DNA of 64,000 nt, taken from NCBI GenBank assembly GCA_938002955.1, contig CALLAA010000050.1, positions 7,177 to 71,176 of the forward strand, given 5' to 3'. Within the stretch, counting starts at the first letter, position 1, and each line of letters opens with the position of its first letter. Below, in pieces: positions 1 through 64,000 of this stretch. The position numbers and the translations under genes were made by a program. The notes beneath the pieces were generated by a model. That model searched no databases. It was not told where the DNA came from and saw only the letters and a list, made by a program, of their open reading frames with translations. This stretch comes from an uncultured Acidimicrobiales bacterium (lineage in GTDB: Bacteria > Actinomycetota > Acidimicrobiia > Acidimicrobiales > SHLQ01).

Positions 1-483
1 AACGCGGGCATTACCAAAGACGGACTCGTACTGCGGATGGGCGAGGACGACTTCACGTCGGTCATCGACTCAAACCTCACCGGCGGCTTCCGAGTGGCAA
101 AGCGTGCGGTCAAGGGAATGATGAAAGCTCGCTGGGGTCGGATCGTCTTCATCAGCTCGATCGTTGGCATCGGTGGCCAAGCCGGCCAGGCAAACTACGC
201 AGCATCGAAGGCCGGGCTCCACGGACTCGCCCGTTCACTCGCGAAGGAGTTCGCCTCCCGCAATGTCACCGTGAACGTGGTCGCACCCGGCCCGATCGCG
301 ACCGACATGACCGCAGCGCTCACCGAAGACCAACTGTCGGCCATGACCGATGTGGTTCCGCTCGGGCGAATGGGAGAGGCCTCAGAGATCGCCGCGGCCG
401 TGTCCTTCCTTGCATCAGAGGATGCTGGCTACATCACCGGAACTGTCTTGCCCGTCGATGGCGGCATGGCAATGGGGCTCTAA
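1..483 (+). CDS. fabG: 3-oxoacyl-ACP reductase (5' truncated by window edge)
   Basis: Frame open from base 1 (NAGITKDG), YAASK catalytic motif, VDGG C-terminus; upstream of acpP-fabF. Confidence 0.93.
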   Translation, partial: NAGITKDGLVLRMGEDDFTSVIDSNLTGGFRVAKRAVKGMMKARWGRIVFISSIVGIGGQAGQANYAASKAGLHGLARSLAKEFASRNVTVNVVAPGPIATDMTAALTEDQLSAMTDVVPLGRMGEASEIAAAVSFLASEDAGYITGTVLPVDGGMAMGL

Positions 484-592
484 ACGCCCACGTGGACGCT
501 GACGCACAACGACAAATCCGTTGTAGCTGTGGTGACCTAACAAATCGTTCGCCGTATAGGCTCTACCAACCTGCAATTCAGGAGAAAATGCA

Positions 593-829
593 ATGAGTGA
601 TGACAATTTCGCACGATTCCAGAAGGTCGCCGTTGAGGTGCTTTCCGTGGAAGCCGACAAAGTGACCATGGAGGCATCGTTCGCCGATGATCTCGATGCG
701 GACAGCCTTGACCTCGTGGAGCTCGTAATGGGCCTCGAAGAGGAATTCGACGTCGAGGTAGAGGAAGAAGAGCTTGAGGGAATCGAGTCCGTAAAGGGCG
801 CCTTCGAACTCATCACCAACAAGCTGTAA
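593..829 (+). CDS. acpP: Acyl carrier protein
   Basis: 78 aa acidic protein with DADSLD phosphopantetheine site; AGGAG SD. Confidence 0.97.
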
Positions 830-2007
830 TGAACTTTCGTCGAGTCGCTGTTACCGGCGTTGGCGTCGTTGCCCACTGCGGCATCGGCAAAGACGCCTTT
901 TGGACCGGTCTGCAAGGCCCGGTAGAAGATGTCGAACGCCGGGTCCACGATTTTGACCCCGAGCCCTACTTCGAGAACCCCAAGGACGCACGTCGTACCG
1001 ATAGGTACGCACAGTTTGCATTCGCTGCGGCTCACGAAGCGCTCGAACAAGCGGGCGAGATCGACGCAGCACCGACTCGGCGCGGCGTGTTCTTGGGCAC
1101 CGGTATTGGTGGCCTGACGACACTCGAAGATCAGATCATCAATCGGTACGAGAAGGGCGAACGACGTGTTTCGCCGTTTCTCGTACCGATGATGATGGCC
1201 AACGCCGCCGCTGGCGGCTTGTCCATGAAGTACGGCTGGCAAGGCCCAGCCGAAAACACCGTGACCGCATGTGCTGCGGGAACACATTCCATTGGAAACG
1301 CAGCGCGGTGGATCGCCACCGATCGCTGCGATGCAGTGCTGGCCGGCGGTTCTGAAGCAGCGTTTACCGTTACTGCGCTCGCCGGCTTCCGCAACATGAC
1401 GGCGTTGTCACCAAACAACCGCTCGATGCCATTCGACGCGAACCGCAATGGTTTCGTCATGGCAGAAGGAGCCGCCGTTCTCGTCCTCGAAGAGTGGGAC
1501 CGTGCGGTCGCCAGGGGCGCCACAATTCTCGCTGAGGTACTTGGCGCTGCGTCAACCGCCGACGCCCATCACATCACGGCCCCCTCCCCCGGAGGCGTCG
1601 GCGCCGTGAACTGCATGGAGCTCTCGCTCGCCGATGCTGGCCTCAGCGCAGAAGACATCGTGCACATCAACGCACACGGCACGTCGACCCCGCTCAATGA
1701 CGCAGCCGAGGCCGAGGCCATCAACAAGGTCTTCGGTGGCTCGAACCGACCGGTCGTCACGTCGACGAAGGGTGTCACCGGACATGCACTCGGCGCGGCC
1801 GGTGCCATCGAAGCTGCGGCAATCGTGCTCGCAATGGAACATGAGCTGATCCCACCGACCGTTGGCCACGAGGTCGATGACCCCGAGATGCCCGAGATCG
1901 ACCTTGTCGTTGGCGAAGCTCGCCCATGGACACCAGGGCCATCGATGTCGAACAGCTTTGGGTTTGGCGGCCACAACGGCACGCTCATTCTCGGCCCAGG
2001 GGCATAG
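829..2007 (+). CDS. fabF: Beta-ketoacyl-ACP synthase II
   Basis: TACAAG Cys, HGTST and GHALG His, NSFGFGG; TAATG overlap with acpP. Confidence 0.95.
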   Translation: MNFRRVAVTGVGVVAHCGIGKDAFWTGLQGPVEDVERRVHDFDPEPYFENPKDARRTDRYAQFAFAAAHEALEQAGEIDAAPTRRGVFLGTGIGGLTTLEDQIINRYEKGERRVSPFLVPMMMANAAAGGLSMKYGWQGPAENTVTACAAGTHSIGNAARWIATDRCDAVLAGGSEAAFTVTALAGFRNMTALSPNNRSMPFDANRNGFVMAEGAAVLVLEEWDRAVARGATILAEVLGAASTADAHHITAPSPGGVGAVNCMELSLADAGLSAEDIVHINAHGTSTPLNDAAEAEAINKVFGGSNRPVVTSTKGVTGHALGAAGAIEAAAIVLAMEHELIPPTVGHEVDDPEMPEIDLVVGEARPWTPGPSMSNSFGFGGHNGTLILGPGA

Positions 2008-2101
2008 CGAACCTTTTCGGCGGGCCACGGCCTGGCCGCTGATCATCATGGGGCACTCGTGGTGATCTTCACCGCGAGCACCTCTACGCCGATGGGACCC
2101 T

Positions 2102-2650
2102 ATGGAACACAACCCGTGGACGACCCACGAATCGGTTACGGCCTACGACAATCCGTGGATAACGGTTGAACACAACACGGTGACAACACCAGGTGGTTCC
2201 GAGGGCATCTATGGTGTTGTGCGGTTCAAGAATCTGGCCGTCGCCGTGGTCCCAATCGATGAGCACGACCACACCTGGCTCGTTGGCCAGTACCGGTACC
2301 CGCTCGACACGTATAGCTGGGAGATACCCGCTGGCGGCTGCCCCGAAGGCGAGTCGATCGAGAACACCGCACATCGTGAACTCACCGAGGAAACCGGAAT
2401 CGTGGCGGAGACGCTCACGCCGGTCTTTGGCAACGTGCACCTGTCGAACTCGGTGACGAACGAAACCGCGTTCGCCTTCGTCGCCACCGGGATCACCATG
2501 ACAACCGCGACGCCCGAAGACAGCGAAGACCTCGCCGTTCAACGGTTGCCGGTCGACGATGCGATTGCGATGGTTCTCGACGGCCGCATCACCGATGCCT
2601 TTACGGTGATGACGTTGCTACGAATCCACGCAGATCGTTGCGCGTCGTAA
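2102..2650 (+). CDS. NUDIX hydrolase (ADP-ribose pyrophosphatase-like)
   Basis: Nudix box GGCPEGESIENTAHRELTEETG; QYRYP motif. Confidence 0.9.
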   Translation: MEHNPWTTHESVTAYDNPWITVEHNTVTTPGGSEGIYGVVRFKNLAVAVVPIDEHDHTWLVGQYRYPLDTYSWEIPAGGCPEGESIENTAHRELTEETGIVAETLTPVFGNVHLSNSVTNETAFAFVATGITMTTATPEDSEDLAVQRLPVDDAIAMVLDGRITDAFTVMTLLRIHADRCAS

Positions 2651-2710
2651 CCACCCATGCTTTTCGACAAGTCGCTTTATCTCGCTGGTTCATAGGCCGA
2701 CAACACCTAC

Positions 2711-3106
2711 ATGGCTTCCCCATCGCGACCCATGTGGCTAATCCTCGTGCTGATCACCGCAGTCTTGCTCGGTGCGTGTGGCTCATCGACCCCCGACAGC
2801 ATTGCGTTTGTGGAGTCCGAAGAGGGCGAGGGACAATCCATCGATACCGAAGCCGCTCCAGAAAGCACTGTTGCGCTCTTCGACGACGGCGAACTCGACC
2901 TCGTCGCCTTTCATGCACGCTGGGTTTGTGAGCTCCAACGGCGAACGTTTCCTGAGCTCAGCGGTGTGGATGACGCGCTAAACGAAACGCTCGTCGGCGC
3001 AGGACTGGACCGAGAAACCTACGACGAGTTCCTCATCGACCTGTCAGAGTCCCAGGATCTCCGCGACGCGGTCCTTGAGCGTTACACCGAGAGTTGCCTC
3101 GGATAG
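2711..3106 (+). CDS. Hypothetical lipoprotein
   Basis: Hydrophobic N-terminus with LGAC lipobox; acidic mature part. Confidence 0.7.
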   Translation: MASPSRPMWLILVLITAVLLGACGSSTPDSIAFVESEEGEGQSIDTEAAPESTVALFDDGELDLVAFHARWVCELQRRTFPELSGVDDALNETLVGAGLDRETYDEFLIDLSESQDLRDAVLERYTESCLG

Positions 3107-3123
3107 CTCGTGATCGAGCGGTT

Positions 3124-3876
3124 TCAGCTCTCCGCTGCCGCCTGAAGCACATCGTCGGGCATATCGAAGTTGGCGTAGACGTCCTGAACATCATCGTTGT
3201 CATCGAGGATGTCGATCATGTTGAGGATGGCCTTTGCGTCGGACGGATTCGTGATCTCGACCGTCGATGTCGGCAACATCGTGAGATCCGCGCTCTCGAA
3301 CGCAACACCGTTCTCTTCGAGGGCATCGCGAAGCCCGTTGAGGTCGGTTGGCTCACAGGTGAGGCGCCAGGTGTCGCCTTCGTCGACGAGGTCATCGCCA
3401 CCATGTTCGAGGGCCACCATCATGAGTTCATCCTCGTCGAGCGAGCGGTCGAGCGTAATTACGCCCTTACGTTCGAACTGCCACGCAACCGCTCCAGGCT
3501 CTGCCATCGAGCCGCCGTTCTTGGTGAACAGCGAACGCATATCGGCACCGGTTCGGTTGCGGTTGTCGGTGAGAACCTCGACGTACAGCGCAACCCCGGC
3601 GGGTGCGTAGCCTTCGTACGTAATCGGCTCGTAGTTGACACCTTCGAGCTCGCCCGTGCCGCGCTTGATTGCTCGCTCGATCGTATCGAGCGGGACCGAT
3701 GAGTCTCGGGCCTTTTGATACATGGTGCGCAGTGTTGCGTTCGCATCCATGTCGCCACCGCCTTGGCGGGCAGCAACTTCGACCTGCTTAATGAGCTTCG
3801 CGAAGAGCTTGGCCCGCTTCTTGTCGGCGGCGCCCTTCTTGTGTTTGATTGTTGCCCATTTGGAATGACCCGACAT
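3124..3876 (-). CDS. yebC: YebC/PmpR family protein
   Basis: MSGHSKWATIKHKK N-terminus, YEGY and TDNRNRT motifs. Confidence 0.96.
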   Translation of the reverse strand: MSGHSKWATIKHKKGAADKKRAKLFAKLIKQVEVAARQGGGDMDANATLRTMYQKARDSSVPLDTIERAIKRGTGELEGVNYEPITYEGYAPAGVALYVEVLTDNRNRTGADMRSLFTKNGGSMAEPGAVAWQFERKGVITLDRSLDEDELMMVALEHGGDDLVDEGDTWRLTCEPTDLNGLRDALEENGVAFESADLTMLPTSTVEITNPSDAKAILNMIDILDDNDDVQDVYANFDMPDDVLQAAAES

Positions 3877-3929
3877 AGCGGCCTCCTTAGCGATATCTCA
3901 GAACGATTGTAGCCGGTGGGCGCAATCGC

Positions 3930-4502
3930 CTATGAAGCCACCGAGTCGAGAAACAGTCGATGGATCCTCGCGTCGGTGGCGAGTTCAGGGTGGAACGACG
4001 CACCGAGCGCGTTGCCCGACCGCACGAGCACCGCGTCTCCTCTGGACTCGGCCAGAACTTCGACGTCAGTACCGAGGCGCACGATCCGGGGCGCCCGGAT
4101 AAAGACCGCATGTACCGGATCGTCGGTCACCGTCGTCTCGAGCTCGGTTTCGAAGCTTTCGATCTGGCGCCCGTAGCCGTTGCGCTGCACCGCAATATCG
4201 AACCGACCGAATGACCGCTGATCGGGCCGACCATCCTCGATTTCGGTCGAGAGCAAGATCAGCCCTGCACAGGTGCCGAACACCGCCATGCCGTCATCGA
4301 TCCGAACCGCGAGCGGATCGAACAGTTCTGACGACTCGAGCAGCATCGACATCGTCGTGGACTCGCCACCTGGCATAACCAGTGCGTCGACCGCGTCGAG
4401 ATGAGACGGGCGTCGTACTTCAACGACGTCGGCGCCGAGCTCGGAAAGTTTGTCTGCGTGGGCCCGGAAGGCACCTTGCAGGGCGAGTACGCCGATCTTC
4501 AC
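3930..4502 (-). CDS. pdxT: PLP synthase glutaminase subunit
   Basis: GVLALQG, PGGESTT, GTCAG, FHPE. Confidence 0.96.
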
Positions 4503-5389
4503 CAGCCGCGATCTTCGAACTTCACGTCGAGCTCGTCCATGCCAATGCCGGTCATTGGGGCGCCGAGGCCCCGGGACACCTTGGCGAGGATGGCTGGATC
4601 GTTGTAGTTGGTCGTCGCTTCGACGATGGCACGTGCACGTGGCGCTGGATCAGCGCTCTTGAAGATGCCGGATCCAACGAATACTGCGTCGGCCCCGAGC
4701 TGCATTGCAAGCGCAGCGTCAGCGGGTGTGGCAAGACCGCCAGCGCAAAAGAGCGGTACAGGAAGCTTGCCGGTCTCGGCGATTTCCTGCACGAGCGGCA
4801 GCGGTGCTCGAAGCTGCTTGGCCCACTCGAAGAGCTCGGCTGAGTCGGCCTGGGTGAGCTTGCGGATGTCTCCGTTGATCGTGCGCAGGTGGCGTACGGC
4901 CTGAACGACATCGCCGGTACCAGCTTCGCCCTTGGAGCGGATCATGCATGCCCCCTCAGAGATACGACGGAGCGCCTCACCCAAGTTCGTTGCACCGCAG
5001 ACGAAGGGGACCTTGAAGGCCCACTTGTCGATGTGGTGGGTTTCGTCAGCAGGGGTCAGGACCTCGGACTCATCGACGTAGTCGACACCCAAGCTCTCGA
5101 GGATCTGGGCCTCGACGAAATGTCCAATGCGGGCCTTAGCCATGACCGGGATGGTGCAGATCTCTTGGATTCCCTCGATCATCTCCGGGTCGCTCATGCG
5201 AGCAACGCCGCCATCGACACGAATGTCCGCTGGGACACGCTCGAGAGCCATAACGGCAACCGCGCCGGCGTCCTCTGCGATCTTGGCTTGCTCGGGGTTA
5301 ACGACGTCCATGATGACGCCGCCCTTCAGCATCTCGGCGAGACCTCGCTTGACGAGAGGTGTTCCGGTGGACTGTGACTGCTCGTTCAT
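4499..5389 (-). CDS. pdxS: PLP synthase lyase subunit
   Basis: [24 protein letters not shown]; leaderless start TAGGGT-7nt-ATG. Confidence 0.97.
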
Positions 5390-5491
5390 ACCGCACACCC
5401 TAGCGAGGGTTTACGCGAAGAAACGAAGACAACGACGAGATATACGGACGAAAAGGAACTGAATTTGTAGCGTGTGAGCGCTGTGTTGGAG

Positions 5492-6610
5492 TTAGCCCTG
5501 GTCGCGAAGCGAGTCAGCCTCGAGAAGGCTGATCTCGGCGGCCGTACCGGCCGGTGTCAGACTCACCCAGGTCTGGCCTGGAGCAAGCCCGATGATGTCT
5601 CCCTCGGGCGTCGTCAGCGTGAACGGGTCGCGTGGGAAATCGCGGGTCCATTCGCCTTCGATACGGAATCCACCCGAGTACACAACGACCGGCCCGCCGC
5701 CCAACGTGATGGCGTCGACCGACGCCCGGTCGATCTGGCTCGGCAGGTAGGTGGTGGTGAGGACAACGACGTTGGCTGGGGTGATATGGACGCCGTCGCG
5801 AGTCACGTGCGGCTCGTCACCTTGGAAGCGGAGGTACCCGCCGTCCTGGGATGACCAGACGTAGACGGCGTCGGTGCGAGCAGAGATTCGCACGCCCGCC
5901 GATCCAGCGCCGAGGTCGATGACGTTGTCGGAGTAGTCAAAGATTGGAGCGGGTGGCTCGCCGCCATCTGCTCGCTCTACCAATGCAGCCGCGTCGGCAA
6001 CGAGATTGTTCGGTGCCCGGAAGTCGCTGATGCGTTTGAATTCTGAGTGTCCAAAGTCGGCGCTGGAACGGATCAACAGGCCTTCGTTCTCGGCGGCACG
6101 AAGCTGTCCGCTCACCCCATCGTTGGCTCCCGAGTAGGCAAACACGGGACGATTCAGGTTCGAGACAATGTCGACGTCGGAGGTACGGCCCGAACGCACC
6201 GAACCAACTTCGGTTGGCAGTTCCGAATGAAAGACCGACGCAAAGCGGGTGGCCTGCTGTTCGATCCGTTCTTCGTAGATGATGTCGGCTTTGTCGAGAC
6301 CCATAAGGGCCGCACGGGCTGCCGCGTCGTTGTTCGAGATCTTGATCACGACCGCAGCGTGATCTGGCGAATCGCTGTCGCCAATCGCCTCGCCCGTGAG
6401 TGGGAAGACCGGGCCGAGGTCGGGGGCTTCGGTTGTGGTCGTCGTGCTCTCGGTCGTGGTCGGGGCGGTCGTTGGCGCCTGGGTGGTCGTCGTCTCTGCG
6501 ACCGTCGTGGTCGACGACTCTGCGGTCTCGGCGTCATCACCTCCGCCGCATGCAGCGGCGACCATGCCGAGCAACGTAAGAACGGCGAGCAGACGGATCA
6601 ACTTGTGCAT
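5492..6610 (-). CDS. DUF3048 (YerB-like) lipoprotein
   Basis: AAAC lipobox, Thr-rich linker, PLTG, KISN, ADIIYEE, TRF, GSVRSGR motifs. Confidence 0.85.
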   Translation of the reverse strand: MHKLIRLLAVLTLLGMVAAACGGGDDAETAESSTTTVAETTTTQAPTTAPTTTESTTTTTEAPDLGPVFPLTGEAIGDSDSPDHAAVVIKISNNDAAARAALMGLDKADIIYEERIEQQATRFASVFHSELPTEVGSVRSGRTSDVDIVSNLNRPVFAYSGANDGVSGQLRAAENEGLLIRSSADFGHSEFKRISDFRAPNNLVADAAALVERADGGEPPAPIFDYSDNVIDLGAGSAGVRISARTDAVYVWSSQDGGYLRFQGDEPHVTRDGVHITPANVVVLTTTYLPSQIDRASVDAITLGGGPVVVYSGGFRIEGEWTRDFPRDPFTLTTPEGDIIGLAPGQTWVSLTPAGTAAEISLLEADSLRDQG

Positions 6611-7314
6611 TACAACTCCCAGAGGACTTCGATTCGGTGGTCGAGGGGAACTCGCTGCGCTGCAGGAGGGACCAGCAAGGCTGCTCCCAATGAGTCCGCA
6701 CCCGGAATATCTGTCGACCGCCCGTCGATTCGCTCTAATGCAGAGCGGAGTCCCGGTGGGTACCGGGTGAGCCCAACACCAGAGATATCAAACGAAATAA
6801 CGCCCGCGTCGCCGGTTCCCCAGCGGCGGGCCATTTCTCGTTGTGCTCCAGTGATGAACGGATGTGCAGATGCCGCGAGGGTCTCATAGGTGACCGCTCC
6901 CGTCGACATCTTGGTGAGACCGTGGGCGACGACGCCCTCCATCTCCATAACGTTGAGTTCGTTGAGTAGACCCGTCGTTGCGATCAGTGCATCGTTGCGT
7001 CCCGATACCGAGATCAAGTTGCATGCGGGTGTATCGATGACGAGCAGATCGGGCTGATCGATACCCGACGTCAGGCACAGGTTCTCAACGGTGTTGCGAA
7101 TGCGCTGTCCCTCGGTCTGACCGAGCGGGCGTGCGTCGAGAGAACGGATGATTGCGTCGTCGGACCGATACCAGAAGTACCAGACGGTTGCGGCGGCGGC
7201 AGGCAGCGACAACAGCGCAAGCGGCCACCAGGCGAAGCCGAGCAGCAGGAAGACTAGAAAGACCGCGAGAGCGGGTATTGCAAAGATCGCAAGAATCCGG
7301 GTGGGCATGCTCAC
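6610..7314 (-). CDS. HtpX/M48-like membrane protein, probably catalytically degenerate
   Basis: Two N-terminal TMs, VENLC, TTGLL..L...EMEGVVAHGL, LTRYPPGLRSAL; HExxH replaced by HGLTK. Confidence 0.75.
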   Translation of the reverse strand: MSMPTRILAIFAIPALAVFLVFLLLGFAWWPLALLSLPAAAATVWYFWYRSDDAIIRSLDARPLGQTEGQRIRNTVENLCLTSGIDQPDLLVIDTPACNLISVSGRNDALIATTGLLNELNVMEMEGVVAHGLTKMSTGAVTYETLAASAHPFITGAQREMARRWGTGDAGVISFDISGVGLTRYPPGLRSALERIDGRSTDIPGADSLGAALLVPPAAQRVPLDHRIEVLWEL

Positions 7315-7368
7315 CTTCAGCGTTGGGGCGTCATCATGATAGGGCGCTAACCGCGCCTTTAGGGACCA

Positions 7369-8457
7369 CTAGCGGATCGAATCCTCCATAGCGATGGCTC
7401 GACGGTACGCATCGAGGTACAGGTCGGCGAGGCGGCGCATCGAGAACTCCGCAACTCGTTGCGAACCGCTCGCGATGAGTGCCTCACCACGGACCGGGTC
7501 GGTCAGGACGTCGTGCAACGTATTGGCCAGGCCAATCGGGTCTCCCGGCGGAACGAGCGCGCCATCAGCTCCGGCCCGGGTGACCTTTGCGTAGCCGGGG
7601 ATGTCACTCGCTACGACGGCGGTTTCGGCCGCCATTGCCTCGAGCAGGACGATCCCGAACGACTCGCCATGCAGTGACGGGGCGCAAAAGACATCGGCGC
7701 CACGCATCCGTTCGGTCTTTTCCGCTTCGTCGATCTCGCCGAGCCATGCAATACGTGGATCGTCTCCGTGGATTCGGCGAAGCTCGTCGGTCTCTGGCCC
7801 AACACCGCCGACCCAGAGCCGACACGTGTCCGGAAGGCGGGCGAACGCGTCGAGCAAGACAGCAAGTCCCTTGCGCTCCTCGTGGCGTGCGATAAAGAAG
7901 ATCGTCGGACCGTCGGTCGGCGTCGGGGTCCCGTTCCGAAAGCGTTGGACCTCGACGGCGTTGAACGCTCGCTCATAGGTTCCGCCGAGCGCATCGATCG
8001 CGAGGGCCTCGGCATCGTCGGAGACGGCGAAGCGGATCGCAAGCCGGTTCGCCCCTCGTGATGTGAGCGGTTTGAACACGTCGTAGGCAACGCTGTGGCC
8101 GGCTCGATGGAAGGTCCCGATCATCGGCGCAGGCTTCACCAGGATGGTCGTCATCGTGGGCCCGGGTGCCATGGGCTCATGGAGATGCAAGATGTCGAAT
8201 TCTTCGTCGCGGAGCGCCCGGATCGTTCGGAGCTGCGCCGCTGGATCTGGTGCGAGCGGGACGATCGAACCGTTTGCACCGGTCGGCACGCAGTTCCCGA
8301 GCGGCGTGACGAACGGTTCGGGCGGCGGCCCATCACATGGGCCGAGCACGCGAACCGACTCACCCCTGGCCCGAATGGCACGGGCAAGGCCGAGGATCTG
8401 GCCCTGCACACCTCCGGGAACCGTCAGGCTGTACGGGCTGATCATGCCGATTCTCAT
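7369..8457 (-). CDS. pimA: Phosphatidylinositol alpha-mannosyltransferase (GT4)
   Basis: MRIGMISPYS..PGGVQ, LHLHEP, GESFGIVLLEAMA; in pgsA-patA-pimA order. Confidence 0.88.
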   Translation of the reverse strand: MRIGMISPYSLTVPGGVQGQILGLARAIRARGESVRVLGPCDGPPPEPFVTPLGNCVPTGANGSIVPLAPDPAAQLRTIRALRDEEFDILHLHEPMAPGPTMTTILVKPAPMIGTFHRAGHSVAYDVFKPLTSRGANRLAIRFAVSDDAEALAIDALGGTYERAFNAVEVQRFRNGTPTPTDGPTIFFIARHEERKGLAVLLDAFARLPDTCRLWVGGVGPETDELRRIHGDDPRIAWLGEIDEAEKTERMRGADVFCAPSLHGESFGIVLLEAMAAETAVVASDIPGYAKVTRAGADGALVPPGDPIGLANTLHDVLTDPVRGEALIASGSQRVAEFSMRRLADLYLDAYRRAIAMEDSIR

Positions 8458-9383
8458 TGCAACGAGCGCAACTTCTCCGGAATTGGCCGTCCGAGCGCTC
8501 GAAAGTCACTCGGCCATCCGGGTTGGAGGACGTGCCACTGCTCGGGGGCTTTACGAACGAACCGTTCGAGCTCGGTTGCAAGTTCTTGGGTCACGCGTTG
8601 CACGTCGTCGCGAAAGCGTCCGTGTCGTTCGAGGGACACCGATGGTCGTACCTCGGCGAAGTGGCGCTCGCCATCGAAGTACACGGCGACGGGCAGGACC
8701 GGTGCGCCGGTGCGCAGCCCCACCATGGCGGGTCCGGCGGGGAGCAACGTTCGCTCGCCAAAGAAATCCACGGGCACACCCACAGCGTCGGCGACGATGC
8801 GGTCCGAGAGCAAACAGACAACGGAGTTTTTACTCAGCGCGTCGAGAATCGCCGGACCGGCCTCGGGGCCAACGGGAACGACGTCCATCCCGAGTGACTC
8901 CCGGAAGGACTTGAACCACTCAAATAGCTCCGGCGGCTGGAGCGGCTCGACCACCGCGGTGACCCGGAAGCCATGGATCTTGGTGAGCCAAAAGGCGGCC
9001 CACTCCCACCCACCGAGGTGTGGAAGGACGAGCACGCAACCCGTGCCAGCATCGAGCGCGTTGGTGATGTGTTGGAAGCCGTTGTACTGAAAGCCATCGT
9101 CGATGGTCTGGGCATCGAGCGAAGGCAGCCGGAAACTGTCGAGGTAGTAGCGGCCGTACGCACTGAACGTTCGGGCGACGACCTTGCGTCGTTCCGTAGC
9201 GTTCAACGAACGACCGGTGGCGCGTTCGATGTTGCGTTCGACGATCACCCGACGATCACCGGCAAACAACGAGGCAAGCGTTCCGCCGACGGTTACGGCG
9301 AGCTGACTCACGGGGCGGGGCACATAGCGCGCGGCGACCGCGGCCAACTTGTGTGTCGTTGTGCTGTCGAGACGAAGGGTCAT
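8454..9383 (-). CDS. patA: Phosphatidylinositol mannoside acyltransferase
   Basis: YYLDSFRLP, LPHLGGWEWA, LLSDR, PEQWH; between pgsA and pimA. Confidence 0.87.
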   Translation of the reverse strand: MTLRLDSTTTHKLAAVAARYVPRPVSQLAVTVGGTLASLFAGDRRVIVERNIERATGRSLNATERRKVVARTFSAYGRYYLDSFRLPSLDAQTIDDGFQYNGFQHITNALDAGTGCVLVLPHLGGWEWAAFWLTKIHGFRVTAVVEPLQPPELFEWFKSFRESLGMDVVPVGPEAGPAILDALSKNSVVCLLSDRIVADAVGVPVDFFGERTLLPAGPAMVGLRTGAPVLPVAVYFDGERHFAEVRPSVSLERHGRFRDDVQRVTQELATELERFVRKAPEQWHVLQPGWPSDFRALGRPIPEKLRSLQ

Positions 9384-9402
9384 GGGCCGGCCAACGCCGA
9401 GA

Positions 9403-10104
9403 TCAGCGCCGATCGGTCTTGCGCCAACGAGCCGAGGCTGGTTCGCGCGACGTCCGGCGCGCTTCTCGAGCACGACGGCGAGTTACTGGCCCCGGTGGTG
9501 GGGTTGGTCGACCAACGCTGGCCTGCTTCCACACCTTGAAGAACCTCTGGATTGCGGTGATTGCGGTCAAGGCCAACATCACCCAAAGGACACCGAGCAG
9601 CAGTGTCTCGTTGAACGCTCCGAGAAACAGACCGAACCCGAGCGCAATAAATCGCTCAGCACGCTCCATGAGCCCGCCCTTGGCATCGAACCCGAGGGAC
9701 TCAGCTTTGGCCCGCTGGTAGCTGATCATGATCGCGAGGCCCATGATCGCGACGGGAAGCATGTGGATCTGCCCATCGCGAGTCACGGACAGGTGCCAGG
9801 CAACGCCGCAGAACAACATGATGTCGGTGAGTCGATCAGATACCGAGTCGAAGTATGCGCCGCGCATCGATGACGTGCCCGACGCCTTCGCGATCGCTCC
9901 GTCGAGCAGATCGGGAAGCCCGGTCAGGACCATCAGCACGAGCCCGGCGGCGAGGTTGCCCGAGCCAATGACGACTGCGGCAACCGCGGACATCGCGATG
10001 CCGACGAGGGTCATCACATCTGCGGTGATTCCCATGTTGACCAAGGCGGCGCCTACGGGCTGCACTCCCCTGTCGATCTGTTCTCTCATATTTCCATCGA
10101 ACAT
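9403..10104 (-). CDS. pgsA: CDP-alcohol phosphatidyltransferase (phosphatidylinositol phosphate synthase)
   Basis: DLLDGAIAK...GAYFDSVSDR signature; GGAGG SD. Confidence 0.9.
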   Translation of the reverse strand: MFDGNMREQIDRGVQPVGAALVNMGITADVMTLVGIAMSAVAAVVIGSGNLAAGLVLMVLTGLPDLLDGAIAKASGTSSMRGAYFDSVSDRLTDIMLFCGVAWHLSVTRDGQIHMLPVAIMGLAIMISYQRAKAESLGFDAKGGLMERAERFIALGFGLFLGAFNETLLLGVLWVMLALTAITAIQRFFKVWKQASVGRPTPPPGPVTRRRAREARRTSREPASARWRKTDRR

Positions 10105-10217
10105 GGGAATCCTCCCTGCCTATGTTCGACTAAAGGCTAGCCGTGAAATGCGGCTGCCGACATCTGTGCGACGCGGACTCACTACGAGCGTCCAACGACG
10201 CCGGGTAGCATGACCGT

Positions 10218-10712
10218 ATGGGAGATCGATACGACAGCCTTCAGCCCGCCAGCCTCATTGCGTCCATGACGTCGATGCCACGCCGGTGGAAGGACGCAAT
10301 GCGAGTTGCCCCACCGAAGAGCATCGATGACTACTTCACCGTCGATGGTGAACACGGCTCGGCGGCCGAGCACGTCGGTGCCGTGATCGCTCAGCTGTCG
10401 ACGCTCAGCGATGCGATCCGGACGACCAGCTACAACGTGCCGGAGCCACTGACGAGCGCCGTCGTTGCGGCTGCGTCAAACACCGGCTCAGGCCCGTGGC
10501 CCGAATCGGCTTCGGACGGGCTGTCCGAACTCACGAGTCTCTTCGAAACGCTCACCGGCCAGCTGCAACAGCTCAACCCCCGAGACTGGAATAAGTCGGC
10601 CGACGCTGGTTCGACGATGCTCACCGTGTTGGCACTTGCCCAGGGTGCGAGCCGGGTCGCCGCCGACCGCCTAGCGATCGTCGAGCGCACCATTCGCACC
10701 CTGGCCGACTAG
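10218..10712 (+). CDS. Hypothetical protein, possibly DinB-like fold
   Basis: 164 aa helical ORF, SAAEHV segment; leaderless TAGCAT-6nt-ATG. Confidence 0.6.
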   Translation: MGDRYDSLQPASLIASMTSMPRRWKDAMRVAPPKSIDDYFTVDGEHGSAAEHVGAVIAQLSTLSDAIRTTSYNVPEPLTSAVVAAASNTGSGPWPESASDGLSELTSLFETLTGQLQQLNPRDWNKSADAGSTMLTVLALAQGASRVAADRLAIVERTIRTLAD

Positions 10713-10715
10713 CAG

Positions 10716-11246
10716 CTAGTCGGCAGGTTCGAGTGCAGCCCAATCTTCGGGATTGTCCTCGACGAGGATCGTGATCACTTCGCCATCGACTCCGTCGACC
10801 ATGGCGAACCCGCGGCTCTTTGGCGGAGACTCGTTGGAGTACAACAAAATGCGCCATGTCGGACGGCTGCGAAGTCCGCGCCAGGCCATCTGCGCCGACG
10901 CGTGCCCGACCGGGAAGCCAACAGCCTTGGTCGCCTCGACCAAGGCGTCTTGCTCATCGACGGCCAAGTTCCAGCCGCCCTGGATGTGATAGAGCCCAAC
11001 GGCGATCAGTCCGAGTGCGCCAAGCGCGAGCCCGCCGTTCATCAACGGAGACGTATCGGCTCGTCCGAGGAACCACAGCACCAAGAGGACCCCGCCGATC
11101 ACCAAATACAACACGCCGGGAATCCGCCGTTTGCTATTGTTCGGGAAGAGGTACGGCCCAACGAAGTCCGCAGCGTTCAGGTCGTCTGGAAGTTCATCGA
11201 CGTATTCGTCGTCATCAACCATTGGATCGACATCTTCGGTAGCCAC
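10716..11246 (-). CDS. Hypothetical membrane protein
   Basis: Two TM segments; leaderless TATCAT-6nt-GTG. Confidence 0.75.
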   Translation of the reverse strand: MATEDVDPMVDDDEYVDELPDDLNAADFVGPYLFPNNSKRRIPGVLYLVIGGVLLVLWFLGRADTSPLMNGGLALGALGLIAVGLYHIQGGWNLAVDEQDALVEATKAVGFPVGHASAQMAWRGLRSRPTWRILLYSNESPPKSRGFAMVDGVDGEVITILVEDNPEDWAALEPAD

Positions 11247-11323
11247 AACGAGATGATACGCCCGAGGAGCCTGAGCGACACAGCTGTGCGATGAGGGTCA
11301 CCTCAACATCTGCGTCACGCAAA

Positions 11324-11869
11324 CTATTGGGCGATCAGCCCTTCGACATCGGCCCGCAACGAGCCATACCCACTCGTGCGCCACGTACCGTCATCGTTGA
11401 TGTAGACGTACGTCCGCTGACGGGTAACCCCGAAACGGTCCCAGACGTCGTCAGCATTGTCGAGGTGTGGGAATCCTTCGACGCCGGTGTCCTCGATGAA
11501 CTCCCGCATCGCTGCCGCGTCCGCGAGTCCTGGCACACCGATAAACGTGACCTCGTCGCCAAATTCTTCCTGGACTCCTACGACCGTAGGAGCTTCACGG
11601 CGTCAAAACGGTCACCACGGCGCCCAGAACCAGAGCACGACATCTTCACCTTGCAGCGTGGCCAGATCGACCGTCGTGCCGTCGAGTGATGCAAATTCTC
11701 CCGAGAGCGTTTCCTCGGCAGGTACAGCGGCTGTGTCATCTGCGGCAGCGGTATCGCTCGCAGTCGTCGTTCCGCCGCAGGCGGATGCGACGAAGCCCAT
11801 GATCAGCGCAATCGCCAGGAGGCGCCGGAACAGCGGCCCTGAACCTGTCGAACGCTGGGGTGCATGCAT
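11324..11869 (-). CDS. TlpA/DsbE-like thioredoxin-fold lipoprotein with UxxU (two selenocysteines)
   Basis: One frame joins the two track ORFs: VVLWFWAPW-TGA-PF-TGA-RREAPTV...VTFIGV...VWDRFGVTRQRTYVYI; TGAs at 11612-11614 and 11603-11605; ASAC lipobox; leaderless TATTCT-6nt-ATG. Confidence 0.88.
11574..11593 (-). promoter_or_regulatory. Putative bacterial SECIS element
   Basis: GCTCCTAC-GGTC-GTAGGAGT hairpin; loop starts with G at +18 from the second UGA and +27 from the first. Confidence 0.75.
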
Positions 11870-11942
11870 GGCACCAGAATAGGTCCGGGCCAATCGAACG
11901 AGCGGTTCTCCAGCCAATTCTAACGAGTCACTTACCGTCTGT

Positions 11943-12512
11943 TCATTTCGTTGGCCAGGCCGCCCGAAGCCGCGTCCACGAATCACCGAGACTCTCGGGG
12001 AGCACCCGGGCCTCCGCAATACTCGTCATGAAGTTCGTGTCGCCGCTCCAGCGGGGCAGGACGTGCACATGTATGTGATCCGGCACGCCGGCCCCGGACG
12101 CTCGTCCCAGGTTCATACCCATGTTCACCCCATCGGGCTGGTACTCGGCTTTGACCGCTTCGATCCCCATGCGCACGCCAGCGAACAGCTCGATGTACGT
12201 CTCCTCATCCAAGTCTTCGAGGTTGACGGCCGCCTTCTTGGGCAGCACCATCAGATGTCCTGAGGTGTATGGGTAGGCGTTGAGCAACGCAAAGCAATGC
12301 TCGCCACGCCACAACACATAGGTCACCGAGTCGTCGAGGCCCGACTGCTCGATCCCCTCGAACAACGTCAATCCCTCGACATGTCCCTTCGACCGCTCAT
12401 CGTCGTCGGCCAGAATGTAGGGAATTCGCCAACCCGACCACAGACGCGGCATCTGATCACCGCCGGCGAGCGTGTTGTCGAGCGGTGAGTCGCCGGCGTT
12501 AGGACTTTGCAT
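11943..12512 (-). CDS. HIT family protein (Ap4A phosphorylase-like)
   Basis: LNAYPYTSGHLMVLP, HIHVHVLPRW; follows thrS; start could be 12452. Confidence 0.9.
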   Translation of the reverse strand: MQSPNAGDSPLDNTLAGGDQMPRLWSGWRIPYILADDDERSKGHVEGLTLFEGIEQSGLDDSVTYVLWRGEHCFALLNAYPYTSGHLMVLPKKAAVNLEDLDEETYIELFAGVRMGIEAVKAEYQPDGVNMGMNLGRASGAGVPDHIHVHVLPRWSGDTNFMTSIAEARVLPESLGDSWTRLRAAWPTK

Positions 12513-14463
12513 CGACTTCGGCGGCGAGACGTGCGATGAAATCCTCGACGCTCACGTCGCGGTCGACCTCTTGCACACCGCGCTCATTGACGCCAACCGT
12601 CGAGTTTGCGACGTCGTCGTCGCCGACGACGAGCACGTACGGAGTCTTTTCGACCTTGCCCTTGCGAACGCGTTTGCCGAGCGGGTCGGTGGCCGGGTCG
12701 ATCTCGACGCGGAATCCAGATTCCTTGAACTTCGCCATGATCTCGTATGCGTAGTCCTCGTGCGCCTCAGCAACCGGAAGCACCTTGATCTGGACCGGCG
12801 CAAGCCAGGCCGGGAAGTTACCGGCGTAATGCTCGATGAGCACGCCAAAGAACCGCTCGATCGATCCCATGAGGGCACGATGGATCATGACCGGGCGTTT
12901 GCGCTCGCCGTCCTGGGCCACGTACTCGAGGTCGAACCGCTCCGGCAGGTTGAAGTCGAGCTGAATAGTCGACAGTTGCCACGCACGACCGATCGCATCG
13001 CGGACGTCGACATCGATCTTGGGCCCGTAGAACGCGCCGCCGCCCTCGTCGACGATGTAGTCGAGGCCCTGCTTCTCGAGCGCTGCCTTGAGCCCAGCCG
13101 TCGCAGAGTCCCAGATCTCATCGTCGCCCACCGACTTTTCGACAGGGCGAGTCGACAGCTTTGCCTGGAAATCGTCAAAGCCAAATGCTCGCAGCACGGA
13201 CAGGACGAAGTCGAGCAACGAGGCAAGCTCGTCCTCGATCATCTCTCGTGTGCAGAAGATATGACTGTCGTCCTGGGTGAACCCGCGGCTCCGCATGAGC
13301 CCGTGTACAGCACCAGAAAGCTCGTAGCGGTACACGGTTCCGAGCTCGAAGATGCGCTTGGGCAGGTCGCGATAGGAACGCTGATCGCTCTTGTAGATCA
13401 TCACGTGGAACGGGCAGTTCATAGGCTTCGGGTAGTACGTGGCGCCGTCCATCTCCATGGGCGGATACATACCGTCGGCGTAGAAATCGAGGTGTCCCGA
13501 CGTCTCCCACAGCACCGACTTCGCAATGTGGGGGCTAAACGCAAAGTCATAGCCGCCATGCTCATGGCGGTCGCGGCTGTAGTCCTCCATGATCTTGCGG
13601 ATCAACGCGCCCTTGGGATGCCAGACGGACAACCCCGGACCGAGTTCTTCGGGCCAGGACACGAGGTCCATCTCTTGGGCAAGACGACGGTGGTCGCGCT
13701 TTTCGGCCTCTTCGAGACGGTGGAGGTGCGCTTTCAGGTCCTTCTTGTTGGCCCATGCCGTGCCATAGATGCGTTGGAGCATCGGGCGCTTCTCGTCGCC
13801 GCGCCAGTAGGCGCCCGCGACCTTCATGAGCTTGAAATGCTCGAGACGTCCGGTACTCGGGACGTGCGGGCCAGTGCACATGTCGAGGAACGTTTCGGAG
13901 TTCCGGTAGTAGCTGACAACGTCTCCGCTGACCTCGCCAGCGTCCTCGCTCGCAGCCGCCCCGCTCGCCACGTTCTGAATGATCTCGAGCTTGTAGGGCT
14001 CGTCCTTGAATAGATCGAGCGCCTCGTCGACCGACACCTCGTGACGCTCAAAGGGCTGATCGGCCTTGACCAGCTCCTTCATTCGCGCCTCGATCGCGCC
14101 GAGGTCGTCGTCCGACAACGTCTTGCCATCGGGAAGATCAAAGTCGTAATAGAAGCCGTGTTCAATCGGCGGACCGATCGCAAAGCGAGCGCCCGGGTGG
14201 AGATCCAAGATTGCCTGGGCCATGAGATGAGCCGTCGAGTGACGGATCGTGTGCAAGCCCTCGTCGTCGGATCCCGTAACTAACGCAACCGACGCCCCGT
14301 CGTCGAGCGGAACGTCCAGGTCGACCTCGACACCATCGACAACGGCGATCAACGCAGCCTTGGCAAGACCCGGACCGATATCGGCCGCAAGGTCGGCGGC
14401 AGTCGCCCCAGAGGACAACTCACGCGTTGATCCATCGGGCAGGGTGACATTTACAGCGCTCAT
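12499..14463 (-). CDS. thrS: Threonine--tRNA ligase
   Basis: TGS domain, HSTAH, GAYWRG, KPMNCP, GAFYGPKID. Confidence 0.98.
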   Translation of the reverse strand: MSAVNVTLPDGSTRELSSGATAADLAADIGPGLAKAALIAVVDGVEVDLDVPLDDGASVALVTGSDDEGLHTIRHSTAHLMAQAILDLHPGARFAIGPPIEHGFYYDFDLPDGKTLSDDDLGAIEARMKELVKADQPFERHEVSVDEALDLFKDEPYKLEIIQNVASGAAASEDAGEVSGDVVSYYRNSETFLDMCTGPHVPSTGRLEHFKLMKVAGAYWRGDEKRPMLQRIYGTAWANKKDLKAHLHRLEEAEKRDHRRLAQEMDLVSWPEELGPGLSVWHPKGALIRKIMEDYSRDRHEHGGYDFAFSPHIAKSVLWETSGHLDFYADGMYPPMEMDGATYYPKPMNCPFHVMIYKSDQRSYRDLPKRIFELGTVYRYELSGAVHGLMRSRGFTQDDSHIFCTREMIEDELASLLDFVLSVLRAFGFDDFQAKLSTRPVEKSVGDDEIWDSATAGLKAALEKQGLDYIVDEGGGAFYGPKIDVDVRDAIGRAWQLSTIQLDFNLPERFDLEYVAQDGERKRPVMIHRALMGSIERFFGVLIEHYAGNFPAWLAPVQIKVLPVAEAHEDYAYEIMAKFKESGFRVEIDPATDPLGKRVRKGKVEKTPYVLVVGDDDVANSTVGVNERGVQEVDRDVSVEDFIARLAAEVDAKS

Positions 14464-14561
14464 AGATCAAGAAATACTACCGTCTTACCGACACAACGTT
14501 TGGTGTCTATCGAGCTAGTGCAACTAGCCTCGGTGATAGCGCGGCGTACGAAGGGAAGTTC

Positions 14562-15599
14562 ATGAAGCTCAGGACCCGATCGCTAGCGGTTGCTTCGGCG
14601 ACCATACTGGCCTCCACCCTCCTCGCCGCCTCACCGGCGGCAGCCCAGGAGACGTGCGGTGGCCAGGCGGCAACGATCGTCTCGAACGACGCGGTCATTC
14701 GCGGAACCGAAGGTGTCGACGTCATCGTTGCCGGAGACGGCAACAACCGCATCGAAGCGCTCGGCGGCGACGACCTCATCTGCTCACGCGCTGGTGACGA
14801 CGAGATCATCGCCGGCGACGGCAACGACTTCATCCGCGCTGGTGGCGGAGCCGACGTCGTGTTCGGTGGCGCTGGAGACGATCGCATGTTCGGCGGTTGG
14901 GGCGGGGACACGCTCAACGGCGGCGACGGCATCGACCGCATCTGGGGCGAGCAGAACCAGGACATCCTCAACGGTGGCGCCGGTAACGACATCATTCGTG
15001 GCGGCTTCGCAATCGACATCATGAACGGTGGCGCCGGTGACGACTTCATGGTCGCCGGCTTTGGTCGCGACGAGGTCTTCGGCGGACTCGGCAACGACCG
15101 CATGTACGGACAGGGATACGCCGACGTCATGGACGGCGGCTTCGGCGACGACTGGATTCACGGTGGCCCGGGCCCCGATGACATCCTCGGCGGCCGTGGC
15201 AGCGACACGATCATCGGCGGACCCGACGACGACTTCTTGCTCGGCGATGACGGCAAGCAATACGACGAGGGTGGCACCACGATCACCCATCCAGGCGAGC
15301 CGGACATCATCAACGGCGGTCCAGGAAACGACTACCTCGGCGGCGAAGGCGGCAACGACATCCTCCTGGGCAACCAGGGCCTCGACGTCGTCGACGGATT
15401 CCACGGAAACGACCGGGTCGAGGGCAACTTGGCAAACGACCTGCTCAGCGGTGGAGCGGGCAACGACGTGCTCATCGGCGGCAGCGGCGCCGACAAGTGC
15501 TGGCCAGAATTTGTCGTCGTAAGCGCCGGTGTCGTCCCGCCGATCAACGGCAACGACAGCACCCGCGAGTGCGAACAGATCAACCAGATCCTGAACTGA
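14562..15599 (+). CDS. Secreted calcium-binding protein with RTX-type GGxGxD repeats
   Basis: Sec signal (AAA-QE) followed by many GGAGND/GGxGDD nonapeptides. Confidence 0.88.
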   Translation: MKLRTRSLAVASATILASTLLAASPAAAQETCGGQAATIVSNDAVIRGTEGVDVIVAGDGNNRIEALGGDDLICSRAGDDEIIAGDGNDFIRAGGGADVVFGGAGDDRMFGGWGGDTLNGGDGIDRIWGEQNQDILNGGAGNDIIRGGFAIDIMNGGAGDDFMVAGFGRDEVFGGLGNDRMYGQGYADVMDGGFGDDWIHGGPGPDDILGGRGSDTIIGGPDDDFLLGDDGKQYDEGGTTITHPGEPDIINGGPGNDYLGGEGGNDILLGNQGLDVVDGFHGNDRVEGNLANDLLSGGAGNDVLIGGSGADKCWPEFVVVSAGVVPPINGNDSTRECEQINQILN

Positions 15600-15606
15600 C
15601 CTTCGC

Positions 15607-15650
15607 CGCGGGTGGGATCCGGGCGCTGAGCGCCCTCGACCCACCTGCGG
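15607..15650. terminator. GC-rich hairpin between convergent genes
   Basis: CCGCGGGTGGG..GGGCGCT-G-AGCGCCC..CCCACCTGCGG. Confidence 0.5.
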
Positions 15651-15745
15651 AACGCAAGCGGCGTCCGTTCGGACCGGCTACGCAGCTCCGAACGAGCAAG
15701 CCTTCACTGATCAGCCTGCTCGTCCCCTCCGGCGTTCGCCGGTTG

Positions 15746-16864
15746 TTATAGGGCTATTCCTAGTAGGGCGGCGGCTGCTTTTGTTTCGTGTCCCGTGGCC
15801 GCTGCTTCGTCGATCGCTGCGAGCGCCGTCGGGACGTCGAGGTCGTCATCGAGGGCGGCGCGCACGGCGTCGAGCGGACCAGCACCTGCACCCGCGCTTC
15901 GCCAACCATCGAGCCGCTCGGCGGCCTCGGTGAGCAACGAATCGTCCCACTCCCACTCGGTCGTCCGGTAATGCTGCGACAGCACCGCAAGGCGAACCAC
16001 CATTGGCTCGTGGTTCGCAATCAGGTCGTGCACGAAGATCAGATTCCCGGTCGACTTCGACATTGGCTCCCCCGCGAGGTGGACACACGACTGGTGCATC
16101 CAATGCCCCGTTGCCGGAATACCAGCGGAGTCGAGTTGAGCAGCACAGAACTCATGATGTGGGTAGACCAAATCGCAGCCGCCGCCGTGCAAGTCCATGG
16201 TGCCGAGCTCGCGAATCGAGAGCGCGGTGCACTCGATATGCCAACCAGGGCGGCCGCTCCCCCACGGGGCTTCCCATGACGGTTCGTCGACGGCAGACGG
16301 CTGCCAAACAACCGTGTCGAGCGGATGCTTCTTGCGTCGATCGGTCGGATCCTCACCACGCCGTTCGCCGATCGTACGCATGTCGACCCGCGTGTACCCG
16401 CTGATCGACCCAAAGCCGGTCGACGCATGATGGTCGAAGTAGACCCACCCGTCGACCTCATAGGCCGAACCAGCATCGAGCATCCGCGAGATCAGCCCAC
16501 GGATGTCTGGGATTGCGGAGGTCGCCCGTGGTTCGCTCCACGGTTCGAGCACGCCGAGAGCAGCAAGATCGTCGTCGAAGCGTCGCTTCTGGCCGAACGC
16601 CAGGTCGAGGTAGTTGACATCATCACGTCGCGCCCGTTCGAGAAGGTCGTTGTCGATGTCGGTGATGTTGCGCACCATTCGTACGTCGTGGCCGCGATCG
16701 ACGAGCCGCCGATGCAACACGTCATAGGTGACATAGGTCGCGGCATGTCCCATATGCGTCGAGTCATATGGAGTGATGCCACAGATGTAGATCCGAGCGA
16801 TCGGACCCGGCGTGAACGGCAGGACCGTCCCGGTCGCCGTGTCGTAGAGCTGCATGTCGACCAT
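15746..16864 (-). CDS. mshC: Cysteine:GlcN-Ins ligase (mycothiol biosynthesis)
   Basis: CGITPYDSTHMGHAATY, GRPGWHIEC, MSKS; short CysRS paralog. Confidence 0.85.
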   Translation of the reverse strand: MVDMQLYDTATGTVLPFTPGPIARIYICGITPYDSTHMGHAATYVTYDVLHRRLVDRGHDVRMVRNITDIDNDLLERARRDDVNYLDLAFGQKRRFDDDLAALGVLEPWSEPRATSAIPDIRGLISRMLDAGSAYEVDGWVYFDHHASTGFGSISGYTRVDMRTIGERRGEDPTDRRKKHPLDTVVWQPSAVDEPSWEAPWGSGRPGWHIECTALSIRELGTMDLHGGGCDLVYPHHEFCAAQLDSAGIPATGHWMHQSCVHLAGEPMSKSTGNLIFVHDLIANHEPMVVRLAVLSQHYRTTEWEWDDSLLTEAAERLDGWRSAGAGAGPLDAVRAALDDDLDVPTALAAIDEAAATGHETKAAAALLGIAL

Positions 16865-16959
16865 GCGATGACGCTAGCGGGCGGACCCGGACTCGGACAT
16901 GACCACACCCACTGCCGCCTGGCGTGGACGAACCGACGGGCGTGGGCAAGACTGCGAAC

Positions 16960-17727
16960 ATGGGATTGCTCGAAGGCAAGAATGTTCTAATCACCGGCGT
17001 ACTCACGGACGCGTCACTCGCGTTTGGCGTTGCTCAGCTCGCCCAAGCGGAAGGGGCGAACATCATCCTCACCGGAGCTGGTCGTGGCCTCAGCTTGACG
17101 AGCCGGACGGCTCGCAAGCTCGACGTTGAACCTGAGGTTCTCGAGTTCGACGTAACCGACCCCGATCACGTGGTCGCGCTGCGCGATCGCCTCGAGTCCA
17201 CCTGGGGCCGCGTCGATGCTGCACTCCATGCGATTGGTTTCGCACCCGAGTCGTGCCTCGGCGATGACTTCATGGCCGCACCATGGGAAGACGTCAAGGT
17301 CGCACTCGAAATTTCGGCGTATAGCTACAAGACGCTGGCCGAAGTTGTCACACCGCTCATGACCGAGGGCGGTTCGGTCGTCGGACTCGACTTCGATGCG
17401 ACCGTAAGCTGGCCGGCGTACAACTGGATGGGCGTGGCGAAAGCAGCGCTCGAGTCGACGAACCGATACCTGGCGAAAGCCCACGGGCCCAACAACATCC
17501 GATTCAACCTTGTCGCCGCTGGCCCGATTCGCACGATCGCCGCGAAGTCGATTCCGGCATTCGCCAAGTTCGAGGATGTGTGGGACGACAAGGCACCACT
17601 CGGCTGGGATGTGCGGGACAGCTCCGCGGTCGCCCGATCGACCGTGGCGATGCTGAGCGACTGGTTCCCGGCCACCACCGGATCGATGATTCACGTCGAC
17701 GGCGGCTATCACGCCATGGGCGCCTAG
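16960..17727 (+). CDS. fabI: Enoyl-ACP reductase (InhA/FabI)
   Basis: ITGVLTDASLAF, YNWMGVAK, AAGPIRT. Confidence 0.94.
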   Translation: MGLLEGKNVLITGVLTDASLAFGVAQLAQAEGANIILTGAGRGLSLTSRTARKLDVEPEVLEFDVTDPDHVVALRDRLESTWGRVDAALHAIGFAPESCLGDDFMAAPWEDVKVALEISAYSYKTLAEVVTPLMTEGGSVVGLDFDATVSWPAYNWMGVAKAALESTNRYLAKAHGPNNIRFNLVAAGPIRTIAAKSIPAFAKFEDVWDDKAPLGWDVRDSSAVARSTVAMLSDWFPATTGSMIHVDGGYHAMGA

Positions 17728-18576
17728 TTGTCCAACACACCACGGCTGCTCGTCTTTGGAGGTACCGGGTTTCTCGGCGGACGACTCTGTTCCCAGGCCG
17801 CAGAAGCAGGATGGGCCGTCGACGCGACATACCTGTCCAGCACCCCACCGTCGGGGCTGCCGGCAACCTGGCATCGATGCGACATCGTCGAGACCGTTGC
17901 CGTCGACGCGGTGATCGACAAGGTCCAGCCAACCCACATCATCAACGCGGCGTACCACCAACGTGAACACGTCGCGAGAGTCTGCGCCGACGCCCCAGAG
18001 ACGATTGCTCTGCAGGCCGCTCACTCCGGGATCCGACTCGTCCAGCTGTCGACCGACCTCGTCTATGACGGCACGCTCGGGCGTCGCTACCGAGAGGACG
18101 ACCCGGTGTCACCGCTCGGGGCGTATGGCAACGCAAAGGCTGAGGGTGAAGTCCGAGTCCGGTCGGCAGATCCATCAGCGGCGATCATCCGGACGTCACT
18201 GATCTACGGCGACCCCGCTGCACCCCAAGAGCAGCTCGTCCACCGGGCCGTTCACGACGGTGACATCGCGTTCTTCACCGACGAGTACCGGACCGCGGTC
18301 CACGTCGACGACCTCGCGCGTGCCACACTCGACATTGCCCGATCAACATTTTCCGGGCTCGTTCACGTCGCCGGAACCGAACGCCAGAACCGACTGGAGT
18401 TCGCATCCGTGCTCGCCTCTGCACTACGCCTCGACGTGGAGCGACTGGTCGGGAGAACCCAAGACCCCGAGCTTGGCCCCCGAGCGAGTGACGTCAGCTT
18501 GGACACCACCCTCAGCGCTTCGCTCGGTATCACACTGCCAGGCCCGACCGAGCGGCTCGCCAACGGCTACTCCTGA
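17728..18576 (+). CDS. RmlD-like extended SDR oxidoreductase
   Basis: GGTGFLG, STDLVYDG, YGNAK. Confidence 0.85.
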   Translation: MSNTPRLLVFGGTGFLGGRLCSQAAEAGWAVDATYLSSTPPSGLPATWHRCDIVETVAVDAVIDKVQPTHIINAAYHQREHVARVCADAPETIALQAAHSGIRLVQLSTDLVYDGTLGRRYREDDPVSPLGAYGNAKAEGEVRVRSADPSAAIIRTSLIYGDPAAPQEQLVHRAVHDGDIAFFTDEYRTAVHVDDLARATLDIARSTFSGLVHVAGTERQNRLEFASVLASALRLDVERLVGRTQDPELGPRASDVSLDTTLSASLGITLPGPTERLANGYS

Positions 18577-19610
18577 TCGGTCTCGTCGTAGATCTCTCCG
18601 ACAAGCTCCTCGAGAACGTCCTCGAGCGTTGCCATGCCGACGACGTTGTCGTGTGCGGTCACCAACGCCATATGGCGTCGGTTGCGCTGCATGACCAGCA
18701 ACATGTCCTCGACCGTTTGGTCAATTCCGATCTTCGGCATACGACGGATCAGCTCGAGCGGAACAACATCGGATGTGGCCTCTGCCGGAAGCCGAACGAG
18801 ATCTTTGGCATGGACGAAACCACGAAAGTCGTGGCCTTCGGCTTGACGAACCGGAATTCGGCTGTGTCCCTTGGCAACGACGAGGGCCTCGACGTCGGCG
18901 ACTGTCGCTGTCAGTGGAACAGACACGATCTCCTCGAGCGGGATCATGACCGACTGCACTCGGATGTCACCAAAGTCGAGCGCTCCGGTAATCAGCGCAT
19001 GTTCCTGTTCCTCGACGAGGCCTTCCTCGCGAGAAACGTCGAGTAGACGTACGAGCTCCGTGGACGTTGTTGCCTTGTTCAACCCCGCATCAGGGTCGAC
19101 ACCAGCCAGGCGCAACAGCGGACGTGCGAGCAGTTTGAGCACCCAAATGATCGGCCGAACAAACGTGACGATGACGGCGTGGATTGGCGCAAGGAATCGG
19201 GCCGAGGTCTCGGGCGCGGCAATAACAACATTCTTGGGAACCATCTCGCCAAAGACCGTGTGAACAAAGACGACGATAAGCAGAGCCACGACGAAGCCAA
19301 TGCTGTGCAGCAGGCTTTCGGGGATGTCGATGACCGAGGCGAGCACCGACTCGATGATGTGCGCGACCGCCTGCTCGGCGATCAGTCCGAGAATCAGCGA
19401 CGCGATGGTGATGCCAAGCTGAGCGGCGAATAGCTGCTGGGTGATGTTCGCAACCGACTCGGCTGCGACCTTGGCCCCTCGTGCCCCATCCTCGGCCAGT
19501 GCTTCGAGCTTCGTCTGCCTGCTCGCAACGAACGCCAACTCGACGCCAACAAAGAAGCCGTTGATCAGGATGAGGAATAGGGAGATAACGAGCGCGAGCG
19601 AGGTGCTCAT
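18567..19610 (-). CDS. CNNM/CBS (hemolysin-family) protein
   Basis: NGFFVGVE, AQLGIT, GEMVPK, HSRIPV, TLEDVLEELVGEI. Confidence 0.92.
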   Translation of the reverse strand: MSTSLALVISLFLILINGFFVGVELAFVASRQTKLEALAEDGARGAKVAAESVANITQQLFAAQLGITIASLILGLIAEQAVAHIIESVLASVIDIPESLLHSIGFVVALLIVVFVHTVFGEMVPKNVVIAAPETSARFLAPIHAVIVTFVRPIIWVLKLLARPLLRLAGVDPDAGLNKATTSTELVRLLDVSREEGLVEEQEHALITGALDFGDIRVQSVMIPLEEIVSVPLTATVADVEALVVAKGHSRIPVRQAEGHDFRGFVHAKDLVRLPAEATSDVVPLELIRRMPKIGIDQTVEDMLLVMQRNRRHMALVTAHDNVVGMATLEDVLEELVGEIYDETDQE

Positions 19611-20920
19611 ACCGGTCGCTCGATCTGTGGGGATGGGGCGACGAGCCGTATCGAGGCCACCCGCAATCGGTCCATGGCAACAACTTCGAAGCGCCACTCC
19701 TCGCACGTGAACCGTGCGCCGGGAGACGGGATTCGACCGAGTTCGTCGAGGACGAAGCCAGCGAGGGTCTCGTATTCCCCTTCGGGCATCTCAAAGCCGC
19801 ACGCATCGAGAACCTCGTCGTGATGCAACGCACCCGAGACGAGGTAGGTCCCCTCGCCTTCGACCGTGGTCAGCGTCGTTGGCGGGCTGTCGTACTCGTC
19901 GTCGATCTCGCCGACGATCTCTTCGAGGATGTCCTCGAGGGTGATGATTCCAGCGGTTCCCCCATGCTCGTCGACGACGACGACGAGGTGGTTGCGGGAC
20001 TCCCGCACTCCTTGAAGTAGCACGTCGAGGTCGACCGACTCGGGGATGAACACCGGTTCGCTCATCAGGTCGGTCACCGGTGTCGTCGCTCGTGCGTCTC
20101 TGGCGACCCCGTGGATTGCCTTGATATGGACAACACCGAGTACGTCGTCTGCGTCGTCGCCGTACACGGGGAAGCGGGATCGACCCGACCGTGTCGCGAG
20201 ATCGACGAGGTCCACGCCGGTGGCGTGACGGTCGAGCGCCATGACCTCGACTCGCGGAATGAGCGCTTCGGCGGCGGTCTTATCGCTCAGACGGATGCTG
20301 CGGGTCAATAGTGCAACATCTTCCTGATCGAGTATTCCTTCTTCGCCAGACGTGACGATCAGCCGACCGATCTCATCGAGCGAACGAACGTGTTCGAGTT
20401 CTTCGGCGGGTTCCATCCCGAGGCGGCGAACAATAGCGTTCGCGGCTGCGTCGAAGCCCAAGATGATCGGCTTTGCAACCGTTCCCCATGCAACGATTGC
20501 GGGGCCGAGCAGAATCGACACGTCGAACGGCCGGTCGATTGCGATCGTCTTGGGGACCAACTCGCCGACGACCATCTGGAAGACGGTCGCCAACGCGACG
20601 GCCAAGACGACGGCCAGTCCCGAGATCGCCGCCCCGCTCATGACCCCGCCGAGCACCCGCTCGATCTGGCTTGCGAGCGTGGGTTTCGCGATGAAGCCGA
20701 GGATGAGCGTCGAGCCGGTAATGCCGAGTTGCGCTCCGGACAGATGGTACGAGAGGTTGCCCACCAGTTTTTGCACACGGGTGGCCGATCGGGAACCACG
20801 TTCGGCTTCTTCGTCGATTCGCGATCGGTCGACGGCGATCAAACCAAATTCGGCGGCGACGAAAAAGGCATTCGCCGAGATGAGCAGTGCTACTGCCAGG
20901 AAGCCAAGTGTGGTGCCGAT
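19607..20920 (-). CDS. CNNM/CBS/CorC (hemolysin-family) protein; apparent ATC start
   Basis: NAFFVAAEF first TM lies upstream of the track start; AQLGIT, GELVPK, CorC YETLAG; no ATG/GTG/TTG between the in-frame thiN stop and TM1. Confidence 0.88.
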   Translation of the reverse strand: MGTTLGFLAVALLISANAFFVAAEFGLIAVDRSRIDEEAERGSRSATRVQKLVGNLSYHLSGAQLGITGSTLILGFIAKPTLASQIERVLGGVMSGAAISGLAVVLAVALATVFQMVVGELVPKTIAIDRPFDVSILLGPAIVAWGTVAKPIILGFDAAANAIVRRLGMEPAEELEHVRSLDEIGRLIVTSGEEGILDQEDVALLTRSIRLSDKTAAEALIPRVEVMALDRHATGVDLVDLATRSGRSRFPVYGDDADDVLGVVHIKAIHGVARDARATTPVTDLMSEPVFIPESVDLDVLLQGVRESRNHLVVVVDEHGGTAGIITLEDILEEIVGEIDDEYDSPPTTLTTVEGEGTYLVSGALHHDEVLDACGFEMPEGEYETLAGFVLDELGRIPSPGARFTCEEWRFEVVAMDRLRVASIRLVAPSPQIERPV

Positions 20921-20947
20921 GGCGCAGACACTAGCGTGGGCGAGCTG

Positions 20948-21604
20948 TCAGTGGTCGAGTGCGCAGATCGTTGGCCGGATGACCATGAGCGCACCGGCGT
21001 CGACGCGAATCGAGGCGTGTTCGCGAAGGAACTCGTTGCTGACGCCCCGGGTGCTGGCCTTGTCGAGTGTTTCTGCGTCGAGCTCCCACCGAAGGCCGGT
21101 CGTCGAGACGCCACCGGCGTCGCCAAATCGTGGCAGCAGCGACACGAGGTCACCGGGTTCACCGGTGAGGTCGATAGCCGCATGGGTGTCGGCGTGGAGG
21201 ACCGTTGCCCATCCGGCCATCGTGTGCACGTCGACACGAGCCGAGCGCTGGCCGCACAGCGTGGCCCAGTTGCCAAGTTCGTGATCGAGCCGACCGCCGT
21301 CTACCCCAACCGCAACGATTCGATCCACCCCGGTGTGTTCGGCGCGTTCGAGTGCGAGCTCGAGGTCGGTGGCATCTTTGTCGGCTGGGTGTTCGAGCAC
21401 GTCGGCGCCCTCGGCGCGTGCCCATGCCAGGTCGCCGTCGGAGGCAGAGTCGAGGTCTCCGACGACGAAGTGGATCGGGAGGCCGTGGGTACGGGCGATC
21501 CGAACACCGCCGTCGGCGGCGATAATCACCTCGGCTTGATCAGCCCCGTCGAGAAGCCGCTTATCGGGGATGGTGCCACCGACGAGAACGACTGCAAAGC
21601 TCAT
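20948..21604 (-). CDS. thiN: Thiamine diphosphokinase
   Basis: AADGG, VGDLDS, KDATDLELAL, GGRLDH, GVSNE. Confidence 0.93.
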   Translation of the reverse strand: MSFAVVLVGGTIPDKRLLDGADQAEVIIAADGGVRIARTHGLPIHFVVGDLDSASDGDLAWARAEGADVLEHPADKDATDLELALERAEHTGVDRIVAVGVDGGRLDHELGNWATLCGQRSARVDVHTMAGWATVLHADTHAAIDLTGEPGDLVSLLPRFGDAGGVSTTGLRWELDAETLDKASTRGVSNEFLREHASIRVDAGALMVIRPTICALDH

Positions 21605-21660
21605 GTTGCAAGGCTAGTAATGCCGCGTCGACGACGCACGACGACGAGACGTCGGTCTGG

Positions 21661-22374
21661 TTACGGTTCGGGCAGGTATTCGATCGGCACAGCGAGCGTG
21701 ACGCCACTGCGGGCTTCTCGTCCAACGATGATGGCAATGACTTGGCCATTCGCGTCGACGACTGGGCCGCCGGACCATCCGGGTTCAACTGCCGCTGTGA
21801 TGACGTAGACATCGGGACGGCCAATCCCGTATCCGGCACCGGAGGTTCGACTGATAATTTCCCCCGTGACAACTTCGATCCGTCCGTTCTCGGGAATTCC
21901 AGCAAGGGCCACCGTCTGGCCGACGTAACCCGAGCGTGGAGACACCGATAGCGATTCAGGGAGCTGGTCGGCGGCGACGGCGGCAAGATCGTGCAGTCGG
22001 GAGATAGCGATTGTGTCGAGGTCGAGTTGTTCGGTCGCTGGATCGCCGAGCAGTGCGCCTCGGGCATCGATGAGCGCATGGGCTACCGAAGCGATACGTC
22101 CGTCATCGAGCTGGAATGCGGTACCGCGCTGAAGCACGTTGTTTGCGTCGGTCGAGAGCCGAGCGATCGCATTGGTGTTGACCGAATCGGCACCGGCAGC
22201 CACGACCACCGCCGGTGCCAACTCGACATCCGGCAGAGCCGGATCCGACGTTGGGGTATCGTCGGCGGAGGCAACACCGAACATCACAACAACAAGAAAT
22301 CCAAATGCCATACCAACCAGCATTTGCATCTTGAGGCGCTTTGAGGCGCCTAGGCGATGACGCGTTACCTCCAC
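21661..22374 (-). CDS. Trypsin-like (S1) serine protease, exported or membrane-anchored
   Basis: His (VAHA), Asp (HDLA), Ser (GWSGGP) triad; N-terminal hydrophobic segment; start uncertain. Confidence 0.8.
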   Translation of the reverse strand: MEVTRHRLGASKRLKMQMLVGMAFGFLVVVMFGVASADDTPTSDPALPDVELAPAVVVAAGADSVNTNAIARLSTDANNVLQRGTAFQLDDGRIASVAHALIDARGALLGDPATEQLDLDTIAISRLHDLAAVAADQLPESLSVSPRSGYVGQTVALAGIPENGRIEVVTGEIISRTSGAGYGIGRPDVYVITAAVEPGWSGGPVVDANGQVIAIIVGREARSGVTLAVPIEYLPEP

Positions 22375-22427
22375 ACGAAAAGGAGTACCAGCCTTGTGGT
22401 CGGCACTTCATGGGCAATACGGCCTTG

Positions 22428-22513
22428 CGGTGTCGGCGCAAGTCCAACAAGGTCACCGAGAGCGGAGCTCGCGGAGCGAACCGCGGTGCGACGGACGGTG
22501 TCGGCGCAAGTCC
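22428..22513. repeat. Two 18-bp direct repeats with hairpin core
   Basis: CGGTGTCGGCGCAAGTCC at 22428-22445 and 22496-22513. Confidence 0.75.
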
Positions 22514-22519
22514 GACATG

Positions 22520-22708
22520 TTATTGAAAGTCGAGGTGCAGGTGGTCGTCTTCGCGTAGGGCGAGGGCGCTGCGGAGGCCGTGTCCGGGTTCGCCGCAGAT
22601 CCAACATCCGGTGTCGTCTTCGGCGGTCCAGGCAACTTCGCACGTGAGGCAACGGAATCGGACGCGTTGTTGTGCGAGGAGCGGTGTGGAGGAGGTAAGC
22701 GCCGGCAT
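22520..22708 (-). CDS. Small zinc-ribbon protein (62 aa)
   Basis: FRCLTCEVAW...CWICG, two CxxC pairs. Confidence 0.6.
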   Translation of the reverse strand: MPALTSSTPLLAQQRVRFRCLTCEVAWTAEDDTGCWICGEPGHGLRSALALREDDHLHLDFQ

Positions 22709-22742
22709 ACCGAGAGCATCGGCAATACCGAAGCAGATGTAA

Positions 22743-22828
22743 GCACCCCAAGCAGCCGAGACCAAAGCGAACTTCGACCCCCAAGGCACCCCAAGCAGCC
22801 GAGACCAAAGCGAATTTCGGCCCCCAGG
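22743..22828. repeat. 43-bp tandem duplication downstream of tRNA-Val
   Basis: GCACCCCAAGCAGCCGAGACCAAAGCGAAYTTCGRCCCCCA at 22743 and 22786. Confidence 0.85.
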
Positions 22829-22860
22829 GCCGAAATTTGACGCAATGCGAAGCATTGCCG

Positions 22861-22934
22861 TGGGCCATACTGGACTTGAACCAGTGACCTCTGCCGTGTG
22901 AAGGCAGCGCTCTAGCCAGCTGAGCTAATGGCCC
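22861..22934 (-). tRNA. tRNA-Val (anticodon CAC), CCA not encoded
   Basis: GGGCCATTAGCTCAGCTGGCTAGAGCGCTGCCTT-CAC-ACGGCAGAGGTCACTGGTTCAAGTCCAGTATGGCCCA folds as a cloverleaf. Confidence 0.96.
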
Positions 22935-22952
22935 GGGATGGTGAATCTAGCG

Positions 22953-23693
22953 CTAGTTGTCGGGAACGGTGTTGCTGCTGCCGGGAATCATCCGGGCCCA
23001 GCATAAGAAGAAGTCTTGGTCGGGGTCCTTCAATGGTTGGGTGTTCTCGGGGCAGTTGCCGGCGTCGGGGGCGGTGCTGGTGACCTGCCCGTCCGAGGTG
23101 CCCGATGCGCACGACCGTTCGCGTGGCGAGTTACCAACGAGGGCGAAGCAGTCGCCGATGTCGAGCTCGGCGTTGTTTTCGACCGCGGGGCGGCGGGAGT
23201 CGTCGCCGTTGTTCCCCGCAAAGGCGGTCACGATCAGGATCCCGAGTACGAGTCCGAGAACGAGCAATACCGGCAGTGACGCCCAGACGCTGACCGAGCC
23301 GTCTCCTGGCTCGTCATCGATGGAGCGGGTAGCTCGCTGCTGGTTGCGTGGCGCTCCGGTGCTTGCGGCGGCTTTGGGCCGGGTGTTTTGGGTTCGCTGC
23401 TGGGCGGGCGGTGTTTTTGGCGGTTGGGTCGGCTGCTGGCGTGGCCTGGTTTGGTTTGTTGAGCTTCGCGGTTTGAGCGATTTGTCGTACTCGGACTTTT
23501 TCTTTGGATCCGACAGCACGTTCCACGCGACGTTTACGAGCTGCATGGCCTGTTCGGCTTTGCGCGCCTCGGCGGGAGATCGACCTTGCTGACGGTCGGG
23601 GTGTAGTGCTCTGGCGCGCCGGAGGTACGCCTTGCGGATCTCCTGGTTGGTCGACCCTGGCTTTACGCCGAGGGTGTCGTAGTAACTGGCCAT
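22953..23693 (-). CDS. J-domain membrane protein
   Basis: YYDTLGV...LHPD J-domain, Pro/Gln linker, one TM, four-Cys C-terminal domain. Confidence 0.87.
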   Translation of the reverse strand: MASYYDTLGVKPGSTNQEIRKAYLRRARALHPDRQQGRSPAEARKAEQAMQLVNVAWNVLSDPKKKSEYDKSLKPRSSTNQTRPRQQPTQPPKTPPAQQRTQNTRPKAAASTGAPRNQQRATRSIDDEPGDGSVSVWASLPVLLVLGLVLGILIVTAFAGNNGDDSRRPAVENNAELDIGDCFALVGNSPRERSCASGTSDGQVTSTAPDAGNCPENTQPLKDPDQDFFLCWARMIPGSSNTVPDN

Positions 23694-23763
23694 CGCAACC
23701 TGAACAGTATCGCTTGCACCGGCCCTAAACAGCGTCGGCCGGGGACCGGCTACTCTCGTGCGT

Positions 23764-24075
23764 ATGGCTCTGATTGCGTGTGCTCAGTGCGGCGAGGAAG
23801 AGAACCTCGATGGTGAGCGAGACGGTGAGACGATCACGATTACGTGCGCGGCGTGTGGCCTCGTCTGGGATCGGGACCTGACCCCGACGTGCACGACGTG
23901 CGGGTCGACCGAGGTTCGCCCGGCGTTCCAGGCCATTGTCGACAAGAGCCGCGGTACGCAACTGTCTATTCAGTCGATGCGACTTCGATATCTCTGCCCG
24001 GAGTGCGAGCCAGAGCTTCTCGCCGACTATCTCGCCAGCAAGTCTCCCCTTCCGCCCGACGAGTTGCCCTACTGA
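23764..24075 (+). CDS. Multi-CxxC zinc-ribbon protein
   Basis: CAQC, CAAC, CTTC, CPEC; leaderless TACTCT-7nt-ATG. Confidence 0.8.
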   Translation: MALIACAQCGEEENLDGERDGETITITCAACGLVWDRDLTPTCTTCGSTEVRPAFQAIVDKSRGTQLSIQSMRLRYLCPECEPELLADYLASKSPLPPDELPY

Positions 24076-25388
24076 GCTGGCGGCGTTTCGGCGAGCAGCT
24101 CAGCCGCCACGATCTCGAGCCCGGCCGATCTCGAACCCTTGATCAAAACCGCGGTGTCGGCGTCGACCGGGCCAATGGCTGCGATCACGTCGGATGTCGA
24201 CGCTTGGCCATAGAGCTCGGTGCCGACGGTGATGAGTTGTGCCCCGGTCGCACGTGCTGTTTCGGCGATGTTGCGGTGGTCGTCGGCTTCGCTTTCGCCG
24301 AGCTCTCCCATGTAGCCGAGGACGGCGATCTTGCGTGTTTGCGGTAGCCGGTCGAGGGAGTCGAGCGCTCCCGCCATCGACGTCGGGTTTGCGTTGTATG
24401 CGTCGTTGATGATGAGCGCACCGGTCGGGGTGTGCCGCACTTCCATTCGCCACGGAGAGACCTGGGCCTGACTCAACCCGGCTTCGACATCGGCGATACC
24501 AACGCCCAGCCATAGCGCTGTCCCTGCGGCTGCGGCGACGTTGGTTGCCATATGCGCACCTCGAGTGGACGGTCGGGCGGTGACCGTCCCCCACTCGGTG
24601 TCGAGCACGAAGGTTGCGCGTAGCTCGTTATCGAGTACGACCGATCGGATGTGGATCGCGGCGCCCGGTGTTTTCCCGAATGTCAGAATCGACGCGTCGG
24701 TGCGGCTGGCCATTGCCGTGACGAGCGGGTTGTCGTGATTGAGCACGGCGAGACCACTGGCCGGGACGGCTTCAATGAGTTCGCCCTTTGCGATGGCGAT
24801 GTTCTCGATCGAGCCGAACTCACCGGTATGGGCGGCCGCGACGGTGGTGACCATGCCGATCGTCGGCGAGGCCACGTCGCAGAGCTCCGCCACGTGTCCG
24901 ATACCTCTCGATCCCATCTCGATGATCGCCGCTTCGCTGCCTTCGGGCGTGTTGATCAGCGTGAGCGGCACTCCGATTTCGTTGTTGAACGACTTGACTG
25001 ACGCATGTGTCGCCATCGTGGTTCGCATTGCGCCGGCGAGGAGATCCTTGGCCGATGTCTTGCCTACCGAGCCGGTGATGCCGATGACCGGGCCCTCGAT
25101 TCGTTGGCGGGCAGCGCGTGCGAGATCTCGGAGCGCATCCATCGTGTTCTCGACGACTACTCCCCCGGCGACCGGTGTCGGTCCGTGCGTGAGATAGCCA
25201 CCGGCGCCTGAGGCCATGGCGGCCTCGATGAAGTCGTGACCGTCGCGTGCAGCGACGAGCGGAACGAACAGCTGCCCGGTCTCGATCGAGCGACTGTCTT
25301 GGGTTGCGCCATCGATTGACCGGGTGCCGGACTCGACCTGACAGCTCCCGCTGGTGATCTCGGCGATTTGTTGAATAGTGAACTGCAC
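24069..25388 (-). CDS. murF: UDP-MurNAc-tripeptide--D-Ala-D-Ala ligase
   Basis: DSR, GITGSVGKT, SFNNEIGVP, DAYNANP, KGSR; leaderless TACGCT-6nt-GTG. Confidence 0.95.
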   Translation of the reverse strand: MQFTIQQIAEITSGSCQVESGTRSIDGATQDSRSIETGQLFVPLVAARDGHDFIEAAMASGAGGYLTHGPTPVAGGVVVENTMDALRDLARAARQRIEGPVIGITGSVGKTSAKDLLAGAMRTTMATHASVKSFNNEIGVPLTLINTPEGSEAAIIEMGSRGIGHVAELCDVASPTIGMVTTVAAAHTGEFGSIENIAIAKGELIEAVPASGLAVLNHDNPLVTAMASRTDASILTFGKTPGAAIHIRSVVLDNELRATFVLDTEWGTVTARPSTRGAHMATNVAAAAGTALWLGVGIADVEAGLSQAQVSPWRMEVRHTPTGALIINDAYNANPTSMAGALDSLDRLPQTRKIAVLGYMGELGESEADDHRNIAETARATGAQLITVGTELYGQASTSDVIAAIGPVDADTAVLIKGSRSAGLEIVAAELLAETPPAQ

Positions 25389-25503
25389 ATCCGCAGCGTA
25401 GATCCGAGTCGATGAAAGACGCGGGAGGGCCTTGTCGCTTCGGCGGTGAAGCATTCAGAGCGCGGCAAGTCGTCATCGACGTCGCACAGCTACTCTGTGT
25501 GCG

Positions 25504-26553
25504 ATGACGAATTCCAGCGCTCCATCTCGTTTGCTCGTGCTCTTTGGCGGACAGTCCGCCGAACACGACGTTTCGTGTGTCACCGCAAAGCATGTGCTCG
25601 ATGCGGCCCGGCGAGACCGGTACGACATCGTGCCCGTCGGCATTAGCCGGGATGGCCAGTGGTCTCTCGCCGAATGGTCGTCCGACCTCGAATCGCTCGA
25701 TCCGTCGGGCACTCCGGTCGACCCGTTCACGATCCTTCGCGAGACGGCGGTCGCCGGTGGCGCTGTGCTGCCGTTGCTCCATGGCCCGATGGGTGAGGAT
25801 GGCACGCTGCAGGGCTTGTGTGAGATGGCAAACGTTCCATACGCCGGCTCCGGAGTGCTGGGAAGTGCGTTGGCGATGGACAAGATCGCCGCCAAGAACG
25901 CCCTGCTGGCGGCCGGGGTTCCTCAGGCTGCCTGGTTTGGGTTCAATGTCGACGAGATCACCGACGCCACGGCCACCAATTTGCTCCGGGAGCTCGGCAG
26001 CCCGGTGTTTGTGAAGCCGGCAAATATGGGTTCGTCGGTCGGCGTGAGTCGGGCCGAAACCGTCGAGGAGACAAAGGCAGCGTTGGATCTTGCGGCGTCC
26101 TATGACGAGTGGATTGTCGTCGAGGAGGCAATCACTGGCCGCGAGATCGAGATCAGTGTCCTTGGCAACCGGTCGCCGAGGACCTCGCTGCCTGGCGAGA
26201 TCGTCGCTGGCGCTGACTTCTACACCTACGAGGACAAGTACCACGACGGTGTCGCCAAGCTCGTGATTCCGGCGCCGCTCGACGATGCCGAGATTGCCGA
26301 GATGCAGTCGATCGCTGTTGATGCGTACCGGGCGCTTCGGGTGGAGGGCTTGGCGCGTGCCGACTTCTTCTATGAGCCCGCTGGTCGGGGCTGGCTGGTC
26401 AATGAGCTGAACACCATGCCGGGGTTCACGCCGATCTCGATGTATCCAAAGATGTGGCAGGCTTCGGGACTCGAGTATCCCGACCTCATCGATGAACTCG
26501 TCGAGCTCGCCTACGAACGCGACTCCAGACGCAAAAGAAACACAACGCGTTAG
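25504..26553 (+). CDS. ddl: D-alanine--D-alanine ligase
   Basis: FGGQSAEHDVS, LHGPMGEDG, GSSVG, NELNTMPG. Confidence 0.96.
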   Translation: MTNSSAPSRLLVLFGGQSAEHDVSCVTAKHVLDAARRDRYDIVPVGISRDGQWSLAEWSSDLESLDPSGTPVDPFTILRETAVAGGAVLPLLHGPMGEDGTLQGLCEMANVPYAGSGVLGSALAMDKIAAKNALLAAGVPQAAWFGFNVDEITDATATNLLRELGSPVFVKPANMGSSVGVSRAETVEETKAALDLAASYDEWIVVEEAITGREIEISVLGNRSPRTSLPGEIVAGADFYTYEDKYHDGVAKLVIPAPLDDAEIAEMQSIAVDAYRALRVEGLARADFFYEPAGRGWLVNELNTMPGFTPISMYPKMWQASGLEYPDLIDELVELAYERDSRRKRNTTR

Positions 26554-26564
26554 AAACACCGCTG

Positions 26565-26769
26565 CGAAAACGCTCTCCCACTCAGCGCGCAAGAGCCGCC
26601 GCTGCGGGCAAACACCGCCTCAGGCGCAAAGCCTGCGTGGCGAATGAACGCTCCCCGCCTTTCGCTCCGCTCACTAACCGCCTTTTCTCCACTCCGCTCC
26701 GAAAACGCTCTCCCACTCAGCGCGCAAACACCGCCTCAGGCGCAAAGCCTGCGTGGCGAATGAACGCTC
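26565..26769. repeat. Composite intergenic direct repeat (REP-like)
   Basis: 28-bp module at 26565 and 26700; 46-bp module with CAGGC-GCAAA-GCCTG hairpin at 26608 and 26724. Confidence 0.85.
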
Positions 26770-26845
26770 TCCCCGAAGGGGAGGGTATGTAGTTCGATGA
26801 GTGCCGCCAAAATCGGCGGCGGAGCCGCTGGCGGCATTGGTCGAA

Positions 26846-29113
26846 CTACCAGCCGCCGGAGCTGCCTCCGCCGAAGCCTCCGCCTCCGCCGCCCCAGCCT
26901 CCTGAGCTGCCGCCGCCGAAGCCACCGCCGAAGCCTCCGCCTCCGCCGCCTCCCCAGCCGCCGCCTCGATGTGAGCGACCTCCACCGTGACCGCGGAAGC
27001 CTCCACCGCCGATGATGATGCCTCCGCCGAAGCCGCCACCGAAGCCGCCGCGGTTGTTGTGGCGTTGACGGCGCTGCGCTTCGCGGTAGAGCTCGTCGGC
27101 GGTTACTTCGACCTGTTGGGCTTCGCGGATAGCTTCACGAGGGTCGGTTTCGAGTGCTGATTGGGCGCGGTTGAGGTTGACGCGCAGGCGGTCGATCGAT
27201 GCCTGCGCTTCCTTTTCTCGGCGTCCGGAGAACATATGGCTTTGGACATGGCGGTCGGCTCGGTCGAGCGCGACGGTCGCTGAGCGGATCTCGCTTTCGG
27301 CTTGATGACGAACGCGTTCGCGTTCACCGACGGTGGTCTTGAACTCGTCGAGTTCGGTATTGACGATCGATTCGACCTGGCCAGCGAGTTCCATTGCTCG
27401 GAGGTAGTCGGGCGGGTTGAGACGTAGTGATTCTTCGGCGGCGCGCTGGATGTCGACGAGGCGTTGAACGGTCTCGGGCGCCCGGCTCGGGACGTCGTTG
27501 CGGTGTTCGGCGACATAGTTCACGAGCAGCTGGGCGTCGTCGGCCGAGGCAGCAACGGCGCTGGAGGCTCCGCTCTTTGCTGCGGCCAGCAGAACGTCGA
27601 GTTCGTCGAGTTCGTCGAGAAGTTCGTCGGCAAGGTCGACCGAGGTTTGGGCCTTCTCGAGCTCGTCGTTGACCATTCGCATGGCGCCAAGATCTCGGGG
27701 GATGTCGCCGAGCGACTCCGCCTTCAGCAGGCTTTGTTCGGCGCGTGCGAGTTGCCGGTCGGCTTCGTCGGGGTGGCCAAGCACATCGTCGAACGAACTC
27801 GACGCATGAGCGGCCGTCCAGTTGTGCATCGTGGCGCGTAGTTGCATGACACGCCCGCGTTGGCCTTGAATTTCGGGCGCCATGTTCGAGCGGCGAACGC
27901 CGGTTTCTGCGTGGTGGTCTTCGAGTTCTTCGAGGTCACCGGCAACCGATGCAATCTCTTCGGCGATCGGTTCGAGGTCTTTACCCATGGCATCGACATC
28001 GATGCGCATTGCGAAGGGGTCGAGCAGGTCGAGGGCCGCGGCGAGTTCGGCGAGACGTTGGCGGCCCGAAGCAATCTCCCAGCCTTCGTTGGCCCGCTCC
28101 TCGGCAGCGTTGAGCCCGGAGGCGATTCGCTCGCTCGCAGCGCGATGCTGGGCTGCGAGCGCGTCGGGTTTGCCACGCAGGTCGTCGATCACGGCTTCGA
28201 GTGCGGCGAGTTTGGTCTCGGCGTCTTCGGCATAGCTCACCGCGTCGGCGACGTGTCCCTCGACGGTCGTTTGATCTTCGATGCTGTATCCACCAACGTC
28301 ATCTGGCGTCACTTCGCTCACAGGTGACCACGCTTCGTACAGCGCTCGTGACGCCTCTGCGGCCGCGAGTTGAGCGGCGTTAAGCCGGGCCATGGCGCCG
28401 CCGGTGATTCGACCGCCGGCAATCGTCGCTTCCTGCTCGAGGTCATACCAGCGGGCCTGAATATTGGTGACGCGGTTCGACGACTCGGCGAACCGATCGG
28501 CGGCGACTTCGCCCCGGGACGTTCGTGTCCGGTTCTTTGTATAGATCCACGCACCACCTCCGACGAGTGCGGCGGTACTGAGGATTCCGCCCGCGAGCGG
28601 CGCCGTATAGCTCGTCGGCGTGGTGCTGAGTCCCTCGACCGTTCCGCCAACACCACTCGACAGGCCGGCGCTGATTTCGCCATTCGCGAAGAACACGTTC
28701 ATTCTGCCGACGATGTCGTTGGAGTCGTCGTCGAGCCGTTCGTCGAGGTCATCCCCATAGGCGACGACGGTGTGCCGGTCGCCGGTCGATACGGCGAGGA
28801 GCACCGTGTTGTCAGCCACGTTTCCCGGGCTATCGAAGACGGCGGGGCATTCGGCTCGGACCTGGCCAGCGAGACGTGAGTCGAGGCTGCCGCTACCGGC
28901 GATGATCTCGTCGGTCGCAAACACGGCAAAGTCGACGCCGGTCTCCTCCTCCGCGGATTGAATTGCGGCCCGAAGGCCGGACTCGTCGGCCAGGGTGCCC
29001 AAGTCGTCGGTCAAGTCACACGCATCGACCTGAGCGCCAGCCGTGGACGGCATCAGGACGCCGAACATCACCGCGAGACATGCAATACCCGAATACAACC
29101 AGCTTCTTGCCAT
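26846..29113 (-). CDS. TPM-domain membrane protein with coiled coil and Gly-rich tail
   Basis: Signal peptide, TPM-like domain (VLLAVSTGDR), TM, long helical region, GGGFGGGSSGGW end; leaderless TAGGGT-7nt-ATG. Confidence 0.8.
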   Translation of the reverse strand: MARSWLYSGIACLAVMFGVLMPSTAGAQVDACDLTDDLGTLADESGLRAAIQSAEEETGVDFAVFATDEIIAGSGSLDSRLAGQVRAECPAVFDSPGNVADNTVLLAVSTGDRHTVVAYGDDLDERLDDDSNDIVGRMNVFFANGEISAGLSSGVGGTVEGLSTTPTSYTAPLAGGILSTAALVGGGAWIYTKNRTRTSRGEVAADRFAESSNRVTNIQARWYDLEQEATIAGGRITGGAMARLNAAQLAAAEASRALYEAWSPVSEVTPDDVGGYSIEDQTTVEGHVADAVSYAEDAETKLAALEAVIDDLRGKPDALAAQHRAASERIASGLNAAEERANEGWEIASGRQRLAELAAALDLLDPFAMRIDVDAMGKDLEPIAEEIASVAGDLEELEDHHAETGVRRSNMAPEIQGQRGRVMQLRATMHNWTAAHASSSFDDVLGHPDEADRQLARAEQSLLKAESLGDIPRDLGAMRMVNDELEKAQTSVDLADELLDELDELDVLLAAAKSGASSAVAASADDAQLLVNYVAEHRNDVPSRAPETVQRLVDIQRAAEESLRLNPPDYLRAMELAGQVESIVNTELDEFKTTVGERERVRHQAESEIRSATVALDRADRHVQSHMFSGRREKEAQASIDRLRVNLNRAQSALETDPREAIREAQQVEVTADELYREAQRRQRHNNRGGFGGGFGGGIIIGGGGFRGHGGGRSHRGGGWGGGGGGGFGGGFGGGSSGGWGGGGGGFGGGSSGGW

Positions 29114-29123
29114 GCCTCGGACC

Positions 29124-31172
29124 CTAGCGAGCAGTGAGGGCCTCGTCCCAACTTCGATCATGAATCAGCTGATCGAGTCGTTCACCGAATGCGTTCGTCA
29201 ACGCCCGAGCGAACGTAACCGTGAGATGGTTGTTATCGCGCCGTACGAGGAGGTCATCGATAACGGCTGGGCACATGCCATCGACACAGAAGTAGTCGGT
29301 CAGGTCGAGGAGCGGAAGGTCGTGTGCTGCGGCTGCATCGATGATGGGCCGCTCACCGTTGATCGCCTTGTCGATGGGCGTCGCACAGTCGACGAGGTCG
29401 CCGACCAGCAGGGAGGGGCAGTCGAGTCCGATGACGTTGCCGCCGGGCACTGGTCGAACGACCGCTACCGGTACATCGATCTGTCCGAGGTAGTCCCAGG
29501 ACGCAATGTAGGCATTCGTGAGCAGTGTTCGTTCGGCATCGGTGGGGTCGTGCAGGATTCGGTTTTCGCTTACGAGCACCAGGTCGACGCCATGCTCGTC
29601 CACGATCGAGGGCAGCTTGGCCCGTACCGCGTCTGGCCATGTCTCGCACCGCTCGAATCGTTTCGACGCAGAGGGCGCGCCGATCGCGGTGCGACAACCC
29701 GACGCGGCCATCACGGTCAACCGCCAGTCGCGTTCCGCCGCGAGACCTTCGAGGGTCGGCACCCAGTGCGCCGCGTGAGAGTTACCCAGGATGAGCACGT
29801 GGATATCGGCCCGGGGGTTGCCCAACGAACACCGGAACTCGTCGAAACAGCCGGACTCGTAACCGGCGGGGAGCTCCTCACGAGCGTCCATGAAACTTGG
29901 CGTGATTTCCTCGGCGGTCACCTGCACGCCGAGCACCTCCACGACCTGTGGAACATCTTCGGCCGCAACGACGGTCTGCTCGACGTTCGTGGTCGTCTGC
30001 AAGAGCAGAGCTCCCAGCATGTACGCAGCGACGGTCGCGACTCCGCCAAGGGCGACGCCGCGGATCGGCTGAACGAGGGAGCGGTGGTGACGGAAGGGCT
30101 GTTCGATCCAGCGGTAGGAACCTGCAGCGGGGATGAATGAGATCATGATCGCCAGCACCGACTGTGCGACCGACAACGTTCCAAAGAGTGCCATCGCAAA
30201 CCACAACACCGGCCAGTGCCATAGGTACAACGAGTACGAACGCTCGCCGAGCCACTGCATCGGTGAGCTCTCGAGCACACGCGTAACCCCAGGGGTCGCA
30301 CCCAAGGAGCCGCCAGCCAACACGGCACTCGTGCCGGTGACCGGCACGAGTGCCGCAGTGCCGGGGAAAGGCATGGACGCGCCGATGAAGACGCTCGATC
30401 CAACAATGAGCACCAGCCCACCGATGGTTATTGCCGGCGCGAGATGGCGAGCCGCCGACCGGCCCCGCAGACGTTCGGCCACTCCAGGAAGAAGAACGGC
30501 GAGCATCGCCCCCGACGACATTTCCCAGACCCGAGTCGTCGTGACGAAATACGCACGAGCGGGCTCGGTAATCGAGTACCGGTAGGAATAGGCAAAGCTC
30601 AGCGCGGTGATGATGGCGAGTACGGCGAGCAGCGTCCGTCGCGTCCGTCGAATACCGAGCGATGCAGCTGCGAACCCGACCGCCAGAATCAGCAGCGGCC
30701 ACACCGCATAAAATTGCTCCTCGACCGAAAGCGACCAGAAGTGTTGAAGCGGACTCGGCACGTCGGTGCTGTGGTAATCGACCGCTCGCTCCGCGAACAA
30801 CCAGTTGACGATGTACAGGCCGCTTCGTTGGATGTCCCACGAGATGGATCGGCCGTACAGCTGTGGAATGACCAGGTCGGGAATCCACCTGGGCACGATG
30901 AACAGCACAGCGGCGACGGCACCAAGCACCGTGAAGGAGGCGGGAAGCAGCCGGCGGGCACGTTTGGCATAGAAGTCGAGGAGACGGATCGTTCCGGTCG
31001 TCTCGAGCTCGCGAATCAGCAAGCCGGTGATCAGGTAGCCCGAAAGTACGAAGAACACATCGACACCGATGAATCCTGCGGTGACGTACGGAACGCTCGC
31101 GTGGTAAAGCAACACGAGCAGAACCGCGACGGCGCGCAGACCCTGAATATCGTTGCGGAACGCTGTGGACAC
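29124..31172 (-). CDS. Acyltransferase-3 with SGNH domain (OafA/OatA-like O-acetyltransferase)
   Basis: IQGLRAVAV, GVDVFFVLSG, HFWSLSVEEQFY, SYSLYLWHWP, GNSH, DNNH. Confidence 0.92.
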   Translation of the reverse strand: MSTAFRNDIQGLRAVAVLLVLLYHASVPYVTAGFIGVDVFFVLSGYLITGLLIRELETTGTIRLLDFYAKRARRLLPASFTVLGAVAAVLFIVPRWIPDLVIPQLYGRSISWDIQRSGLYIVNWLFAERAVDYHSTDVPSPLQHFWSLSVEEQFYAVWPLLILAVGFAAASLGIRRTRRTLLAVLAIITALSFAYSYRYSITEPARAYFVTTTRVWEMSSGAMLAVLLPGVAERLRGRSAARHLAPAITIGGLVLIVGSSVFIGASMPFPGTAALVPVTGTSAVLAGGSLGATPGVTRVLESSPMQWLGERSYSLYLWHWPVLWFAMALFGTLSVAQSVLAIMISFIPAAGSYRWIEQPFRHHRSLVQPIRGVALGGVATVAAYMLGALLLQTTTNVEQTVVAAEDVPQVVEVLGVQVTAEEITPSFMDAREELPAGYESGCFDEFRCSLGNPRADIHVLILGNSHAAHWVPTLEGLAAERDWRLTVMAASGCRTAIGAPSASKRFERCETWPDAVRAKLPSIVDEHGVDLVLVSENRILHDPTDAERTLLTNAYIASWDYLGQIDVPVAVVRPVPGGNVIGLDCPSLLVGDLVDCATPIDKAINGERPIIDAAAAHDLPLLDLTDYFCVDGMCPAVIDDLLVRRDNNHLTVTFARALTNAFGERLDQLIHDRSWDEALTAR

Positions 31173-31271
31173 CTAGGCCAATCGGCCTACGTCTGTCCAA
31201 ATTGAGAGTCTCCTGCCCACTGGCATGTTAATTCTCGCGACTTTTGGACGCCGCCGAACGTCAATAGGCAC

Positions 31272-31451
31272 GTGAATGAAGAAGTGCAAATGTTCTCGTC
31301 GGCATGGTTCGACCAGATGGGTATCTCAAGCCGCCAGAAGGTAAAGATCTTCGTCTGGATCGCTATCTCACTCGTTCTCGCAGCGATCGCTTCGGTGTTG
31401 CTCGCCGCACCGGTAATGGCTGCCCTCGGAATGACCGCGCTGCTCGGATAA
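31272..31451 (+). CDS. Small membrane protein (53-59 aa), below ORF-track cutoff
   Basis: ...MFSSAWFDQMGISSRQKVKIFVWIAISLVLAAIASVLLAAPVMAALGMTALLG*; basic patch then long hydrophobic stretch; fills the gap. Confidence 0.6.
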   Translation: MNEEVQMFSSAWFDQMGISSRQKVKIFVWIAISLVLAAIASVLLAAPVMAALGMTALLG

Positions 31452-31539
31452 AGACGAGTCGGATCGGCACGATTCCACTACCCACGTGGTGGGGTCGACA
31501 TGGGGTCGACACGCTGCGTTGGCTACGCCGCGAACCGAC

Positions 31540-32130
31540 TTAGGCGGGAACGAGCGCTACCCGAAGAAATCGCAGGAGTTCCTGACGGCGTTCGGCCAGG
31601 GTTCGAAGACTTGGCTCGATACCCATGGCTCGCAACACCTCGACCTCGGTCGCGACTCCCATAATCGTGGAGTAGAGCGAGAACAACAGCAGCCGAGCGT
31701 TACCACCGAGCACCCGTCCCTCTTGCAATGCAGTTTCGAGCGCGTGCTGTGCCGCGTCGATATGCACGGCAAGTCGAGTCGAGAGCTGAACGGCGACCAT
31801 GGAGCCTGGGCGTGATGCTTCTCGCAACAGGCCGAGCAATGCTGGGCGTTGCAGGGCAAGCCGAAAGACGACGCGCACGGCACCTTCGACCTGCGCCCAC
31901 ACGTCGCGTGGGTCGACACCAGAAAAGACGGCGTCCAGTTCGTCAATGAACTCGTTGGCGGCCTCATCGACCACGGCCTGGAACAAGGCATTCTTTGAGT
32001 TGAAGTAGTACAAGATCGATTGCTTGCGGAGCCCGAGCTCCCGAGCGAGTGCGTCGAGCGACGTCCCGTCAACACCGGTGGTGCCGAACGACTCGAGCGC
32101 CGTATCGAGGATCCGCTGACGTGTACTCAC
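31540..32130 (-). CDS. TetR family regulator
   Basis: TRQRILDTA...SLDALARELGLRKQSILYYFNSK HTH; divergent from FAR operon. Confidence 0.92.
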   Translation of the reverse strand: MSTRQRILDTALESFGTTGVDGTSLDALARELGLRKQSILYYFNSKNALFQAVVDEAANEFIDELDAVFSGVDPRDVWAQVEGAVRVVFRLALQRPALLGLLREASRPGSMVAVQLSTRLAVHIDAAQHALETALQEGRVLGGNARLLLFSLYSTIMGVATEVEVLRAMGIEPSLRTLAERRQELLRFLRVALVPA

Positions 32131-32207
32131 ATATCGGAGACTAGGACGAAAAGACTTCTGTCTACCAATTGGTAGAAGCGTGAAAAAGGCTGCTAGAAAC
32201 AGCTTCT

Positions 32208-34592
32208 GTGATCAGCGAAAATCTTGCGGGGAAACGTATCGCCGTCACCGGGTCGACCGGCTTTCTCGGAACCGCGCTTATCGAACGCCTCATCCGATCC
32301 GTCCCCGACTGCGAACTCATACTTCTCGTTCGTCCTGGGCGACGCGGTGCCCAAGCTCGCGTCACCCGAGACGTCTTGAAGAACGACGCCTTCGACGGTC
32401 TCCGCGCCGCACTGGGCAAAGACGACTTCGCCGAGATGTGCACGCGACGGGTGCGCGCGGTTGCTGGAGATGTCGGCACCGACGGCCTCGGCCTGTCTGG
32501 TGAAGACCTCGAACTCTGGCTGACCGCCGATGTGATCATTCACTCCGCGGCGACCGTTTCCTTTGACTCCCCGCTCGACACCGCAGTCGAGGTCAACCTG
32601 CTCGGTCCGCAGCGAATTGCGAACCTGTGTAACGAGCACGGGGTGTCCCCGCATCTCGTGGCGGTGTCCACGTGTTACGTCGCAGGTAGCCGCCGCGGCG
32701 CCGCTCCCGAGCAACTCGTCGACGAAAGCCCCTACTTCGTCGAGGTCGACTGGCGGCGCGAAGTCGACGCAGCACGGCGAAGCCGCCTCGACGAAGAGAC
32801 TGCCAGTCGCCAACCAAAGCGCCTCGAGCAATTCCGGTCGGAGGCCCAACGAGAACTCGGCGCAGTCGGCACGCCAGCACTCGCGGCAAAGACCGAGACG
32901 ATCCGCCAAGCTTGGGTTACAACCCAGATGGTCGAAAACGGCCGTGCCCGAGCATCGTCGCTCGGCTTCCCGGATGCCTACGCATATACAAAGGCTCTCG
33001 GCGAGCTGGCCCTGGTTGAAGCCCGCGGCGAAATCCCGGTGTCGATCGTTCGCCCGTCGATCATCGAGTCGGCCTGGTCCGAACCAACCGCAGGTTGGAT
33101 CCGCGGCTTCCGCATGGCCGAACCGGTCATCATCTCCTACGCCCGTGGTCTACTGAGCGAATTCCCCGGTGTTCCCGAAGGTGTCGTCGATGTCATCCCC
33201 GTCGACATGGTCGTTGCCGCCATCGTCGCCGTTGCAGCGCGCGGCCCCAAAGACGACGGCCCCGATGTCACCCAGGTCGCCTCGGGAAGCGCAAACCCGC
33301 TGCGTTACAAGAACCTCGTCGACTACGCCGAGGATTGGTTCACGAGAAACCCGATCTACGACGAACTGGGACAACCAATCGCGGTCGCAGCATGGCAGTT
33401 CCCGGGCCGCGGCCGTGTCGAGAAGCAGCTCGTCCGTGCTCGAACGAGTCTCGAACGAGCCGACCGTGCGCTCGAGAAGTTGCCGCTCCGGGGAAGAACC
33501 GCCGAATTCGCCATGCAACTCCAGGCCCGCAAAGAGCTCCTCGACCAAGCCTCGGGGTATGTCGAGCTCTACGGCGCGTACGCAGAGTGCGAGGCCCTGT
33601 ACGGACTCGACAATCTGCTCGGGCTGTGGGCCGAACTTTCACCCGAGGACCAAGCCGCGTTCGGCTTCGACCCTCGAGTCATCGATTGGAAGCACTACGT
33701 CCAGAACGTTCACTTACCGTCGGTCGTTCGCCAGGCGCGTGCCAAGACGACCCCGGGAAAGAAGGTCGGCCCAACTCGATCGACACGATTGCGAGGCCAG
33801 GTCCTGTCCCCCGACCGCCAACTCGCCGTCTTCGATCTCGAGAACACGATCATCGCGTCGAACGTCGTCACCTCATTCGCGTGGCTGGCTACCCGGAACC
33901 TCTCCCCTCGCGACCGCGTGATCTTCGCGGCCAAAGCCCTGTCGCAAGGACCTGGTTGGCTCGCCCTCGACCGCAAGGACCGCAGCGACTTCCTGCGCAG
34001 CTTCTACCGCAACTATCGGGGTGCCTATACCGACCAGATCGAAGCTGACGCGCAAGAGCTCCTCAGCCACTATCTGCTCTCGAAGTCCTTCCCAGCCGCT
34101 ATCCGACGCGTCCGTGAGCATCGAGCGCTCGGCCATCGAACGCTGCTCATCACCGGAGCCCTCGAATTCGTCGTCGAACCACTTCGGCCGCTCTTCGATG
34201 ACATCATCTCCGCCGAGATGAGTTCGGTCAACGGGCGATACACCGGTGGCATGACCTCGGTCCCGCCCACGGCCGAGAACCGATACCAAGCGCTGGCCGA
34301 CTACGCCGCCGCCAACGACATCGACCTGCGCGAATCGGTCGCCTACGCCGACTCATCGAGTGATCTTCCGATGCTCGAAGCTGTTGGATTCCCCGTCGCT
34401 GTTAACCCCGAAACAAAGCTCGCTGCCATCGCCCGAAAGCGCGGTTGGTTGGTCGAGGACTTCCGTAAGCAGTCCGGGGCCCCCGGACGACCACTTCCTA
34501 TCGCGCCACGAACCGGCGCCCGTTCTGAACCGATGCTGAGCGCGATGATGAATCGCGGCTCTGGCCTCGCCAAGGAGAAAACCCGCCGATGA
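32208..34592 (+). CDS. Fatty acyl-CoA reductase (NAD_binding_4/male-sterility) fused to HAD-IB phosphatase
   Basis: GSTGFLG, HSAATVSF, YAYTK, RPSII, DVIPVD; C-terminal FDLENT and YADSSSDLPMLEAVG. Confidence 0.88.
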   Translation: MISENLAGKRIAVTGSTGFLGTALIERLIRSVPDCELILLVRPGRRGAQARVTRDVLKNDAFDGLRAALGKDDFAEMCTRRVRAVAGDVGTDGLGLSGEDLELWLTADVIIHSAATVSFDSPLDTAVEVNLLGPQRIANLCNEHGVSPHLVAVSTCYVAGSRRGAAPEQLVDESPYFVEVDWRREVDAARRSRLDEETASRQPKRLEQFRSEAQRELGAVGTPALAAKTETIRQAWVTTQMVENGRARASSLGFPDAYAYTKALGELALVEARGEIPVSIVRPSIIESAWSEPTAGWIRGFRMAEPVIISYARGLLSEFPGVPEGVVDVIPVDMVVAAIVAVAARGPKDDGPDVTQVASGSANPLRYKNLVDYAEDWFTRNPIYDELGQPIAVAAWQFPGRGRVEKQLVRARTSLERADRALEKLPLRGRTAEFAMQLQARKELLDQASGYVELYGAYAECEALYGLDNLLGLWAELSPEDQAAFGFDPRVIDWKHYVQNVHLPSVVRQARAKTTPGKKVGPTRSTRLRGQVLSPDRQLAVFDLENTIIASNVVTSFAWLATRNLSPRDRVIFAAKALSQGPGWLALDRKDRSDFLRSFYRNYRGAYTDQIEADAQELLSHYLLSKSFPAAIRRVREHRALGHRTLLITGALEFVVEPLRPLFDDIISAEMSSVNGRYTGGMTSVPPTAENRYQALADYAAANDIDLRESVAYADSSSDLPMLEAVGFPVAVNPETKLAAIARKRGWLVEDFRKQSGAPGRPLPIAPRTGARSEPMLSAMMNRGSGLAKEKTRR

Positions 34593-36196
34593 GCCCCCGC
34601 AAAGCACCTCGTCCTGGACTCGTGCTCGATGTCGACGCATCTACCCCGCCGGTTCTGTTCCACCACGGTGAGAACTTCCGCATGGAGAAGCTGCCGGTCG
34701 GTCGATCCCGAATCATCTACCCCGCCGAGCCACTGCGCGGGCTGACCGACCCCGATCAGGCGATCCGCGACGCACTCGAGAACCCGATCGACTCCGAGCC
34801 GTTGCGGGCGTTGATGACCGCCGACATGAAGCTCACCATCGCCTTTGACGACATCAGCTTGCCGCTCCCTCCAATGCGCAAGCCCGACATCCGCCAACGC
34901 GTGATCGAAGCGGTTCTCGACATCGCAGCCGAGGTCGGTGTGGACGATGTGCACATCATCGCTGCGCTTGCACTGCACCGTCGGATGACCGAAGACGAGC
35001 TCCGCCACGCCGTTGGCGACCGCGTCTATGACGCGTTTGCTCCGAGCGGACGGCTCTACAACCACGACGCCGAAGACCCCGATGGCATGACCCACCTCGG
35101 CACGACGAACCACGGCGAAGAGGTCCAGATCTCAAAGCGGGCAGTCGACAGCGACCTCACCGTCTACGTGAACATCAATCTCGTGTCCATGGATGGTGGC
35201 CACAAGAGCACGGCGACGGGCTTGTCCGGCTATACCGCGCTGCGACACCACCACAACGTCGACACGATGCAGAAGTCCACGTCGTTTATGGATCCGCCGA
35301 ACTCCGAGCTGCATACGAAGAACTGGCGACAGGGCGACGTCATTCGCAATGCCGGGGTGAAGATTTTCCAGATCGAAACGACGATCAACAACAACACCTT
35401 CGGCGAAACAGGGCCGCTGTCGATGCTGCAAAAGCGCGAGTGGGAATGGACGGGCCGCGACCGCGCCAAGTTCCTCGCAATGCAGGGCGGACTTAGCTAC
35501 ATGACCCCGTCGGCGCGCCGCAAGGTCTTCCACAGTTGGAAGGCCCCATACGAGCTGACGTCGGTTCAGGCCGGCGAGATCGAAGCGGTCCACAAGGTCA
35601 CGACCGAGAACACGTTTGCCCAGCACTTGGTCCCCGTCGAGGGCCAGACCGACATCATGACGATGGGACTCCCATACATTTCGCCCTACAACGTCAACTC
35701 GGTGATGAATCCAATCCTCGTCGCCGTGCTTGGACTTGGGTACTTCTTCAACCTCTACCGGGGAAAGCCACTCGTGCGCGAGGGCGGTGTACTCATCATG
35801 AGCCACCCAACGCCGTGGGACTTCAACCCCGTGCATCATCCGAGCTACATCGACTTCTTCGAACAGGTCTTGTCCGATACGACCGATCCGCACGAAATCG
35901 AGAAGAAGTACGAGAAGCAGTACGCCGAGGACGAGTGGTACCGGCACCTGTACCGCACGAGCTATGCCTACCACGGCGTCCACCCGTTCTACATGTGGTA
36001 CTGGTGCAGCCACGCCCTCCAACACCTCGGTCAGGTCATCATCGTCGGAGGCGATCCCAAGGCGGTCCGGCGTTTGGGCTTCCGCCCGGCCTCGACACTC
36101 CAAGATGCGCTCGAGATGGCGACCGACACGGTTGGGCCTCAGCCAACGATTACCCACTACCACAACCCGCCAATGCTCATGGCGGACGTGAAGTAG
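34589..36196 (+). CDS. Lactate racemase (LarA/DUF2088)-like domain protein
   Basis: ALENPI, IAFDDISLP, ALALHRRMT, NHDAE, GGHKS; ATGA overlap with upstream gene. Confidence 0.75.
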   Translation: MSPRKAPRPGLVLDVDASTPPVLFHHGENFRMEKLPVGRSRIIYPAEPLRGLTDPDQAIRDALENPIDSEPLRALMTADMKLTIAFDDISLPLPPMRKPDIRQRVIEAVLDIAAEVGVDDVHIIAALALHRRMTEDELRHAVGDRVYDAFAPSGRLYNHDAEDPDGMTHLGTTNHGEEVQISKRAVDSDLTVYVNINLVSMDGGHKSTATGLSGYTALRHHHNVDTMQKSTSFMDPPNSELHTKNWRQGDVIRNAGVKIFQIETTINNNTFGETGPLSMLQKREWEWTGRDRAKFLAMQGGLSYMTPSARRKVFHSWKAPYELTSVQAGEIEAVHKVTTENTFAQHLVPVEGQTDIMTMGLPYISPYNVNSVMNPILVAVLGLGYFFNLYRGKPLVREGGVLIMSHPTPWDFNPVHHPSYIDFFEQVLSDTTDPHEIEKKYEKQYAEDEWYRHLYRTSYAYHGVHPFYMWYWCSHALQHLGQVIIVGGDPKAVRRLGFRPASTLQDALEMATDTVGPQPTITHYHNPPMLMADVK

Positions 36197-36202
36197 GCCG
36201 CC

Positions 36203-37177
36203 ATGACCGCTGTTAGCAACTACCGAGCAAAGGTCTCCCAGCGTCTTGCCGGCACCGAGGTTCCCCTCGTCGGCAAGCTACGCAAACCCCTTCAGGCGCT
36301 CCCGTTTCCGTACACGGCACCGACCGTGCCCCAGACGGTAGAGGCCCCGGAGAAGCGGAGCGTGACGGGCACCAACTTCCCGACAGACTGGGCTCGCACC
36401 GAGCCCGCTCGACGCACGCGTGCGGTCCTGATCGACACGATGGTTCGACCAATGATGGCGGGGCTTGCTCAGCCGACCAAGCGCGGCACCGATCGCCTCG
36501 ACGGACTCGTTGGACCTGCCGTCTTTGCCGCGAACCATCACAGTCATGTCGACACCCCCTTGCTGCTCAGCTCGCTACCGATGCCGTGGCGGCACCGCGT
36601 CGTCATTGGAGCCGCAGCCGACTACTTCTTTGGCACGCGGGTCACCGGAGTACTTTCCGCCTTGGTGATCGGCGCAATTCCGATCGACCGGACCAAGATC
36701 AGTCGAGCGTCGACAGACCTTGCGCGCGACCTGATCGACGAAGGGTGGTCGCTCGTCGTCTTCCCTGAAGGTGGCCGAAGCCCCGACGGCTGGGGTCAAC
36801 CGTTCCGCGGCGGCGCTGCCTTTATTGCCCAACGGACCAAGGTTCCCGTGGTTCCAGTCCATATCGAGGGCACCGGTCGGATCCTGCGCAAGGGAAAGAG
36901 CACGCCGACCCCGAGCCGCACGACGATCACCTTTGGCGAGCCCATGTACTGCGGTCCCGACGAGGACGCCCGAGCGTTCAACGATCGGATCGAGGCCCGC
37001 GTCGCCGAACTCGCCGATGAAGCAATGACCAACTGGTGGGACGCTCGCAAGCGAGCACACGCCCAGGACACTCCAGCACTTACCGGACCGCAAACGGCTA
37101 CGTGGCGACGGGTATGGGAACTCGACGCGGACCGGCCCAGACGCAACGGTCCGAAGTCTCGGAGCTGGCCGAAATAA
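36203..37177 (+). CDS. PlsC-type lysophospholipid acyltransferase
   Basis: ANHHSHVD, AAADYFF, FPEGGRS. Confidence 0.9.
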   Translation: MTAVSNYRAKVSQRLAGTEVPLVGKLRKPLQALPFPYTAPTVPQTVEAPEKRSVTGTNFPTDWARTEPARRTRAVLIDTMVRPMMAGLAQPTKRGTDRLDGLVGPAVFAANHHSHVDTPLLLSSLPMPWRHRVVIGAAADYFFGTRVTGVLSALVIGAIPIDRTKISRASTDLARDLIDEGWSLVVFPEGGRSPDGWGQPFRGGAAFIAQRTKVPVVPVHIEGTGRILRKGKSTPTPSRTTITFGEPMYCGPDEDARAFNDRIEARVAELADEAMTNWWDARKRAHAQDTPALTGPQTATWRRVWELDADRPRRNGPKSRSWPK

Positions 37178-37250
37178 CTCCCCGAAGTCCGGGTTCTCGG
37201 GGGTCTTGCTCCCGATTGGGACCGAAGTGGTACCCGAGCGTTCTATAACA

Positions 37251-37434
37251 CGGGCATGGACGGCGGTTCATCCCCGTTCGATGCTCGCGCGTCGAACGGT
37301 TGCTCGTAGCGGGCACCTGCTCAACGTACAAAGATCACGACTTGCGACAATCCCGCCGTCGTGAGTGGCGGCGTGATCTTTCCTAGGCAGGTGCCCCGCT
37401 GCACCTTCACCCCGTTCTTCGAACGGCGCGCCCG
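37251..37434. ncRNA. Candidate rod-shaped structured RNA
   Basis: Nested stems 37306-37320/37387-37402 and 37331-37339/37372-37380, CCGTTC/GAACGG blocks, closing CGGGC/GCCCG. Confidence 0.35.
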
Positions 37435-37596
37435 ATCACTTCGCCGATCACCAGTGCGTTCGGTTCCGGCAACTGTTTTTGTGCAGATGGGTGCCCAAAT
37501 AGGTAACTCTTCGCTATTTCGCGCCAGAATTGTCGTGCTCGCGCTCCCAAACTGGGCCAAACTGGGGTCGGCGGTTGGAAGGATTGTGCACGATTT

Positions 37597-40311
37597 ATGA
37601 GGCTGGGTGACGCACACGAGTGGCGGGCGAGACTATCGAGTCACGTCTTTTCTTCGGTCCATCCAACGGTCATTGCGGCCCCTCCAGGGTTCGGCGTCGC
37701 AACCATTGCGGCCCACGTCCAATCCAGCGAGCAGGCCGTGCCAGCAACCGTCCTCGATCTCGACTCGGCCGACCCTTCGCGGCTCGGCATCGAGAAGTTG
37801 CTCCGTAAACACGTCGTCTTCACCGGCCGCGAGATCCCGAACCTGGCCCAAATCCCAAACGCCCAGCTGATCGACCACCAACTCCTGCGCTTTACCGAAC
37901 GCGAAGCGATCCTGGAAGCGGAGCGCCTGGGGGTCGATGAGTCGGTCGCTCGTTCGATCCATCTGTTCACCCGCGGCTGGCCCGAGTATTTCTGTGCGTG
38001 TCTCGACGTGGCGCGCCAGATCGAAGGATTGGGTCCGTCGGAGGCATACGACCGACTGCACCAGGGTCCCCACCTGCAACCGCTCATCGATGCGTGCACC
38101 ATCGAACTCTCCAGCTCTGACCGCCACCAAGTCGGCCAGCTCACGCACTTCACGAAGATTTCGCCGGGCATCATCTCGTCGTTGCTCGGCACTCGCGGCC
38201 TCGCACGGATCCAACGTGCAGGACTGCCGATCGTGGAGACCCATCCGGGCTGGTATGAAATCCTCGAGCCCGTCCGTTCATCGTTGCGATCGAAAGCCAC
38301 TCTCGACGAGCAAACCGCCAGGTCCCTCGCCCCAGAACTCGTTGCGGATGCCGGCATGGTCGCCGGAGCCCGCATTCTGTTGACCGCTGGACAGCCCGCA
38401 GCAGCAGCGACCGCGCTCCGTTCGGTACCGGTCCACAAACTCGATGAAGGAAGCCAGTCGTTGCTGCTTTCGTTGCTGCGGACGGTACTCGACACCGAAA
38501 AGGATGACGGTTCGCTGCATCTTCGCCTGGCCCGGGTGCACCATAATCACGGCGATCTGATCTCGATGCGCCGGACCCTCCAACAGGCGGCCACCATCGC
38601 CGAAGACCAACTGCGCCCCGATCTCGAGATCGAAGCCAAGGCCGAACTGCTCTTGCTCGATCTTCCCGACGCCGACGAAGCGGCCGTCCGGGCACGCCAC
38701 CGAGACCTACTCGAGCAAGCCCGGGATCATGCCAGCTCCTTGGCGCAGATCCGCTTGCGCGAAGTCGAGGTCATTCTCGCGATCCAGAACGGCGACCTGC
38801 AGGGGATGTATCAAGCAGCCACCAACCTGGAGTCGGTCGCCAACGACTGGGAACTCGTCGGCGAGCCAGCACGCGCCTCATCGGCGATTCGTGTCTTGGC
38901 GAGCTCGGCGCTGTTTCACTTCGGCAGCTACGCCCGGGCAATCGATGCACTCAATCGGGCATGCGAACTTGCCAACGGACAACCCCAGGCGTCGTTGAAG
39001 AGCCTCACGTTGCTCGAACGAAACTACGCAATGCTGGGCGATGTCGAGCTCGCTACGAAGACGAGCCAGAAGGTCGATGAGCTGCTCGACGGCGCAGGCC
39101 TGCCATGGATCGATGCCTACCACGGTTGGTCGGCCATGATTCTCTCTGGCTACCGGCAAGATCGCGACGCGGTCATCAGCAACCAGCGACGCGCCGAAAC
39201 GCTCCTCGGAAGCTTGTTCAGCCACCCGACCGGAGCGGTGTTCCTCGCCGATGCAGCCGTCGCTGCTGCTGCGGCTGGAGACTACGACGCAGCGAGTGCT
39301 TTCCTCGACCGGGCGCTTGCCCGCACGGTTGAATCGCCCGTCGATGTCGGATGCGCAGCGATCTATGTTGCTGCGCTTCGTCGCGATCCAGGGGTACGGG
39401 AAATGGCGGCCGAACTTCGACAAGCCGAGGAGATTCCCCTCGAGCGAGAATGGCGAATCGACCTCGCCGTTGCGCTGTCGGAGGGACGGACCGACACCGA
39501 GTACGCCGAGGAGGGGGCCAACCGGTACGGCCTCGGAACGCTCTACGACACGATGGTTCGCTGCTTTACCGCAACCCCGAACTCGCCAAAGGTCCGTTTG
39601 CAGCTATTGGGCAACTTTGTGGTGCAAGCGTCCGATGGCGAGCGGGTGATCTCCGGCGGGAAAGCCACCGAGCTCGTCAAGTTCCTCGGTGTTCGACTCA
39701 AGGCGGTACCCGTCGATGTGGTTATTGAGCACCTCTGGGGCGACGTTCCAACCGATGTTGGCCTTCGTCGCTTGAAGAACGTCGTCAGCCGGGCGCGAAA
39801 CGCCCTCGGCCAAGACGCCGTCGAACGACGTGGGCAGTCCATTGGGCTGAGCACCGATGTCTCGTCGGACCTCATCGAAGTTCGGGATCTCCTCCGACGC
39901 CTACGCACCCATCCCGACGACGTCGCGGCAGCAACCGCCGTCGTCGACATGTATCAGGGGCCGTTACTCGAGCTCGATGTGTATCACGACTGGGTCGACT
40001 CGGAGCGCAGGTCGCTCGAAGTCGCGGTCTCGTCAGCACTCGAGCTTGTTGTCGACCACGGCGAAGCGTCCGCGTCATGGGCGCTCGATGCTCTGCGCCG
40101 GCTTGCGCCGGCGGACGAACGGCCGTTTATGGCCGTCGCCGACCTTGCACACCGGCACGACGACGTTGCCACATTGCAGCTTGCGCTCGATGAGGTCCGC
40201 CGGGTTTGCGACGACCTCGAGGTCCGGCTGCCAACCGGCTTCGACCGGTTAGCAGCCCGAATCTCGGTATCAGCCGGTCCAGATTCCGACAGCTCCTTCG
40301 AGGGTTCCTGA
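37597..40311 (+). CDS. MalT-like regulator: degenerate STAND NTPase, TPR-like repeats, C-terminal wHTH/BTAD
   Basis: APPGFGVAT, LRFTEREA, TRGWP; C-terminal LQLLGNF, IEHLWGD, LKNVVSRAR, YQGPLL..DWVDSER. Confidence 0.82.
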   Translation: MRLGDAHEWRARLSSHVFSSVHPTVIAAPPGFGVATIAAHVQSSEQAVPATVLDLDSADPSRLGIEKLLRKHVVFTGREIPNLAQIPNAQLIDHQLLRFTEREAILEAERLGVDESVARSIHLFTRGWPEYFCACLDVARQIEGLGPSEAYDRLHQGPHLQPLIDACTIELSSSDRHQVGQLTHFTKISPGIISSLLGTRGLARIQRAGLPIVETHPGWYEILEPVRSSLRSKATLDEQTARSLAPELVADAGMVAGARILLTAGQPAAAATALRSVPVHKLDEGSQSLLLSLLRTVLDTEKDDGSLHLRLARVHHNHGDLISMRRTLQQAATIAEDQLRPDLEIEAKAELLLLDLPDADEAAVRARHRDLLEQARDHASSLAQIRLREVEVILAIQNGDLQGMYQAATNLESVANDWELVGEPARASSAIRVLASSALFHFGSYARAIDALNRACELANGQPQASLKSLTLLERNYAMLGDVELATKTSQKVDELLDGAGLPWIDAYHGWSAMILSGYRQDRDAVISNQRRAETLLGSLFSHPTGAVFLADAAVAAAAAGDYDAASAFLDRALARTVESPVDVGCAAIYVAALRRDPGVREMAAELRQAEEIPLEREWRIDLAVALSEGRTDTEYAEEGANRYGLGTLYDTMVRCFTATPNSPKVRLQLLGNFVVQASDGERVISGGKATELVKFLGVRLKAVPVDVVIEHLWGDVPTDVGLRRLKNVVSRARNALGQDAVERRGQSIGLSTDVSSDLIEVRDLLRRLRTHPDDVAAATAVVDMYQGPLLELDVYHDWVDSERRSLEVAVSSALELVVDHGEASASWALDALRRLAPADERPFMAVADLAHRHDDVATLQLALDEVRRVCDDLEVRLPTGFDRLAARISVSAGPDSDSSFEGS

Positions 40312-40383
40312 AGCGAGCGCCGAGCCAGCTGCTGCGCCGAGCACCGCTGAAGCGGTGAGGATCAAACGTTTGATGGACTTCAT
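40270..40383 (-). CDS. Small secreted peptide (37 aa), candidate signalling pro-peptide
   Basis: MKSIKRLILTASAVLGAAAGSALA-SGTLEGAVGIWTG*; AAAGGA SD; n/h/c regions with ALA cleavage site. Confidence 0.65.
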   Translation of the reverse strand: MKSIKRLILTASAVLGAAAGSALASGTLEGAVGIWTG

Positions 40384-40588
40384 GTCGTGGGGTCCTTTGG
40401 GTTGAGGTACCCACACCAAACATCGGGGTCGTCCCAGTCGGGTCAGCGCTTTTGCTGGGACTCGATAGGGACCGCAGCACTCTCAGTACCGGCCCCGCAA
40501 TCCGCCTCTCGATCTGCGTACGTGCGCACGCGTGCGGTTAGCAATCCTGCGTGAAGCGGTTGTCTCGCGGTGTCGAAACAGCGAGGGC

Positions 40589-41155
40589 TCAGATTTCTCC
40601 GGCAGCGCACACAACGAACGCGTGGGCTTCAAAGGGGTCCAGCCCCACCCCAAAATTTGGGGAATCGAAGACGTCGTCGGCGTAGACCTCGATCAGCTGA
40701 TCGACGATGCAGGTGGCATCGTCGGTGCTACGTCCGAGGAACGTCAGCCGCTCGATCGCCCGTTGGCGTCGTAGGCCGGCGTCCGAGCCCGCTGGTTCGG
40801 AGTAGTCGGCACCGCCCGAGACGCCACTCGCGGATGGTTCGGGATCTGTTGCTGGCTGGTTGGTTACCTGCGCCCCAGCTACTGCAACCTCGAGAGCCGA
40901 ACCACTTCCAATACACCGGCCCGAGGCTCCCACGAGCGCTTCGTGGTCTTGCGGCGTCCGGTCTCGTCGAGGATCCGCGGCCTGTAGACGATCGAGTGCG
41001 TCGAGCGTGTCGGCCATGCATGTCGCCTCGGCATGGTTCGCTCCTGTCGTTTGGAGCGCGACGATCGCATCTTCACGAACGAATGTGTCCTGACCAGCAC
41101 ACGACGAGAGCAAAACGACAGCGAACAACACCCGGAGCGGGCGTCGATGAATCAC
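40589..41155 (-). CDS. Hypothetical lipoprotein with duplicated Cys-containing helical domain
   Basis: LSSC lipobox; EATCMADTL and DATCIVDQL repeats. Confidence 0.7.
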   Translation of the reverse strand: MIHRRPLRVLFAVVLLSSCAGQDTFVREDAIVALQTTGANHAEATCMADTLDALDRLQAADPRRDRTPQDHEALVGASGRCIGSGSALEVAVAGAQVTNQPATDPEPSASGVSGGADYSEPAGSDAGLRRQRAIERLTFLGRSTDDATCIVDQLIEVYADDVFDSPNFGVGLDPFEAHAFVVCAAGEI

Positions 41156-41270
41156 ACGGCGAACCACAACATGTCCGTCGGCAGTGACGCATCAAGGTTG
41201 AGTTCCCGGATCTCTCCGGCCCCGGCACGGTAAGCTTGCAGTGTTTGCCGAGCAACCGAGGTATCGCCAC

Positions 41271-43553
41271 GTGGCCGTTTACGCCAACACCCCTATCGAA
41301 CTGATCAACGCCGTCTACGGCACGCTCGATGAGCGTCTTGCGAAGGGCCGTGAGCGTCTCGGCCGTGCATTAACCCTCACCGAGAAGATCTTGATCAACC
41401 ACCTCGACGACGTCGACACCGGTGGTATGGAACGGGGCGTCAGCTACACCGACCTTCGACCCGATCGTGTCGCAATGCAGGACGCCACCGCACAAATGGC
41501 ATGGCTGCAGTTCATGACCGCGGGCCTTCCGCAGACCGCAGTGCCCACCACAACGCACTGCGACCACCTCATCCAAGCCCGTGTCGACGGCAAGACCGAC
41601 CTTGCGGTCGCTGCCGACACCAACAAAGAGGTGTACCAGTTCCTTGAGGATGTCAGCGCCAAGTTCGGTGGCGGCTTCTGGGCCCCGGGCTCGGGCATCA
41701 TCCACCAGGTTGTGCTCGAGAACTATGCGTTTCCCGGCGGCATGATGCTCGGCACCGACAGCCACACGCCAAACGCTGGTGGCCTCGGCATGATCGCAGT
41801 GGGCGTTGGCGGTGCCGACGCAGTTGATGTCATGACCGGGTTTCCGTGGAACGTCCGCTGGCCGAAGGCAATCGGTGTTCACCTGACCGGTGAACTCACC
41901 GGCTGGGCTGCACCAAAGGACGTCATCTTGAAGGTCGCCGAGATCCTCACCGTTAAGGGCGGAACCGGCTCGATCGTTGAGTACTTCGGCCCTGGCGCCG
42001 AAAGTATGTCGGCCACTGGCAAGGCCACGATCTGCAACATGGGCGCCGAGATCGGTGCGACGACGTCGTTGTTCGCCTACGACGACGCCACGAGCCGCTA
42101 TCTCAAGGCAACCGGCCGCGAAGAGATCGACGACGCTGCCCGCAAGGTCGCCCATCACCTGCGGGCCGATGACGAGGTCTACGCCAACCCTGGCGACTAC
42201 TTCGACCAGGTCATCGAAATCGACCTCAGCACGCTCGAGCCGCTGATCAACGGTCCACATACTCCTGACCTTGCTCGTCCGCTCAGCAAGCTCGGTGCCG
42301 AAGCCGAGCTCAACGGATGGCCCAAAGAGATCTCCGCTGCTCTTATTGGCTCCTGCACGAACTCGTCATACGAGGACATCAGCCGCGCTGCCTCGATCGC
42401 TCGTGACGCTGCGGCCAAGGGTCTCACCGCCAAGGTGCCGTTCATGGTTACCCCCGGCTCGGAAGCAACGATGCGCACGATCGAACGAGACGGCTTCCTG
42501 GCCGATCTCGAAGCGATCGGCGGCGTCGTGCTCGCCAACGCTTGCGGCCCGTGCATTGGCCAATGGAAGCGTGATGACCGCGAAGGCAGCGAAGGCACCG
42601 CCAACAGCATCGTGACCTCCTACAACCGAAACTTCCCGAAGCGCAATGATGGCGATGGCGCCACGCTCGCCTTTGTGACGTCGCCCGAGACAACGGTTGC
42701 GCTCGCCCTCGCTGGCACCCTCGACTTCGATCCAAAGACCGACACCCTCACAAACGACGCTGGCGAAGAGGTCATGCTCACCGTGGGCGCTGCCATCGAA
42801 CTACCGAGCGCTGGGTTCGAGGACGGCACCTCGATGTTCATTGCGCCTCCAGAGGATGCGAGCAACATCGATGTCTCGGTCTCGCCGGACTCGGACCGAC
42901 TCCAGCTCCTTACGCCATTCCCTGCATGGGACGGCAACGACTACCTCGAACTGCCGATCCTCGGTAAAGGCATGGGCAAGGTCACCACCGACCACATCTC
43001 GATGGCAGGACCATGGCTCAAATACCGCGGTCACCTCGAGAACATCTCGGGCAACCTGTACCTCGGTGTCGTCAACGCCTACACCGGTGAGAGCGAACTG
43101 GCCGTCGACCCATCCGATGGCCAGACCAAGAGCTACCCAAACATCGCAAAGAGCCTGCACGAAAAGGGCATCAATTGGGTGTTCATTGGCGAGGACAACG
43201 TCGGTGAGGGCTCGAGCCGCGAACACGCTGCGATGGAGCCCCGATTCCGCGGTTGCCATGCAGTCTTTGCCAAGTCGTTTGCTCGCATCCATGAGACAAA
43301 CCTGAAAAAGCAGGGCGTGTTGGCACTGACGTTTGCCGACCCGGACTTCTGGCTTGCAATCGAAGAGGGCGACACGATCTCGATCACCGGCCTCGCCGAG
43401 CTCGCTCCCGGAAAGCCAGTCGACTGTGTCTTGCACAAAGCCGATGGCGAGAGCATCGAGTTCCAAGCAAACCAGACGCTCTCCCCCGATCAGATCGAGT
43501 GGTTCCATGCTGGTTCTGCACTCAACCTGATTCGACAGCAGACAGCAGGCTGA
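41271..43553 (+). CDS. acnA: Aconitate hydratase (mitochondrial-like type)
   Basis: DRVAMQDATAQMA, HCDHLI, IGSCTNSS, ACGPCIG, GEGSSREHAA. Confidence 0.94.
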   Translation: MAVYANTPIELINAVYGTLDERLAKGRERLGRALTLTEKILINHLDDVDTGGMERGVSYTDLRPDRVAMQDATAQMAWLQFMTAGLPQTAVPTTTHCDHLIQARVDGKTDLAVAADTNKEVYQFLEDVSAKFGGGFWAPGSGIIHQVVLENYAFPGGMMLGTDSHTPNAGGLGMIAVGVGGADAVDVMTGFPWNVRWPKAIGVHLTGELTGWAAPKDVILKVAEILTVKGGTGSIVEYFGPGAESMSATGKATICNMGAEIGATTSLFAYDDATSRYLKATGREEIDDAARKVAHHLRADDEVYANPGDYFDQVIEIDLSTLEPLINGPHTPDLARPLSKLGAEAELNGWPKEISAALIGSCTNSSYEDISRAASIARDAAAKGLTAKVPFMVTPGSEATMRTIERDGFLADLEAIGGVVLANACGPCIGQWKRDDREGSEGTANSIVTSYNRNFPKRNDGDGATLAFVTSPETTVALALAGTLDFDPKTDTLTNDAGEEVMLTVGAAIELPSAGFEDGTSMFIAPPEDASNIDVSVSPDSDRLQLLTPFPAWDGNDYLELPILGKGMGKVTTDHISMAGPWLKYRGHLENISGNLYLGVVNAYTGESELAVDPSDGQTKSYPNIAKSLHEKGINWVFIGEDNVGEGSSREHAAMEPRFRGCHAVFAKSFARIHETNLKKQGVLALTFADPDFWLAIEEGDTISITGLAELAPGKPVDCVLHKADGESIEFQANQTLSPDQIEWFHAGSALNLIRQQTAG

Positions 43554-43563
43554 TCCAGCGCTC

Positions 43564-44484
43564 ATGGATCTTCGCCAGCTCAACGCCATCGTGGCGGTCT
43601 CGGAACACCGCAGCTTCTCCGCCGCGGCCCGAGCCCTCCATACGGTGCAGTCGAACGTTTCAACGCACGTTGCTCGCCTCGAGCGAGAACTCGACGCTGT
43701 GTTGGTCGATCGACGCACCGGCGAGTTAACCGCCGAGGGCGAGGTTGTCGTCCTGCGGGCATTGCGAATCAAGGCCGAGCTTCAAGCAATCCCCGCCGAC
43801 GTGTCCGCACTTCGCGACGACATCCGAGGCACGGTGCGATTCGGGATCATCGGTACGACCGGGCGATGGCTGGTACCAGCGCTACTGACGGCGCTGAAAA
43901 AGGAATTTCCCGGGGTGCATCTCGTGGTGGTCGATGCGACCACGACGGGCTTGTTGCCACAGCTCCAGAGCGGCCAGTTAACAATGGCCGTGCTGAACCT
44001 TCCGCTGAGCGAACCCGAACTTGCGTCCGAGCCCCTGTTCGACGAGGAACGAATCCTCATCGTTCCCAAGACCCATCCGCTCTCCAAGCATGACCGGGTC
44101 ACGTTAGCTGACCTGGCGAAACACGAGATCGTGCTCCCCCCGGAGGGGACGCAGTTTCGCAACGAGGTGGACGAGGCGGCGGCCGAACTGGGCATCGTGT
44201 TGAAACCAGCCGCTGAGCTCGACGGCATGCGCCTCCTGGCCTCGCTCGCGTTCCAGGGATACGCACCCGCGTTGGTACCTGCGACTGCGGCGCCCTTTGG
44301 CGAGGGCAACGACTGGTGCATCGTCAACGTCGACGACATGTCGACACGGAGCGTCGGACTTGCGTACCGCCGATGGACCACACTGCCGGCGCCGGCGCGA
44401 GCGGTTCAACAGGTCATTGGCCAAGTCGTGGCCGAACGAGGAGCGCAGCAGGCCGGGCTGCACGTCACCGTCGCCGACGACTAA
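43564..44484 (+). CDS. LysR family regulator
   Basis: MDLRQL...SFSAAARALHTVQSNVS HTH. Confidence 0.94.
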   Translation: MDLRQLNAIVAVSEHRSFSAAARALHTVQSNVSTHVARLERELDAVLVDRRTGELTAEGEVVVLRALRIKAELQAIPADVSALRDDIRGTVRFGIIGTTGRWLVPALLTALKKEFPGVHLVVVDATTTGLLPQLQSGQLTMAVLNLPLSEPELASEPLFDEERILIVPKTHPLSKHDRVTLADLAKHEIVLPPEGTQFRNEVDEAAAELGIVLKPAAELDGMRLLASLAFQGYAPALVPATAAPFGEGNDWCIVNVDDMSTRSVGLAYRRWTTLPAPARAVQQVIGQVVAERGAQQAGLHVTVADD

Positions 44485-44498
44485 GAGCCGAGTCGGCG

Positions 44499-44966
44499 CT
44501 ACTTGCCGTTGTTGTCCTTGACGTTCGTGTTCTGATTGGTGTTTCCCTTGCCGTTGCCGGGAATGTCCTTTTCGCAGATCAGACCGTCGCCATTCGCGTC
44601 GACGTCCTGGCCGTTCTTCTTCGTCGAGTTGTTGGGAATCAATCGCCAGCCGTTCGGACACGTCCTATCGCCGTCGTCGTAGACATCCAAGGTCCCGCTT
44701 CCCGAGGCAGGCTCACCGCTCGAGTCTTCGGGGTCGGTACTTTCGGAACCGCCGGGCGCTGCGAGATCGACAGCCGCATCCTGGGCCGGATCCATCGACT
44801 GCACGATTGCGACAATATCGTCGAAGTCGGAAGCGACATGTTGAGAGATCAGCTGCACGCTCCCCAACGACATGGCCGCCAGTGTTCCCATAAGCATCGC
44901 GTACTCGACGATCGCTGTACCTCGATCGCCACGATCCTTCACCCGTCGAAGAAGTTGCCTCATCAT
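44499..44966 (-). CDS. Flp/type IVb pilin-like protein with extended C-terminal domain
   Basis: DRG/TAIVEYAML prepilin motif, hydrophobic helix, linker, CPNGW...DANGDGLICEK. Confidence 0.72.
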   Translation of the reverse strand: MMRQLLRRVKDRGDRGTAIVEYAMLMGTLAAMSLGSVQLISQHVASDFDDIVAIVQSMDPAQDAAVDLAAPGGSESTDPEDSSGEPASGSGTLDVYDDGDRTCPNGWRLIPNNSTKKNGQDVDANGDGLICEKDIPGNGKGNTNQNTNVKDNNGK

Positions 44967-45165
44967 GCTCGCCACCTACTAGTCGTTCCTGTATCGCTAT
45001 ACGGTCAACATGAACTACGGACCGCGAGCTGATTTTCCTAAGTGTCAATCCTGTTGCATTAGGTAATTTGCCTTCTTGCATACCGAGCGTCCACGTGTCG
45101 GGGAAATCATCAATTCGGGCTCTCGATGCGGTCGGCTGCTCGATGGCAGCAATACACTTGCCGAT

Positions 45166-46500
45166 GTGACGGCCACCGAACCCGATGTTCAACGCAGTAC
45201 CCGCGTAGTCGAGCGAGGAAGCGACGGTCGCCGACGCGTCGTTGTTCGTATCGCAACTCGTGAAGAGAGCGCACTCACCTCCGCCGATGCGAACCTCATT
45301 GCATCTGGCGCAGCAAACGCGCGCGAGCAGGGCATTCCATTCGTCTGTGAGTTCCGGGCCAACGGCCCCGCCGCCGAGGAAGAACTCGCGGTCACCTTCG
45401 CCATCGGCGCAGCGGCCCGACAGCTCACCGCCTGCTCTGGACGGGTACCCATGATCGGCGTGCTCCATGGGGATGCCGTTGCAGGCCCCGCTCTGCTGCT
45501 CGGCATCCTCGACCACGTCATCGTCGTCGATCACAGCCACGCATTCGTTAGCGGTCCCGCAATGGTGAGCGAGTTCACCGGCGTCGAATTCAACCGCACC
45601 GAGCTCGGTGGAGCGAGCGTTCTGGCCAACCAGGCCGGCGTCGCCTCAATGCAAGTACCCGATCTCGACGCTGCATACGCGCTCGTCGACGACTTGCTCA
45701 GCGTGTTGCCGTCGAACAACGAAGAGCCAGCACCGTTCATTGCGAGCAGCGACCCAATCGATCGCCCCGTTCCCGATGCCGGCGACATCATTCCGGACAC
45801 CCCGACCGGCGCATACGACGTGCGCGATGTTATTGCCGAGATCGTCGACGATGGCTGGTTCCTCGAGTCGCGGGCGACCTACGCCAACAACCTCGTGACC
45901 GGCTTTGCTTCGATCGGAGGATTGCCGGTTGGCATCGTTGCGAATCAGCCAATGGCGATCGCCGGCACGCTAGACATCCCGTCCTCACAAAAGGGCGGCC
46001 GCTTTGTTGCCTTCTGCGATGCCTTCAACCTTCCGCTTGTGACCCTGGTCGACACCTCGGGTTTCTACCCCGGCAAGGACCTCGAATGGCGCGGCATGAT
46101 TCGCTACGGCGCGCAACTCGCCTTTGCCTACGCTCGAGCGACCGTCCCTCGAATCAACGTGACCCTCCGCAAGAGCTACGGCGGCGCATACATCGTGATG
46201 GACTCAAAGAACATGGGCAATGACCTCGCCTTCGCCTGGCCATCGGCTGAGATTGCGGTCATGGGCGCCAAGGGAGCGGTCGAGATCTTGCACCGCAAGG
46301 CCGATGCCGACGAGCGAGTTGAACTCGAAGCCGCGTACGAGGAACGACTGCTCAATCCGTACATCGCTGCCCAGCGCGGCACTGTCGATGTTGTGATCAC
46401 CCCCGAGCAGACCCGTTCGGAGATCGGACATGGTTTGCAGCTGCTCGCATCGAAGCGTGAGATCCTCCCCCGGCGCAAGCACGACAACACCCCGCTGTAA
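45166..46500 (+). CDS. Acyl-CoA carboxylase carboxyltransferase (beta) subunit
   Basis: ELGGA, YDVRDVI, GIVANQP, RKSYGGAY, VMGAKGA, KHDNTPL; leaderless TACACT-7nt-GTG. Confidence 0.88.
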   Translation: MTATEPDVQRSTRVVERGSDGRRRVVVRIATREESALTSADANLIASGAANAREQGIPFVCEFRANGPAAEEELAVTFAIGAAARQLTACSGRVPMIGVLHGDAVAGPALLLGILDHVIVVDHSHAFVSGPAMVSEFTGVEFNRTELGGASVLANQAGVASMQVPDLDAAYALVDDLLSVLPSNNEEPAPFIASSDPIDRPVPDAGDIIPDTPTGAYDVRDVIAEIVDDGWFLESRATYANNLVTGFASIGGLPVGIVANQPMAIAGTLDIPSSQKGGRFVAFCDAFNLPLVTLVDTSGFYPGKDLEWRGMIRYGAQLAFAYARATVPRINVTLRKSYGGAYIVMDSKNMGNDLAFAWPSAEIAVMGAKGAVEILHRKADADERVELEAAYEERLLNPYIAAQRGTVDVVITPEQTRSEIGHGLQLLASKREILPRRKHDNTPL

Positions 46501-46695
46501 CTTCTGCTGTCGCAATCCCTCGCCTAGCGGCTCGTCGATGCTCGGCAGCCAGCCAGAGGCCCCCACCCGTTCGCTAACCACCGCGCCTAGTGCAGGCAGC
46601 ACACCAATAGGGCCGTATGATGGTTCCGGACGCAATGCCGCTCAAAGGGGAGCTGGACGGGCGCTTCTTATCTCACCCTCGATACTGGAGATTTC

Positions 46696-47964
46696 GTGAG
46701 CGAAAGCATCACCATTACTGACAACCGCACCGGCGAAACCGTAGAGGTTCCAATCGTCAATGGTTCGGTTGACGCCGGCGCGTGGAAGAAGCTCATGCCC
46801 GGCACCTGGTTCCTGGACCCAGCGTTCGGAACAACGGCGAGCACCGAGTCCGCAATCACCTTCCTCGATGGAGGCAACGGCGTACTCGAGTATCGCGGCT
46901 ACCCAATCGACCAGCTCGCGGAGAAGTCATCGCACCTCGAGGTCGCGTACCTCCTCCTCAACGGCGAACTCCCCAATACTGCCGAACTCGATGCGTGGAC
47001 CAATGAGATCACCCATCACACCTACCTGCACGAGAACTTCCGTCGCCACGTACACGATGCGTTCCACTACGACGCACACCCAATGGGCCTGCTCACCTCG
47101 TCGGTTGCTGGCCTGTCGACCTTCTACCCCGAGTCCAAGGACATCGAAGACCCCGAAAATCGGATGCATCAGATCGTTCGCCTGATCGCCAAGATGCCAA
47201 CCCTTGCCGCTGCCGCATACCGCTTCAGCAAGGGCCTGCCGTTCGTGTTCCCTCGCAACGATCTCGACTACGCATCGAACTTCTTGTCGATGATGTTCTC
47301 GATCGCCGAAGACGACTACATCCCAGATCCTGCGCTCAAGCGGGCAATGGAGATTCTGTTCATCTTGCACGCCGATCATGAGCAGAACTGCTCGACGACC
47401 GCTGCTCGCGTCGTTGGCTCTGCGCACGCTGACCCCTATGTTTCAGTCGCTGCAGCATCGGCAGCGTTGTACGGTCCACGCCACGGTGGAGCGAACGAGG
47501 CTGTACTCCGCATGCTCGCCGAGATCGGAAGCTACGAGAACGTTCCCGCCTACATGGAGCGCGTCAAGAGCGGCGAAGAGCGCCTGATGGGCTTTGGCCA
47601 CCGGGTGTACAAGAACTACGACCCGCGCGCTCGGATCATCAAGGACGCGGCGCACGACGTCTTCAAGGTCACCGGTCAGAACCCATTGCTCGACATTGCG
47701 CTCAAGCTCGAAGAGGTTGCGCTCGCCGACCCGTACTTCATCGATCGCAAGTTGTACCCGAACGTCGACTTCTACTCGGGCCTGATCTACCAGTCGATGG
47801 GCTTCCCCGTCGAGATGTTCACCGTGCTGTTCGCGATCCCACGTACCGTTGGATGGCTTGCACATTGGCAAGAGATGCTTGAGCAAGAGTCTCGTATTGC
47901 TCGCCCACGCCAGGTCTACACCGGCGTCGAGAGCCGTGACTACGTCGCGATCGACAACCGCTAG
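46696..47964 (+). CDS. gltA: Citrate synthase
   Basis: LHADHEQNCST, HGGANE, GFGHRVY, YPNVDFY. Confidence 0.97.
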   Translation: MSESITITDNRTGETVEVPIVNGSVDAGAWKKLMPGTWFLDPAFGTTASTESAITFLDGGNGVLEYRGYPIDQLAEKSSHLEVAYLLLNGELPNTAELDAWTNEITHHTYLHENFRRHVHDAFHYDAHPMGLLTSSVAGLSTFYPESKDIEDPENRMHQIVRLIAKMPTLAAAAYRFSKGLPFVFPRNDLDYASNFLSMMFSIAEDDYIPDPALKRAMEILFILHADHEQNCSTTAARVVGSAHADPYVSVAAASAALYGPRHGGANEAVLRMLAEIGSYENVPAYMERVKSGEERLMGFGHRVYKNYDPRARIIKDAAHDVFKVTGQNPLLDIALKLEEVALADPYFIDRKLYPNVDFYSGLIYQSMGFPVEMFTVLFAIPRTVGWLAHWQEMLEQESRIARPRQVYTGVESRDYVAIDNR

Positions 47965-48036
47965 CACGACTTTTCACATGTCACATGCCGCATCTCCGAT
48001 GTGGCCATATTCCTTGCCTGGTTTACCCTGGCCGCA

Positions 48037-50205
48037 ATGACGTCGTCGCAATCTCTCCGCGCCCGCACGGGCCGATTGTGGGGACTCCTCGCGGGCTGTG
48101 TGCTCGCTACAACCCTCGCGGCTGTGCCTGCCGGGGCCCAAGACATCGCTGGCCTGGAGCCGCAACCTCCACAGATCGATGATTCGGTTGCCGAGGAGAC
48201 GATCGGTGACAGCGAGCTCGCCGAACTCGCCGCTGACCCAGCGAGTGCTCCGCACGGCACCACCGTCGACGTCGAGGTCCACGGCCCCGACCTTGCAATC
48301 GTCACCGCAGCTATCGAAGCAGCTCACGGCGAGCCGTACGGACGAGTACCCGGTTTCTTCGTCGAGGCTCGAGTGCCGGTCTTTGCGCTGGAGCGTTTGA
48401 ATGCAACGAACGGTGTCACTCGAGTAGCACAGGTAACGACGGCGATTCCGGCGTCGCAGTCGTTGCAGATAAACCCAGCGCTGACGAACACGATCGAGAA
48501 CACCCTGCAGCTCAAAGCCTGGCACGACGTTGGACACAAAGGTGTCGGACAAAAGGTCGGCATCCTCGACATCTTCGGCACCGAGGAACTCGAGTTTGCT
48601 ATTGCGCAAGGCCGCGTCCCGGCGCCGGCGGGAACGTTCTGCCAAGAAAAGGGCCGTTCGTGTGCAATTACCGTCCGCAATGGCGGACCTCACGGAGTGG
48701 CCGTGGCCGAAATCATCCATCGGGTCGCTCCCGACGCCGAGCTGTACTTCGCAACGGTTGCGACCATTGGAGACCTTGCCGCTGCGATCGATTGGTTTGC
48801 CGAACAAGGGGTCACGGTCATCAACCGGTCCGAGACCTCCGAGTTCGACGGGGCCGGCGACGGCTCGGGTCCAACAGCAGCCCTTGTGAACCGGGCCGTG
48901 TCACAAGACATGATCTGGGTCGCCGCTGGCGGTAACGCTGGAGGCAGCGAGGACCGGCCGGGCCAGAACTGGATTGGGCAATTCAACGACCCGGACGGCA
49001 ACGGCTTCCACAATTGGGCCGACGGTTCGGAGCGCATGGGGTTTACCTGCGGCTTCCTCCTCGGCATGCGTTGGGACGACTGGGACACCTCGACGATCGC
49101 CACCGACTACGACATCTGGATCTACGACGATGAAGGCGACCTGACTCCAGAAGCACGAGGCGAGGACACACAAAACGAGGCTGCCCATCGCCCACTCGAG
49201 CACATCGAGACTCGCTGCTCGGGATCGACCGACCGCGACTACCTCGCGATCCGCCGCTTCGGCGACCCCCAACCCGACGGCGTCGACACCATCCAGATCC
49301 TCGGTAATCAAACGTTGATGGACGAATGGGTCAACGAGAGTGCAGCGACGGGGCCCGGTGCAGATTCACGAAGCACCGGAGCGTTAACGGTGGGAGCAAC
49401 AGTCCAGCCGGCAAGCCCGCTGCTCGCCGACTACTCATCACACGGCCCCACCTTCGACGGCCGCAACGGCGTTGACCTCGCCGGGCCCTCGTGTTTGCCA
49501 GTCCCGGACTTTTTCAACTTCTGTTTCTCCGGTACGAGCGCGAGCGCGCCGGTCGTGAGCGGCGTCATGGCGGTCATGCGCGGCGCAAACGTCATCGACA
49601 ACGCCACCGACGCAGAGGGGCTCATCCCGAAGATCACCGTGGACCAAGGCGAGGAGGGCGCCGACACCCGCTACGGCCACGGCAGCCTCTCGCTCCCTGC
49701 GCCTGTCGACCTCAACGCACGCTCATTCCTCCCATCGTGCGCAGGAGTCCCGGCGACGATCGTTGGAACCAACGGAGACGATGTTCTCGTCGGCACAGAA
49801 CGTCGTGACGTCATCTTTGCTGGCTTGGGCAACGACACGGTCAACGCGCTCGGCGGAGACGATCTGATCTGTGGTGGTTTCGGCGATGACACCATCGACG
49901 CAGGCGACGGCAACGACACCATTCTGGGTGGACCGGGCGCCGATCGGATCCGCGGTCGGGGTGGCGCCGATGACATCAACGGCGGCCACGGCCACGACGA
50001 CATCGAAGGCAACGCTGGAAACGACGAGTTGAAGGGCTTTACCGGACGCGACTACGTCAAGGGCGGTCTCGGCGACGACGCTGTCTTTGGGGGCGCCGGA
50101 AACGACCGACTCGTGGGAGGCAAAGGCCTCGATGAGCTCTTTGGCGGCAACGGCGTCGACCGCTGTCGAGTCCCGGTCGAAACAACGGTGAGCTGTCGCC
50201 CCTAG
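48037..50205 (+). CDS. Secreted S8 (subtilisin-like) peptidase with C-terminal RTX-type repeats
   Basis: VGILD, HGVAVA, AGGN, GTSASAP; GGxGxD repeats; leaderless TACCCT-7nt-ATG. Confidence 0.88.
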   Translation: MTSSQSLRARTGRLWGLLAGCVLATTLAAVPAGAQDIAGLEPQPPQIDDSVAEETIGDSELAELAADPASAPHGTTVDVEVHGPDLAIVTAAIEAAHGEPYGRVPGFFVEARVPVFALERLNATNGVTRVAQVTTAIPASQSLQINPALTNTIENTLQLKAWHDVGHKGVGQKVGILDIFGTEELEFAIAQGRVPAPAGTFCQEKGRSCAITVRNGGPHGVAVAEIIHRVAPDAELYFATVATIGDLAAAIDWFAEQGVTVINRSETSEFDGAGDGSGPTAALVNRAVSQDMIWVAAGGNAGGSEDRPGQNWIGQFNDPDGNGFHNWADGSERMGFTCGFLLGMRWDDWDTSTIATDYDIWIYDDEGDLTPEARGEDTQNEAAHRPLEHIETRCSGSTDRDYLAIRRFGDPQPDGVDTIQILGNQTLMDEWVNESAATGPGADSRSTGALTVGATVQPASPLLADYSSHGPTFDGRNGVDLAGPSCLPVPDFFNFCFSGTSASAPVVSGVMAVMRGANVIDNATDAEGLIPKITVDQGEEGADTRYGHGSLSLPAPVDLNARSFLPSCAGVPATIVGTNGDDVLVGTERRDVIFAGLGNDTVNALGGDDLICGGFGDDTIDAGDGNDTILGGPGADRIRGRGGADDINGGHGHDDIEGNAGNDELKGFTGRDYVKGGLGDDAVFGGAGNDRLVGGKGLDELFGGNGVDRCRVPVETTVSCRP

Positions 50206-50220
50206 TGCCGGCTGGCCCCG

Positions 50221-50892
50221 TTAGTCCAAGACGATGTCAGGGCGGCCCTGGCCAGCAGTCCAGTGCTTGCGACACCGCAGTTCGTACCGGACGTCGGGTG
50301 CCTGCGCTGGATCGTCGACAACCATAAGTTCGCCGTCATACACCTGCACGCCGTCGACGACACGAGCATTGTGTGTGGCTCGGTCCCCACACCAACATCG
50401 TGCCTCGCACTGAATTGCCTCGGCAACGTCAGCGAGCTCGAGCAGCCGTGCGGTGCCTTCGAACAGGCGGCCCCGAAAGTCGGTTAGTAGCCCAAAGGCA
50501 AACACGTCGAGACGCAGTTCGTCAACGATCTCCGCGAGCTGTTCGATTTGGGTCGGCGAGTAGAACTGGACCTCGTCGCACACGAGGTAGTCCAGCACCT
50601 CTCCCCCATTTCGAGCAATCTCTCGAATGTCGACCTCGGGGTCGATCACGACCGCTTCGGCGCTGACGCCAAGACGGGAACTCACCCGTGCTCCCTTGCG
50701 GTCGAGCATGCTGCATAGCGCGCCGTTGAGGCCGCCATGGGTGAGGTTGTGATGGATCTGGAGAGCCTGGGTCGACTTGCCAGAGCCCATTGTTCCAAAG
50801 GAAAACCGTAGGACGCCGATAACGGAGGTGTTACTGCGCCGGGTACCCGGGATCGTCTGTTGAATCGAGAAGTTTGAAGGCGTAACCGTCAT
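50221..50892 (-). CDS. tdk: Thymidine kinase
   Basis: GTMGSGKST, DEVQF, FGLLTDF, CWCG...CRKH; start is either ATG 50892 or ATC 50820. Confidence 0.93.
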   Translation of the reverse strand: MTVTPSNFSIQQTIPGTRRSNTSVIGVLRFSFGTMGSGKSTQALQIHHNLTHGGLNGALCSMLDRKGARVSSRLGVSAEAVVIDPEVDIREIARNGGEVLDYLVCDEVQFYSPTQIEQLAEIVDELRLDVFAFGLLTDFRGRLFEGTARLLELADVAEAIQCEARCWCGDRATHNARVVDGVQVYDGELMVVDDPAQAPDVRYELRCRKHWTAGQGRPDIVLD

Positions 50893-53660
50893 GAGCATCC
50901 GCTAGTCGAGCCGCAATCGCGGCAGGCATAGCAGCTTCCCGCACGAACCATCTGCGTGCCGCACTGGCCGCAAAAAGGAGCGTCAGAAATCGATGACTCA
51001 CTCGCAGCAGGCGCTGGAGCTGGTGTTGTCGACGGCGGGTCGCTCGGAACGTCGAGGCCCTGGATCGAGGGGGTGACCGCTTCATCGAGACCGGGAAGCG
51101 TTGGCTGGCTGCGCTCACCGGTGGTCAAGATATTGCGGGCCTGACGTTCCTCGAGGCCCATGTACTCCACGGCGAGCCGACGGAACAGATAGTCCATCAA
51201 ACTCGACGCAATGCGCAGATCGGCATCGTCGGTCATACCAGCAGGCTCAAAGCGCATGCCAACAAAGGCATCGACGAAGGCGCTGAGCGGAACCCCGTAC
51301 TGCAGACCATGGCTGACGGAGATGGCGAACGCATCCATGATCCCGGCGAGCGTGGAGCCCTGCTTGGATACCCGAATGAAAAGTTCGCCAGGGCGGCCAT
51401 CGGCGTATTCGCCAACGGTCACGAATCCCTTGCAGTCGGCGACCCGGAATTCGAAGGTCCGTGAGGCTCGAGACCTCGGCAGCTTCTCTCGGCTCGGCTG
51501 CGCAGTTGCGGCGACCACGGAATCGGCGATCGCCGCTGGTGACTCGGTATCGTCGCTCTCCGACGACTTTGCGGTGAGCGGCTGGCCAACCTTGCAGTTG
51601 TCACGGTAGAGCGCCACCGCTTTCAGTCCGAGCTTCCAGCTCTCGACCATGATCTCTTCGAACTCTTCGACGGTCGTTGACTCGGGGGTGTTCACGGTCT
51701 TGCTGATCGCACCCGAGAGGAATGGCTGCACGGCAGCCATCATCTTGATATGTCCACCCGGTGCAATCACGTTGTCGCCCATCGAGCAGGCAAAGACAGC
51801 AACATGCTCATCGGCGAGGCCTGGCGCCCCGAGAACCGAGCCGGTCTCCGCAATGTGTTCGATGATGCCCTCGACGGCATCTGGTGTGTAGCCGAGCTGG
51901 CTGAGCGCCCGACCTACACCCTGGTTCACGATCTGCATCGTTCCGCCACCGACGAGCTTCTTCATCTTCACCAGACCGAGATCTGGCTCGATGCCGGTGG
52001 TGTCACAGTCCATAAGGAAGCTGATCGTTCCCGTCGGCGCTAAGACGGTCGCCTGTGCGTTTCGCACACCATGTTCGGCCGCTCGCACGCAGGTGTCATC
52101 CCAGGCGGCCTGAGCGGCTTGCAGAAGCTCCTCGGGGACGAGCGAGGCATCGATCTCACCAACGGCTGCGGTGTGCATACCAAGGACACGCTGGACGTTG
52201 TGGGCATCGGCTTCGTACCCATCGAACGGACCCACACGTGCGGCCATTCGTGCGGACATGTTGTAGGCCGAGCCGCCCATGAGCGCAGTGACAGCAGCGG
52301 CGATTGCGCGGCCACGATCGGAGTCATATGGAGCGCCAACGGCCATGAGCAACGCGCCGAGGTTTGCATAGCCCAACCCGAGCTGACGGAACTTGCGGGT
52401 GTTCTCGGCAATCTTGTCCGTTGGATAATCGGCGGGACCGACGATGATTTCTTGGGCGGCAAACACCAGCTCGGCGGCGGCCACGAACTCGTCGGTTTCA
52501 AAGAGCGAGCCGGTCTCTTCGGGACGATGGAAGGCGAGCAGGTTCAGGCTTGCGAGGTTGCAGGCGCTGTTGTCGACGTGCATGTACTCAGAACACGGGT
52601 TGCTGCCGTTGATTCGGCCTGCATTTGGGGTGGTGTGCCACCGGTTGATCGTGGTGTCGTACTGCACGCCCGGGTCAGCACATTCCCACGCCGCCTTTGC
52701 GATGTCACGAAGCAGCTCCCGGGCAGGGACTGTTCGCATGACCTCACCCGTGGTGACCGACCGAAGGTGCCAGTCCGCACCGGTCTCGACGGCGGCCATG
52801 AACTCGTCGGTGACCCGAACCGAGTTGTTCGCATTCTGGTATTGGATGGAGAAGGAATCGGCGCCGTCGAGATCCATATCGAATCCGGCGTCACGCAGGG
52901 CGCGAGCCTTTTGCTCCTCCTTGGCCTTGCACCACACGAACTCTTGAACGTCGGGATGGTCGATGTCGAGCATGACCATCTTCGCTGCCCGTCGGGTCTT
53001 GCCACCGCTCTTGATCGTTCCCGCAGACGCATCGGCTCCACGCATGAAGCTCACCGGCCCCGATGCGGTACCTCCGCCGTTCAGCGTTTCGACCGACGAG
53101 CGGATTCTCGACAGGTTGACGCCGGCGCCCGAGCCGCCCTTGAAGATCATGCCCTCTTCGGCATACCAATTGAGGATTGACTCCATGTCGTCGTCAACCG
53201 ACAAGATGAAACATGCCGACGCCTGCTGCGGCACGTCAGCCACACCGATGTTGAACCACACCGGGCTATTGAACGCCATCCGCTGAGAGACGATCAGGTA
53301 TTTGAGCTCGGCGTTGAACGTTTCGGCCTCGGCCTCGTCGGCGAAGTAGCCGCCATCGCGTCCCCACGCAGTAATCGTGTCGACGACGCGATCGGCGACC
53401 TGGCGAAGCGAGGTCTCGCGCTCGGCGGTTCCCGGGGTTCCTCGGAAATACTTCTGGGCCAGGATGTTGACCGCGTTCATCGACCAGCTGGTCGGCACCT
53501 CGATATCGAGCTGCTCAAAGGCAACCGAGCCGTCACGCCAGTCATGAATACGAGCGTCGCGTCGTTCCCAATCGAACATGTCGTACACGTCGATTCCGGG
53601 CGAGGTATGCACTCGCCGAAAGCCGAGAGCTGCGCCGAGAGGATGCGATGCGAGCGACAT
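50889..53660 (-). CDS. nrdJ: Vitamin B12-dependent ribonucleotide reductase (class II)
   Basis: FNSPVWFN, SACFI, NPCSE, APTGT, TSCPD-like domain and C-terminal CxxC/CxxC. Confidence 0.96.
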   Translation of the reverse strand: MSLASHPLGAALGFRRVHTSPGIDVYDMFDWERRDARIHDWRDGSVAFEQLDIEVPTSWSMNAVNILAQKYFRGTPGTAERETSLRQVADRVVDTITAWGRDGGYFADEAEAETFNAELKYLIVSQRMAFNSPVWFNIGVADVPQQASACFILSVDDDMESILNWYAEEGMIFKGGSGAGVNLSRIRSSVETLNGGGTASGPVSFMRGADASAGTIKSGGKTRRAAKMVMLDIDHPDVQEFVWCKAKEEQKARALRDAGFDMDLDGADSFSIQYQNANNSVRVTDEFMAAVETGADWHLRSVTTGEVMRTVPARELLRDIAKAAWECADPGVQYDTTINRWHTTPNAGRINGSNPCSEYMHVDNSACNLASLNLLAFHRPEETGSLFETDEFVAAAELVFAAQEIIVGPADYPTDKIAENTRKFRQLGLGYANLGALLMAVGAPYDSDRGRAIAAAVTALMGGSAYNMSARMAARVGPFDGYEADAHNVQRVLGMHTAAVGEIDASLVPEELLQAAQAAWDDTCVRAAEHGVRNAQATVLAPTGTISFLMDCDTTGIEPDLGLVKMKKLVGGGTMQIVNQGVGRALSQLGYTPDAVEGIIEHIAETGSVLGAPGLADEHVAVFACSMGDNVIAPGGHIKMMAAVQPFLSGAISKTVNTPESTTVEEFEEIMVESWKLGLKAVALYRDNCKVGQPLTAKSSESDDTESPAAIADSVVAATAQPSREKLPRSRASRTFEFRVADCKGFVTVGEYADGRPGELFIRVSKQGSTLAGIMDAFAISVSHGLQYGVPLSAFVDAFVGMRFEPAGMTDDADLRIASSLMDYLFRRLAVEYMGLEERQARNILTTGERSQPTLPGLDEAVTPSIQGLDVPSDPPSTTPAPAPAASESSISDAPFCGQCGTQMVRAGSCYACRDCGSTSGCS

Positions 53661-53938
53661 AATGTTCCTTGCTGAGACCATCGGTCTCGCCGGTTCTGCA
53701 TGGAGGCTGTACCTCCAGAGAACGAATGATTCGGGTATTTGTCAACGATTTCGACCAGCGGATTGTTCCCTGGACGCGTTGGCAGCCGGCGCAGGGTCCC
53801 CTGGGGTCAAGTTCCCACGTGAGTGGTCCCTCCAGCGTGCCTAGGTTCCCTACTCCGGCTGCGGACATCACGATACGGACGCATGCCTGTGGGCGAAAAG
53901 AGGACGAGCTGTGAATATCTATGTGGATTTCGGCCGAG

Positions 53939-53954
53939 TTGTCCACATCTAGCG
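53939..53954. promoter_or_regulatory. Putative NrdR box
   Basis: TCGCTAGATGTGGACA (minus) fits acaCwAtATaTwGtgt; weaker second copy at 53910-53925. Confidence 0.5.
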
Positions 53955-54004
53955 AGGTAGTGCGGTCCGTGCGTGCGCCGCGACCGTCGATATCGTTGCG
54001 GCGT

Positions 54005-54745
54005 ATGGACCAACTGTTCCCCACCCCTGTGGACGACGTCGATACGACCGCGGTGTATGCAGGCGATGACCGGACGGCTACCGGCGACCGTCCCTGGGTT
54101 ATGGCCAATATGATCTCGTCGGTCGATGGCGCAGTTGCCATCGATGGAGTTTCGGGCGGGCTTGGCGGACCCGGCGACAAAGCGGCATTTCGCGCAATAC
54201 GGGCCGTCGCCGACGTGATCGTGGCCGCGTCTGGAACGGTGATTGCAGAGAACTACCGGCGTCCGCAGACGCCGCCTGACATCCAGGAGATGCGGGTAGC
54301 GAGGGGTCAGTCCCCGCTTCCCCGCATCGCCATCGTGAGCGGCTCGCTCAACATCGCTCCAGATCATCGGGTTTTCGACCCCGAAGCACCGCCGTTGGTG
54401 ATCACCCATGCCCAATCACCGGCTGATCGTCGCCGCATGCTCGGCGATGTGGCCGACATCATCGTCGCCGGAGACGGGAGCGTCGACTTCGCCGACGCTC
54501 TACAACAGCTCAAGGCGCTCGGTGCCGACACGGTGCTCGTCGAGGGCGGCCCCACGCTCAACGCCGCATTCGTTGGCGAAGACTTGATCGATGAGTTCTG
54601 TCTGTCGTTCTCGCCGTTGCTGGTCGGTGGCAGCGGACCCCGGGTCGTGGGCTCCACCCACAGCCACGATCCACGACCGCTGCACCTCGACCGGACTCTG
54701 CACGAGGACGGATTTCTGTTCCACCGGTACCTTCGACAGCGGTAG
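54005..54745 (+). CDS. RibD C-terminal / dihydrofolate reductase family protein
   Basis: RPWVMANMISSVDG, ADVI, LVEGGPTL, DEFCLS. Confidence 0.88.
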   Translation: MDQLFPTPVDDVDTTAVYAGDDRTATGDRPWVMANMISSVDGAVAIDGVSGGLGGPGDKAAFRAIRAVADVIVAASGTVIAENYRRPQTPPDIQEMRVARGQSPLPRIAIVSGSLNIAPDHRVFDPEAPPLVITHAQSPADRRRMLGDVADIIVAGDGSVDFADALQQLKALGADTVLVEGGPTLNAAFVGEDLIDEFCLSFSPLLVGGSGPRVVGSTHSHDPRPLHLDRTLHEDGFLFHRYLRQR

Positions 54746-54847
54746 CGGCAACATCATCGTGTGACACCGACGCGTCGACCCACGACGCGTACCGCTTCCA
54801 TACACGGTGAACCGTGCCGTGCGTTCGTGAACGAGAGGTGGCCATCG

Positions 54848-55363
54848 TTACCCGCGGATGGTGGCGTGGTCGATGATGATGCGCTGGCCAATGTCGAGTT
54901 GTGCGCCTCCGGTGAGCGCCTTGAGCGAATCGACGATGGGGCGAATGTCCTCGCCCGGACGAGCAACCTCGGTCGCGATCGCCCACAGCGTGTCCCCTGG
55001 CTGCACGATGTACACCTCGATGGTGTCGTCGACGAGCTGTGACTGATCGGACACGGGCTCGACCGGGCCGTTTGCGGCGGCGTCTCCGCCGAAGCCAACG
55101 AGCGCACCAATAATCGCGAGGGCCAGAACCGCTGCGACGACCAGGTTGATCACCGGGCCATCGGTGCGGGCGTCGTGTTGGCTGTTCGTTCGAGCCGAAC
55201 GTTGCGGGTCGTGTGACGCCGTATGTGGCTGTCCTGTACGTGACTGTCCTGTACGTGGCTGTGCCGTATGTGACTGTGCTGTACGTGACCGTGCTGTACG
55301 TGACTGTGCTGTATGTGGCAGTGATGTGGCGTGGCGAGGCTGAAGTGCGTGGGTCATGGTCAT
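54848..55363 (-). CDS. LysM membrane protein, probable SOS cell-division inhibitor (ChiZ/YneA/DivS-like)
   Basis: TM then YIVQPGDTLWAIA LysM; divergent from lexA; AGGAG SD. Confidence 0.8.
   Translation of the reverse strand: MTMTHALQPRHATSLPHTAQSRTARSRTAQSHTAQPRTGQSRTGQPHTASHDPQRSARTNSQHDARTDGPVINLVVAAVLALAIIGALVGFGGDAAANGPVEPVSDQSQLVDDTIEVYIVQPGDTLWAIATEVARPGEDIRPIVDSLKALTGGAQLDIGQRIIIDHATIRG
55218..55322. repeat. 15-bp tandem repeat, 7 copies, inside LysM gene
   Basis: Units like GCTGTACGTGACTGT; encode (H/R)T(A/G)(Q/R)(S/P) pentapeptides. Confidence 0.92.
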
Positions 55364-55528
55364 CAGTATTCTCCTGGGGTGTGACACTGTCCCCGAAACC
55401 GTTGAAATCACGGCACTTTCGGGACAATTCCGTCGGACCTGGCTCCACCCAACTCCAGCTCCTCCCCCGACGCATGATGCGTGAAGCGAAGAAATCCTGG
55501 AGGTCCTTGACCGGGTACGGTTGTTCGG

Positions 55529-55613
55529 CGAACATGTGTTTGGCGAACTTCCGTTCCCTATGTATAGTACGAACAGTTGTACGATGCAACGCCGTTATCG
55601 AAAGTTTGTTCGA
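55529..55613. promoter_or_regulatory. Three LexA (SOS) boxes around divergent promoters
   Basis: CGAACATGTGTTTG (55529), CGAACAGTTGTACG (55570), TCGAAAGTTTGTTCGA (55598); -10 TATAGT at 55563. Confidence 0.8.
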
Positions 55614-55661
55614 TCATCTATGGCGGGGTCTCGAACACGTATCCACTACCGAAAGATCACC

Positions 55662-56294
55662 ATGACTGGCACCAATCTGACCGATCGCCAACAGTCGATT
55701 CTCGACTACATCGACTCCCAGAACCGCGAGCGCGGCTACCCACCGAGTGTCCGCGAGATCGGCACTGCTGTCGGCCTCACGTCCCCATCGACGGTGCATA
55801 GCCACCTCAACACGCTGCAAAAGCTCGGATACCTGCGGCGCGACCCGTCAAAGCCTCGTGCCATCGAAGTTCGTTACGATCCGAACTCAGGCGCGGTCAT
55901 GGAACGCTCTGCGGTCACCCACGTACCTCTCGTTGGCGACGTCGCTGCCGGAACCGATGTTCTCGCCCATGAGAACGTCGAAGAACTCATGCCGTTGCCA
56001 ACCGAATTCACCGGCGAGGGCGAGCTCTACATGCTTCGTGTTCGGGGCGAATCGATGATCAACGCTGGCATTCACGATGGCGACTTCGTCGTCGTATGCC
56101 GACAGGACACCGCCCAGAACGGCGAGATTGTTATCGCCGGAATCCCTGGCGAAGAAGCGACCGTCAAGACCTACACCGCATCTGGATCTACCGTCACGCT
56201 ACTCCCAGCCAACGACAGCCTCGAGCCTATGGTGTTTGCCGCCGACGAAGTTCAGGTCTTTGGCAAGGTCGTCACCGTCCTACGCCGGTACTAA
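55662..56294 (+). CDS. lexA: SOS repressor LexA
   Basis: GYPPSVREIG, VAAG cleavage site, GESM Ser, ATVK Lys. Confidence 0.97.
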   Translation: MTGTNLTDRQQSILDYIDSQNRERGYPPSVREIGTAVGLTSPSTVHSHLNTLQKLGYLRRDPSKPRAIEVRYDPNSGAVMERSAVTHVPLVGDVAAGTDVLAHENVEELMPLPTEFTGEGELYMLRVRGESMINAGIHDGDFVVVCRQDTAQNGEIVIAGIPGEEATVKTYTASGSTVTLLPANDSLEPMVFAADEVQVFGKVVTVLRRY

Positions 56295-56382
56295 CACGAG
56301 TTGGTCTTCGGCGTGCGCGGCGCGCAAGCCAACGCCGGGCGCACACGCAGCTCCGCGCGAGATGTCAGACCGAGGTCAGCGG

Positions 56383-57450
56383 TCAGACACCATTTGTAAG
56401 GAGCTCCTCGAGCGCCTGATACGTCATCACCAGGGGCACCTCATTGAGGTGCTCCTGTTGCGTGTGGGCCAACGTTGGCTCACCGGGGCCAAAGTTCACG
56501 GCCGGGATGCCCTGTTCGGCAAAGAAGGCAACGTCGGTCCAGCCGAGCTTGGCCCGAACCAAGATGTCGTTGCGGCCAATGAACGATGCCATGAGTGGAT
56601 GACGCAGATCGGGCATTGCGGCCGGGCTCATGTCGGTCAGTTCGAATGTGTCCCCGTCACGCATGTAGGGCTCGACGATCGACCGAACAAACGATTCGGC
56701 TTCGTGTGGCGAACGGTCGGGGGCAAAGCGATGGTTCACGGTGACGGTGACCGCGTCGGGCACCACGTTGCCGGCAACACCACCCTCGATAAACACTGCT
56801 TGCATTGCTTCGCGGAACTCACAACCATCGATCACCGGCGTGCGATGTTCATAGGCCTCAAGGGCGGTCAAAAGCTCACCGACCCGGTGGATTGCGTTGC
56901 TGCCCATCCACGGGCGAGCGGTATGGGCGCGAGCACCACGTAACGTGATGCGAGCGCGCATAGTTCCTTGGCAGCCAGCTTCGACGACGGCATCGGTGGG
57001 CTCGCCAAGGATGGCGACGTCGGCGGCCAACAACTCGGGCACATCGCGAAACAACTCGCGTAATCCGTTGTGCTCGACCGCGACTTCTTCGCGTGCATAG
57101 AACACGTAGGTAACATCAACGGCCGGTTCTGTGACGGTGCGAGCAAGCTCGAGCATGACCGCCAGCCCACCCTTCATGTCGGATGCACCAAGGCCGTGAA
57201 GCACCGATCCCTCGATCCGCGCCGTTGCGTTGTCATTCACCGGGACGGTGTCGAGATGGCCACCGATCGCGAGGCGGAACTGGCGACCCAAGTTGGTGCG
57301 GGCAATGATGTTGTCGCCGACTCGGGTGACCTCGAGACCGGGGACGGCCCGAAGCTCGGCCTCGAACCAGTCAGCGATCGGGCCTTCGTTAAAGCTCACC
57401 GAGGGCATATCGATGAGGTCAGCGGTCAGATGCAGCAGAGGGTGTGCCAT
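56383..57450 (-). CDS. dapE: Succinyl-diaminopimelate desuccinylase
   Basis: GHLDTVP, DMKGG, EE, GWTDV, FGPG..AH. Confidence 0.93.
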   Translation of the reverse strand: MAHPLLHLTADLIDMPSVSFNEGPIADWFEAELRAVPGLEVTRVGDNIIARTNLGRQFRLAIGGHLDTVPVNDNATARIEGSVLHGLGASDMKGGLAVMLELARTVTEPAVDVTYVFYAREEVAVEHNGLRELFRDVPELLAADVAILGEPTDAVVEAGCQGTMRARITLRGARAHTARPWMGSNAIHRVGELLTALEAYEHRTPVIDGCEFREAMQAVFIEGGVAGNVVPDAVTVTVNHRFAPDRSPHEAESFVRSIVEPYMRDGDTFELTDMSPAAMPDLRHPLMASFIGRNDILVRAKLGWTDVAFFAEQGIPAVNFGPGEPTLAHTQQEHLNEVPLVMTYQALEELLTNGV

Positions 57451-57487
57451 GTCAAAAGACTAACGTTTACGACCGCTCACCCACGGC

Positions 57488-58603
57488 TCAGGACATCGAC
57501 GACGTCAGGCGTTCAGCTGCGAGTGCGATCGCGTCGATTGGCTGGACCACGGCAACACGGACATGGCCCGCCCCGGGCGGACCATAGAACTCTCCCGGCG
57601 AAACAATGATGCCGGCGTCCTCGGCGAGGCGACGTGCGAGGGCCCAGGCGTCTCCATCTGGGGCCTTCGCCCAAACATAGAAGCCGCCTTCGGGCATGTT
57701 CGCCTCGATGCCGAGCGATGTGAACAGCTCGACCATCGCCCGCAATCGGGCCTCGTAGAGATCACGCTGGGCAACGACATGTTCCTGGTCGCTGAAGGCC
57801 ACAACGGAAGCGGCTTGGTTCGGGCCGGGCACCATGGCGCCGGTGTGTTTACGAATCTCGGTGAGCCAATGCACGAGCTCGGGGTCGCCGGTGTAGAAGC
57901 CGGATCGAACCCCTGCAAGGTTCGAGCGCTTCGAGAGGCTATGGACCGACAGCACACCCTCAACTCCGGATTCGAGGATCGTCTTGGCCGGTCCGTTCCA
58001 TGTGAACTCGATGTAGCACTCGTCGCTCGCAATAGGCACGCCGTTGGCCCGACCCCACGCAGCAACAGCGGGCAGGTCCTGCAGTGCGCCAGCCGGATTG
58101 CCGGGGCTGTCGACCCACAGCACGATCGCCCGTTCAATGTCCGCTGGATCGATCTGGTCGAGTCGTAGACGCCAGTGTTCGTCGACGGGAACAGCGACGG
58201 ATCGGCCGTGCGCAAGGTCGGCGCCCATTGCGTAACTCGGATACGACACTGCCGGGTAGAGCACCGTGTCCTTCGACGGATCTTTCAGCCGGAGAAGGTG
58301 AGGCAGCCCAGCAACAAACTCTTTGAGCCCCATCGTCGCGCCGATCTGCGACGGTTCGATAGAGACACCGAACTGTGTATCGAGCCACGTCGATGCTGCC
58401 GTGCGGAAGTCGAGGGTGCCCGGCGACGGCGGGTATCCCCGCTCGGCGTTCGACGATGACAGAGCCGCAACTACAGCCGGAGGCGGCGCGTCGTAGGGGG
58501 TGCCGATCGACATATCGATGGCGGCGCCAAACTTCTCGGCGGCGAGCCCTCGCAGCTCGTTGAGACGGTCGTACGGATAGGGCGGAAGATCGAACGCTTT
58601 CAC
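57488..58603 (-). CDS. dapC: Succinyldiaminopimelate transaminase
   Basis: SIGTP.D, SDECY, HSLSKRSNLAG; adjacent to dapE. Confidence 0.88.
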   Translation of the reverse strand: MKAFDLPPYPYDRLNELRGLAAEKFGAAIDMSIGTPYDAPPPAVVAALSSSNAERGYPPSPGTLDFRTAASTWLDTQFGVSIEPSQIGATMGLKEFVAGLPHLLRLKDPSKDTVLYPAVSYPSYAMGADLAHGRSVAVPVDEHWRLRLDQIDPADIERAIVLWVDSPGNPAGALQDLPAVAAWGRANGVPIASDECYIEFTWNGPAKTILESGVEGVLSVHSLSKRSNLAGVRSGFYTGDPELVHWLTEIRKHTGAMVPGPNQAASVVAFSDQEHVVAQRDLYEARLRAMVELFTSLGIEANMPEGGFYVWAKAPDGDAWALARRLAEDAGIIVSPGEFYGPPGAGHVRVAVVQPIDAIALAAERLTSSMS

Positions 58604-58653
58604 GGGACCGAGCCTATTCGATCGCTCCCGTGGCCCAGCAGCACAGTTGTCGG

Positions 58654-60045
58654 CTATTCCCAGGGTTCGGGAACGGCCTCCGGGACCGTGTCCGGTCCGG
58701 ACAACCAGTCGGCGAGCCGGCCCTTGGAGTCCGGGTCGAGCCGTGCGCGAACCGTGATGCCGTTCTCGCCAGCGACTTCGGTGAGTACCTGACCTTCTCG
58801 GTGGATCTTGGCGAGCACGTCGCCACGGTCGTAGGGGACGGTCAGCTCGACGAGTTCGGTCATCGACCGGAGACGATCGCCAATAGCCTCGAGCAACGTG
58901 TCGATACCGGCTCCGCTGTGGGCCGAGACCGCAACCGACCCCGGGTATCGCAGCTGCATACCCGCAACGTCGGGCTCGATGTCGATCTTGTTGAAGACCA
59001 TCACCTCGGGGACATCGTTTGCTCCAATGGCCTGCAACGTCCGCCGAACGGCGTCGATATTGCCTTGGATATCTGGCGCCGATGCATCGACGACGTGCAA
59101 GAGCAGATCCGCATCGATCACGACATCGAGTGTGCTCTTGAACGCCTCGACGAGTTGCGTCGGTAGTTTGCGGACGAAACCGACCGTGTCGGTGAGAAAG
59201 ATCATCTCTCCGCCGGGCATCGACAGCTTTCGCGTCGTGGCATCGAGGGTTGCGAATAGGCGGTCTTCGGCAAGTACACCGGCATCGGTCAGCCGATTGA
59301 GCACCGAGGACTTTCCAGCGTTTGTGTAGCCGACCAACGCAACGCGACGGTTCGAGGTGCGCTTGCGGGCTTTGGACTGAACGTCACGGTTCTTGGCCAG
59401 CTTTCGCAGATCATCTTCGAGCTTGTGCACCCGACGGACGAGACGTCGTCGGTCGACCTCAAGCTGAGTTTCGCCAGGACCTCGCGTACCGATACCGCCA
59501 CCTTGCTGGGAGAAGGTCCGAGCCGAGCTCCGAAGGCGAGGGAGTCGATATTTGAGCTGGGCCAGTTCGACCTGGGCCTTACCTTCCGTGCTCGATGCAT
59601 TCTGCGCGAAAATATCGAGAATCACCGCCGTTCGATCGAGTGCCGAGCGTCCGAGAAGCTTCTCGAGGTTGCCTTGCTGCGCTGGCGACAGCTCGTCGTC
59701 GAACACGACGGTGTCGGAGTCCGTCGCAAGCGACATGTCCTTGATCTCTTGGGCTTTACCCTTGCCAACGAACGTCGCCGGGTCGGGTGACTGGCGGCGT
59801 TGGTGGATGCGGCCGACTTCGTCCGCGCCGGCGGTATCGACAAGAAGCGCGAGCTCGTCGAGCGATGCGTCGGTCTCTTCGGCGCTACCGTCAGGCATCG
59901 TGACGCCGACGAGGACGATTCGTTCCCGGAACGTGCGATCGATAAGACCCGATGACTCGCCACCGTATTCGCCAAAGGCCCCTCGGTGATCGGACGTGAA
60001 GTCGTTTGGGTTGACCTTGCCCGATCCTTCGTAGTCGTCACCCAC
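58654..60045 (-). CDS. hflX: GTPase HflX
   Basis: GPGETQLEVDRR, GYTNAGKS, FATLD, DTVGF, NKID. Confidence 0.97.
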   Translation of the reverse strand: MGDDYEGSGKVNPNDFTSDHRGAFGEYGGESSGLIDRTFRERIVLVGVTMPDGSAEETDASLDELALLVDTAGADEVGRIHQRRQSPDPATFVGKGKAQEIKDMSLATDSDTVVFDDELSPAQQGNLEKLLGRSALDRTAVILDIFAQNASSTEGKAQVELAQLKYRLPRLRSSARTFSQQGGGIGTRGPGETQLEVDRRRLVRRVHKLEDDLRKLAKNRDVQSKARKRTSNRRVALVGYTNAGKSSVLNRLTDAGVLAEDRLFATLDATTRKLSMPGGEMIFLTDTVGFVRKLPTQLVEAFKSTLDVVIDADLLLHVVDASAPDIQGNIDAVRRTLQAIGANDVPEVMVFNKIDIEPDVAGMQLRYPGSVAVSAHSGAGIDTLLEAIGDRLRSMTELVELTVPYDRGDVLAKIHREGQVLTEVAGENGITVRARLDPDSKGRLADWLSGPDTVPEAVPEPWE

Positions 60046-60850
60046 GCGGAACCTCGACGCTTCCGACGAAGGTGGCCGTGCCGCTCAGCACCGCCGTAGG
60101 CCGATCCTCGGTGGCGACATCGACGACCGCCGACCCGCCTGGCATGGAGACGCTGACCCGCTCCCCGGCCGCGCCCCAGTCGTGCATACGCTGCGCCGAG
60201 ACCGTGGCTCCTGAACCACACGCCTGGGTAATACCAGCACCGCGTTCCCAGACACGCAGGAGCACCTCGTCGGGACCTCCAGAGCGAACGAAGTGGGCGT
60301 TCACGCCGTGGGGGAAGTGTGCTTCGATCTGTGGTCCGACGTGGGCGAGATCGACAGAGTTGGGATCGTCGATGTCGATGACCACGTGCGGGTTTCCCAC
60401 CGCACCGATAGCCCAGCGATTCACGCCGTGAAGACCATCGATTCCGTCGAGAAAGTCGTTGGAGTCCGGGGCGTCGCCTGCGGTGACTTCTCCCATGTCG
60501 GTAGAGGCAAAGGCGACCTTGGGATCGGCGGTGCCTTCCAGCTCGCATGCCCGCATGCCGGCGAGCGTGTCGACGTCGATCTGCAATGCCGTCACCCCCC
60601 GTCGCATCGCCACTGCCTGGACGAAACAACGAAGCCCGTTGCCGGAGATCTCGGCCGCCGAACCGTCGTTGTTGAACAAACGCATGACTGGATTCGACCC
60701 GGTATCACTACCAAAGATCAGCCCATCGGCACCGATACCGGTTCGCCGATTGCACAGCTCGACGGCGAGCGCAGGCGCGTCCGATGGAACCTCGTCGACA
60801 AAGGTGACAAGAAAGTCGTTTCCGAGCCCGTGGTGTTTCGTCAGGTGCAT
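60038..60850 (-). CDS. dapF: Diaminopimelate epimerase
   Basis: KHHGLGNDF, GADG, EISGNG, GNPH, ERGAG.TQACGSG. Confidence 0.93.
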   Translation of the reverse strand: MHLTKHHGLGNDFLVTFVDEVPSDAPALAVELCNRRTGIGADGLIFGSDTGSNPVMRLFNNDGSAAEISGNGLRCFVQAVAMRRGVTALQIDVDTLAGMRACELEGTADPKVAFASTDMGEVTAGDAPDSNDFLDGIDGLHGVNRWAIGAVGNPHVVIDIDDPNSVDLAHVGPQIEAHFPHGVNAHFVRSGGPDEVLLRVWERGAGITQACGSGATVSAQRMHDWGAAGERVSVSMPGGSAVVDVATEDRPTAVLSGTATFVGSVEVPRG

Positions 60851-60860
60851 GCGGCCTCCA

Positions 60861-61829
60861 TTATGGACGGGGTTCGCCGCTTTCGACGATCGCGATCGCC
60901 CGGGCGACAGCTTCGTCGTGCGAGATGCGACCCGACCGGTCGATATCGATCCAGTCGATCCGAGGATCACGCAGGAACCACTTCATCTGTCGTCGAGCAA
61001 ATCGGCGGGTGCGCACCCGTGCGGTTTCGAGTGCGTCGTCGAGCGGGATCTCTTGCTCGATGTGGCTAAGCAACTCCCGATAGCCGAGCGCCTGGCGTGC
61101 CGTCTTGCCGATCGGACGTTCCCGCTCGACGAGTGAACGAACCTCCGCGAGAAAGCCATCCGCCATTTGGACGTCGTACCTGGCGTTGATCCGGTCGATC
61201 ATGCGATCTCTGTCGAGGCGAAGTCCGAGCAGCCGAAACGGAACGTCGGGATAGTCCTCCATACCGGGCCCAAATGAAGAGAACGGACGGCCGGAACCAA
61301 TCGTGACCTCGAGTGCTCGAAGCAGACGCCGATCGTTGTTCGCATCCATACGCGACGCCGCTACTGGGTCGAGGCGAACAAGCTCGTCGTACAGCGCCGG
61401 CAGCTCATCGATTCGTTCATCGAGGGCAGCGCGCACCTCGGGATATTTGCCTGGCAGCTCGAGGGCATCGATCACCGAGCGAAGATAGAGGCCGGTACCG
61501 CCGACCAGAATCGGAATCGCACCACGGTCTGCAATGTCGGTGGCGACACGACGCCACTCGTCTTGAAACATCGATACCGCGAAGTCGTCCGCCGGGTCCG
61601 AGAGGTCGATGAGGTGATGCCGTACCTCGGCTTGTTCTTCCGCTGTGGGTTTTGCGGTACCGATGTTCATGTCTCGGTACACCTGCATCGAATCGATCGA
61701 GACCAACTCGACGTTGTCAATATGGCGCGCCACCGCCATGGCGACACCTGATTTGCCCGACGCTGTTGGGCCAAGAATGCACAGCGGTGGGGCGGGAAAG
61801 CGATTGGCCACGTCGGCCGAGGCCATCAT
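60861..61829 (-). CDS. miaA: tRNA dimethylallyltransferase
   Basis: GPTASGKS, DSMQVY, GGTGLY. Confidence 0.96.
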   Translation of the reverse strand: MMASADVANRFPAPPLCILGPTASGKSGVAMAVARHIDNVELVSIDSMQVYRDMNIGTAKPTAEEQAEVRHHLIDLSDPADDFAVSMFQDEWRRVATDIADRGAIPILVGGTGLYLRSVIDALELPGKYPEVRAALDERIDELPALYDELVRLDPVAASRMDANNDRRLLRALEVTIGSGRPFSSFGPGMEDYPDVPFRLLGLRLDRDRMIDRINARYDVQMADGFLAEVRSLVERERPIGKTARQALGYRELLSHIEQEIPLDDALETARVRTRRFARRQMKWFLRDPRIDWIDIDRSGRISHDEAVARAIAIVESGEPRP

Positions 61830-62383
61830 CGGAATGCGGCGACCACGCCATACCAGTCGAGGGTCGGGCCGTGGGGCAAGGTTCCACCCGCCTCGACGTA
61901 CCCATCGAGAAAGGTGGCAGCCACCTCGGAGGTGAAGGTCTCTGCGATCGACCGAATCGCAATCGAGAGGTCGCGTTCGGCGGGGTCGAGCCCCTCGGTA
62001 CCTGCGGGCTCAAAGGTCACCACCGAATCGACGAGCACCGCGGCCGAGACAATCGGCGCACCGTGGGTCAACACCGCCGTCGAGAGATCCGGACGGTTTT
62101 CAAGCATTGCCTGGAGCGTCTCTGGCCGGACCCGATCGAACGGCGCTGGCGGAAGCTCACCTCGCTCGACCATCGCAACAGCCGAGCGTGCCTCGCCGTT
62201 GGTTCGTCCGGTCAGTCCGGCCGGAGGTTCGCTGAGATGAAGCACTGCTAGAGCGCGTCCCATGGCGCGTGCGACGGGAAGTGGGTTTTGTGCGAACTGG
62301 GCATCGGTTGCACGTCCGTTGAGACGCAACCGTTCGAGATCATCCGGCAATGACTGGGATCTTTGTTCGAACTCGAGGGCCAC
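61826..62383 (-). CDS. Aminoglycoside phosphotransferase-like C-lobe, degenerate
   Basis: GRALAVLH, VLTHGA, G.DPAERDL, FLDGY; between miaB and miaA; start uncertain. Confidence 0.6.
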   Translation of the reverse strand: MALEFEQRSQSLPDDLERLRLNGRATDAQFAQNPLPVARAMGRALAVLHLSEPPAGLTGRTNGEARSAVAMVERGELPPAPFDRVRPETLQAMLENRPDLSTAVLTHGAPIVSAAVLVDSVVTFEPAGTEGLDPAERDLSIAIRSIAETFTSEVAATFLDGYVEAGGTLPHGPTLDWYGVVAAFR

Positions 62384-63797
62384 GCAGCACTTCACGCAGT
62401 TCACCGAGCATGTAGAACGGCTTTGCTTCGGTGACCTCGACCATGGCGAGCGCACCCGCTTTAAGGTCTCCCTCGAAGTGCAGGAGCTTGTTCTGTCGTG
62501 TCCGTCCAGAGATCACGCCCGGGTTGCGTTTGGACGGGCCTTCGATGACCACCTCTTCGAGACGGCCGATTCGAGCGGTGTTCTTCTTCTGTGCAGAGCG
62601 CTCGATCACCCGATGCAATCGTTCCATACGTTCTTTGGTGACCGCCTTTGGCACGAAGTCATCGACCAACTCGGCTGCCTCGGTTCCTTCCCGCGGCGAG
62701 AAGACAAACGTATATGCCAAGTCGTACTGGGCTTCGGCGGCGACCTCGAGGGTCCGGACGAAATCCGCCTCGGTTTCCCCAGGGAATCCAATGATGATGT
62801 CGGTGCTCACGGCTAGGTCGTCGATTCCGGCATAGGCAGCGTGGAGACGTTCGAGGTACCGCTCGGCGGTATAGCCACGGTGCATTCGCTTCAGGATCTC
62901 GTCGCTGCCCGACTGCAACGGGAAGTGCAGGTGGTTGCACACGGCATCGACTTCGGCCATCGCCGCAATCGTGTCCTCACGCAGATCCTTTGGATGCGGG
63001 CTCGTGAACCGAACCCGTTCGATCCCCTCGACCGCTCCGGTCGCCCGCATGAGGTCGGCAAAAAGTGGTCGGCCACGGCGACGCCCGGTCTGGGTCCACA
63101 GCTCCCCCGCTTCGTGGACGTCGAAGTCTTCAGGCTCACGACCGCCAAGCTTGAGCGTGATGTCGCGCCCGTAACTGTTGACGTTCTGGCCGAGCAGGGT
63201 GATCTCGGCGACACCATCTTTGGCGAGGTGTTCGACTTCTCTGACGAGATCACCAAACGGACGAGAGATTTCGGGGCCCCGGACCGATGGCACGATGCAG
63301 AACGCGCAGCTGTTGTCGCAGCCAATCTGGATCGTTACCCATGCGGCGTAGTCGACCTCTCGCTTTTCGGGGAGTGCCGAGGGGAACGCTGCGTGCTCAG
63401 CGTCGACGGCTGCTTCGAGGATCTCAACGATCTGGCCGTGCTCCTTACTCTCGGCCAGCAGTTCGGCGGCCCGGTGCACGTTGTGTGTTCCAAAGACGAC
63501 ATCGACATGACCGGCCTTCTCCGCGACGAGGTCCTTGTCCTTTTGTGCCAGGCAACCACCGACGGCGATCTGCATGCCAGGGCGCTTTGCCTTCTCGGCC
63601 TTGAGGTCGCCGAGCGCGCTGTACAGCTTGTTGTCTGCATTCTCTCGGATGCAGCAGGTGTTGAGCATGACGACGTCGGCCTCGCCAACGTCGGTTGTTG
63701 CTTCGTATCCCTCGGACTCGAGCAAGCCCGCGATCCGTTCGGAGTCGTGTTCGTTCATCTGGCACCCGTAGGTGCGGAGGAGGTACTTACCGGTCAC
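62340..63797 (-). CDS. miaB: tRNA-2-methylthio-N6-dimethylallyladenosine synthase
   Basis: GCQMNEHDS, CDNSCAFC radical SAM motif, TRAM domain; leaderless TAGACT-6nt-GTG. Confidence 0.97.
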   Translation of the reverse strand: MTGKYLLRTYGCQMNEHDSERIAGLLESEGYEATTDVGEADVVMLNTCCIRENADNKLYSALGDLKAEKAKRPGMQIAVGGCLAQKDKDLVAEKAGHVDVVFGTHNVHRAAELLAESKEHGQIVEILEAAVDAEHAAFPSALPEKREVDYAAWVTIQIGCDNSCAFCIVPSVRGPEISRPFGDLVREVEHLAKDGVAEITLLGQNVNSYGRDITLKLGGREPEDFDVHEAGELWTQTGRRRGRPLFADLMRATGAVEGIERVRFTSPHPKDLREDTIAAMAEVDAVCNHLHFPLQSGSDEILKRMHRGYTAERYLERLHAAYAGIDDLAVSTDIIIGFPGETEADFVRTLEVAAEAQYDLAYTFVFSPREGTEAAELVDDFVPKAVTKERMERLHRVIERSAQKKNTARIGRLEEVVIEGPSKRNPGVISGRTRQNKLLHFEGDLKAGALAMVEVTEAKPFYMLGELREVLRGPRVRTKIPVIAG

Positions 63798-64000
63798 GCC
63801 AACAGTCTAGAAGGCGGAATCGTCCGGCTGCTCGTGCGCAAAACGCACCAGACGCCCGACACGATTCGTGGCAGGCGTCTGGCGTTTGGAGGGGATAGAT
63901 GTGATCCGACCGTAGGCCGAGCCACGTACTACCTTCCTATCCTTCGGACCGGCCGTACGTCAATAAAGTTTTTCAGATCGATCTCGGCTGGCTTGGTCGC

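Follow-up and report, generated by a model that had tools for sequence, protein, structure and literature searches.

In the SECIS element of the Escherichia coli fdhF gene, a 4-bp upper stem broken by a bulge carries a GGUC loop, and the element starts 11 nt after the UGA. Experiments in E. coli have indicated that the spacing between UGA and hairpin is tight; a constraint of this kind, if valid for the locus presented here, would count against the use of one element by two codons that are 9 nt apart. SelL, described by Shchedrina and colleagues in PNAS in 2007, is reportedly a UxxU selenoprotein with a diselenide, and the bacterial SelL SECIS is said to lie in the coding region at a distance suited to either or both UGAs. 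A statement on the bacterial SelL SECIS was sought in the citing literature, where only a metazoan statement was found. A single SECIS acting on two SelL UGAs that are two codons apart is described in the relevant passage of PMC4989117. The bacterial SECIS consensus is the model of Zhang and Gladyshev (2005), which the section of PMC13188914 devoted to it prints with a loop of 3-9 nt, a stem of 4-16 bp, a G in the first two loop positions, a UGA-loop spacing of 16-37 nt and an energy of at most -7.5 kcal/mol. Concerning the protein families, excerpts of the prokaryotic selenoproteome catalogues list Prx-like thiol:disulfide oxidoreductase selenoproteins (PF00578) with UxxC and UxxU motifs and one to two Sec, and Redoxin family selenoproteins (PF08534) with UxxC (PMC13188914, PMC9312934); UxxU forms have also been seen in ocean metagenomes, according to a passage in PMC2398784. 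Additionally, UXXU Group 4 [NiFeSe] hydrogenases have a pair of UGAs at a distance of three codons, followed by one predicted SECIS, and in the portion of that paper dealing with them the authors raise the decoding of both UGAs under a single SECIS (Front Microbiol 2026, PMC13582414). The idea of a single SECIS for two UGAs is thus already known, having been put forward in 2007 for SelL and in 2026 for hydrogenases, and UxxU motifs are already catalogued. The gene presented here is a further predicted family, nearest to mycobacterial DsbE/DsbF.

The gene lies in the window, i.e., the whole stretch of 64,000 nucleotides that was analysed, from an uncultured Acidimicrobiales bacterium (contig CALLAA010000050.1). 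An ATG at 11869 leads to a TAG at 11326-11324 in a single open frame once both TGAs are read through. The interval 11574..11614 is meaningful only when read on the minus strand, where the order is TGG TGA CCG TTT TGA CGC CGT GAA, followed by a hairpin. The features of the gene are as follows:

11324..11869, minus strand: predicted selenoprotein gene, 181 codons plus a TAG stop, with in-frame UGAs as U86 and U89 (translation with TGA as U)
11777..11869, minus strand: predicted N-terminal signal peptide with a lipobox-like V-A-S-A-C at its end (Cys31), read from the translation
11363..11692, minus strand: thioredoxin-fold (Redoxin) domain, residues 60-169, Pfam PF08534
11612..11614, minus strand: UGA1 (U86), at the first Cys position of CxxC, aligned with Cys of homologues; TGA in 33/33 UxxU and 27/27 UxxC genes
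11603..11605, minus strand: UGA2 (U89), at the second Cys position of CxxC, aligned with Cys of homologues; TGA in 33/33 UxxU genes and in 15 metagenome copies

The protein scores above cut-off with the Pfam models Redoxin (PF08534, 53.1 bits, cut-off 26.6), AhpC-TSA (PF00578, 46.9 bits, cut-off 26) and Thioredoxin (35.4 bits), and no NCBIfam model reaches its cut-off. The active-site motif is W-F-W-A-P-W-U-P-F-U, so that a PF00578/PF08534 domain and Sec in a CxxC-equivalent motif (U-P-F-U), as in Prx-like/Redoxin selenoproteins, are found together. The closest solved structures are Mycobacterium tuberculosis DsbF (3ios, E-value = 8.3e-24) and MPT53/DsbE (1lu4, E-value = 2.7e-22), with about 113 residues aligned; both the similarity over the whole domain and the equivalent of the W-x-P-W-C-x-x-C active site place it with the DsbE/DsbF (MPT53) type. 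An A-C-G/S lipobox pattern is also present in the homologues. The reading frame 3' of both UGAs is conserved, with 52-92% identity among 17 aligned copies, and public gene calls for relatives stop at the first UGA (P0017 and P0019-P0021 end in W-A-P-W). Judged by these alignments, in which the in-frame UGAs fall on Cys and the downstream frame is kept, this is an intact predicted selenoprotein gene. Its product is probably a DsbE/DsbF-like lipoprotein located outside the cytoplasm, a thiol-disulfide oxidoreductase with Sec in place of both redox Cys, and U-P-F-U would probably form a diselenide/diselenol couple.

The assembly (3.93 Mb in 270 contigs, 89.5% complete, 61.6% G+C) carries the complete Sec-decoding trait above the family cut-offs: tRNA-Sec (64.5 bits, cut-off 47; ARAGORN call tRNA-SeC(tca)), selB (278.7 bits, cut-off 242), selA (386.8, cut-off 267.9) and selD (263.3, cut-off 125). 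Other selenoproteins were found in the same genome, namely a UGSC_fam protein with an in-frame TGA (152.2 bits, cut-off 125) and a ResA-like WAxxUGC_long protein (479.3 bits, cut-off 300). Further genes with in-frame TGA encode a glutathione peroxidase (GPx), a Prx-like W-U-P-Y-C protein and a PrdB-like protein, and there are three additional TlpA-like UxxC lipoproteins, one of them on contig C54. A looser six-frame codon-usage scan for in-frame TGA gave 61 candidates, of which only those with a family match were kept; the others inspected were ordinary gene ends (Rho/L31, ribonucleotide reductase subunits, SecA). Stricter scans (GGTC hairpin plus open frame, GC3-filtered frames bounded by TAA/TAG, strict codon usage) mostly returned shadow frames or missed the known gene, and they were not used for counts, except for the hairpin frequency taken from the GGTC scan. 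As TGA also ends ordinary genes, the genome uses the standard code, with Sec decoding in addition. Another genetic code with UGA as a sense codon, or TGAs created by assembly errors, has nothing in its favour except the in-frame TGAs themselves, and we give it practically no credence: TGA terminates ordinary genes in the window and in the genome (e.g., 20948..21604 on the minus strand and a SecA-type C-terminus), the only tRNA-Trp found has a CCA anticodon, the G+C content is that of the 61.6% given above, and no fewer than 26 genomes, as well as separate metagenomes, have TGA at these same two codons, aligned with Cys.

Nine nucleotides separate UGA2 from the following element:

11574..11593, minus strand: predicted SECIS hairpin; 5' arm GCUCCUAC at 11593-11586, loop GGUC at 11585-11582, 3' arm GUAGGAGU at 11581-11574

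The stem has 8 bp, seven Watson-Crick pairs and an outer G-U. The first loop G lies 27 nt past the A of UGA1 and 18 nt past the A of UGA2, with 26 and 17 nt between; counted with the U of UGA as +1, the loop starts at +30 from UGA1 and at +21 from UGA2. An earlier note on this DNA had described a 7-bp stem plus a G-U pair with a GGTC loop inside the coding sequence, a loop G at +27 and +18 from the UGAs, and distances that both fit the usual range. Coordinates and pairing were confirmed on the minus strand, counting on the sequence gave the same positions, and 26 and 17 nt fall inside the 16-37 nt of the bSECIS model as that section of PMC13188914 prints it. The comparison with SECIS models that the note had called for was made by applying the printed model by hand, and the loop of 4 nt, the stem of 8 bp, the GG start, the spacings of 26 and 17 nt and the energy of -11.3 kcal/mol all lie within its limits for both UGAs. 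Among the orthologues, the energy of the 20-nt hairpin is -7.5 kcal/mol or lower in 21/33, the other 12/33 being weaker (-5.0 to -7.4 kcal/mol).

The fold of the 20-nt hairpin (z = -4.55) was equalled by none of 200 shuffles. Longer contexts fold unexceptionally (z = -0.64 for 55 nt and +0.30 for 71 nt), because GC-rich sequence folds anyway. The whole genome, 7.87 Mb of strand, contains 58 hairpins with a GGTC loop and 8 or more perfect pairs, which gives an expectation of about 1.6e-4 for any given 22-nt segment; since the hairpin is conserved and covarying, it lies far beyond chance. In the window, the only Rfam match at gathering score was a tRNA, with no family for the hairpin, and at E <= 10 the sole match was a chance sRNA of 16 bits. 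A small RNAalifold stem around UGA1 was set aside, as it was built on invariant codons and showed no covariation.

The distribution of the hairpin was studied among paralogues and homologues with two, one or no TGA in the motif. A read-through search of 41 genomes (its own, 24 of the same genus and 16 of other families in the order) gave 26 two-TGA matches, all of them within the genus, where 19 of the 25 genomes had at least one; the 16 genomes of other families had none. One-TGA and no-TGA paralogues were numerous. A scan of species-representative genomes added seven UxxU genes (Acidimicrobiales/Actinomycetota MAG records) and 73 CxxC genes from other Actinomycetota. Each distinct copy was counted once, and the hairpin was scored as present where a GGTC loop stands at +30, counted from the motif's first codon, and has at least 4 closing pairs; it was found in 33/33 UxxU, 20/27 UxxC and 0/84 CxxC genes, these counts overstating independence because the sequences are related. 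All 20 hairpin-bearing UxxC paralogues have their UGA at the first motif position. The seven UxxC genes that lack it belong to other subgroups, of which at least the S-P-H-U-P-T-C type has a hairpin of its own at +19. A metagenome collection was also scanned with the coding pattern of W-A-P-W-U-P-F-U alone, the hairpin being excluded from the pattern. This gave 17 matches, of which 15 were homologues (8 distinct sequences), all 15 with the hairpin; the remaining two (L156 and L170) were dropped as non-homologous chance matches. No gene found in the family had its only UGA at the second motif position (CxxU, +21 spacing); one CxxU regex match (L084) was dropped as an off-frame chance match.

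In the hairpin, the loop and two closing pairs are invariant across the 33 UxxU sequences, and three other pairs vary without ever being unpaired (0 times in the 33, the same holding in the 25-sequence alignment A1). The first is CG in 18 sequences and UA in 15, both changes being synonymous third positions (Pro CCC/CCU and Val GUG/GUA). The second is AU in 26 and GC in 7, a switch that replaces Thr and Val by Ala at the same time, and the third is CG in 28, UA in 3, GC in 1 and UG in 1. The covariation score was reached by none of 500 shuffles and was also above all slid controls. On the family tree the parsimony minimum for the three pairs is 6, 3 and 5 changes, counts that rest on a quick tree and on tandem copies that may exchange sequence. 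One stem pair is a C.A mismatch in most orthologues (unpaired in 27/33), repaired to U-A or C-G in a few copies and to G-C in one metagenome copy, so that the usual orthologue form is a 4-bp upper stem, the C.A mismatch and 2-3 more pairs.

These data also bear on the possibility that the hairpin is a by-product of the conserved E-A-P-T-V-V residues, with the TGAs read through or the gene decaying. The stretch that holds the hairpin does code for a conserved helix, CxxC homologues also conserve the R-x-E-A-P motif, and the letters GGTC stand at the same site in 11 of the 84 CxxC homologues. However, none of these 11 exceeds 3 closing pairs, the commonest covarying pair joins two synonymous third positions (CCU/GUA against CCC/GUG), another changes two residues jointly, and the frame after both TGAs is conserved in the way described above, which speaks against decay. 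Specifically, the CxxC homologue L041 keeps the residues A-P-T-V with different codons and has no hairpin. Selection thus acts on the hairpin as RNA, and it does so in UGA-bearing genes only. A by-product of the protein sequence is therefore very improbable, and by these comparisons the hairpin is under RNA-level selection that is tied to the UGA-bearing forms. The earlier note had proposed looking for covariation among UxxU homologues against loss in CxxC homologues, and had named equal conservation in Cys-only homologues as the result that would speak against it. The first was seen (33/33 against 0/84, with compensatory double changes at two to four stem pairs) and the second was not, as none of the 84 CxxC genes has the hairpin.

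Service of both UGAs by this one hairpin as SECIS is the best-supported explanation and, on the comparative evidence, a likely one. SelB would bind the GGUC loop through its C-terminal domain and bring Sec-tRNA(Sec) to the UGA in the A site. UGA1 would be read with 26 nt between codon and loop, a long spacing that UxxC paralogues of the lineage appear to use routinely; three codons on, UGA2 would be read from the same hairpin at 17 nt, for which a second SelB-tRNA complex would have to reload within three codons, and the residue at UGA2 would be Sec rather than Cys or Trp. The start of the hairpin lies 9-10 nt downstream of UGA2 when that codon occupies the A site, close to the 11 nt of E. coli fdhF, and 18-19 nt downstream of UGA1 when UGA1 occupies it, the latter distance being workable in this lineage because the UxxC paralogues use it. 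Other predicted SECIS loops in the genome, which are our own predictions from folding, start at +19, +20, +23, +24, +25, +25, +30 and +30, so both +21 and +30 are bracketed by that range. The hairpin occupies the sole stretch able to hold a SECIS for UGA2. No other conserved hairpin was found within 150 nt in the UxxU genes, and RNAalifold on 180 nt of the 33 UxxU genes gave no second covarying hairpin. The proposal of the earlier note, one element for two UGAs, is in this way supported by comparison: a single clade of UxxU genes, the same hairpin in UxxC genes and no second hairpin.

Alternatively, the hairpin could be a SECIS for UGA1 only, with UGA2 decoded by near-cognate Trp or Cys read-through (a weak UGA-C context), by a tRNA(ReC)-like Cys tRNA or by SECIS-independent Sec insertion. 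This is consistent with the first-position UGA of all 20 hairpin-bearing UxxC paralogues and with the lack of any CxxU example, i.e., a lone UGA2, in the family. UXXU genomes are moreover richer in tRNA(ReC)-like genes and such UGAs are possibly read as Cys, according to the part of PMC13582414 that treats them. The genome is just 89.5% complete, and ARAGORN made two odd tRNA-like calls (on C65 and C85); these have poor stems, though, and no match to the tRNA-Sec model at E <= 0.001, and a single UCA-anticodon tRNA was detected. Against decoding of UGA2 apart from the hairpin also stands its retention in 33/33 UxxU genes and 15/15 metagenome copies, where TGC or TGG would give Cys or Trp without the cost of recoding. 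Its position at +21 lies inside the +19 to +25 seen for other predicted SECIS of the genome, and its spacing lies inside the 16-37 nt that the printed model in PMC13188914 allows. We consider a SECIS restricted to UGA1 unlikely, and joint service of both UGAs by the hairpin remains the preferred reading.

The UxxU genes form one clade (ultrafast bootstrap 99 and SH-aLRT 100 with 61 rows; SH-aLRT 100 with 136 rows) that adjoins UxxC paralogues with the same hairpin at +30. In the simplest history, an established UxxC gene with its SECIS would have gained a second UGA through mutation of its second Cys codon, a direction from UxxC to UxxU that we only infer because the trees were rooted at midpoint only; the second UGA would then have been maintained through the radiation of the genus and later tandem duplications.

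A second difference accompanies the UxxU motif. In thioredoxin-fold proteins the Q-P-A motif holds a cis-proline opposite the active site, and here the aligned residue is the following:

11414..11416, minus strand: Arg152, aligned with the conserved cis-proline (Q-P-A to Q-R-T) in the HMMER alignment to DsbF and MPT53

The UxxU protein therefore departs from the DsbE/DsbF type in its cis-proline (Q-P-A). The motif is QRT in 29 of the 33 UxxU copies, QST in 2, QGT in 1 and RQT in 1, with Pro in none, and Q-P-x in 21/22 UxxC copies. Within the lineage, loss of the cis-proline coincides with the second Sec. A distant CxxC group (Streptomyces and relatives) has Q-S-x at this motif, so proline loss is not unique to UxxU genes. 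Any link of this loss to a stable diselenide or to metal binding is speculative. A wider picture, tentative and in our opinion possible rather than probable, joins these observations: the same hairpin would serve one UGA (in 20 UxxC genes) or two UGAs 9 nt apart (in 33 UxxU genes of one origin); if both are Sec, SelB would work at 26 and at 17 nt and reload within three codons; and the loss of proline would hint at a changed chemistry, with a stable diselenide or a selenolate pair binding a metal or metalloid instead of ordinary disulfide exchange. If true, the geometry of SelB would be looser than that of E. coli.

The comparative support is better than usual because one genus holds UxxU, UxxC and CxxC paralogues, which amount to a natural mutant series and offer unusually clean comparative evidence on how strict UGA-SECIS spacing is and on whether one element may act twice in quick succession. 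Additionally, annotation is corrected for the whole gene set, of which public protein sets contain only fragments stopping at the first UGA, and selenium redox chemistry would gain a useful object of study in the protein, a probable cell-envelope diselenide oxidoreductase that lacks the usual cis-proline.

With respect to known systems, the ResA-like WAxxUGC proteins of NCBIfam NF041054 share the ResA/TlpA-like fold and a Sec after W-A-x-x, but the protein presented here scores 38 bits against their cut-off of 300 and has U-P-F-U, not U-G-C, and hence falls outside that family. M. tuberculosis DsbF (3ios) and MPT53 (1lu4) share the W-F-W-x-P-W-C-P-x-C layout (W-F-W-A-P-W-C-P-T-C in DsbF and W-F-W-T-P-W-C-P-F-C in MPT53, i.e., C-P-F-C versus U-P-F-U here) with Cys where the UxxU protein has predicted Sec, and both keep Q-P-A where it has Q-R-T. 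The catalogued Prx-like/Redoxin selenoproteins resemble it in both Pfam models and in the listed UxxU motif, the representative given in the catalogues being of the Geobacter type. The Group 4 hydrogenases are unrelated proteins in which Sec is a metal ligand, and the portion of PMC13582414 on these genes contains no set of paralogues that share a hairpin but differ in whether it serves a single UGA or two, unlike the genus presented here. SelL shares the thioredoxin fold, the replacement of CxxC by U-x-x-U and the single-SECIS arrangement, a likeness that rests on these features as described; unlike SelL, which is described as Prx-like, the UxxU protein is nearest to the mycobacterial DsbF/DsbE lipoproteins. 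Concerning the element itself, the hairpin agrees with the bacterial SECIS consensus in its small apical loop starting with GG, its upper stem of at least 4 bp, its intragenic position and its distance of 16-37 nt from the UGA. It has the GGUC loop of E. coli fdhF, and most orthologues come near that element with 4 bp, a C.A mismatch and 2-3 bp. It differs from fdhF in that one hairpin follows two UGAs and in the longer distance of 26 nt from UGA1 to the loop, whereas UGA2, at 17 nt, is near the lower limit of the bSECIS model and near the spacing of fdhF.

The cis-proline motif (Q-P-A) of thioredoxin-fold proteins is absent from all 33 UxxU copies, in which both redox Cys positions are UGA (the window gene and the homologous loci L017-L035, L047 and L074-L080). 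At the motif, 29 of these encode Q-R-T, two Q-S-T, one Q-G-T and one R-Q-T, while Q-P-x is retained in 21/22 paralogues of the single-UGA form, UxxC. In the UxxU copies, gain of the second Sec coincides with loss of the cis-proline. The equivalent codon of the window gene was located as follows:

11414-11416 (-), cis-proline-equivalent codon

Six relatives carry a tandem duplication of the UxxU gene:

L024, L026, L028, L030, L032, L034 (genomes G006, G018, G010, G024, G012, G007), tandem UxxU loci

Additionally, each of L026, L028 and L033 has an S-P-H-U-P-T-C paralogue adjoining its UxxU gene or genes. Its SECIS differs from the UxxU one, the loop being at +19 in the copy of the window genome (U of UGA as +1).

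Concerning the rest of that genome (GCA_938002955.1; contigs designated C), at least eight more genes have TGA in frame where a redox residue is expected, with a hairpin downstream:

C45:76348-76863
C109:5317-5820
C145:5577-6047
C145:46661-47308
C157:27984-28817
C209:2907-3686
C269:2253-3332
C54:6186-6617

These eight represent the UGSC, Prx-like, GPx, PrdB-like and WAxxUGC families and three TlpA-like UxxC lipoproteins. The selenoproteome is large for an actinobacterium. GGTC-loop hairpins of at least eight perfect pairs occur at 58 sites of the genome, the majority with no plausible Sec codon adjoining; one possibility is that those away from Sec codons are terminators. ARAGORN also returned two odd tRNA calls:

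C65:165-244, tRNA-Cys(gca), 80 nt, poor stems
C85:7867-7960, tRNA-like, 94 nt, six-base anticodon loop

A search with the tRNA-Sec model at E <= 0.001 hit neither of them, and both are probably false calls.

The neighbourhood of the UxxU gene in the window is the following:

9403-14463, thrS, HIT-family gene, hypothetical protein, CDP-alcohol phosphatidyltransferase

The HIT-family gene, with thrS, lies upstream of the UxxU gene, and the other two neighbours downstream. The hypothetical protein gave no match in a family search and, judged by eye, is probably a membrane protein. Neither CcdA/DsbD nor any other redox partner was found near the UxxU gene within 9403-14463. The thrS-HIT-pgsA gene order around it matches that known from mycobacteria.

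Follow-up and report, generated by a model that had tools for sequence, protein, structure and literature searches.

A probable two-selenocysteine DsbE/DsbF-type lipoprotein of marine Acidimicrobiales, encoded with a single SECIS-type hairpin

A minus-strand gene of the window, the whole 64,000-nucleotide stretch of DNA analysed here from an uncultured Acidimicrobiales bacterium, is very probably a real gene for a DsbE/DsbF-type lipoprotein with two selenocysteines (Sec), read through one SECIS. An earlier note on this DNA had proposed an exported two-Sec lipoprotein of this type, and this reading is supported by the selenocysteine machinery, the homologs, the selection pattern, the reads, the SECIS and the lipobox. 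With regard to function, it may be, although we regard the scenario as a whole as unlikely, that a DsbE/DsbF-type envelope oxidoreductase became a cell-surface seleno-peroxidase in marine Acidimicrobiales, with Sec taking the place of the first Cys to begin with, the second Sec and an arginine following in one step of the tree, and one SECIS reading both codons at spacings 9 nt apart. If true, the transition proposed from thioredoxin to peroxiredoxin would have been repeated here independently, on a selenium basis and via a catalytic diselenide. The features of the locus are the following.

11324..11869, minus strand: complete coding sequence, 181 codons plus a TAG stop, both internal TGA codons read as selenocysteine
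11612..11614, minus strand: UGA1, Sec86, aligned with the N-terminal of the two CxxC cysteines (sequence, translation and profile alignment)
11603..11605, minus strand: UGA2, Sec89, aligned with the second of the two CxxC cysteines (sequence, translation and profile alignment)
11574..11593 (loop 11585-11582), minus strand: SECIS-type hairpin GCUCCUAC-GGUC-GUAGGAGU with an 8-bp stem (MFE and covariation)
11414..11416, minus strand: codon of Arg152, which replaces the cis-Pro of the thioredoxin fold (profile alignment with DsbF and DsbE)
11777..11869, minus strand: putative signal peptide with lipobox, residues 1-31 (...FRRLLAIALIMGFVASA-C31-GG; sequence pattern)
11708..11776, minus strand: Ala/Thr/Asp-rich linker from the putative lipid-anchored Cys to the thioredoxin domain, residues 32-54 (translation)
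11917..11945, minus strand: sigma-70-like promoter match TGAACA-17-TAGAAT, the sole one upstream (consensus match only)

The minus strand reads TGG GCG CCG TGG TGA CCG TTT TGA CGC CGT GAA GCT CCT, and with TGA taken as Sec (U) the active site becomes W-A-P-W-U86-P-F-U89-R. In profile alignments, U86 and U89 fall exactly on both Cys of WFWAPWCPTC in DsbF (3IOS) and of WFWTPWCPFC in DsbE/MPT53 (1LU4), as the earlier note had claimed for its UxxU site. Translation table 11 splits the gene into 11612-12019 (135 aa, ending ...WFWAPW) and 11324-11536 (70 aa), the division in two that had already been pointed out. The read-through product of 181 aa continues past both TGA codons into the intact thioredoxin fold that had been announced, the AF2 model of residues 50-181 having a mean pLDDT of 94.1. 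This compact domain of about 130 residues is confidently modelled, and a confident full-length thioredoxin fold is predicted from the read-through product only, with the WxxW-CxxC site at the N-terminus of helix 1 and Sec standing for Cys.

The nearest relatives in sequence and in fold are those that the earlier note had named: the closest PDB matches are DsbF (3IOS, E 2.2e-45, TM 0.88) and DsbE (1LU4, E 4.3e-37, TM 0.84), and ResA comes next with a TM of about 0.8. DsbF and DsbE of M. tuberculosis, which we take to be secreted or lipid-anchored envelope proteins of actinobacteria, share with the present protein the family, the fold and the WFW-x-PW-CxxC-x-x-EAP context. They differ from it in that both of their Cys are Sec here, their cis-Pro (QQP or WQP) is an Arg, a SECIS hairpin lies inside the coding sequence and, near the C-terminus, there is a 4-residue deletion together with a GYGS/NL motif. 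The read-through product scores 53.1 bits with Pfam Redoxin, 46.9 with AhpC-TSA and 35.4 with Thioredoxin, the Redoxin and AhpC-TSA thresholds both being passed, and at E values up to 0.01 nothing was found in Pfam beyond these three, Thioredoxin_8 and Thioredoxin_2. All 12 matches to NCBIfam equivalogs (ResA, TlpA, DsbE and WAxxUGC_long) stayed under their cut-offs, the best being ResA with 50.3 bits against 170. Four database proteins end at ...WFWAPW, and 31 C-terminal fragments are also found in public protein sets. As no NCBIfam model reaches its cut-off and the public sets hold fragments only, the gene is likely unannotated in this group.

Loci with two TGA codons were found in at least 29 places, in at least 22 of 61 related genomes; among the matches listed, they are spread over 20 of 26 genomes of the genus, 2 of 11 of other genera of the family and 0 of 24 of other families. 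U-x-x-U was read in 28 of 28 clade members (28 of the 29 places), which come from 21 related genomes and the window's own and were collected with a regular expression permitting U or C at either position. The distribution outside the 61 relatives rests on a metagenome scan, in which 18 of 21 pattern matches were further members with UPFU, UPVU, UPHU or UPGU, bringing to 46 the family sequences with both TGAs (28 from related genomes and 18 metagenomic). Among the distinct Sec-type sequences of the family, all 44 carry TGA at UGA1. In the same columns, 8 paralogs carry U-x-x-C and 81 homologs C-x-x-C, and the homolog search suggested in the earlier note has therefore returned CxxC, UxxC and UxxU forms alike. 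Another scan of genome contigs, with the peptide pattern W[FY]WAPWC that covers Cys forms only, gave 80 loci, all actinobacterial by title. The UxxU sequences have a single origin (SH-aLRT 100, and 98 in a second tree) and the grouping of UxxU with UxxC has a support of 95; by these trees, the UxxU clade arose once, beside the UxxC paralogs.

The conserved cis-Pro that precedes strand beta3 in DsbE/TlpA-type proteins is absent, its place being held by Arg152. The QR read in place of QP in the earlier note is thus borne out, since R152 aligns with the cis-Pro of both DsbF and DsbE. In this column, UxxU sequences have R in 40 cases, S in 2, H in 1 and G in 1 (2 are truncated), UxxC sequences have P in 8 of 8, and CxxC sequences (n=81) have P in 38, S in 40, Y in 2 and D in 1. 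The 4 of 44 UxxU sequences with another residue than Arg include the closest relative of the window (92% identity). A separate CxxC clade of the family has Ser in this column (40/81), so cis-Pro loss does occur without selenium in this family. The second Sec and the change from cis-Pro to Arg appear together on one branch, and this joint change is a testable case of how a thioredoxin-type site might shift towards peroxiredoxin-type chemistry.

The BCP peroxiredoxin of the genome itself was aligned with the protein by hhalign (probability 89%, E 2.3e-6). In this alignment U86 stands opposite the Thr and U89 opposite the peroxidatic Cys, the segment QRTYVYINDDG is matched to QRTTFLIDEHG, and Arg152 falls on the catalytic Arg. 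More generally, the site resembles that of BCP-type peroxiredoxins (TxxC or TxxU plus the catalytic Arg), with Sec89 matching the peroxidatic Cys, Arg152 the catalytic Arg, and the spacing Q-R-T-x-x-x-I-[DN]-x-x-G being identical. In peroxiredoxins, an arginine occupies the cis-Pro position according to the available text of PMC2757866, and it is their hallmark there. Because the two-Sec clade swapped cis-Pro for Arg and has its second Sec at the position of the peroxidatic Cys, a peroxiredoxin-like mechanism is the function that we tentatively prefer, as a possibility that falls short of being probable. After export and lipidation, the two selenols would cycle between diselenol and diselenide: Sec89 would attack a peroxide or another small oxidant, Sec86 would resolve the selenenic acid to a diselenide, and a reductant would regenerate the diselenol. 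Several observations go against a peroxidase. The PxxxTxxC motif of peroxiredoxins is missing, with Sec86 at the Thr position and a Trp instead of Pro at position -7, and both in sequence and in fold the protein stands nearer to oxidoreductases of the DsbF/DsbE/ResA type than to any peroxiredoxin, Bcp1 (3DRN) ranking only 42 among the PDB matches. In addition, the Arg is not invariant and the Cys clade has lost its cis-Pro as well.

There is a real chance, although again not a prevailing one, that the two-Sec lipoprotein is a cell-envelope protein thiol-disulfide oxidoreductase like DsbE, DsbF, ResA or TlpA, acting as an oxidase or isomerase or as a CcdA-fed reductase. Selenium would then give faster exchange, possibly with direct re-oxidation by O2, and the Arg would be a tuning residue rather than one for peroxidase activity. 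Besides the ranking of DsbF, DsbE and then ResA as nearest relatives, the replacement of the Arg in 4 of 44 sequences and the Cys clade without a cis-Pro, the PF dipeptide is shared with DsbE (CPFC) and the genome encodes membrane proteins of the CcdA/DsbD type. Moreover, small-molecule diselenides catalyse aerobic oxidative protein folding. Nevertheless, the cis-Pro loop is lost across the UxxU clade while the sister UxxC paralogs all keep it, and this loop is likely part of the polypeptide binding site (PMC2757866, in its available part). The very low redox potentials of diselenides (PMC2397514, likewise in part) would also make a thermodynamically poor oxidant, and the 22 loci show no linkage of the gene to CcdA, ResB/C or VKOR.

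It is improbable that the diselenol is no catalytic redox centre but binds or carries, at the cell surface, a soft metal or metalloid such as Hg, Cu, As or selenium itself. According to the available text of PMC2757866, citing Su et al. 2007, the cis-Pro, which is lost here, keeps CxxC from binding metals, but the residue that replaces it is a cationic Arg close to the active site and would be unfavourable for cations. Genes for metal resistance or transport are not conserved as neighbours in the 22 loci, and the fold and nearest relatives are those of oxidoreductases.

Whichever chemistry is carried out, both codons have to be decoded, and a SECIS-type hairpin with covariation, exclusive to UGA-bearing genes, was found directly downstream of them. 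Its stem begins 10 nt past UGA2 and 19 nt past UGA1, and the distance from codon to loop is 17 nt from UGA2 and 26 nt from UGA1. The shorter of these spacings resembles that of E. coli fdhF. The MFE of the hairpin is -11.3 kcal/mol (z -4.55), the GGUC loop is invariant in 34 of 34 distinct rows, and the stem cells are paired in 86.8% of cases versus 31.6-58.8% when the partner is slid. Compensatory changes are seen at three pairs, none of them broken (33/42, UA 23 and CG 11; 34/41, AU 19 and GC 15; 30/45, CG, UA, GC and UG). The UxxC paralogs have an identical hairpin in the identical place, whereas it is absent from the 81 Cys homologs, in which an average of 4.15 of the 8 pairs can form in these columns and GGTC occurs in 8 of 81. 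The published bSECIS model, as given in the available text of PMC13188914, asks for a loop of 3-9 nt with a G in the first two loop positions, a stem of 4-16 bp, a distance of 16-37 nt between UGA and loop and an MFE at or below -7.5, and the hairpin, with its stem of 7-8 bp, satisfies it for both UGA codons. No SECIS family matched when 11300-11900 was scanned with Rfam at E values up to 10, the two sRNA matches obtained being due to chance.

Judged from position only, the one hairpin would decode both UGA codons: SelB and Sec-tRNA would recode UGA1 and then, three codons later, UGA2, and in the UxxC paralogs this hairpin would act at the longer spacing. Sister genes with the same hairpin and one versus two UGAs are a natural experiment on bacterial Sec decoding: they allow a direct test of how much spacing SelB/SECIS tolerates and of how fast two Sec can be inserted at a distance of three codons.

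The assembly contains selA (317 bits), selD (263 bits) and tRNA-Sec (64.5 bits), and a selB winged-helix domain adjoins selA; the sel genes that the earlier note had wanted looked for are thus found as selA, selB and selD together with tRNA-Sec. A global reassignment of TGA was ruled out because the family genes themselves use TGA as a stop, 9 of 36 terminating with it. It is very improbable that one or both UGAs are instead read as Cys by a SelB/SECIS-dependent tRNA of the tRNA-ReC (selC*) type, which would give UxxC, CxxU or CxxC. Such tRNAs are enriched in genomes with UXXU-type hydrogenases, where either or both UGAs may then be decoded otherwise (available text of PMC13582414), and an assembly 89.5% complete has room for a second SelB-dependent tRNA. 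On the other hand, Aragorn gives 48 tRNAs with one SeC, and a single tRNA lies above the tRNA-Sec threshold. Two tRNAs with a GCA anticodon were found, one an ordinary 76-nt tRNA-Cys and the other an 80-nt molecule with a poor fold and mismatched arms. Cys insertion would also make the change from TGA to TGY nearly neutral, yet all 28 clade members keep both TGAs at a median dS of about 1.3. The tRNA-ReC candidates considered, two odd Aragorn tRNAs (C85 and C191) and the 80-nt 'tRNA-Cys' (C65), were rejected, having 6-nt anticodon loops or mismatched arms. A genome-wide scan for TGA followed by a GGUC hairpin gave 83 candidates, a number that is no selenoproteome count, the filter having left out the UxxU gene itself; most are spurious, and the plausible ones are two UxxC paralogs and a GPx-like gene.

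Downstream of the second Sec, the median dN/dS is 0.25 (365 of 378 pairs), and between the window and its closest relative dN is 0.044, dS 0.42 and dN/dS 0.10. Purifying selection acts on both sides of the TGAs, and contigs from four public runs of four studies have both TGAs unchanged; selection and reads were the two further checks proposed in the earlier note, and both came out in favour of its reading. An artefact or a decayed gene, whether through an error in sequencing or assembly, as a pseudogene or as two small genes side by side, is already refuted: standard gene calling splits it and public protein sets contain only unnamed fragments, but both TGAs recur in these four runs and in the 46 family sequences, selection flanks them, the SECIS is limited to TGA forms and the confident full-length fold requires read-through.

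UxxU thioredoxin-fold selenoproteins are already catalogued. The available text of two catalogues (PMC13188914, PMC9312934) lists for bacteria a 'Prx-like thiol:disulfide oxidoreductase' (PF00578; UxxC and UxxU; 1-2 Sec) and a 'Redoxin family protein' (PF08534; UxxC). The present protein is like them in its thioredoxin fold, its Prx/TlpA-like character and its Sec at the first or both CxxC positions; their listed representative is deltaproteobacterial, and the comparison is one of descriptions only. Early members of the catalogued family came mostly from anaerobes, as given in the accessible part of PMC1794560. Within the catalogue text at hand (PMC13188914, PMC9312934), there is no mention of Actinobacteria, Actinomycetota, a lipoprotein, the periplasm or an Arg at the cis-Pro position. 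In the literature on bacterial UxxU, diselenide and Acidimicrobiia selenoproteins and on selenocysteine in connection with DsbE, DsbF or Ilumatobacter, the clade is not described, although supplementary tables or figures may list it, and in the Actinomarina preprint every predicted candidate has a single Sec. The clade is widespread in one marine genus (at least 20 of 26 genomes), compact and confidently modelled, making it a practical system for the study of a biological diselenide.

SelL, presumably a Prx-like-2 (PF13911) protein, is found in aquatic animals and marine bacteria; its UxxU motif, its thioredoxin/Prx-like fold and its aquatic occurrence are shared with the present protein. It belongs nevertheless to a different family, as only Redoxin/AhpC-TSA/Thioredoxin-type Pfam matches were obtained here and the nearest relatives are DsbF and DsbE; in addition, the SECIS is here a bacterial one located inside the ORF, and the present protein is predicted to be a lipoprotein. 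A diselenide bond has been reported for SelL, as cited in the available text of PMC2397514. In the sources as available, natural Sec-x-x-Sec proteins are very few, bacterial UxxU families are listed as predictions and SelL is the sole experimentally characterised case cited. The earlier note had described UxxU motifs as rare and belonging to the SelL family: the rarity stands, while the confinement to SelL does not, bacterial UxxU thioredoxin-fold families being listed in reviews.

Group 4 [NiFeSe] hydrogenases of the UXXU type likewise have a pair of UGAs at a distance of three codons and a single SECIS predicted downstream, and their authors propose that this single SECIS serves both UGAs (PMC13582414, 2026, in its available part). 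The protein is unrelated and its selenocysteines are Ni ligands. In the present family, UxxC sisters keep the hairpin, and covariation together with the Cys-homolog control supports the element; no tRNA-ReC-like gene was found in this 89.5% complete assembly. The 'Prx-like 2' UxxU proteins of the GOS data were described as having low similarity to the N-terminal domain of SelP (pfam04592) and as lacking strong homologs among sequenced genomes (available text of PMC2398784), whereas here there is no SelP_N match and the sequenced genomes of actinobacteria hold many strong homologs.

The lipobox of the earlier note is kept throughout: 36 of 36 Sec-type genes (28 UxxU and 8 UxxC) have a positively charged n-region, a hydrophobic core and an [AST][A/S/G]C lipobox-like motif. 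From this N-terminal pattern, the protein would be lipid-anchored and extracytoplasmic. Among its relatives, short forms have a linker of 16-44 aa and long forms one of 75-142 aa. No partner gene is conserved among the 22 loci, the thrS-HIT context being found in 5 of 22 and a nitroreductase-family neighbour in 6 of 22. The named ThrRS matches are to Acidimicrobiales at 85% and 83% identity, while one at 88% carries a Verrucomicrobiales label, probably through mis-binning. The leaderless promoter of the earlier note is not supported; the sole sigma-70-like match would start the transcript about 40 nt upstream of the ATG. One such match was found upstream against 0.1 expected from shuffles, and three of its bases (11943-11945) belong to the stop codon of the HIT gene.

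The UxxU gene carries two in-frame TGA codons in its active site, where the minus strand (window 11640-11570) reads ...CTC TGG TTC TGG GCG CCG TGG TGA CCG TTT TGA CGC CGT GAA GCT CCT ACG GTC GTA GGA G...

Features of the UxxU gene (window positions)
11324-11869, minus strand, UxxU gene
11614-11612, minus strand, TGA1, codon of U86
11605-11603, minus strand, TGA2, codon of U89
11593-11574, minus strand, SECIS-type hairpin GCUCCUAC-GGUC-GUAGGAGU, directly downstream of the active-site codons

With TGA read as Sec (U), the frame gives 181 residues up to a TAG stop, with U86 and U89 in W-A-P-W-U-P-F-U-R-R-E-A-P, while translation table 11 splits it into an N-terminal ORF ending in WFWAPW and a 70-aa C-terminal ORF. 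The two TGAs, the length and the split described in an earlier note are correct as written. In protein databases the gene appears only in pieces, namely four proteins ending in WFWAPW and 31 unnamed C-terminal fragments devoid of Pfam annotation.

The read-through protein was searched against 61 related genomes. Among the matches listed (14 weaker ones came in addition), 29 places in 22 of the 61 genomes had two internal TGAs, and these genomes were 20 of 26 in the genus, 2 of 11 in the family's other genera and 0 of 24 in the order's other families. All 28 places read (G023:C85, a contig of a related genome, was left out) encode W-[FY]-W-[AS]-P-W-U-P-[FT]-U, using a regular expression that took U or C at either position and after removal of seven wrong-frame matches by demanding a WxWxxW context. 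Eight more distant paralogs have U-x-x-C and CxxC homologs exist too, which answers the earlier suggestion to compare homologs at the TGA codons; the Cys homologs found all belong to Actinomycetota by record title. Nine of 36 Sec-type genes use TGA as their own stop codon, which shows that it still terminates translation in these organisms. A metagenome scan whose pattern demanded both TGAs and the loop returned 21 stretches, of which 18 were family members (about 11 distinct, with UPFU, UPVU, UPHU and UPGU motifs) and three were chance matches.

Purifying selection, expected if the codons are read through, acts downstream of the TGAs: median dN/dS after U2 was 0.25 in the 28 UxxU genes (365 of 378 pairs, leaving out those with dS not computable or <=0.05) and 0.22 upstream of U1. 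Downstream differences at codon positions 1, 2 and 3 numbered 9476, 7931 and 16469, and the window and its closest relative differ there by dN 0.044 and dS 0.42. Positions 11603-11614 are covered by contigs from four public runs (four studies; run X3 shares its study with the possible source), with both TGAs unchanged and no other letter reported. A variant in run X8, with 8 differences in 376 bases (about 2%), also keeps both TGAs. The reading of the gene as an artefact or a pseudogene was excluded.

The hairpin has an MFE of -11.3 kcal/mol (z -4.55), matched by none of 200 shuffles. When 34 distinct 72-nt segments were aligned without gaps, two identical duplicates having been dropped, every one kept the GGUC loop and the C-G pair that closes it. 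Both sides change without any broken cell at stem pairs 33/42 (UA 23, CG 11), 34/41 (AU 19, GC 15) and 30/45 (CG 27, UA 4, GC 2, UG 1); pair 31/44 is a C-A mismatch in 28 of the 34. Paired cells reach 86.8%, versus 31.6-58.8% with the partner slid by 1-3 columns. The compensatory changes impose coordinated residue changes (P-T-V-V versus P-A-V-A) and two four-fold sites within the loop show zero variation, therefore the constraint acts on the RNA. As a control, the same columns in 81 distinct CxxC homologs pair on average at 4.15 of 8, with a GGTC loop in 8 of 81, whereas the Sec forms pair at 6.86-7.12 of 8 with this loop in 44 of 44.

UxxC and UxxU genes share the position of the hairpin, which makes them a natural test of SECIS spacing. 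The loop is 26 nt from UGA1 and 17 nt from UGA2, the shorter spacing being near that of E. coli fdhF. Both distances fall within the 16-37 nt from UGA to loop allowed by the published bSECIS model, and the hairpin agrees with its remaining criteria (PMC13188914). We infer that a single hairpin serves both UGA codons and would direct Sec insertion at U86 and U89, an idea in common with the UXXU hydrogenases, for which one SECIS for two UGAs was already proposed (PMC13582414).

The Sec machinery, whose presence the earlier note made a check on its reading, was found in the window's assembly (3.93 Mb, 270 contigs, 89.5% complete, 61.6% G+C): selA (317 bits), directly adjoined by a SelB winged-helix domain, selD (263 bits) and a single tRNA-Sec (Rfam, 64.5 bits; aragorn, SeC/tca). 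Cysteine insertion at UGA by a tRNA-ReC, as raised for the UXXU hydrogenases (PMC13582414), is very improbable; no such tRNA was found in this assembly, which is 89.5% complete.

Pfam assigns Redoxin, AhpC-TSA and Thioredoxin to the protein, each over its cut-off, and no NCBIfam model reaches its cut-off (best ResA, 50 bits versus 170; WAxxUGC_long, 38 versus 300). A 44-sequence family profile best matched M. tuberculosis DsbF (3IOS, E 2.2e-45) and DsbE/MPT53 (1LU4, E 4.3e-37), with ResA far behind (about 1e-18). Modelled by AF2, residues 50-181 (pLDDT 94.1) come closest to the same structures (3IOS, TM 0.88; 1LU4, TM 0.84). Judged from its residues, the N-terminus (M-H-A-P-Q-R-...-F-R-R-L-L-A-I-A-L-I-M-G-F-V-A-S-A-C31-G-G) appears to be a lipoprotein-type signal, and the lipobox proposed earlier has its equivalent in 36 of 36 Sec-type relatives. 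In these relatives the signal is followed by a low-complexity linker, of 16-44 aa or, in a second form that is often a tandem copy, of 75-142 aa. What the analysis shows is a two-UGA gene of the DsbE/DsbF family that is conserved, under selection and equipped with both a SECIS and a lipoprotein signal; its sequence predicts a real two-Sec selenoprotein. The evidence supports the earlier note's interpretation of an exported thioredoxin-fold lipoprotein with two Sec, but not its leaderless promoter.

Six relatives (L017, L020, L023, L025, L027, L030) have two tandem UxxU genes, one short-linker copy and one with a Pro/Thr/Ala/Glu-rich linker of 75-142 aa. In L017 and L023 both copies are identical across the 72-nt active-site and SECIS segment, suggesting recent duplication or gene conversion.

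In a 44-sequence tree all 28 UxxU genes fall into a single long-stemmed clade (SH-aLRT 100). In a tree of 127 distinct sequences the UxxU clade (38 rows, SH-aLRT 98) joins the UxxC paralogs in a group of 46 rows (SH-aLRT 95), and a separate CxxC clade (SH-aLRT 97) has Ser at the cis-Pro column, which is Q-P in DsbF and DsbE by profile alignment.

Residues at the cis-Pro column
UxxU genes: R 40, S 2, H 1, G 1, 2 truncated
UxxC genes: P 8/8
CxxC genes: P 38, S 40, Y 2, D 1

The replacement of QP by QR noted earlier holds in 40 of 44 UxxU sequences, and the tree and these counts place both the second Sec and the exchange of Pro for Arg on one branch. Arg is not invariant there, the window's closest relative having Ser, and cis-Pro was also lost in a Cys clade. 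The latter (L046-L119, from Streptomyces, Actinoplanes, Nonomuraea, Lentzea and others) is a monophyletic CxxC clade of the DsbE/DsbF-like family with Q-S-T-[FY]-V, representing 40 of 81 Cys homologs.

In peroxiredoxins, the Arg activating the peroxidatic Cys occupies the cis-Pro position; the cis-Pro itself likely contributes to the polypeptide binding site and may prevent metal binding (Atkinson & Babbitt, PMC2757866). By hhalign the family profile aligned over 112 columns with the BCP-type peroxiredoxin of the window's genome (probability 89%, E 2.3e-6). U86 fell on the Prx Thr and U89 on the peroxidatic Cys, and Q-R-T-Y-V-Y-I-N-D-D-G lay opposite Q-R-T-T-F-L-I-D-E-H-G; a 1-Cys Prx gave the same register at only 5% probability. 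The protein would be exported and held by its lipid at the outer side of the membrane, and its two Sec would form a diselenol/diselenide couple. Our preferred reading, a tentative one, is that it works like a peroxiredoxin, in which Sec89 would attack a peroxide and Sec86 would resolve. The main rival of this reading, ordinary protein disulfide exchange as in DsbE, DsbF and ResA, with selenium serving speed or O2-driven recycling, is about equally probable; CcdA-type genes occur elsewhere in the window's genome. Binding of a metal or metalloid is improbable.

The neighbouring genes show a synteny of actinobacterial type (window 9403-14463).

Genes around the UxxU gene (window positions)
12499-14463, thrS
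11943-12512, HIT gene
10716-11246, conserved 176-aa membrane protein without Pfam family
10218-10712, other strand, conserved 164-aa ORF without Pfam family
9403-10104, CDP-alcohol phosphatidyltransferase

The context of thrS, HIT gene, membrane protein and CDP-alcohol phosphatidyltransferase recurs in only 5 of 22 loci and a nitroreductase-family neighbour in 6 of 22; none of the 22 has a conserved neighbour able to discriminate between the functional readings.

UxxU motifs in bacteria are rare and already known. Catalogued kinds include a Prx-like thiol:disulfide oxidoreductase (PF00578; UxxC, UxxU; 1-2 Sec), a UxxU metal-binding protein and a UxxU FmdB-family protein (PMC13188914, PMC9312934), and by domain-level classification the gene falls in the Prx-like/Redoxin kinds. 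The 'Prx-like 2' UxxU family of the GOS survey, without strong homologs in sequenced genomes, does not fit the protein as there described (PMC2398784), and SelL, the UxxU diselenide protein of animals and marine bacteria (as cited in PMC2397514), belongs to a different family. In the running text of the literature searched, a DsbE/DsbF-type UxxU lipoprotein clade of Acidimicrobiales was not found, and figures and supplementary lists may contain it; nor did this text tie a cis-Pro-position Arg to a second Sec or back one SECIS for two UGAs by covariation and a Cys-homolog control. The protein would offer an experimentally tractable natural diselenide centre for work on selenoproteins and redox enzymes.

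The SelD of the window's genome (contig C145, 1405-3591 of locus L009, minus strand) is a 728-aa fusion in which a pyridine nucleotide-disulfide oxidoreductase domain (Pyr_redox_2, 99.6 bits) stands N-terminal to an AIRS/AIRS_C selenophosphate synthetase part. The same contig holds selA, selB, one UxxC paralog and one GPx-like gene with an in-frame TGA. At least five more thioredoxin-fold or GPx-like genes have one in-frame active-site TGA each, so that redox selenoproteins seem plentiful in this genome.

Single-TGA genes of the window's genome (contig and positions)
C54:6186-6617, WAPW-U-PTC
C145:46676-47119, WAPW-U-PHC
C269:2760-3092, WASW-U-GC
C109:5398-5766, GDW-U-PYC
C145 near base 5678, plus strand, NVASF-U-G

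By its ThrRS, 85% and 83% identical to proteins named Acidimicrobiales, the organism is an Acidimicrobiales-like actinobacterium. A ThrRS 88% identical to that of the window (P0073) is labelled 'Verrucomicrobiales bacterium' at source, probably a mis-binned contig. Runs holding most (>=0.95) of the stretch's sampled words are labelled marine metagenomes, and those with smaller shares aquatic, plant or biofilm metagenomes. Finally, summed contig depth rose 2- to 45-fold over the 40-nt active site and SECIS (window 11594-11635) in all four runs, with loose contig ends that read as related hairpins, and many family relatives therefore occur in the same metagenomes.

Follow-up and report, generated by a model that had tools for sequence, protein, structure and literature searches.

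Does a 37-aa open reading frame hidden opposite the 3' end of a large regulator gene, in an uncultured marine Acidimicrobiales bacterium, form one half of a peptide-signalling system? A sequence-only reading of the 64,000-nt stretch of DNA analysed here (the window) had proposed this, drawing an analogy to the RRNPP systems and placing the module on a MalT/SARP-type scaffold. We asked whether the small ORF is a gene, whether it belongs to the regulator, and which function fits the pair best.

The small ORF and its coding status

The small ORF and its presumed ribosome-binding site lie on the minus strand.

40270..40383, minus strand: 37-aa small ORF, ATG at 40383, TGA at 40270, product MKSIKRLILTASAVLGAAAGSALASGTLEGAVGIWTG
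40393..40398, minus strand: Shine-Dalgarno-like AAAGGA, 9 nt ahead of the ATG of the small ORF

The sequence-only reading had located both correctly: translation from ATG to TGA yields 37 aa, and AAAGGA is present at 40398-40393, with AAAGG kept in the alignment of the regions upstream of small-ORF loci. Because the small ORF ends at 40270 and the 904-aa regulator ORF on the plus strand ends at 40311, the two share 42 bp (40270-40311), the extent of overlap that had been claimed.

Ten pairwise comparisons among five orthologues gave a dN/dS of 0.07-0.48 for the small ORF. G000 and its 90% relative are separated by five synonymous changes and one conservative change. Start, stop and length are kept at an amino-acid identity of 49-59%, and an ORF of equal length is present in 9 loci of the same clade. 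The small ORFs of relatives measure 33-55 aa, which is within the 10-100 aa required of RRNPP pro-peptides. In its own genome tblastn with the peptide found only the peptide itself, the next match having an E of 0.036. Searches of Pfam and NCBIfam with the 37-aa peptide gave no match, and the ESM Atlas no usable match. Purifying selection, the conserved position and length, and a control rate of 5/2307 (see below) establish the small ORF as a genuine gene. Its family is a new, unannotated small-gene family, and this result also stands under a cautious reading of the pair.

Pairing with the regulator across genomes

Scanning the flanks of regulator homologues for small ORFs was the check suggested together with the original claim. 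A convergent small hydrophobic ORF was present at the regulator 3' end in 16 of 16 close homologue loci. These loci, 13 of 17 regulator loci and 3 of 3 metagenome loci, passed a fixed ORF filter and comprise all those with a regulator match of E<=1e-100 or at least 47% identity. The same filter was passed by 5 of 2307 control gene ends (0.2%), one of the five being the present locus; these rates have to be read with the filter, like the box motif described below, set post hoc on data already seen and with related genomes that are not independent of each other.

The small-ORF profile matched six places in 5 of 26 genus genomes, each beside a regulator gene, while the other 21 had none; orphan peptide genes were not found among the 26. 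A locus scan of genome contigs returned only the five known loci, and that of viral contigs no regulator/small-ORF locus. Because the genes flanking the pair differ by lineage, the pair alone is conserved. We conclude that marine Acidimicrobiales have retained a genuine small gene beside the gene of the large sensor-regulator.

Among more distant regulator homologues in the phylum sample a small ORF was found in none of two, and in G156 the gene behind the boxes encodes a PKD-domain secreted protein in place of the small ORF. Thus the regulator family can function without the peptide. In the family of G295 the regulator occurs in 1 of 61 genomes. A 192-aa ORF at 40589-41167 on the minus strand, a putative lipoprotein, was considered and rejected as a part of the module; it is found only in the three nearest relatives.

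Architecture of the regulator

The regulator combines a STAND/TPR architecture of the MalT type with a SARP domain as its output.

37597..40311, plus strand: regulator ORF, 904 aa (homologous family members about 770-1000 aa)
37597..38307, plus strand: residues 1-237, MalT-like STAND nucleotide-binding domain and arm (profile match to MalT 8bob)
38308..39576, plus strand: residues 238-660, TPR-like helical repeats, presumed sensor (Pfam TPR, AF2, 6mfv match)
39577..40272, plus strand: residues 661-892, SARP domain of winged helix and BTAD (AfsR SARP profile match, Foldseek)
40273..40311, plus strand: residues 893-904 and stop codon, regulator tail overlapping the small ORF, disordered and non-conserved

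In the PDB profile search a 9-sequence profile gave no matches, whereas a 101-sequence profile did. The family profile matched MalT (8bob) with an E of 8.6e-34 over profile positions 2-358. The AF2 model has a mean pLDDT of 93.8, which in the tail drops to 61 and then to 44; this tail is absent or different in orthologues.

The TPR-like helices that had been read from the sequence were recovered. Pfam TPR_14 scored 23.6 bits against a cut-off of 23.5, accompanied by weaker TPR families, and residues 238-660 form an all-helical repeat region in the AF2 model. TPR proteins are also among the PDB sequence and Foldseek matches, the best Foldseek match being 6mfv, a STAND protein with a TPR sensor. 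The C-terminal wHTH/BTAD, which had likewise been claimed, was found through the AfsR SARP domain (family profile, E 1.3e-14) and through the Foldseek matches 8hvr_I and 8k60_I, with a TM of 0.58-0.59 over the target (0.59 for 8hvr_I). Pfam gave no match to this part of the regulator at E<=0.01, Trans_reg_C appearing at 0.048 in only one of nine family members. NCBIfam, searched with peptide and regulator, yielded nothing beyond a weak match to MamA.

The nucleotide-binding domain lacks an intact Walker A motif GxxGxGK[ST]. Its lysine is replaced in the regulator (GFGVAT), and the regulator and its four closest orthologues read GFGV[AGS]; the family consensus retains GxGK, and G020 and G022 retain GFGKT. 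Because the lysine was lost in its clade, switching in the regulator may differ from that of canonical STAND proteins. Sequence identity is even over the nucleotide-binding, TPR and SARP regions and thus gives no sign of a fast-evolving sensor. The family comprises 347 clusters at E<=1e-30 with several hundred members in metagenomes, and no name for it was found in the sources searched.

Boxes upstream of the small gene

Short repeated boxes were located ahead of both genes.

40468..40472, minus strand: box A, GTCCC, 89 nt before the ATG of the small ORF, same position in 9/9 clade loci
40457..40461, minus strand: box B, GTCCC, 78 nt before the ATG, direct repeat 11 nt after box A
40431..40435, minus strand: box C, GGGAC, inverted copy, 52 nt before the ATG
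37218..37234, plus strand: box pair, GGGAC followed 11 nt later by GGTACC, about 370 nt upstream of the regulator start

Every lineage has GT(A/C)CC boxes ahead of its peptide gene, and in 5 of 9 loci the regulator gene is likewise preceded by a box pair spaced 11 nt. In the 3.93-Mb genome the arrangement of three boxes was found at two sites, the small ORF and C177:7688. Between neighbouring boxes of the same orientation 11 nt is the commonest spacing, with 10 of 31 intervals. In the regions upstream of the small ORF from 12 lineage representatives GGTAC/GTACC was the most enriched 5-mer (39 occurrences, 3.2 expected, in nine of the representatives), and GGGAC/GTCCC was found 16 times with 3.5 expected. 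SARPs are described as binding direct repeats spaced 11 or 22 bp (PMC10936776). The boxes are a candidate operator for the regulator. Ahead of the small ORF no sigma-70-type promoter was recognisable and a -10 element was not located.

An RNA helix was considered for the boxes and rejected. RNAalifold pairs box A with box C, with one compensatory change. Yet in L060 box A reads GTCCC and box C reads GGTACC, and therefore we take the boxes for protein-binding sites. An Rfam search of 40200-41300 gave nothing at E<=0.1; one weak match to RsmW (E 0.72, 40698-40815) lies outside the small ORF and the boxes.

Features of the peptide

The 37-aa product has a basic N-terminus, a weakly hydrophobic core rich in Ala, Gly and Ser, and a conserved C-terminal G-x-W-x-G. 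On the Hessa scale 15 of 16 peptides have a core that falls short of the hydrophobicity needed for a stable membrane helix. By the simple -3/-1 rule an AXA-like cut that leaves 10-17 residues is available in all 16 peptides with the exception of G295; the mature 13-mer predicted earlier is one among several such cuts that the rule permits. G295 carries a 55-aa variant, where a hydrophilic pro-region of 26-30 residues is followed by the conserved aromatic C-terminus.

The final residues are conserved, and so is an acidic residue located 7-10 positions before the end. A central G-A-A-x-G-S stretch of the putative signal region is conserved as much as the C-terminus, which a simple signal peptide would rarely show and which would suit a small membrane protein as well. 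In some variants the terminal residue is Cys.

A possible autoinducing loop

We tentatively favor the view that the pair is a two-gene autoinducing cassette, where an exported and processed C-terminal peptide returns as the ligand of the TPR sensor; we give it slightly less than an even chance. The SARP domain would bind the boxes as a multimer and activate the small gene, possibly the regulator gene as well. The basic, weakly hydrophobic N-terminal part of the 37-aa pro-peptide would direct it to or through the membrane, where a signal peptidase or an intramembrane protease might cut it. The released C-terminal peptide of about 9-13 residues, ending in G-x-W-x-G, could then accumulate outside the cell, be imported by an oligopeptide permease and bind to the TPR sensor domain. 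Such binding would switch the regulator on and close a positive loop. Oligopeptide-type binding proteins are encoded at four loci of the genome, and TPR domains are reported as the ligand sensors of STAND and RRNPP proteins (PMC10075063).

The pair may represent peptide-based cell-to-cell signalling of a kind not yet described in Actinomycetota. According to PMC10075063 the cell-to-cell signals of this phylum are regarded as enzymatically made small molecules, and peptide signals with cytoplasmic TPR receptors a trait of Bacillota. A bolder claim would make the pair the first peptide-pheromone system encoded genetically in Actinomycetota, an RRNPP-like circuit built independently on an NLR/MalT scaffold, in which an exported mini-peptide is sensed intracellularly by a STAND (NLR-like) TPR receptor with SARP output; here we incline somewhat towards doubt. 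If true, peptide signalling would reach a further phylum through a conserved cassette of peptide and receptor in uncultured marine Acidimicrobiales, and a bacterial regulator of the STAND/NLR type would gain a candidate peptide ligand. The system is easily testable because peptide, boxes and regulator are all defined.

Alternative explanations

The strongest alternative is that the small gene is output only. The regulator would sense another ligand through its TPR domain and activate a small membrane-associated or secreted effector, with no feedback. Its chances are clearly below even and still considerable, since the pairing, the purifying selection and the boxes are equally compatible with it. 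The conserved G-A-A-x-G-S core resembles a helix-packing motif, and the gene behind the boxes in G156 codes for an ordinary secreted protein. Furthermore, there is a precedent in Streptomyces, where AfsR (SARP-NOD-TPR) is described as acting on direct repeats of 11 bp to activate afsS next to it; the present pair has the same three kinds of domain, a small neighbouring ORF with 11-nt phased direct repeats and an actinobacterial host (PMC10936776). The order of winged helix and BTAD is that of SARP-type regulators (AfsR/DnrI/RedD), whereas the SARP domain is N-terminal in AfsR and C-terminal here (residues 661-892 of 904), and the nucleotide-binding domain resembles that of MalT more than that of AfsR. 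AfsS is a 63-aa cytoplasmic protein; the present product is signal-peptide-like and has no similarity to it.

Several properties of the peptides speak against a mere effector. By the Hessa scale the core of 15 of the 16 is weak, and the long hydrophilic pro-region of G295 together with the conserved C-terminal end points to a released C-terminal peptide. Strict one-to-one co-occurrence without orphans, like the conservation of a free C-terminus, would sooner be expected of a ligand and its cognate receptor. Even a cautious reading leaves three results, that is a new small-gene family, an unnamed regulator family and a candidate operator.

It is improbable that the small ORF codes for a precursor from which a bacteriocin or a modified peptide natural product is made, and that the regulator serves as the cluster-situated activator of the SARP type. 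SARPs are known classically as activators of biosynthetic clusters (PMC10972967) and some variants end in Cys. On the other hand, genes for modification, immunity or dedicated transport are not among the conserved neighbours of the pair, the window is housekeeping chromosome with neighbours that vary by lineage, and the putative mature peptide, short and neutral to acidic, shows no Cys, Ser or Thr patterns.

Still less probable is a pair resembling type I toxin-antitoxin systems, where the small hydrophobic product would be a toxin and the antisense overlap of its gene with the regulator mRNA, at the 3' end of the latter, would control it. The product has the size and the hydrophobicity for such a role, the transcripts at the present locus converge with an overlap of 42 bp, and the start codon lies under a hairpin. 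Yet the overlap is not conserved, amounting to 42, 42, 54, 4 and 9 nt among orthologues and giving way to a 175-nt gap elsewhere, the hairpin is restricted to G000 and G021, and a boxed promoter of its own with a strict link to a 900-aa regulator is foreign to type I systems. Finally, a chance ORF or a non-coding regulatory element that mimics coding conservation is barely credible: the genome is GC-rich with many spurious ORFs and the small-ORF region exceeds shuffled sequence in folding stability (z -2.99), but synonymous changes are in excess, start, stop and length are conserved, the filter control rate is low and Rfam gave no match at the threshold used.

Comparison with known systems

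The autoinducing cassette that we favor has its closest counterpart in layout in the group III Rgg/SHP systems, where the regulator gene is described as having downstream of it a convergent, very small gene, whose short product is basic at its N-terminus and otherwise hydrophobic (PMC3679016). There, too, the neighbouring gene encodes a cytoplasmic, repeat-containing transcription factor. In SHP systems, according to the same source, the C-terminal end is the active part, mature SHPs begin with an acidic residue (Asp or Glu), and the peptide gene itself is targeted by the regulator; the conserved acidic residue 7-10 positions from the end of the present peptides resembles this Asp/Glu start (PMC3679016). 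The receptors differ. Rgg is an HTH-TPR protein of roughly 280 aa, whereas the present one is a 904-aa STAND, TPR and SARP protein from the phylum Actinomycetota. Neither a sequence nor a fold match to Rgg was among the best 60 of 229 PDB matches (E<=1) and the listed Foldseek matches. A TIGR01716-like HTH-TPR receptor with an SHP-profile peptide, as required for membership of Rgg/SHP, is not what the locus encodes, the receptor fold being different.

With the RRNPP systems (Rap, Rgg, NprR, PlcR, PrgX, AimR) the pair shares an adjacent small pro-peptide gene and an intracellular receptor containing TPRs. Three of the five features of the RRNPP signature as taken from PMC10075063 are present, namely small peptide, TPR and adjacency. 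The receptor length of 904 aa lies outside the range of 250-500 aa, and none of the six receptors was among the best 60 of 229 PDB matches (E<=1) or the listed Foldseek matches. Furthermore, the present regulator has a C-terminal SARP domain in contrast to the N-terminal HTH of RRNPP receptors, and a STAND domain is added. Because of the length of the receptor and the lack of detectable homology to RRNPP receptors the pair is not an RRNPP member.

Part of what the sequence-only reading claimed for the communication module has held. The small gene is genuine and tied to a regulator family across different neighbourhoods, MalT-type STAND and TPR parts are combined with SARP output in the regulator, the host is an actinobacterium (Acidimicrobiales), and the layout is that of group III Rgg/SHP. 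The 11-nt phased boxes ahead of the peptide gene are support beyond that reading. The analogy to RRNPP does not extend to membership, and an output-only reading on the model of AfsR-AfsS fits nearly as well. By comparison with these systems the pair could operate in the manner of Rgg/SHP or RRNPP signalling with another receptor scaffold, as a relative in mechanism and not a family member, a placement we consider possible with doubt slightly prevailing. Tools of the RRNPP_detector type would miss the cassette because they restrict receptors to 250-500 aa.

MalT, the STAND activator of the maltose regulon of E. coli, shares with the regulator a homologous N-terminal nucleotide-binding domain and arm, followed by a helical-repeat sensor. 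It differs by its LuxR-type HTH output, which is a SARP domain here, and by the Walker A lysine that is missing here. MalT acts through several binding boxes in direct and inverted orientation, an arrangement to which the present boxes can be likened.

Small ORF at the 3' end of the regulator gene

The sequence-only reading had claimed a 37-aa minus-strand ORF with an AAAGGA Shine-Dalgarno motif, overlapping by 42 bp the tail of a convergent 904-aa regulator. ORF and motif are present and the overlap matches the coordinates of both frames. A mechanical ORF list gave a longer, TTG-started form of 49 aa in the same frame; only the ATG form is common to relatives.

Features of the locus and its surroundings
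40383 (ATG) to 40272-40270 (TGA), minus strand: small ORF, 37 codons, from translation
40398-40393, minus strand: Shine-Dalgarno-like AAAGGA, from the sequence
37597-40311, plus strand: regulator ORF, 904 aa
40375-40395: 9-bp hairpin with T-rich sequence after it on the plus strand; resembles a terminator of the regulator gene
37218-37234: pair of GT(A/C)CC boxes, 11 nt apart, upstream of the regulator gene
32208-37177, plus strand: putative operon directly upstream of the regulator (fatty-acyl reductase-HAD hydrolase fusion, LarA-N-domain protein, acyltransferase)
14562-15599 and 48001-50205, both plus strand: two RTX-repeat proteins

The genome assembly (G000) comprises 3.93 Mb in 270 contigs, with the window on contig C50. 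A search of 41 related genomes yielded regulator orthologues at 90, 59, 58 and 49% identity and a paralogue-like copy at 36%. The 37-aa frame lies at the regulator 3' end in 4/4 orthologous loci (peptide tblastn, E 1e-19 to 2e-9 in this small database of related genomes), and at the paralogue locus a 37-aa ORF is present whose C-terminus likewise ends in W-x-G. The dN/dS ratio (Nei-Gojobori) was 0.07-0.48 in 10/10 pairs among the five orthologues; pairs with the paralogue were saturated at synonymous sites. In the closest pair, 5 changes were synonymous and one exchanged Leu and Ile.

The coding signal of the regulator (frame-specific GC) fades at about 40210-40240, residues 893-904 form a low-confidence tail in its AF2 model, and its final residues are the reverse complement of the peptide S-G-T-L-E-G-A codons. 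Across loci the overlap was 42, 42, 54, 4 or 9 nt, or there was a 175-nt gap. Because the overlap varies in this way, the regulator tail cannot account for the conservation of the small ORF. The hairpin, a putative terminator, would on minus-strand RNA enclose the small ORF start codon and part of the SD; it is confined to G000 and the relative at 90% identity.

Pairing of regulator and small ORF across genomes

The regulator was detected in 8/26 genomes of the genus (E<=1e-20), in 20/301 sampled genomes of the order (E<=1e-30; a tally that takes in the unpublished genome G089), about half of these 20 matching the C-terminal domain only, and in 2/400 other genomes of the phylum (E<=1e-40). A single fixed filter was applied at the regulator 3' end. 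The ORF had to be convergent, start with ATG and encode 30-60 aa, with an early Lys or Arg, a hydrophobic stretch of 15 residues and an aromatic side chain at one of the four C-terminal positions. An SD-like motif had to precede it, and its stop codon had to lie -150 to +450 nt from the regulator stop. The filter was passed by 13 of the 17 regulator loci; two of the four remaining ones had a flank of just 33 and 280 nt, and those of genomes G156 and G097 failed outright (2/17). As a control, 5/2307 ends of ORFs of at least 300 aa in G000 passed, one of the five being this locus. A chance ORF is given small weight.

The sequence-only reading had called for a flank scan of regulator homologues. 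The scan bore out the pairing at 16/16 loci with a regulator profile match of E<=1e-100, a threshold chosen after the result was seen; at the two phylum-level homologues the small ORF was absent (0/2). Metagenome loci at 47-49% identity carried a 37-aa ORF ending W-S-C in 3/3 cases. A profile of nine 37-aa peptides gave 6 matches in 5/26 genus genomes, all beside a regulator gene; these follow from the construction of the model, and the informative result is that no orphan peptide genes occurred, the other 21 genomes having no match. The neighbours here are an acyltransferase and a putative lipoprotein, and in other lineages an EamA-like membrane protein. Since the neighbouring genes vary by lineage, only the pair of regulator and small ORF is conserved. 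The related genomes are non-independent and represent roughly seven separate lineages by count.

At the G156 locus (L041, contig C114) the regulator homologue is distant (E 2e-70), and its stop is followed at 74 nt by a GGTAC-N6-GGTAC pair (4187-4203). The place of the small ORF is taken by a gene that reads in the same direction from 4391, encodes a secreted PKD-domain protein and is cut off by the contig end.

Architecture of the regulator

Pfam gave weak TPR matches only, and no source names the protein. Its family is large, numbering 347 clusters at E<=1e-30 and rising to 2410 at 1e-10. With a 101-sequence profile the N-terminal third matched the MalT nucleotide-binding domain (8bob, E 8.6e-34), the middle part TPR proteins and the C-terminal quarter the AfsR SARP domain (8jke and 8k60, E about 1e-14). 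The AF2 model was confident (mean pLDDT 93.8, pTM 0.81), and Foldseek returned the STAND-TPR protein 6mfv, Avs3, MalT and the AfsR SARP domain (TM 0.58-0.59 over target). Thus we concluded that the regulator consists of a STAND nucleotide-binding domain, a presumed TPR sensor and a SARP output domain, in agreement with the TPR-like helices, C-terminal wHTH/BTAD and MalT/SARP-type scaffold proposed before. AfsR has the reverse domain order, and MalT a LuxR-type domain where the regulator has SARP. The family consensus retains the Walker A lysine, which in the clade of the regulator has given way to another residue (GFGVAT).

Features of the peptides

The peptides are most readily recognised by their C-terminal five residues (G-x-W-x-G, G-x-W-x-C or G-x-[WFH]-x-I), and most of them carry Glu, Asp or Gln at 7-10 positions from the C-terminus. 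An AXA-like site leaving 10-17 residues is present in 16/16. On a Hessa-type scale, the best 19-residue window was unfavourable for membrane insertion in 15/16 (+0.9 to +4.4 kcal/mol). Conservation of the G-A-A-x-G-S core, equal to that of the tail, speaks against a plain signal peptide. In the G295 variant a start resembling a classical signal leads into 26-30 hydrophilic residues and then an aromatic C-terminal end. Some variants (L058-L060 and L040) end in Cys (W-S-C, P-W-I-C), not Gly or Ile, which could hint at modification or a disulfide.

Boxes upstream of both genes

In aligned upstream regions, two direct copies of GT(A/C)CC, 11 nt apart, precede the peptide ATG at positions close to -87 and -76, and an inverted copy lies near -50. 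This arrangement recurs at 9/9 loci of the clade and has two occurrences in the whole G000 genome; more distant loci have two to five GGTACC boxes within the same 150 nt. In an unbiased 5-mer count over 12 lineage representatives GGTAC/GTACC ranked top (39 observed vs 3.2 expected; 9/12 sequences), and GGGAC/GTCCC occurred 16 times vs 3.5 expected. The 11-nt gap made up 10/31 intervals between neighbouring same-orientation boxes. A pair with the 11-nt spacing was also seen upstream of the regulator gene in 5/9 loci. According to PMC10936776, the direct repeats recognised by SARPs are 11 or 22 bp apart; the boxes are therefore the likely operator of the regulator. No promoter could be placed in the upstream region of the peptide gene.

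Outside the window, G000 contains a near-palindrome, GGTACC-W-GGTAC(C), at 32 sites that fall into 18 elements, e.g. C4:13210, C19:12328, C25:10838 and 10949, C47:4541, and C145:619, 33060 and 33879. Usually two copies with A/T runs on either side are separated by ~8 nt, and several elements seem to fall between called ORFs of at least 150 aa. Their period is 7 nt, unlike the 11-nt boxes of the peptide gene; they could serve a global regulator as operators, or else be a small repeat element.

Possible roles of the cassette

By sequence comparison, a conserved cassette of regulator, small gene and candidate operator is established. We tentatively read it as an autoinducing loop, a reading that falls somewhat short of probable. 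In SHP systems the mature pheromone is the C-terminal portion of the precursor, with Asp or Glu as its first residue, and in group III the shp gene is found downstream of rgg in convergent orientation (both from PMC3679016). Membership in RRNPP or Rgg is ruled out by receptor length and fold under criteria from PMC10075063; by analogy the cassette may nevertheless work like such a system. No description of one in Actinomycetota was found in open-access papers and bioRxiv.

An output-only arrangement like AfsR-AfsS, the Streptomyces SARP-NOD-TPR protein with its small adjacent target gene, is the main rival and somewhat less likely than the loop. Small weight is given to a natural-product precursor, as no enzymes are nearby, and to a type I toxin, as the overlap with the regulator is not conserved.

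Neighbouring genes

The genes at 32208-37177 look like an operon, which may be part of the regulon; its acyltransferase holds its position upstream of the regulator in the three nearest orthologous loci. Nothing in Pfam or NCBIfam matched a 192-aa minus-strand ORF (40589-41167), which begins like a lipoprotein (LLSSC) and contains repeated segments with Cys. It is conserved in the three nearest relatives only, and frame-specific GC favours it over an overlapping 205-aa plus-strand ORF. One of the two RTX-repeat proteins consists almost entirely of calcium-binding nonapeptide repeats, and the other carries a fused subtilase domain.
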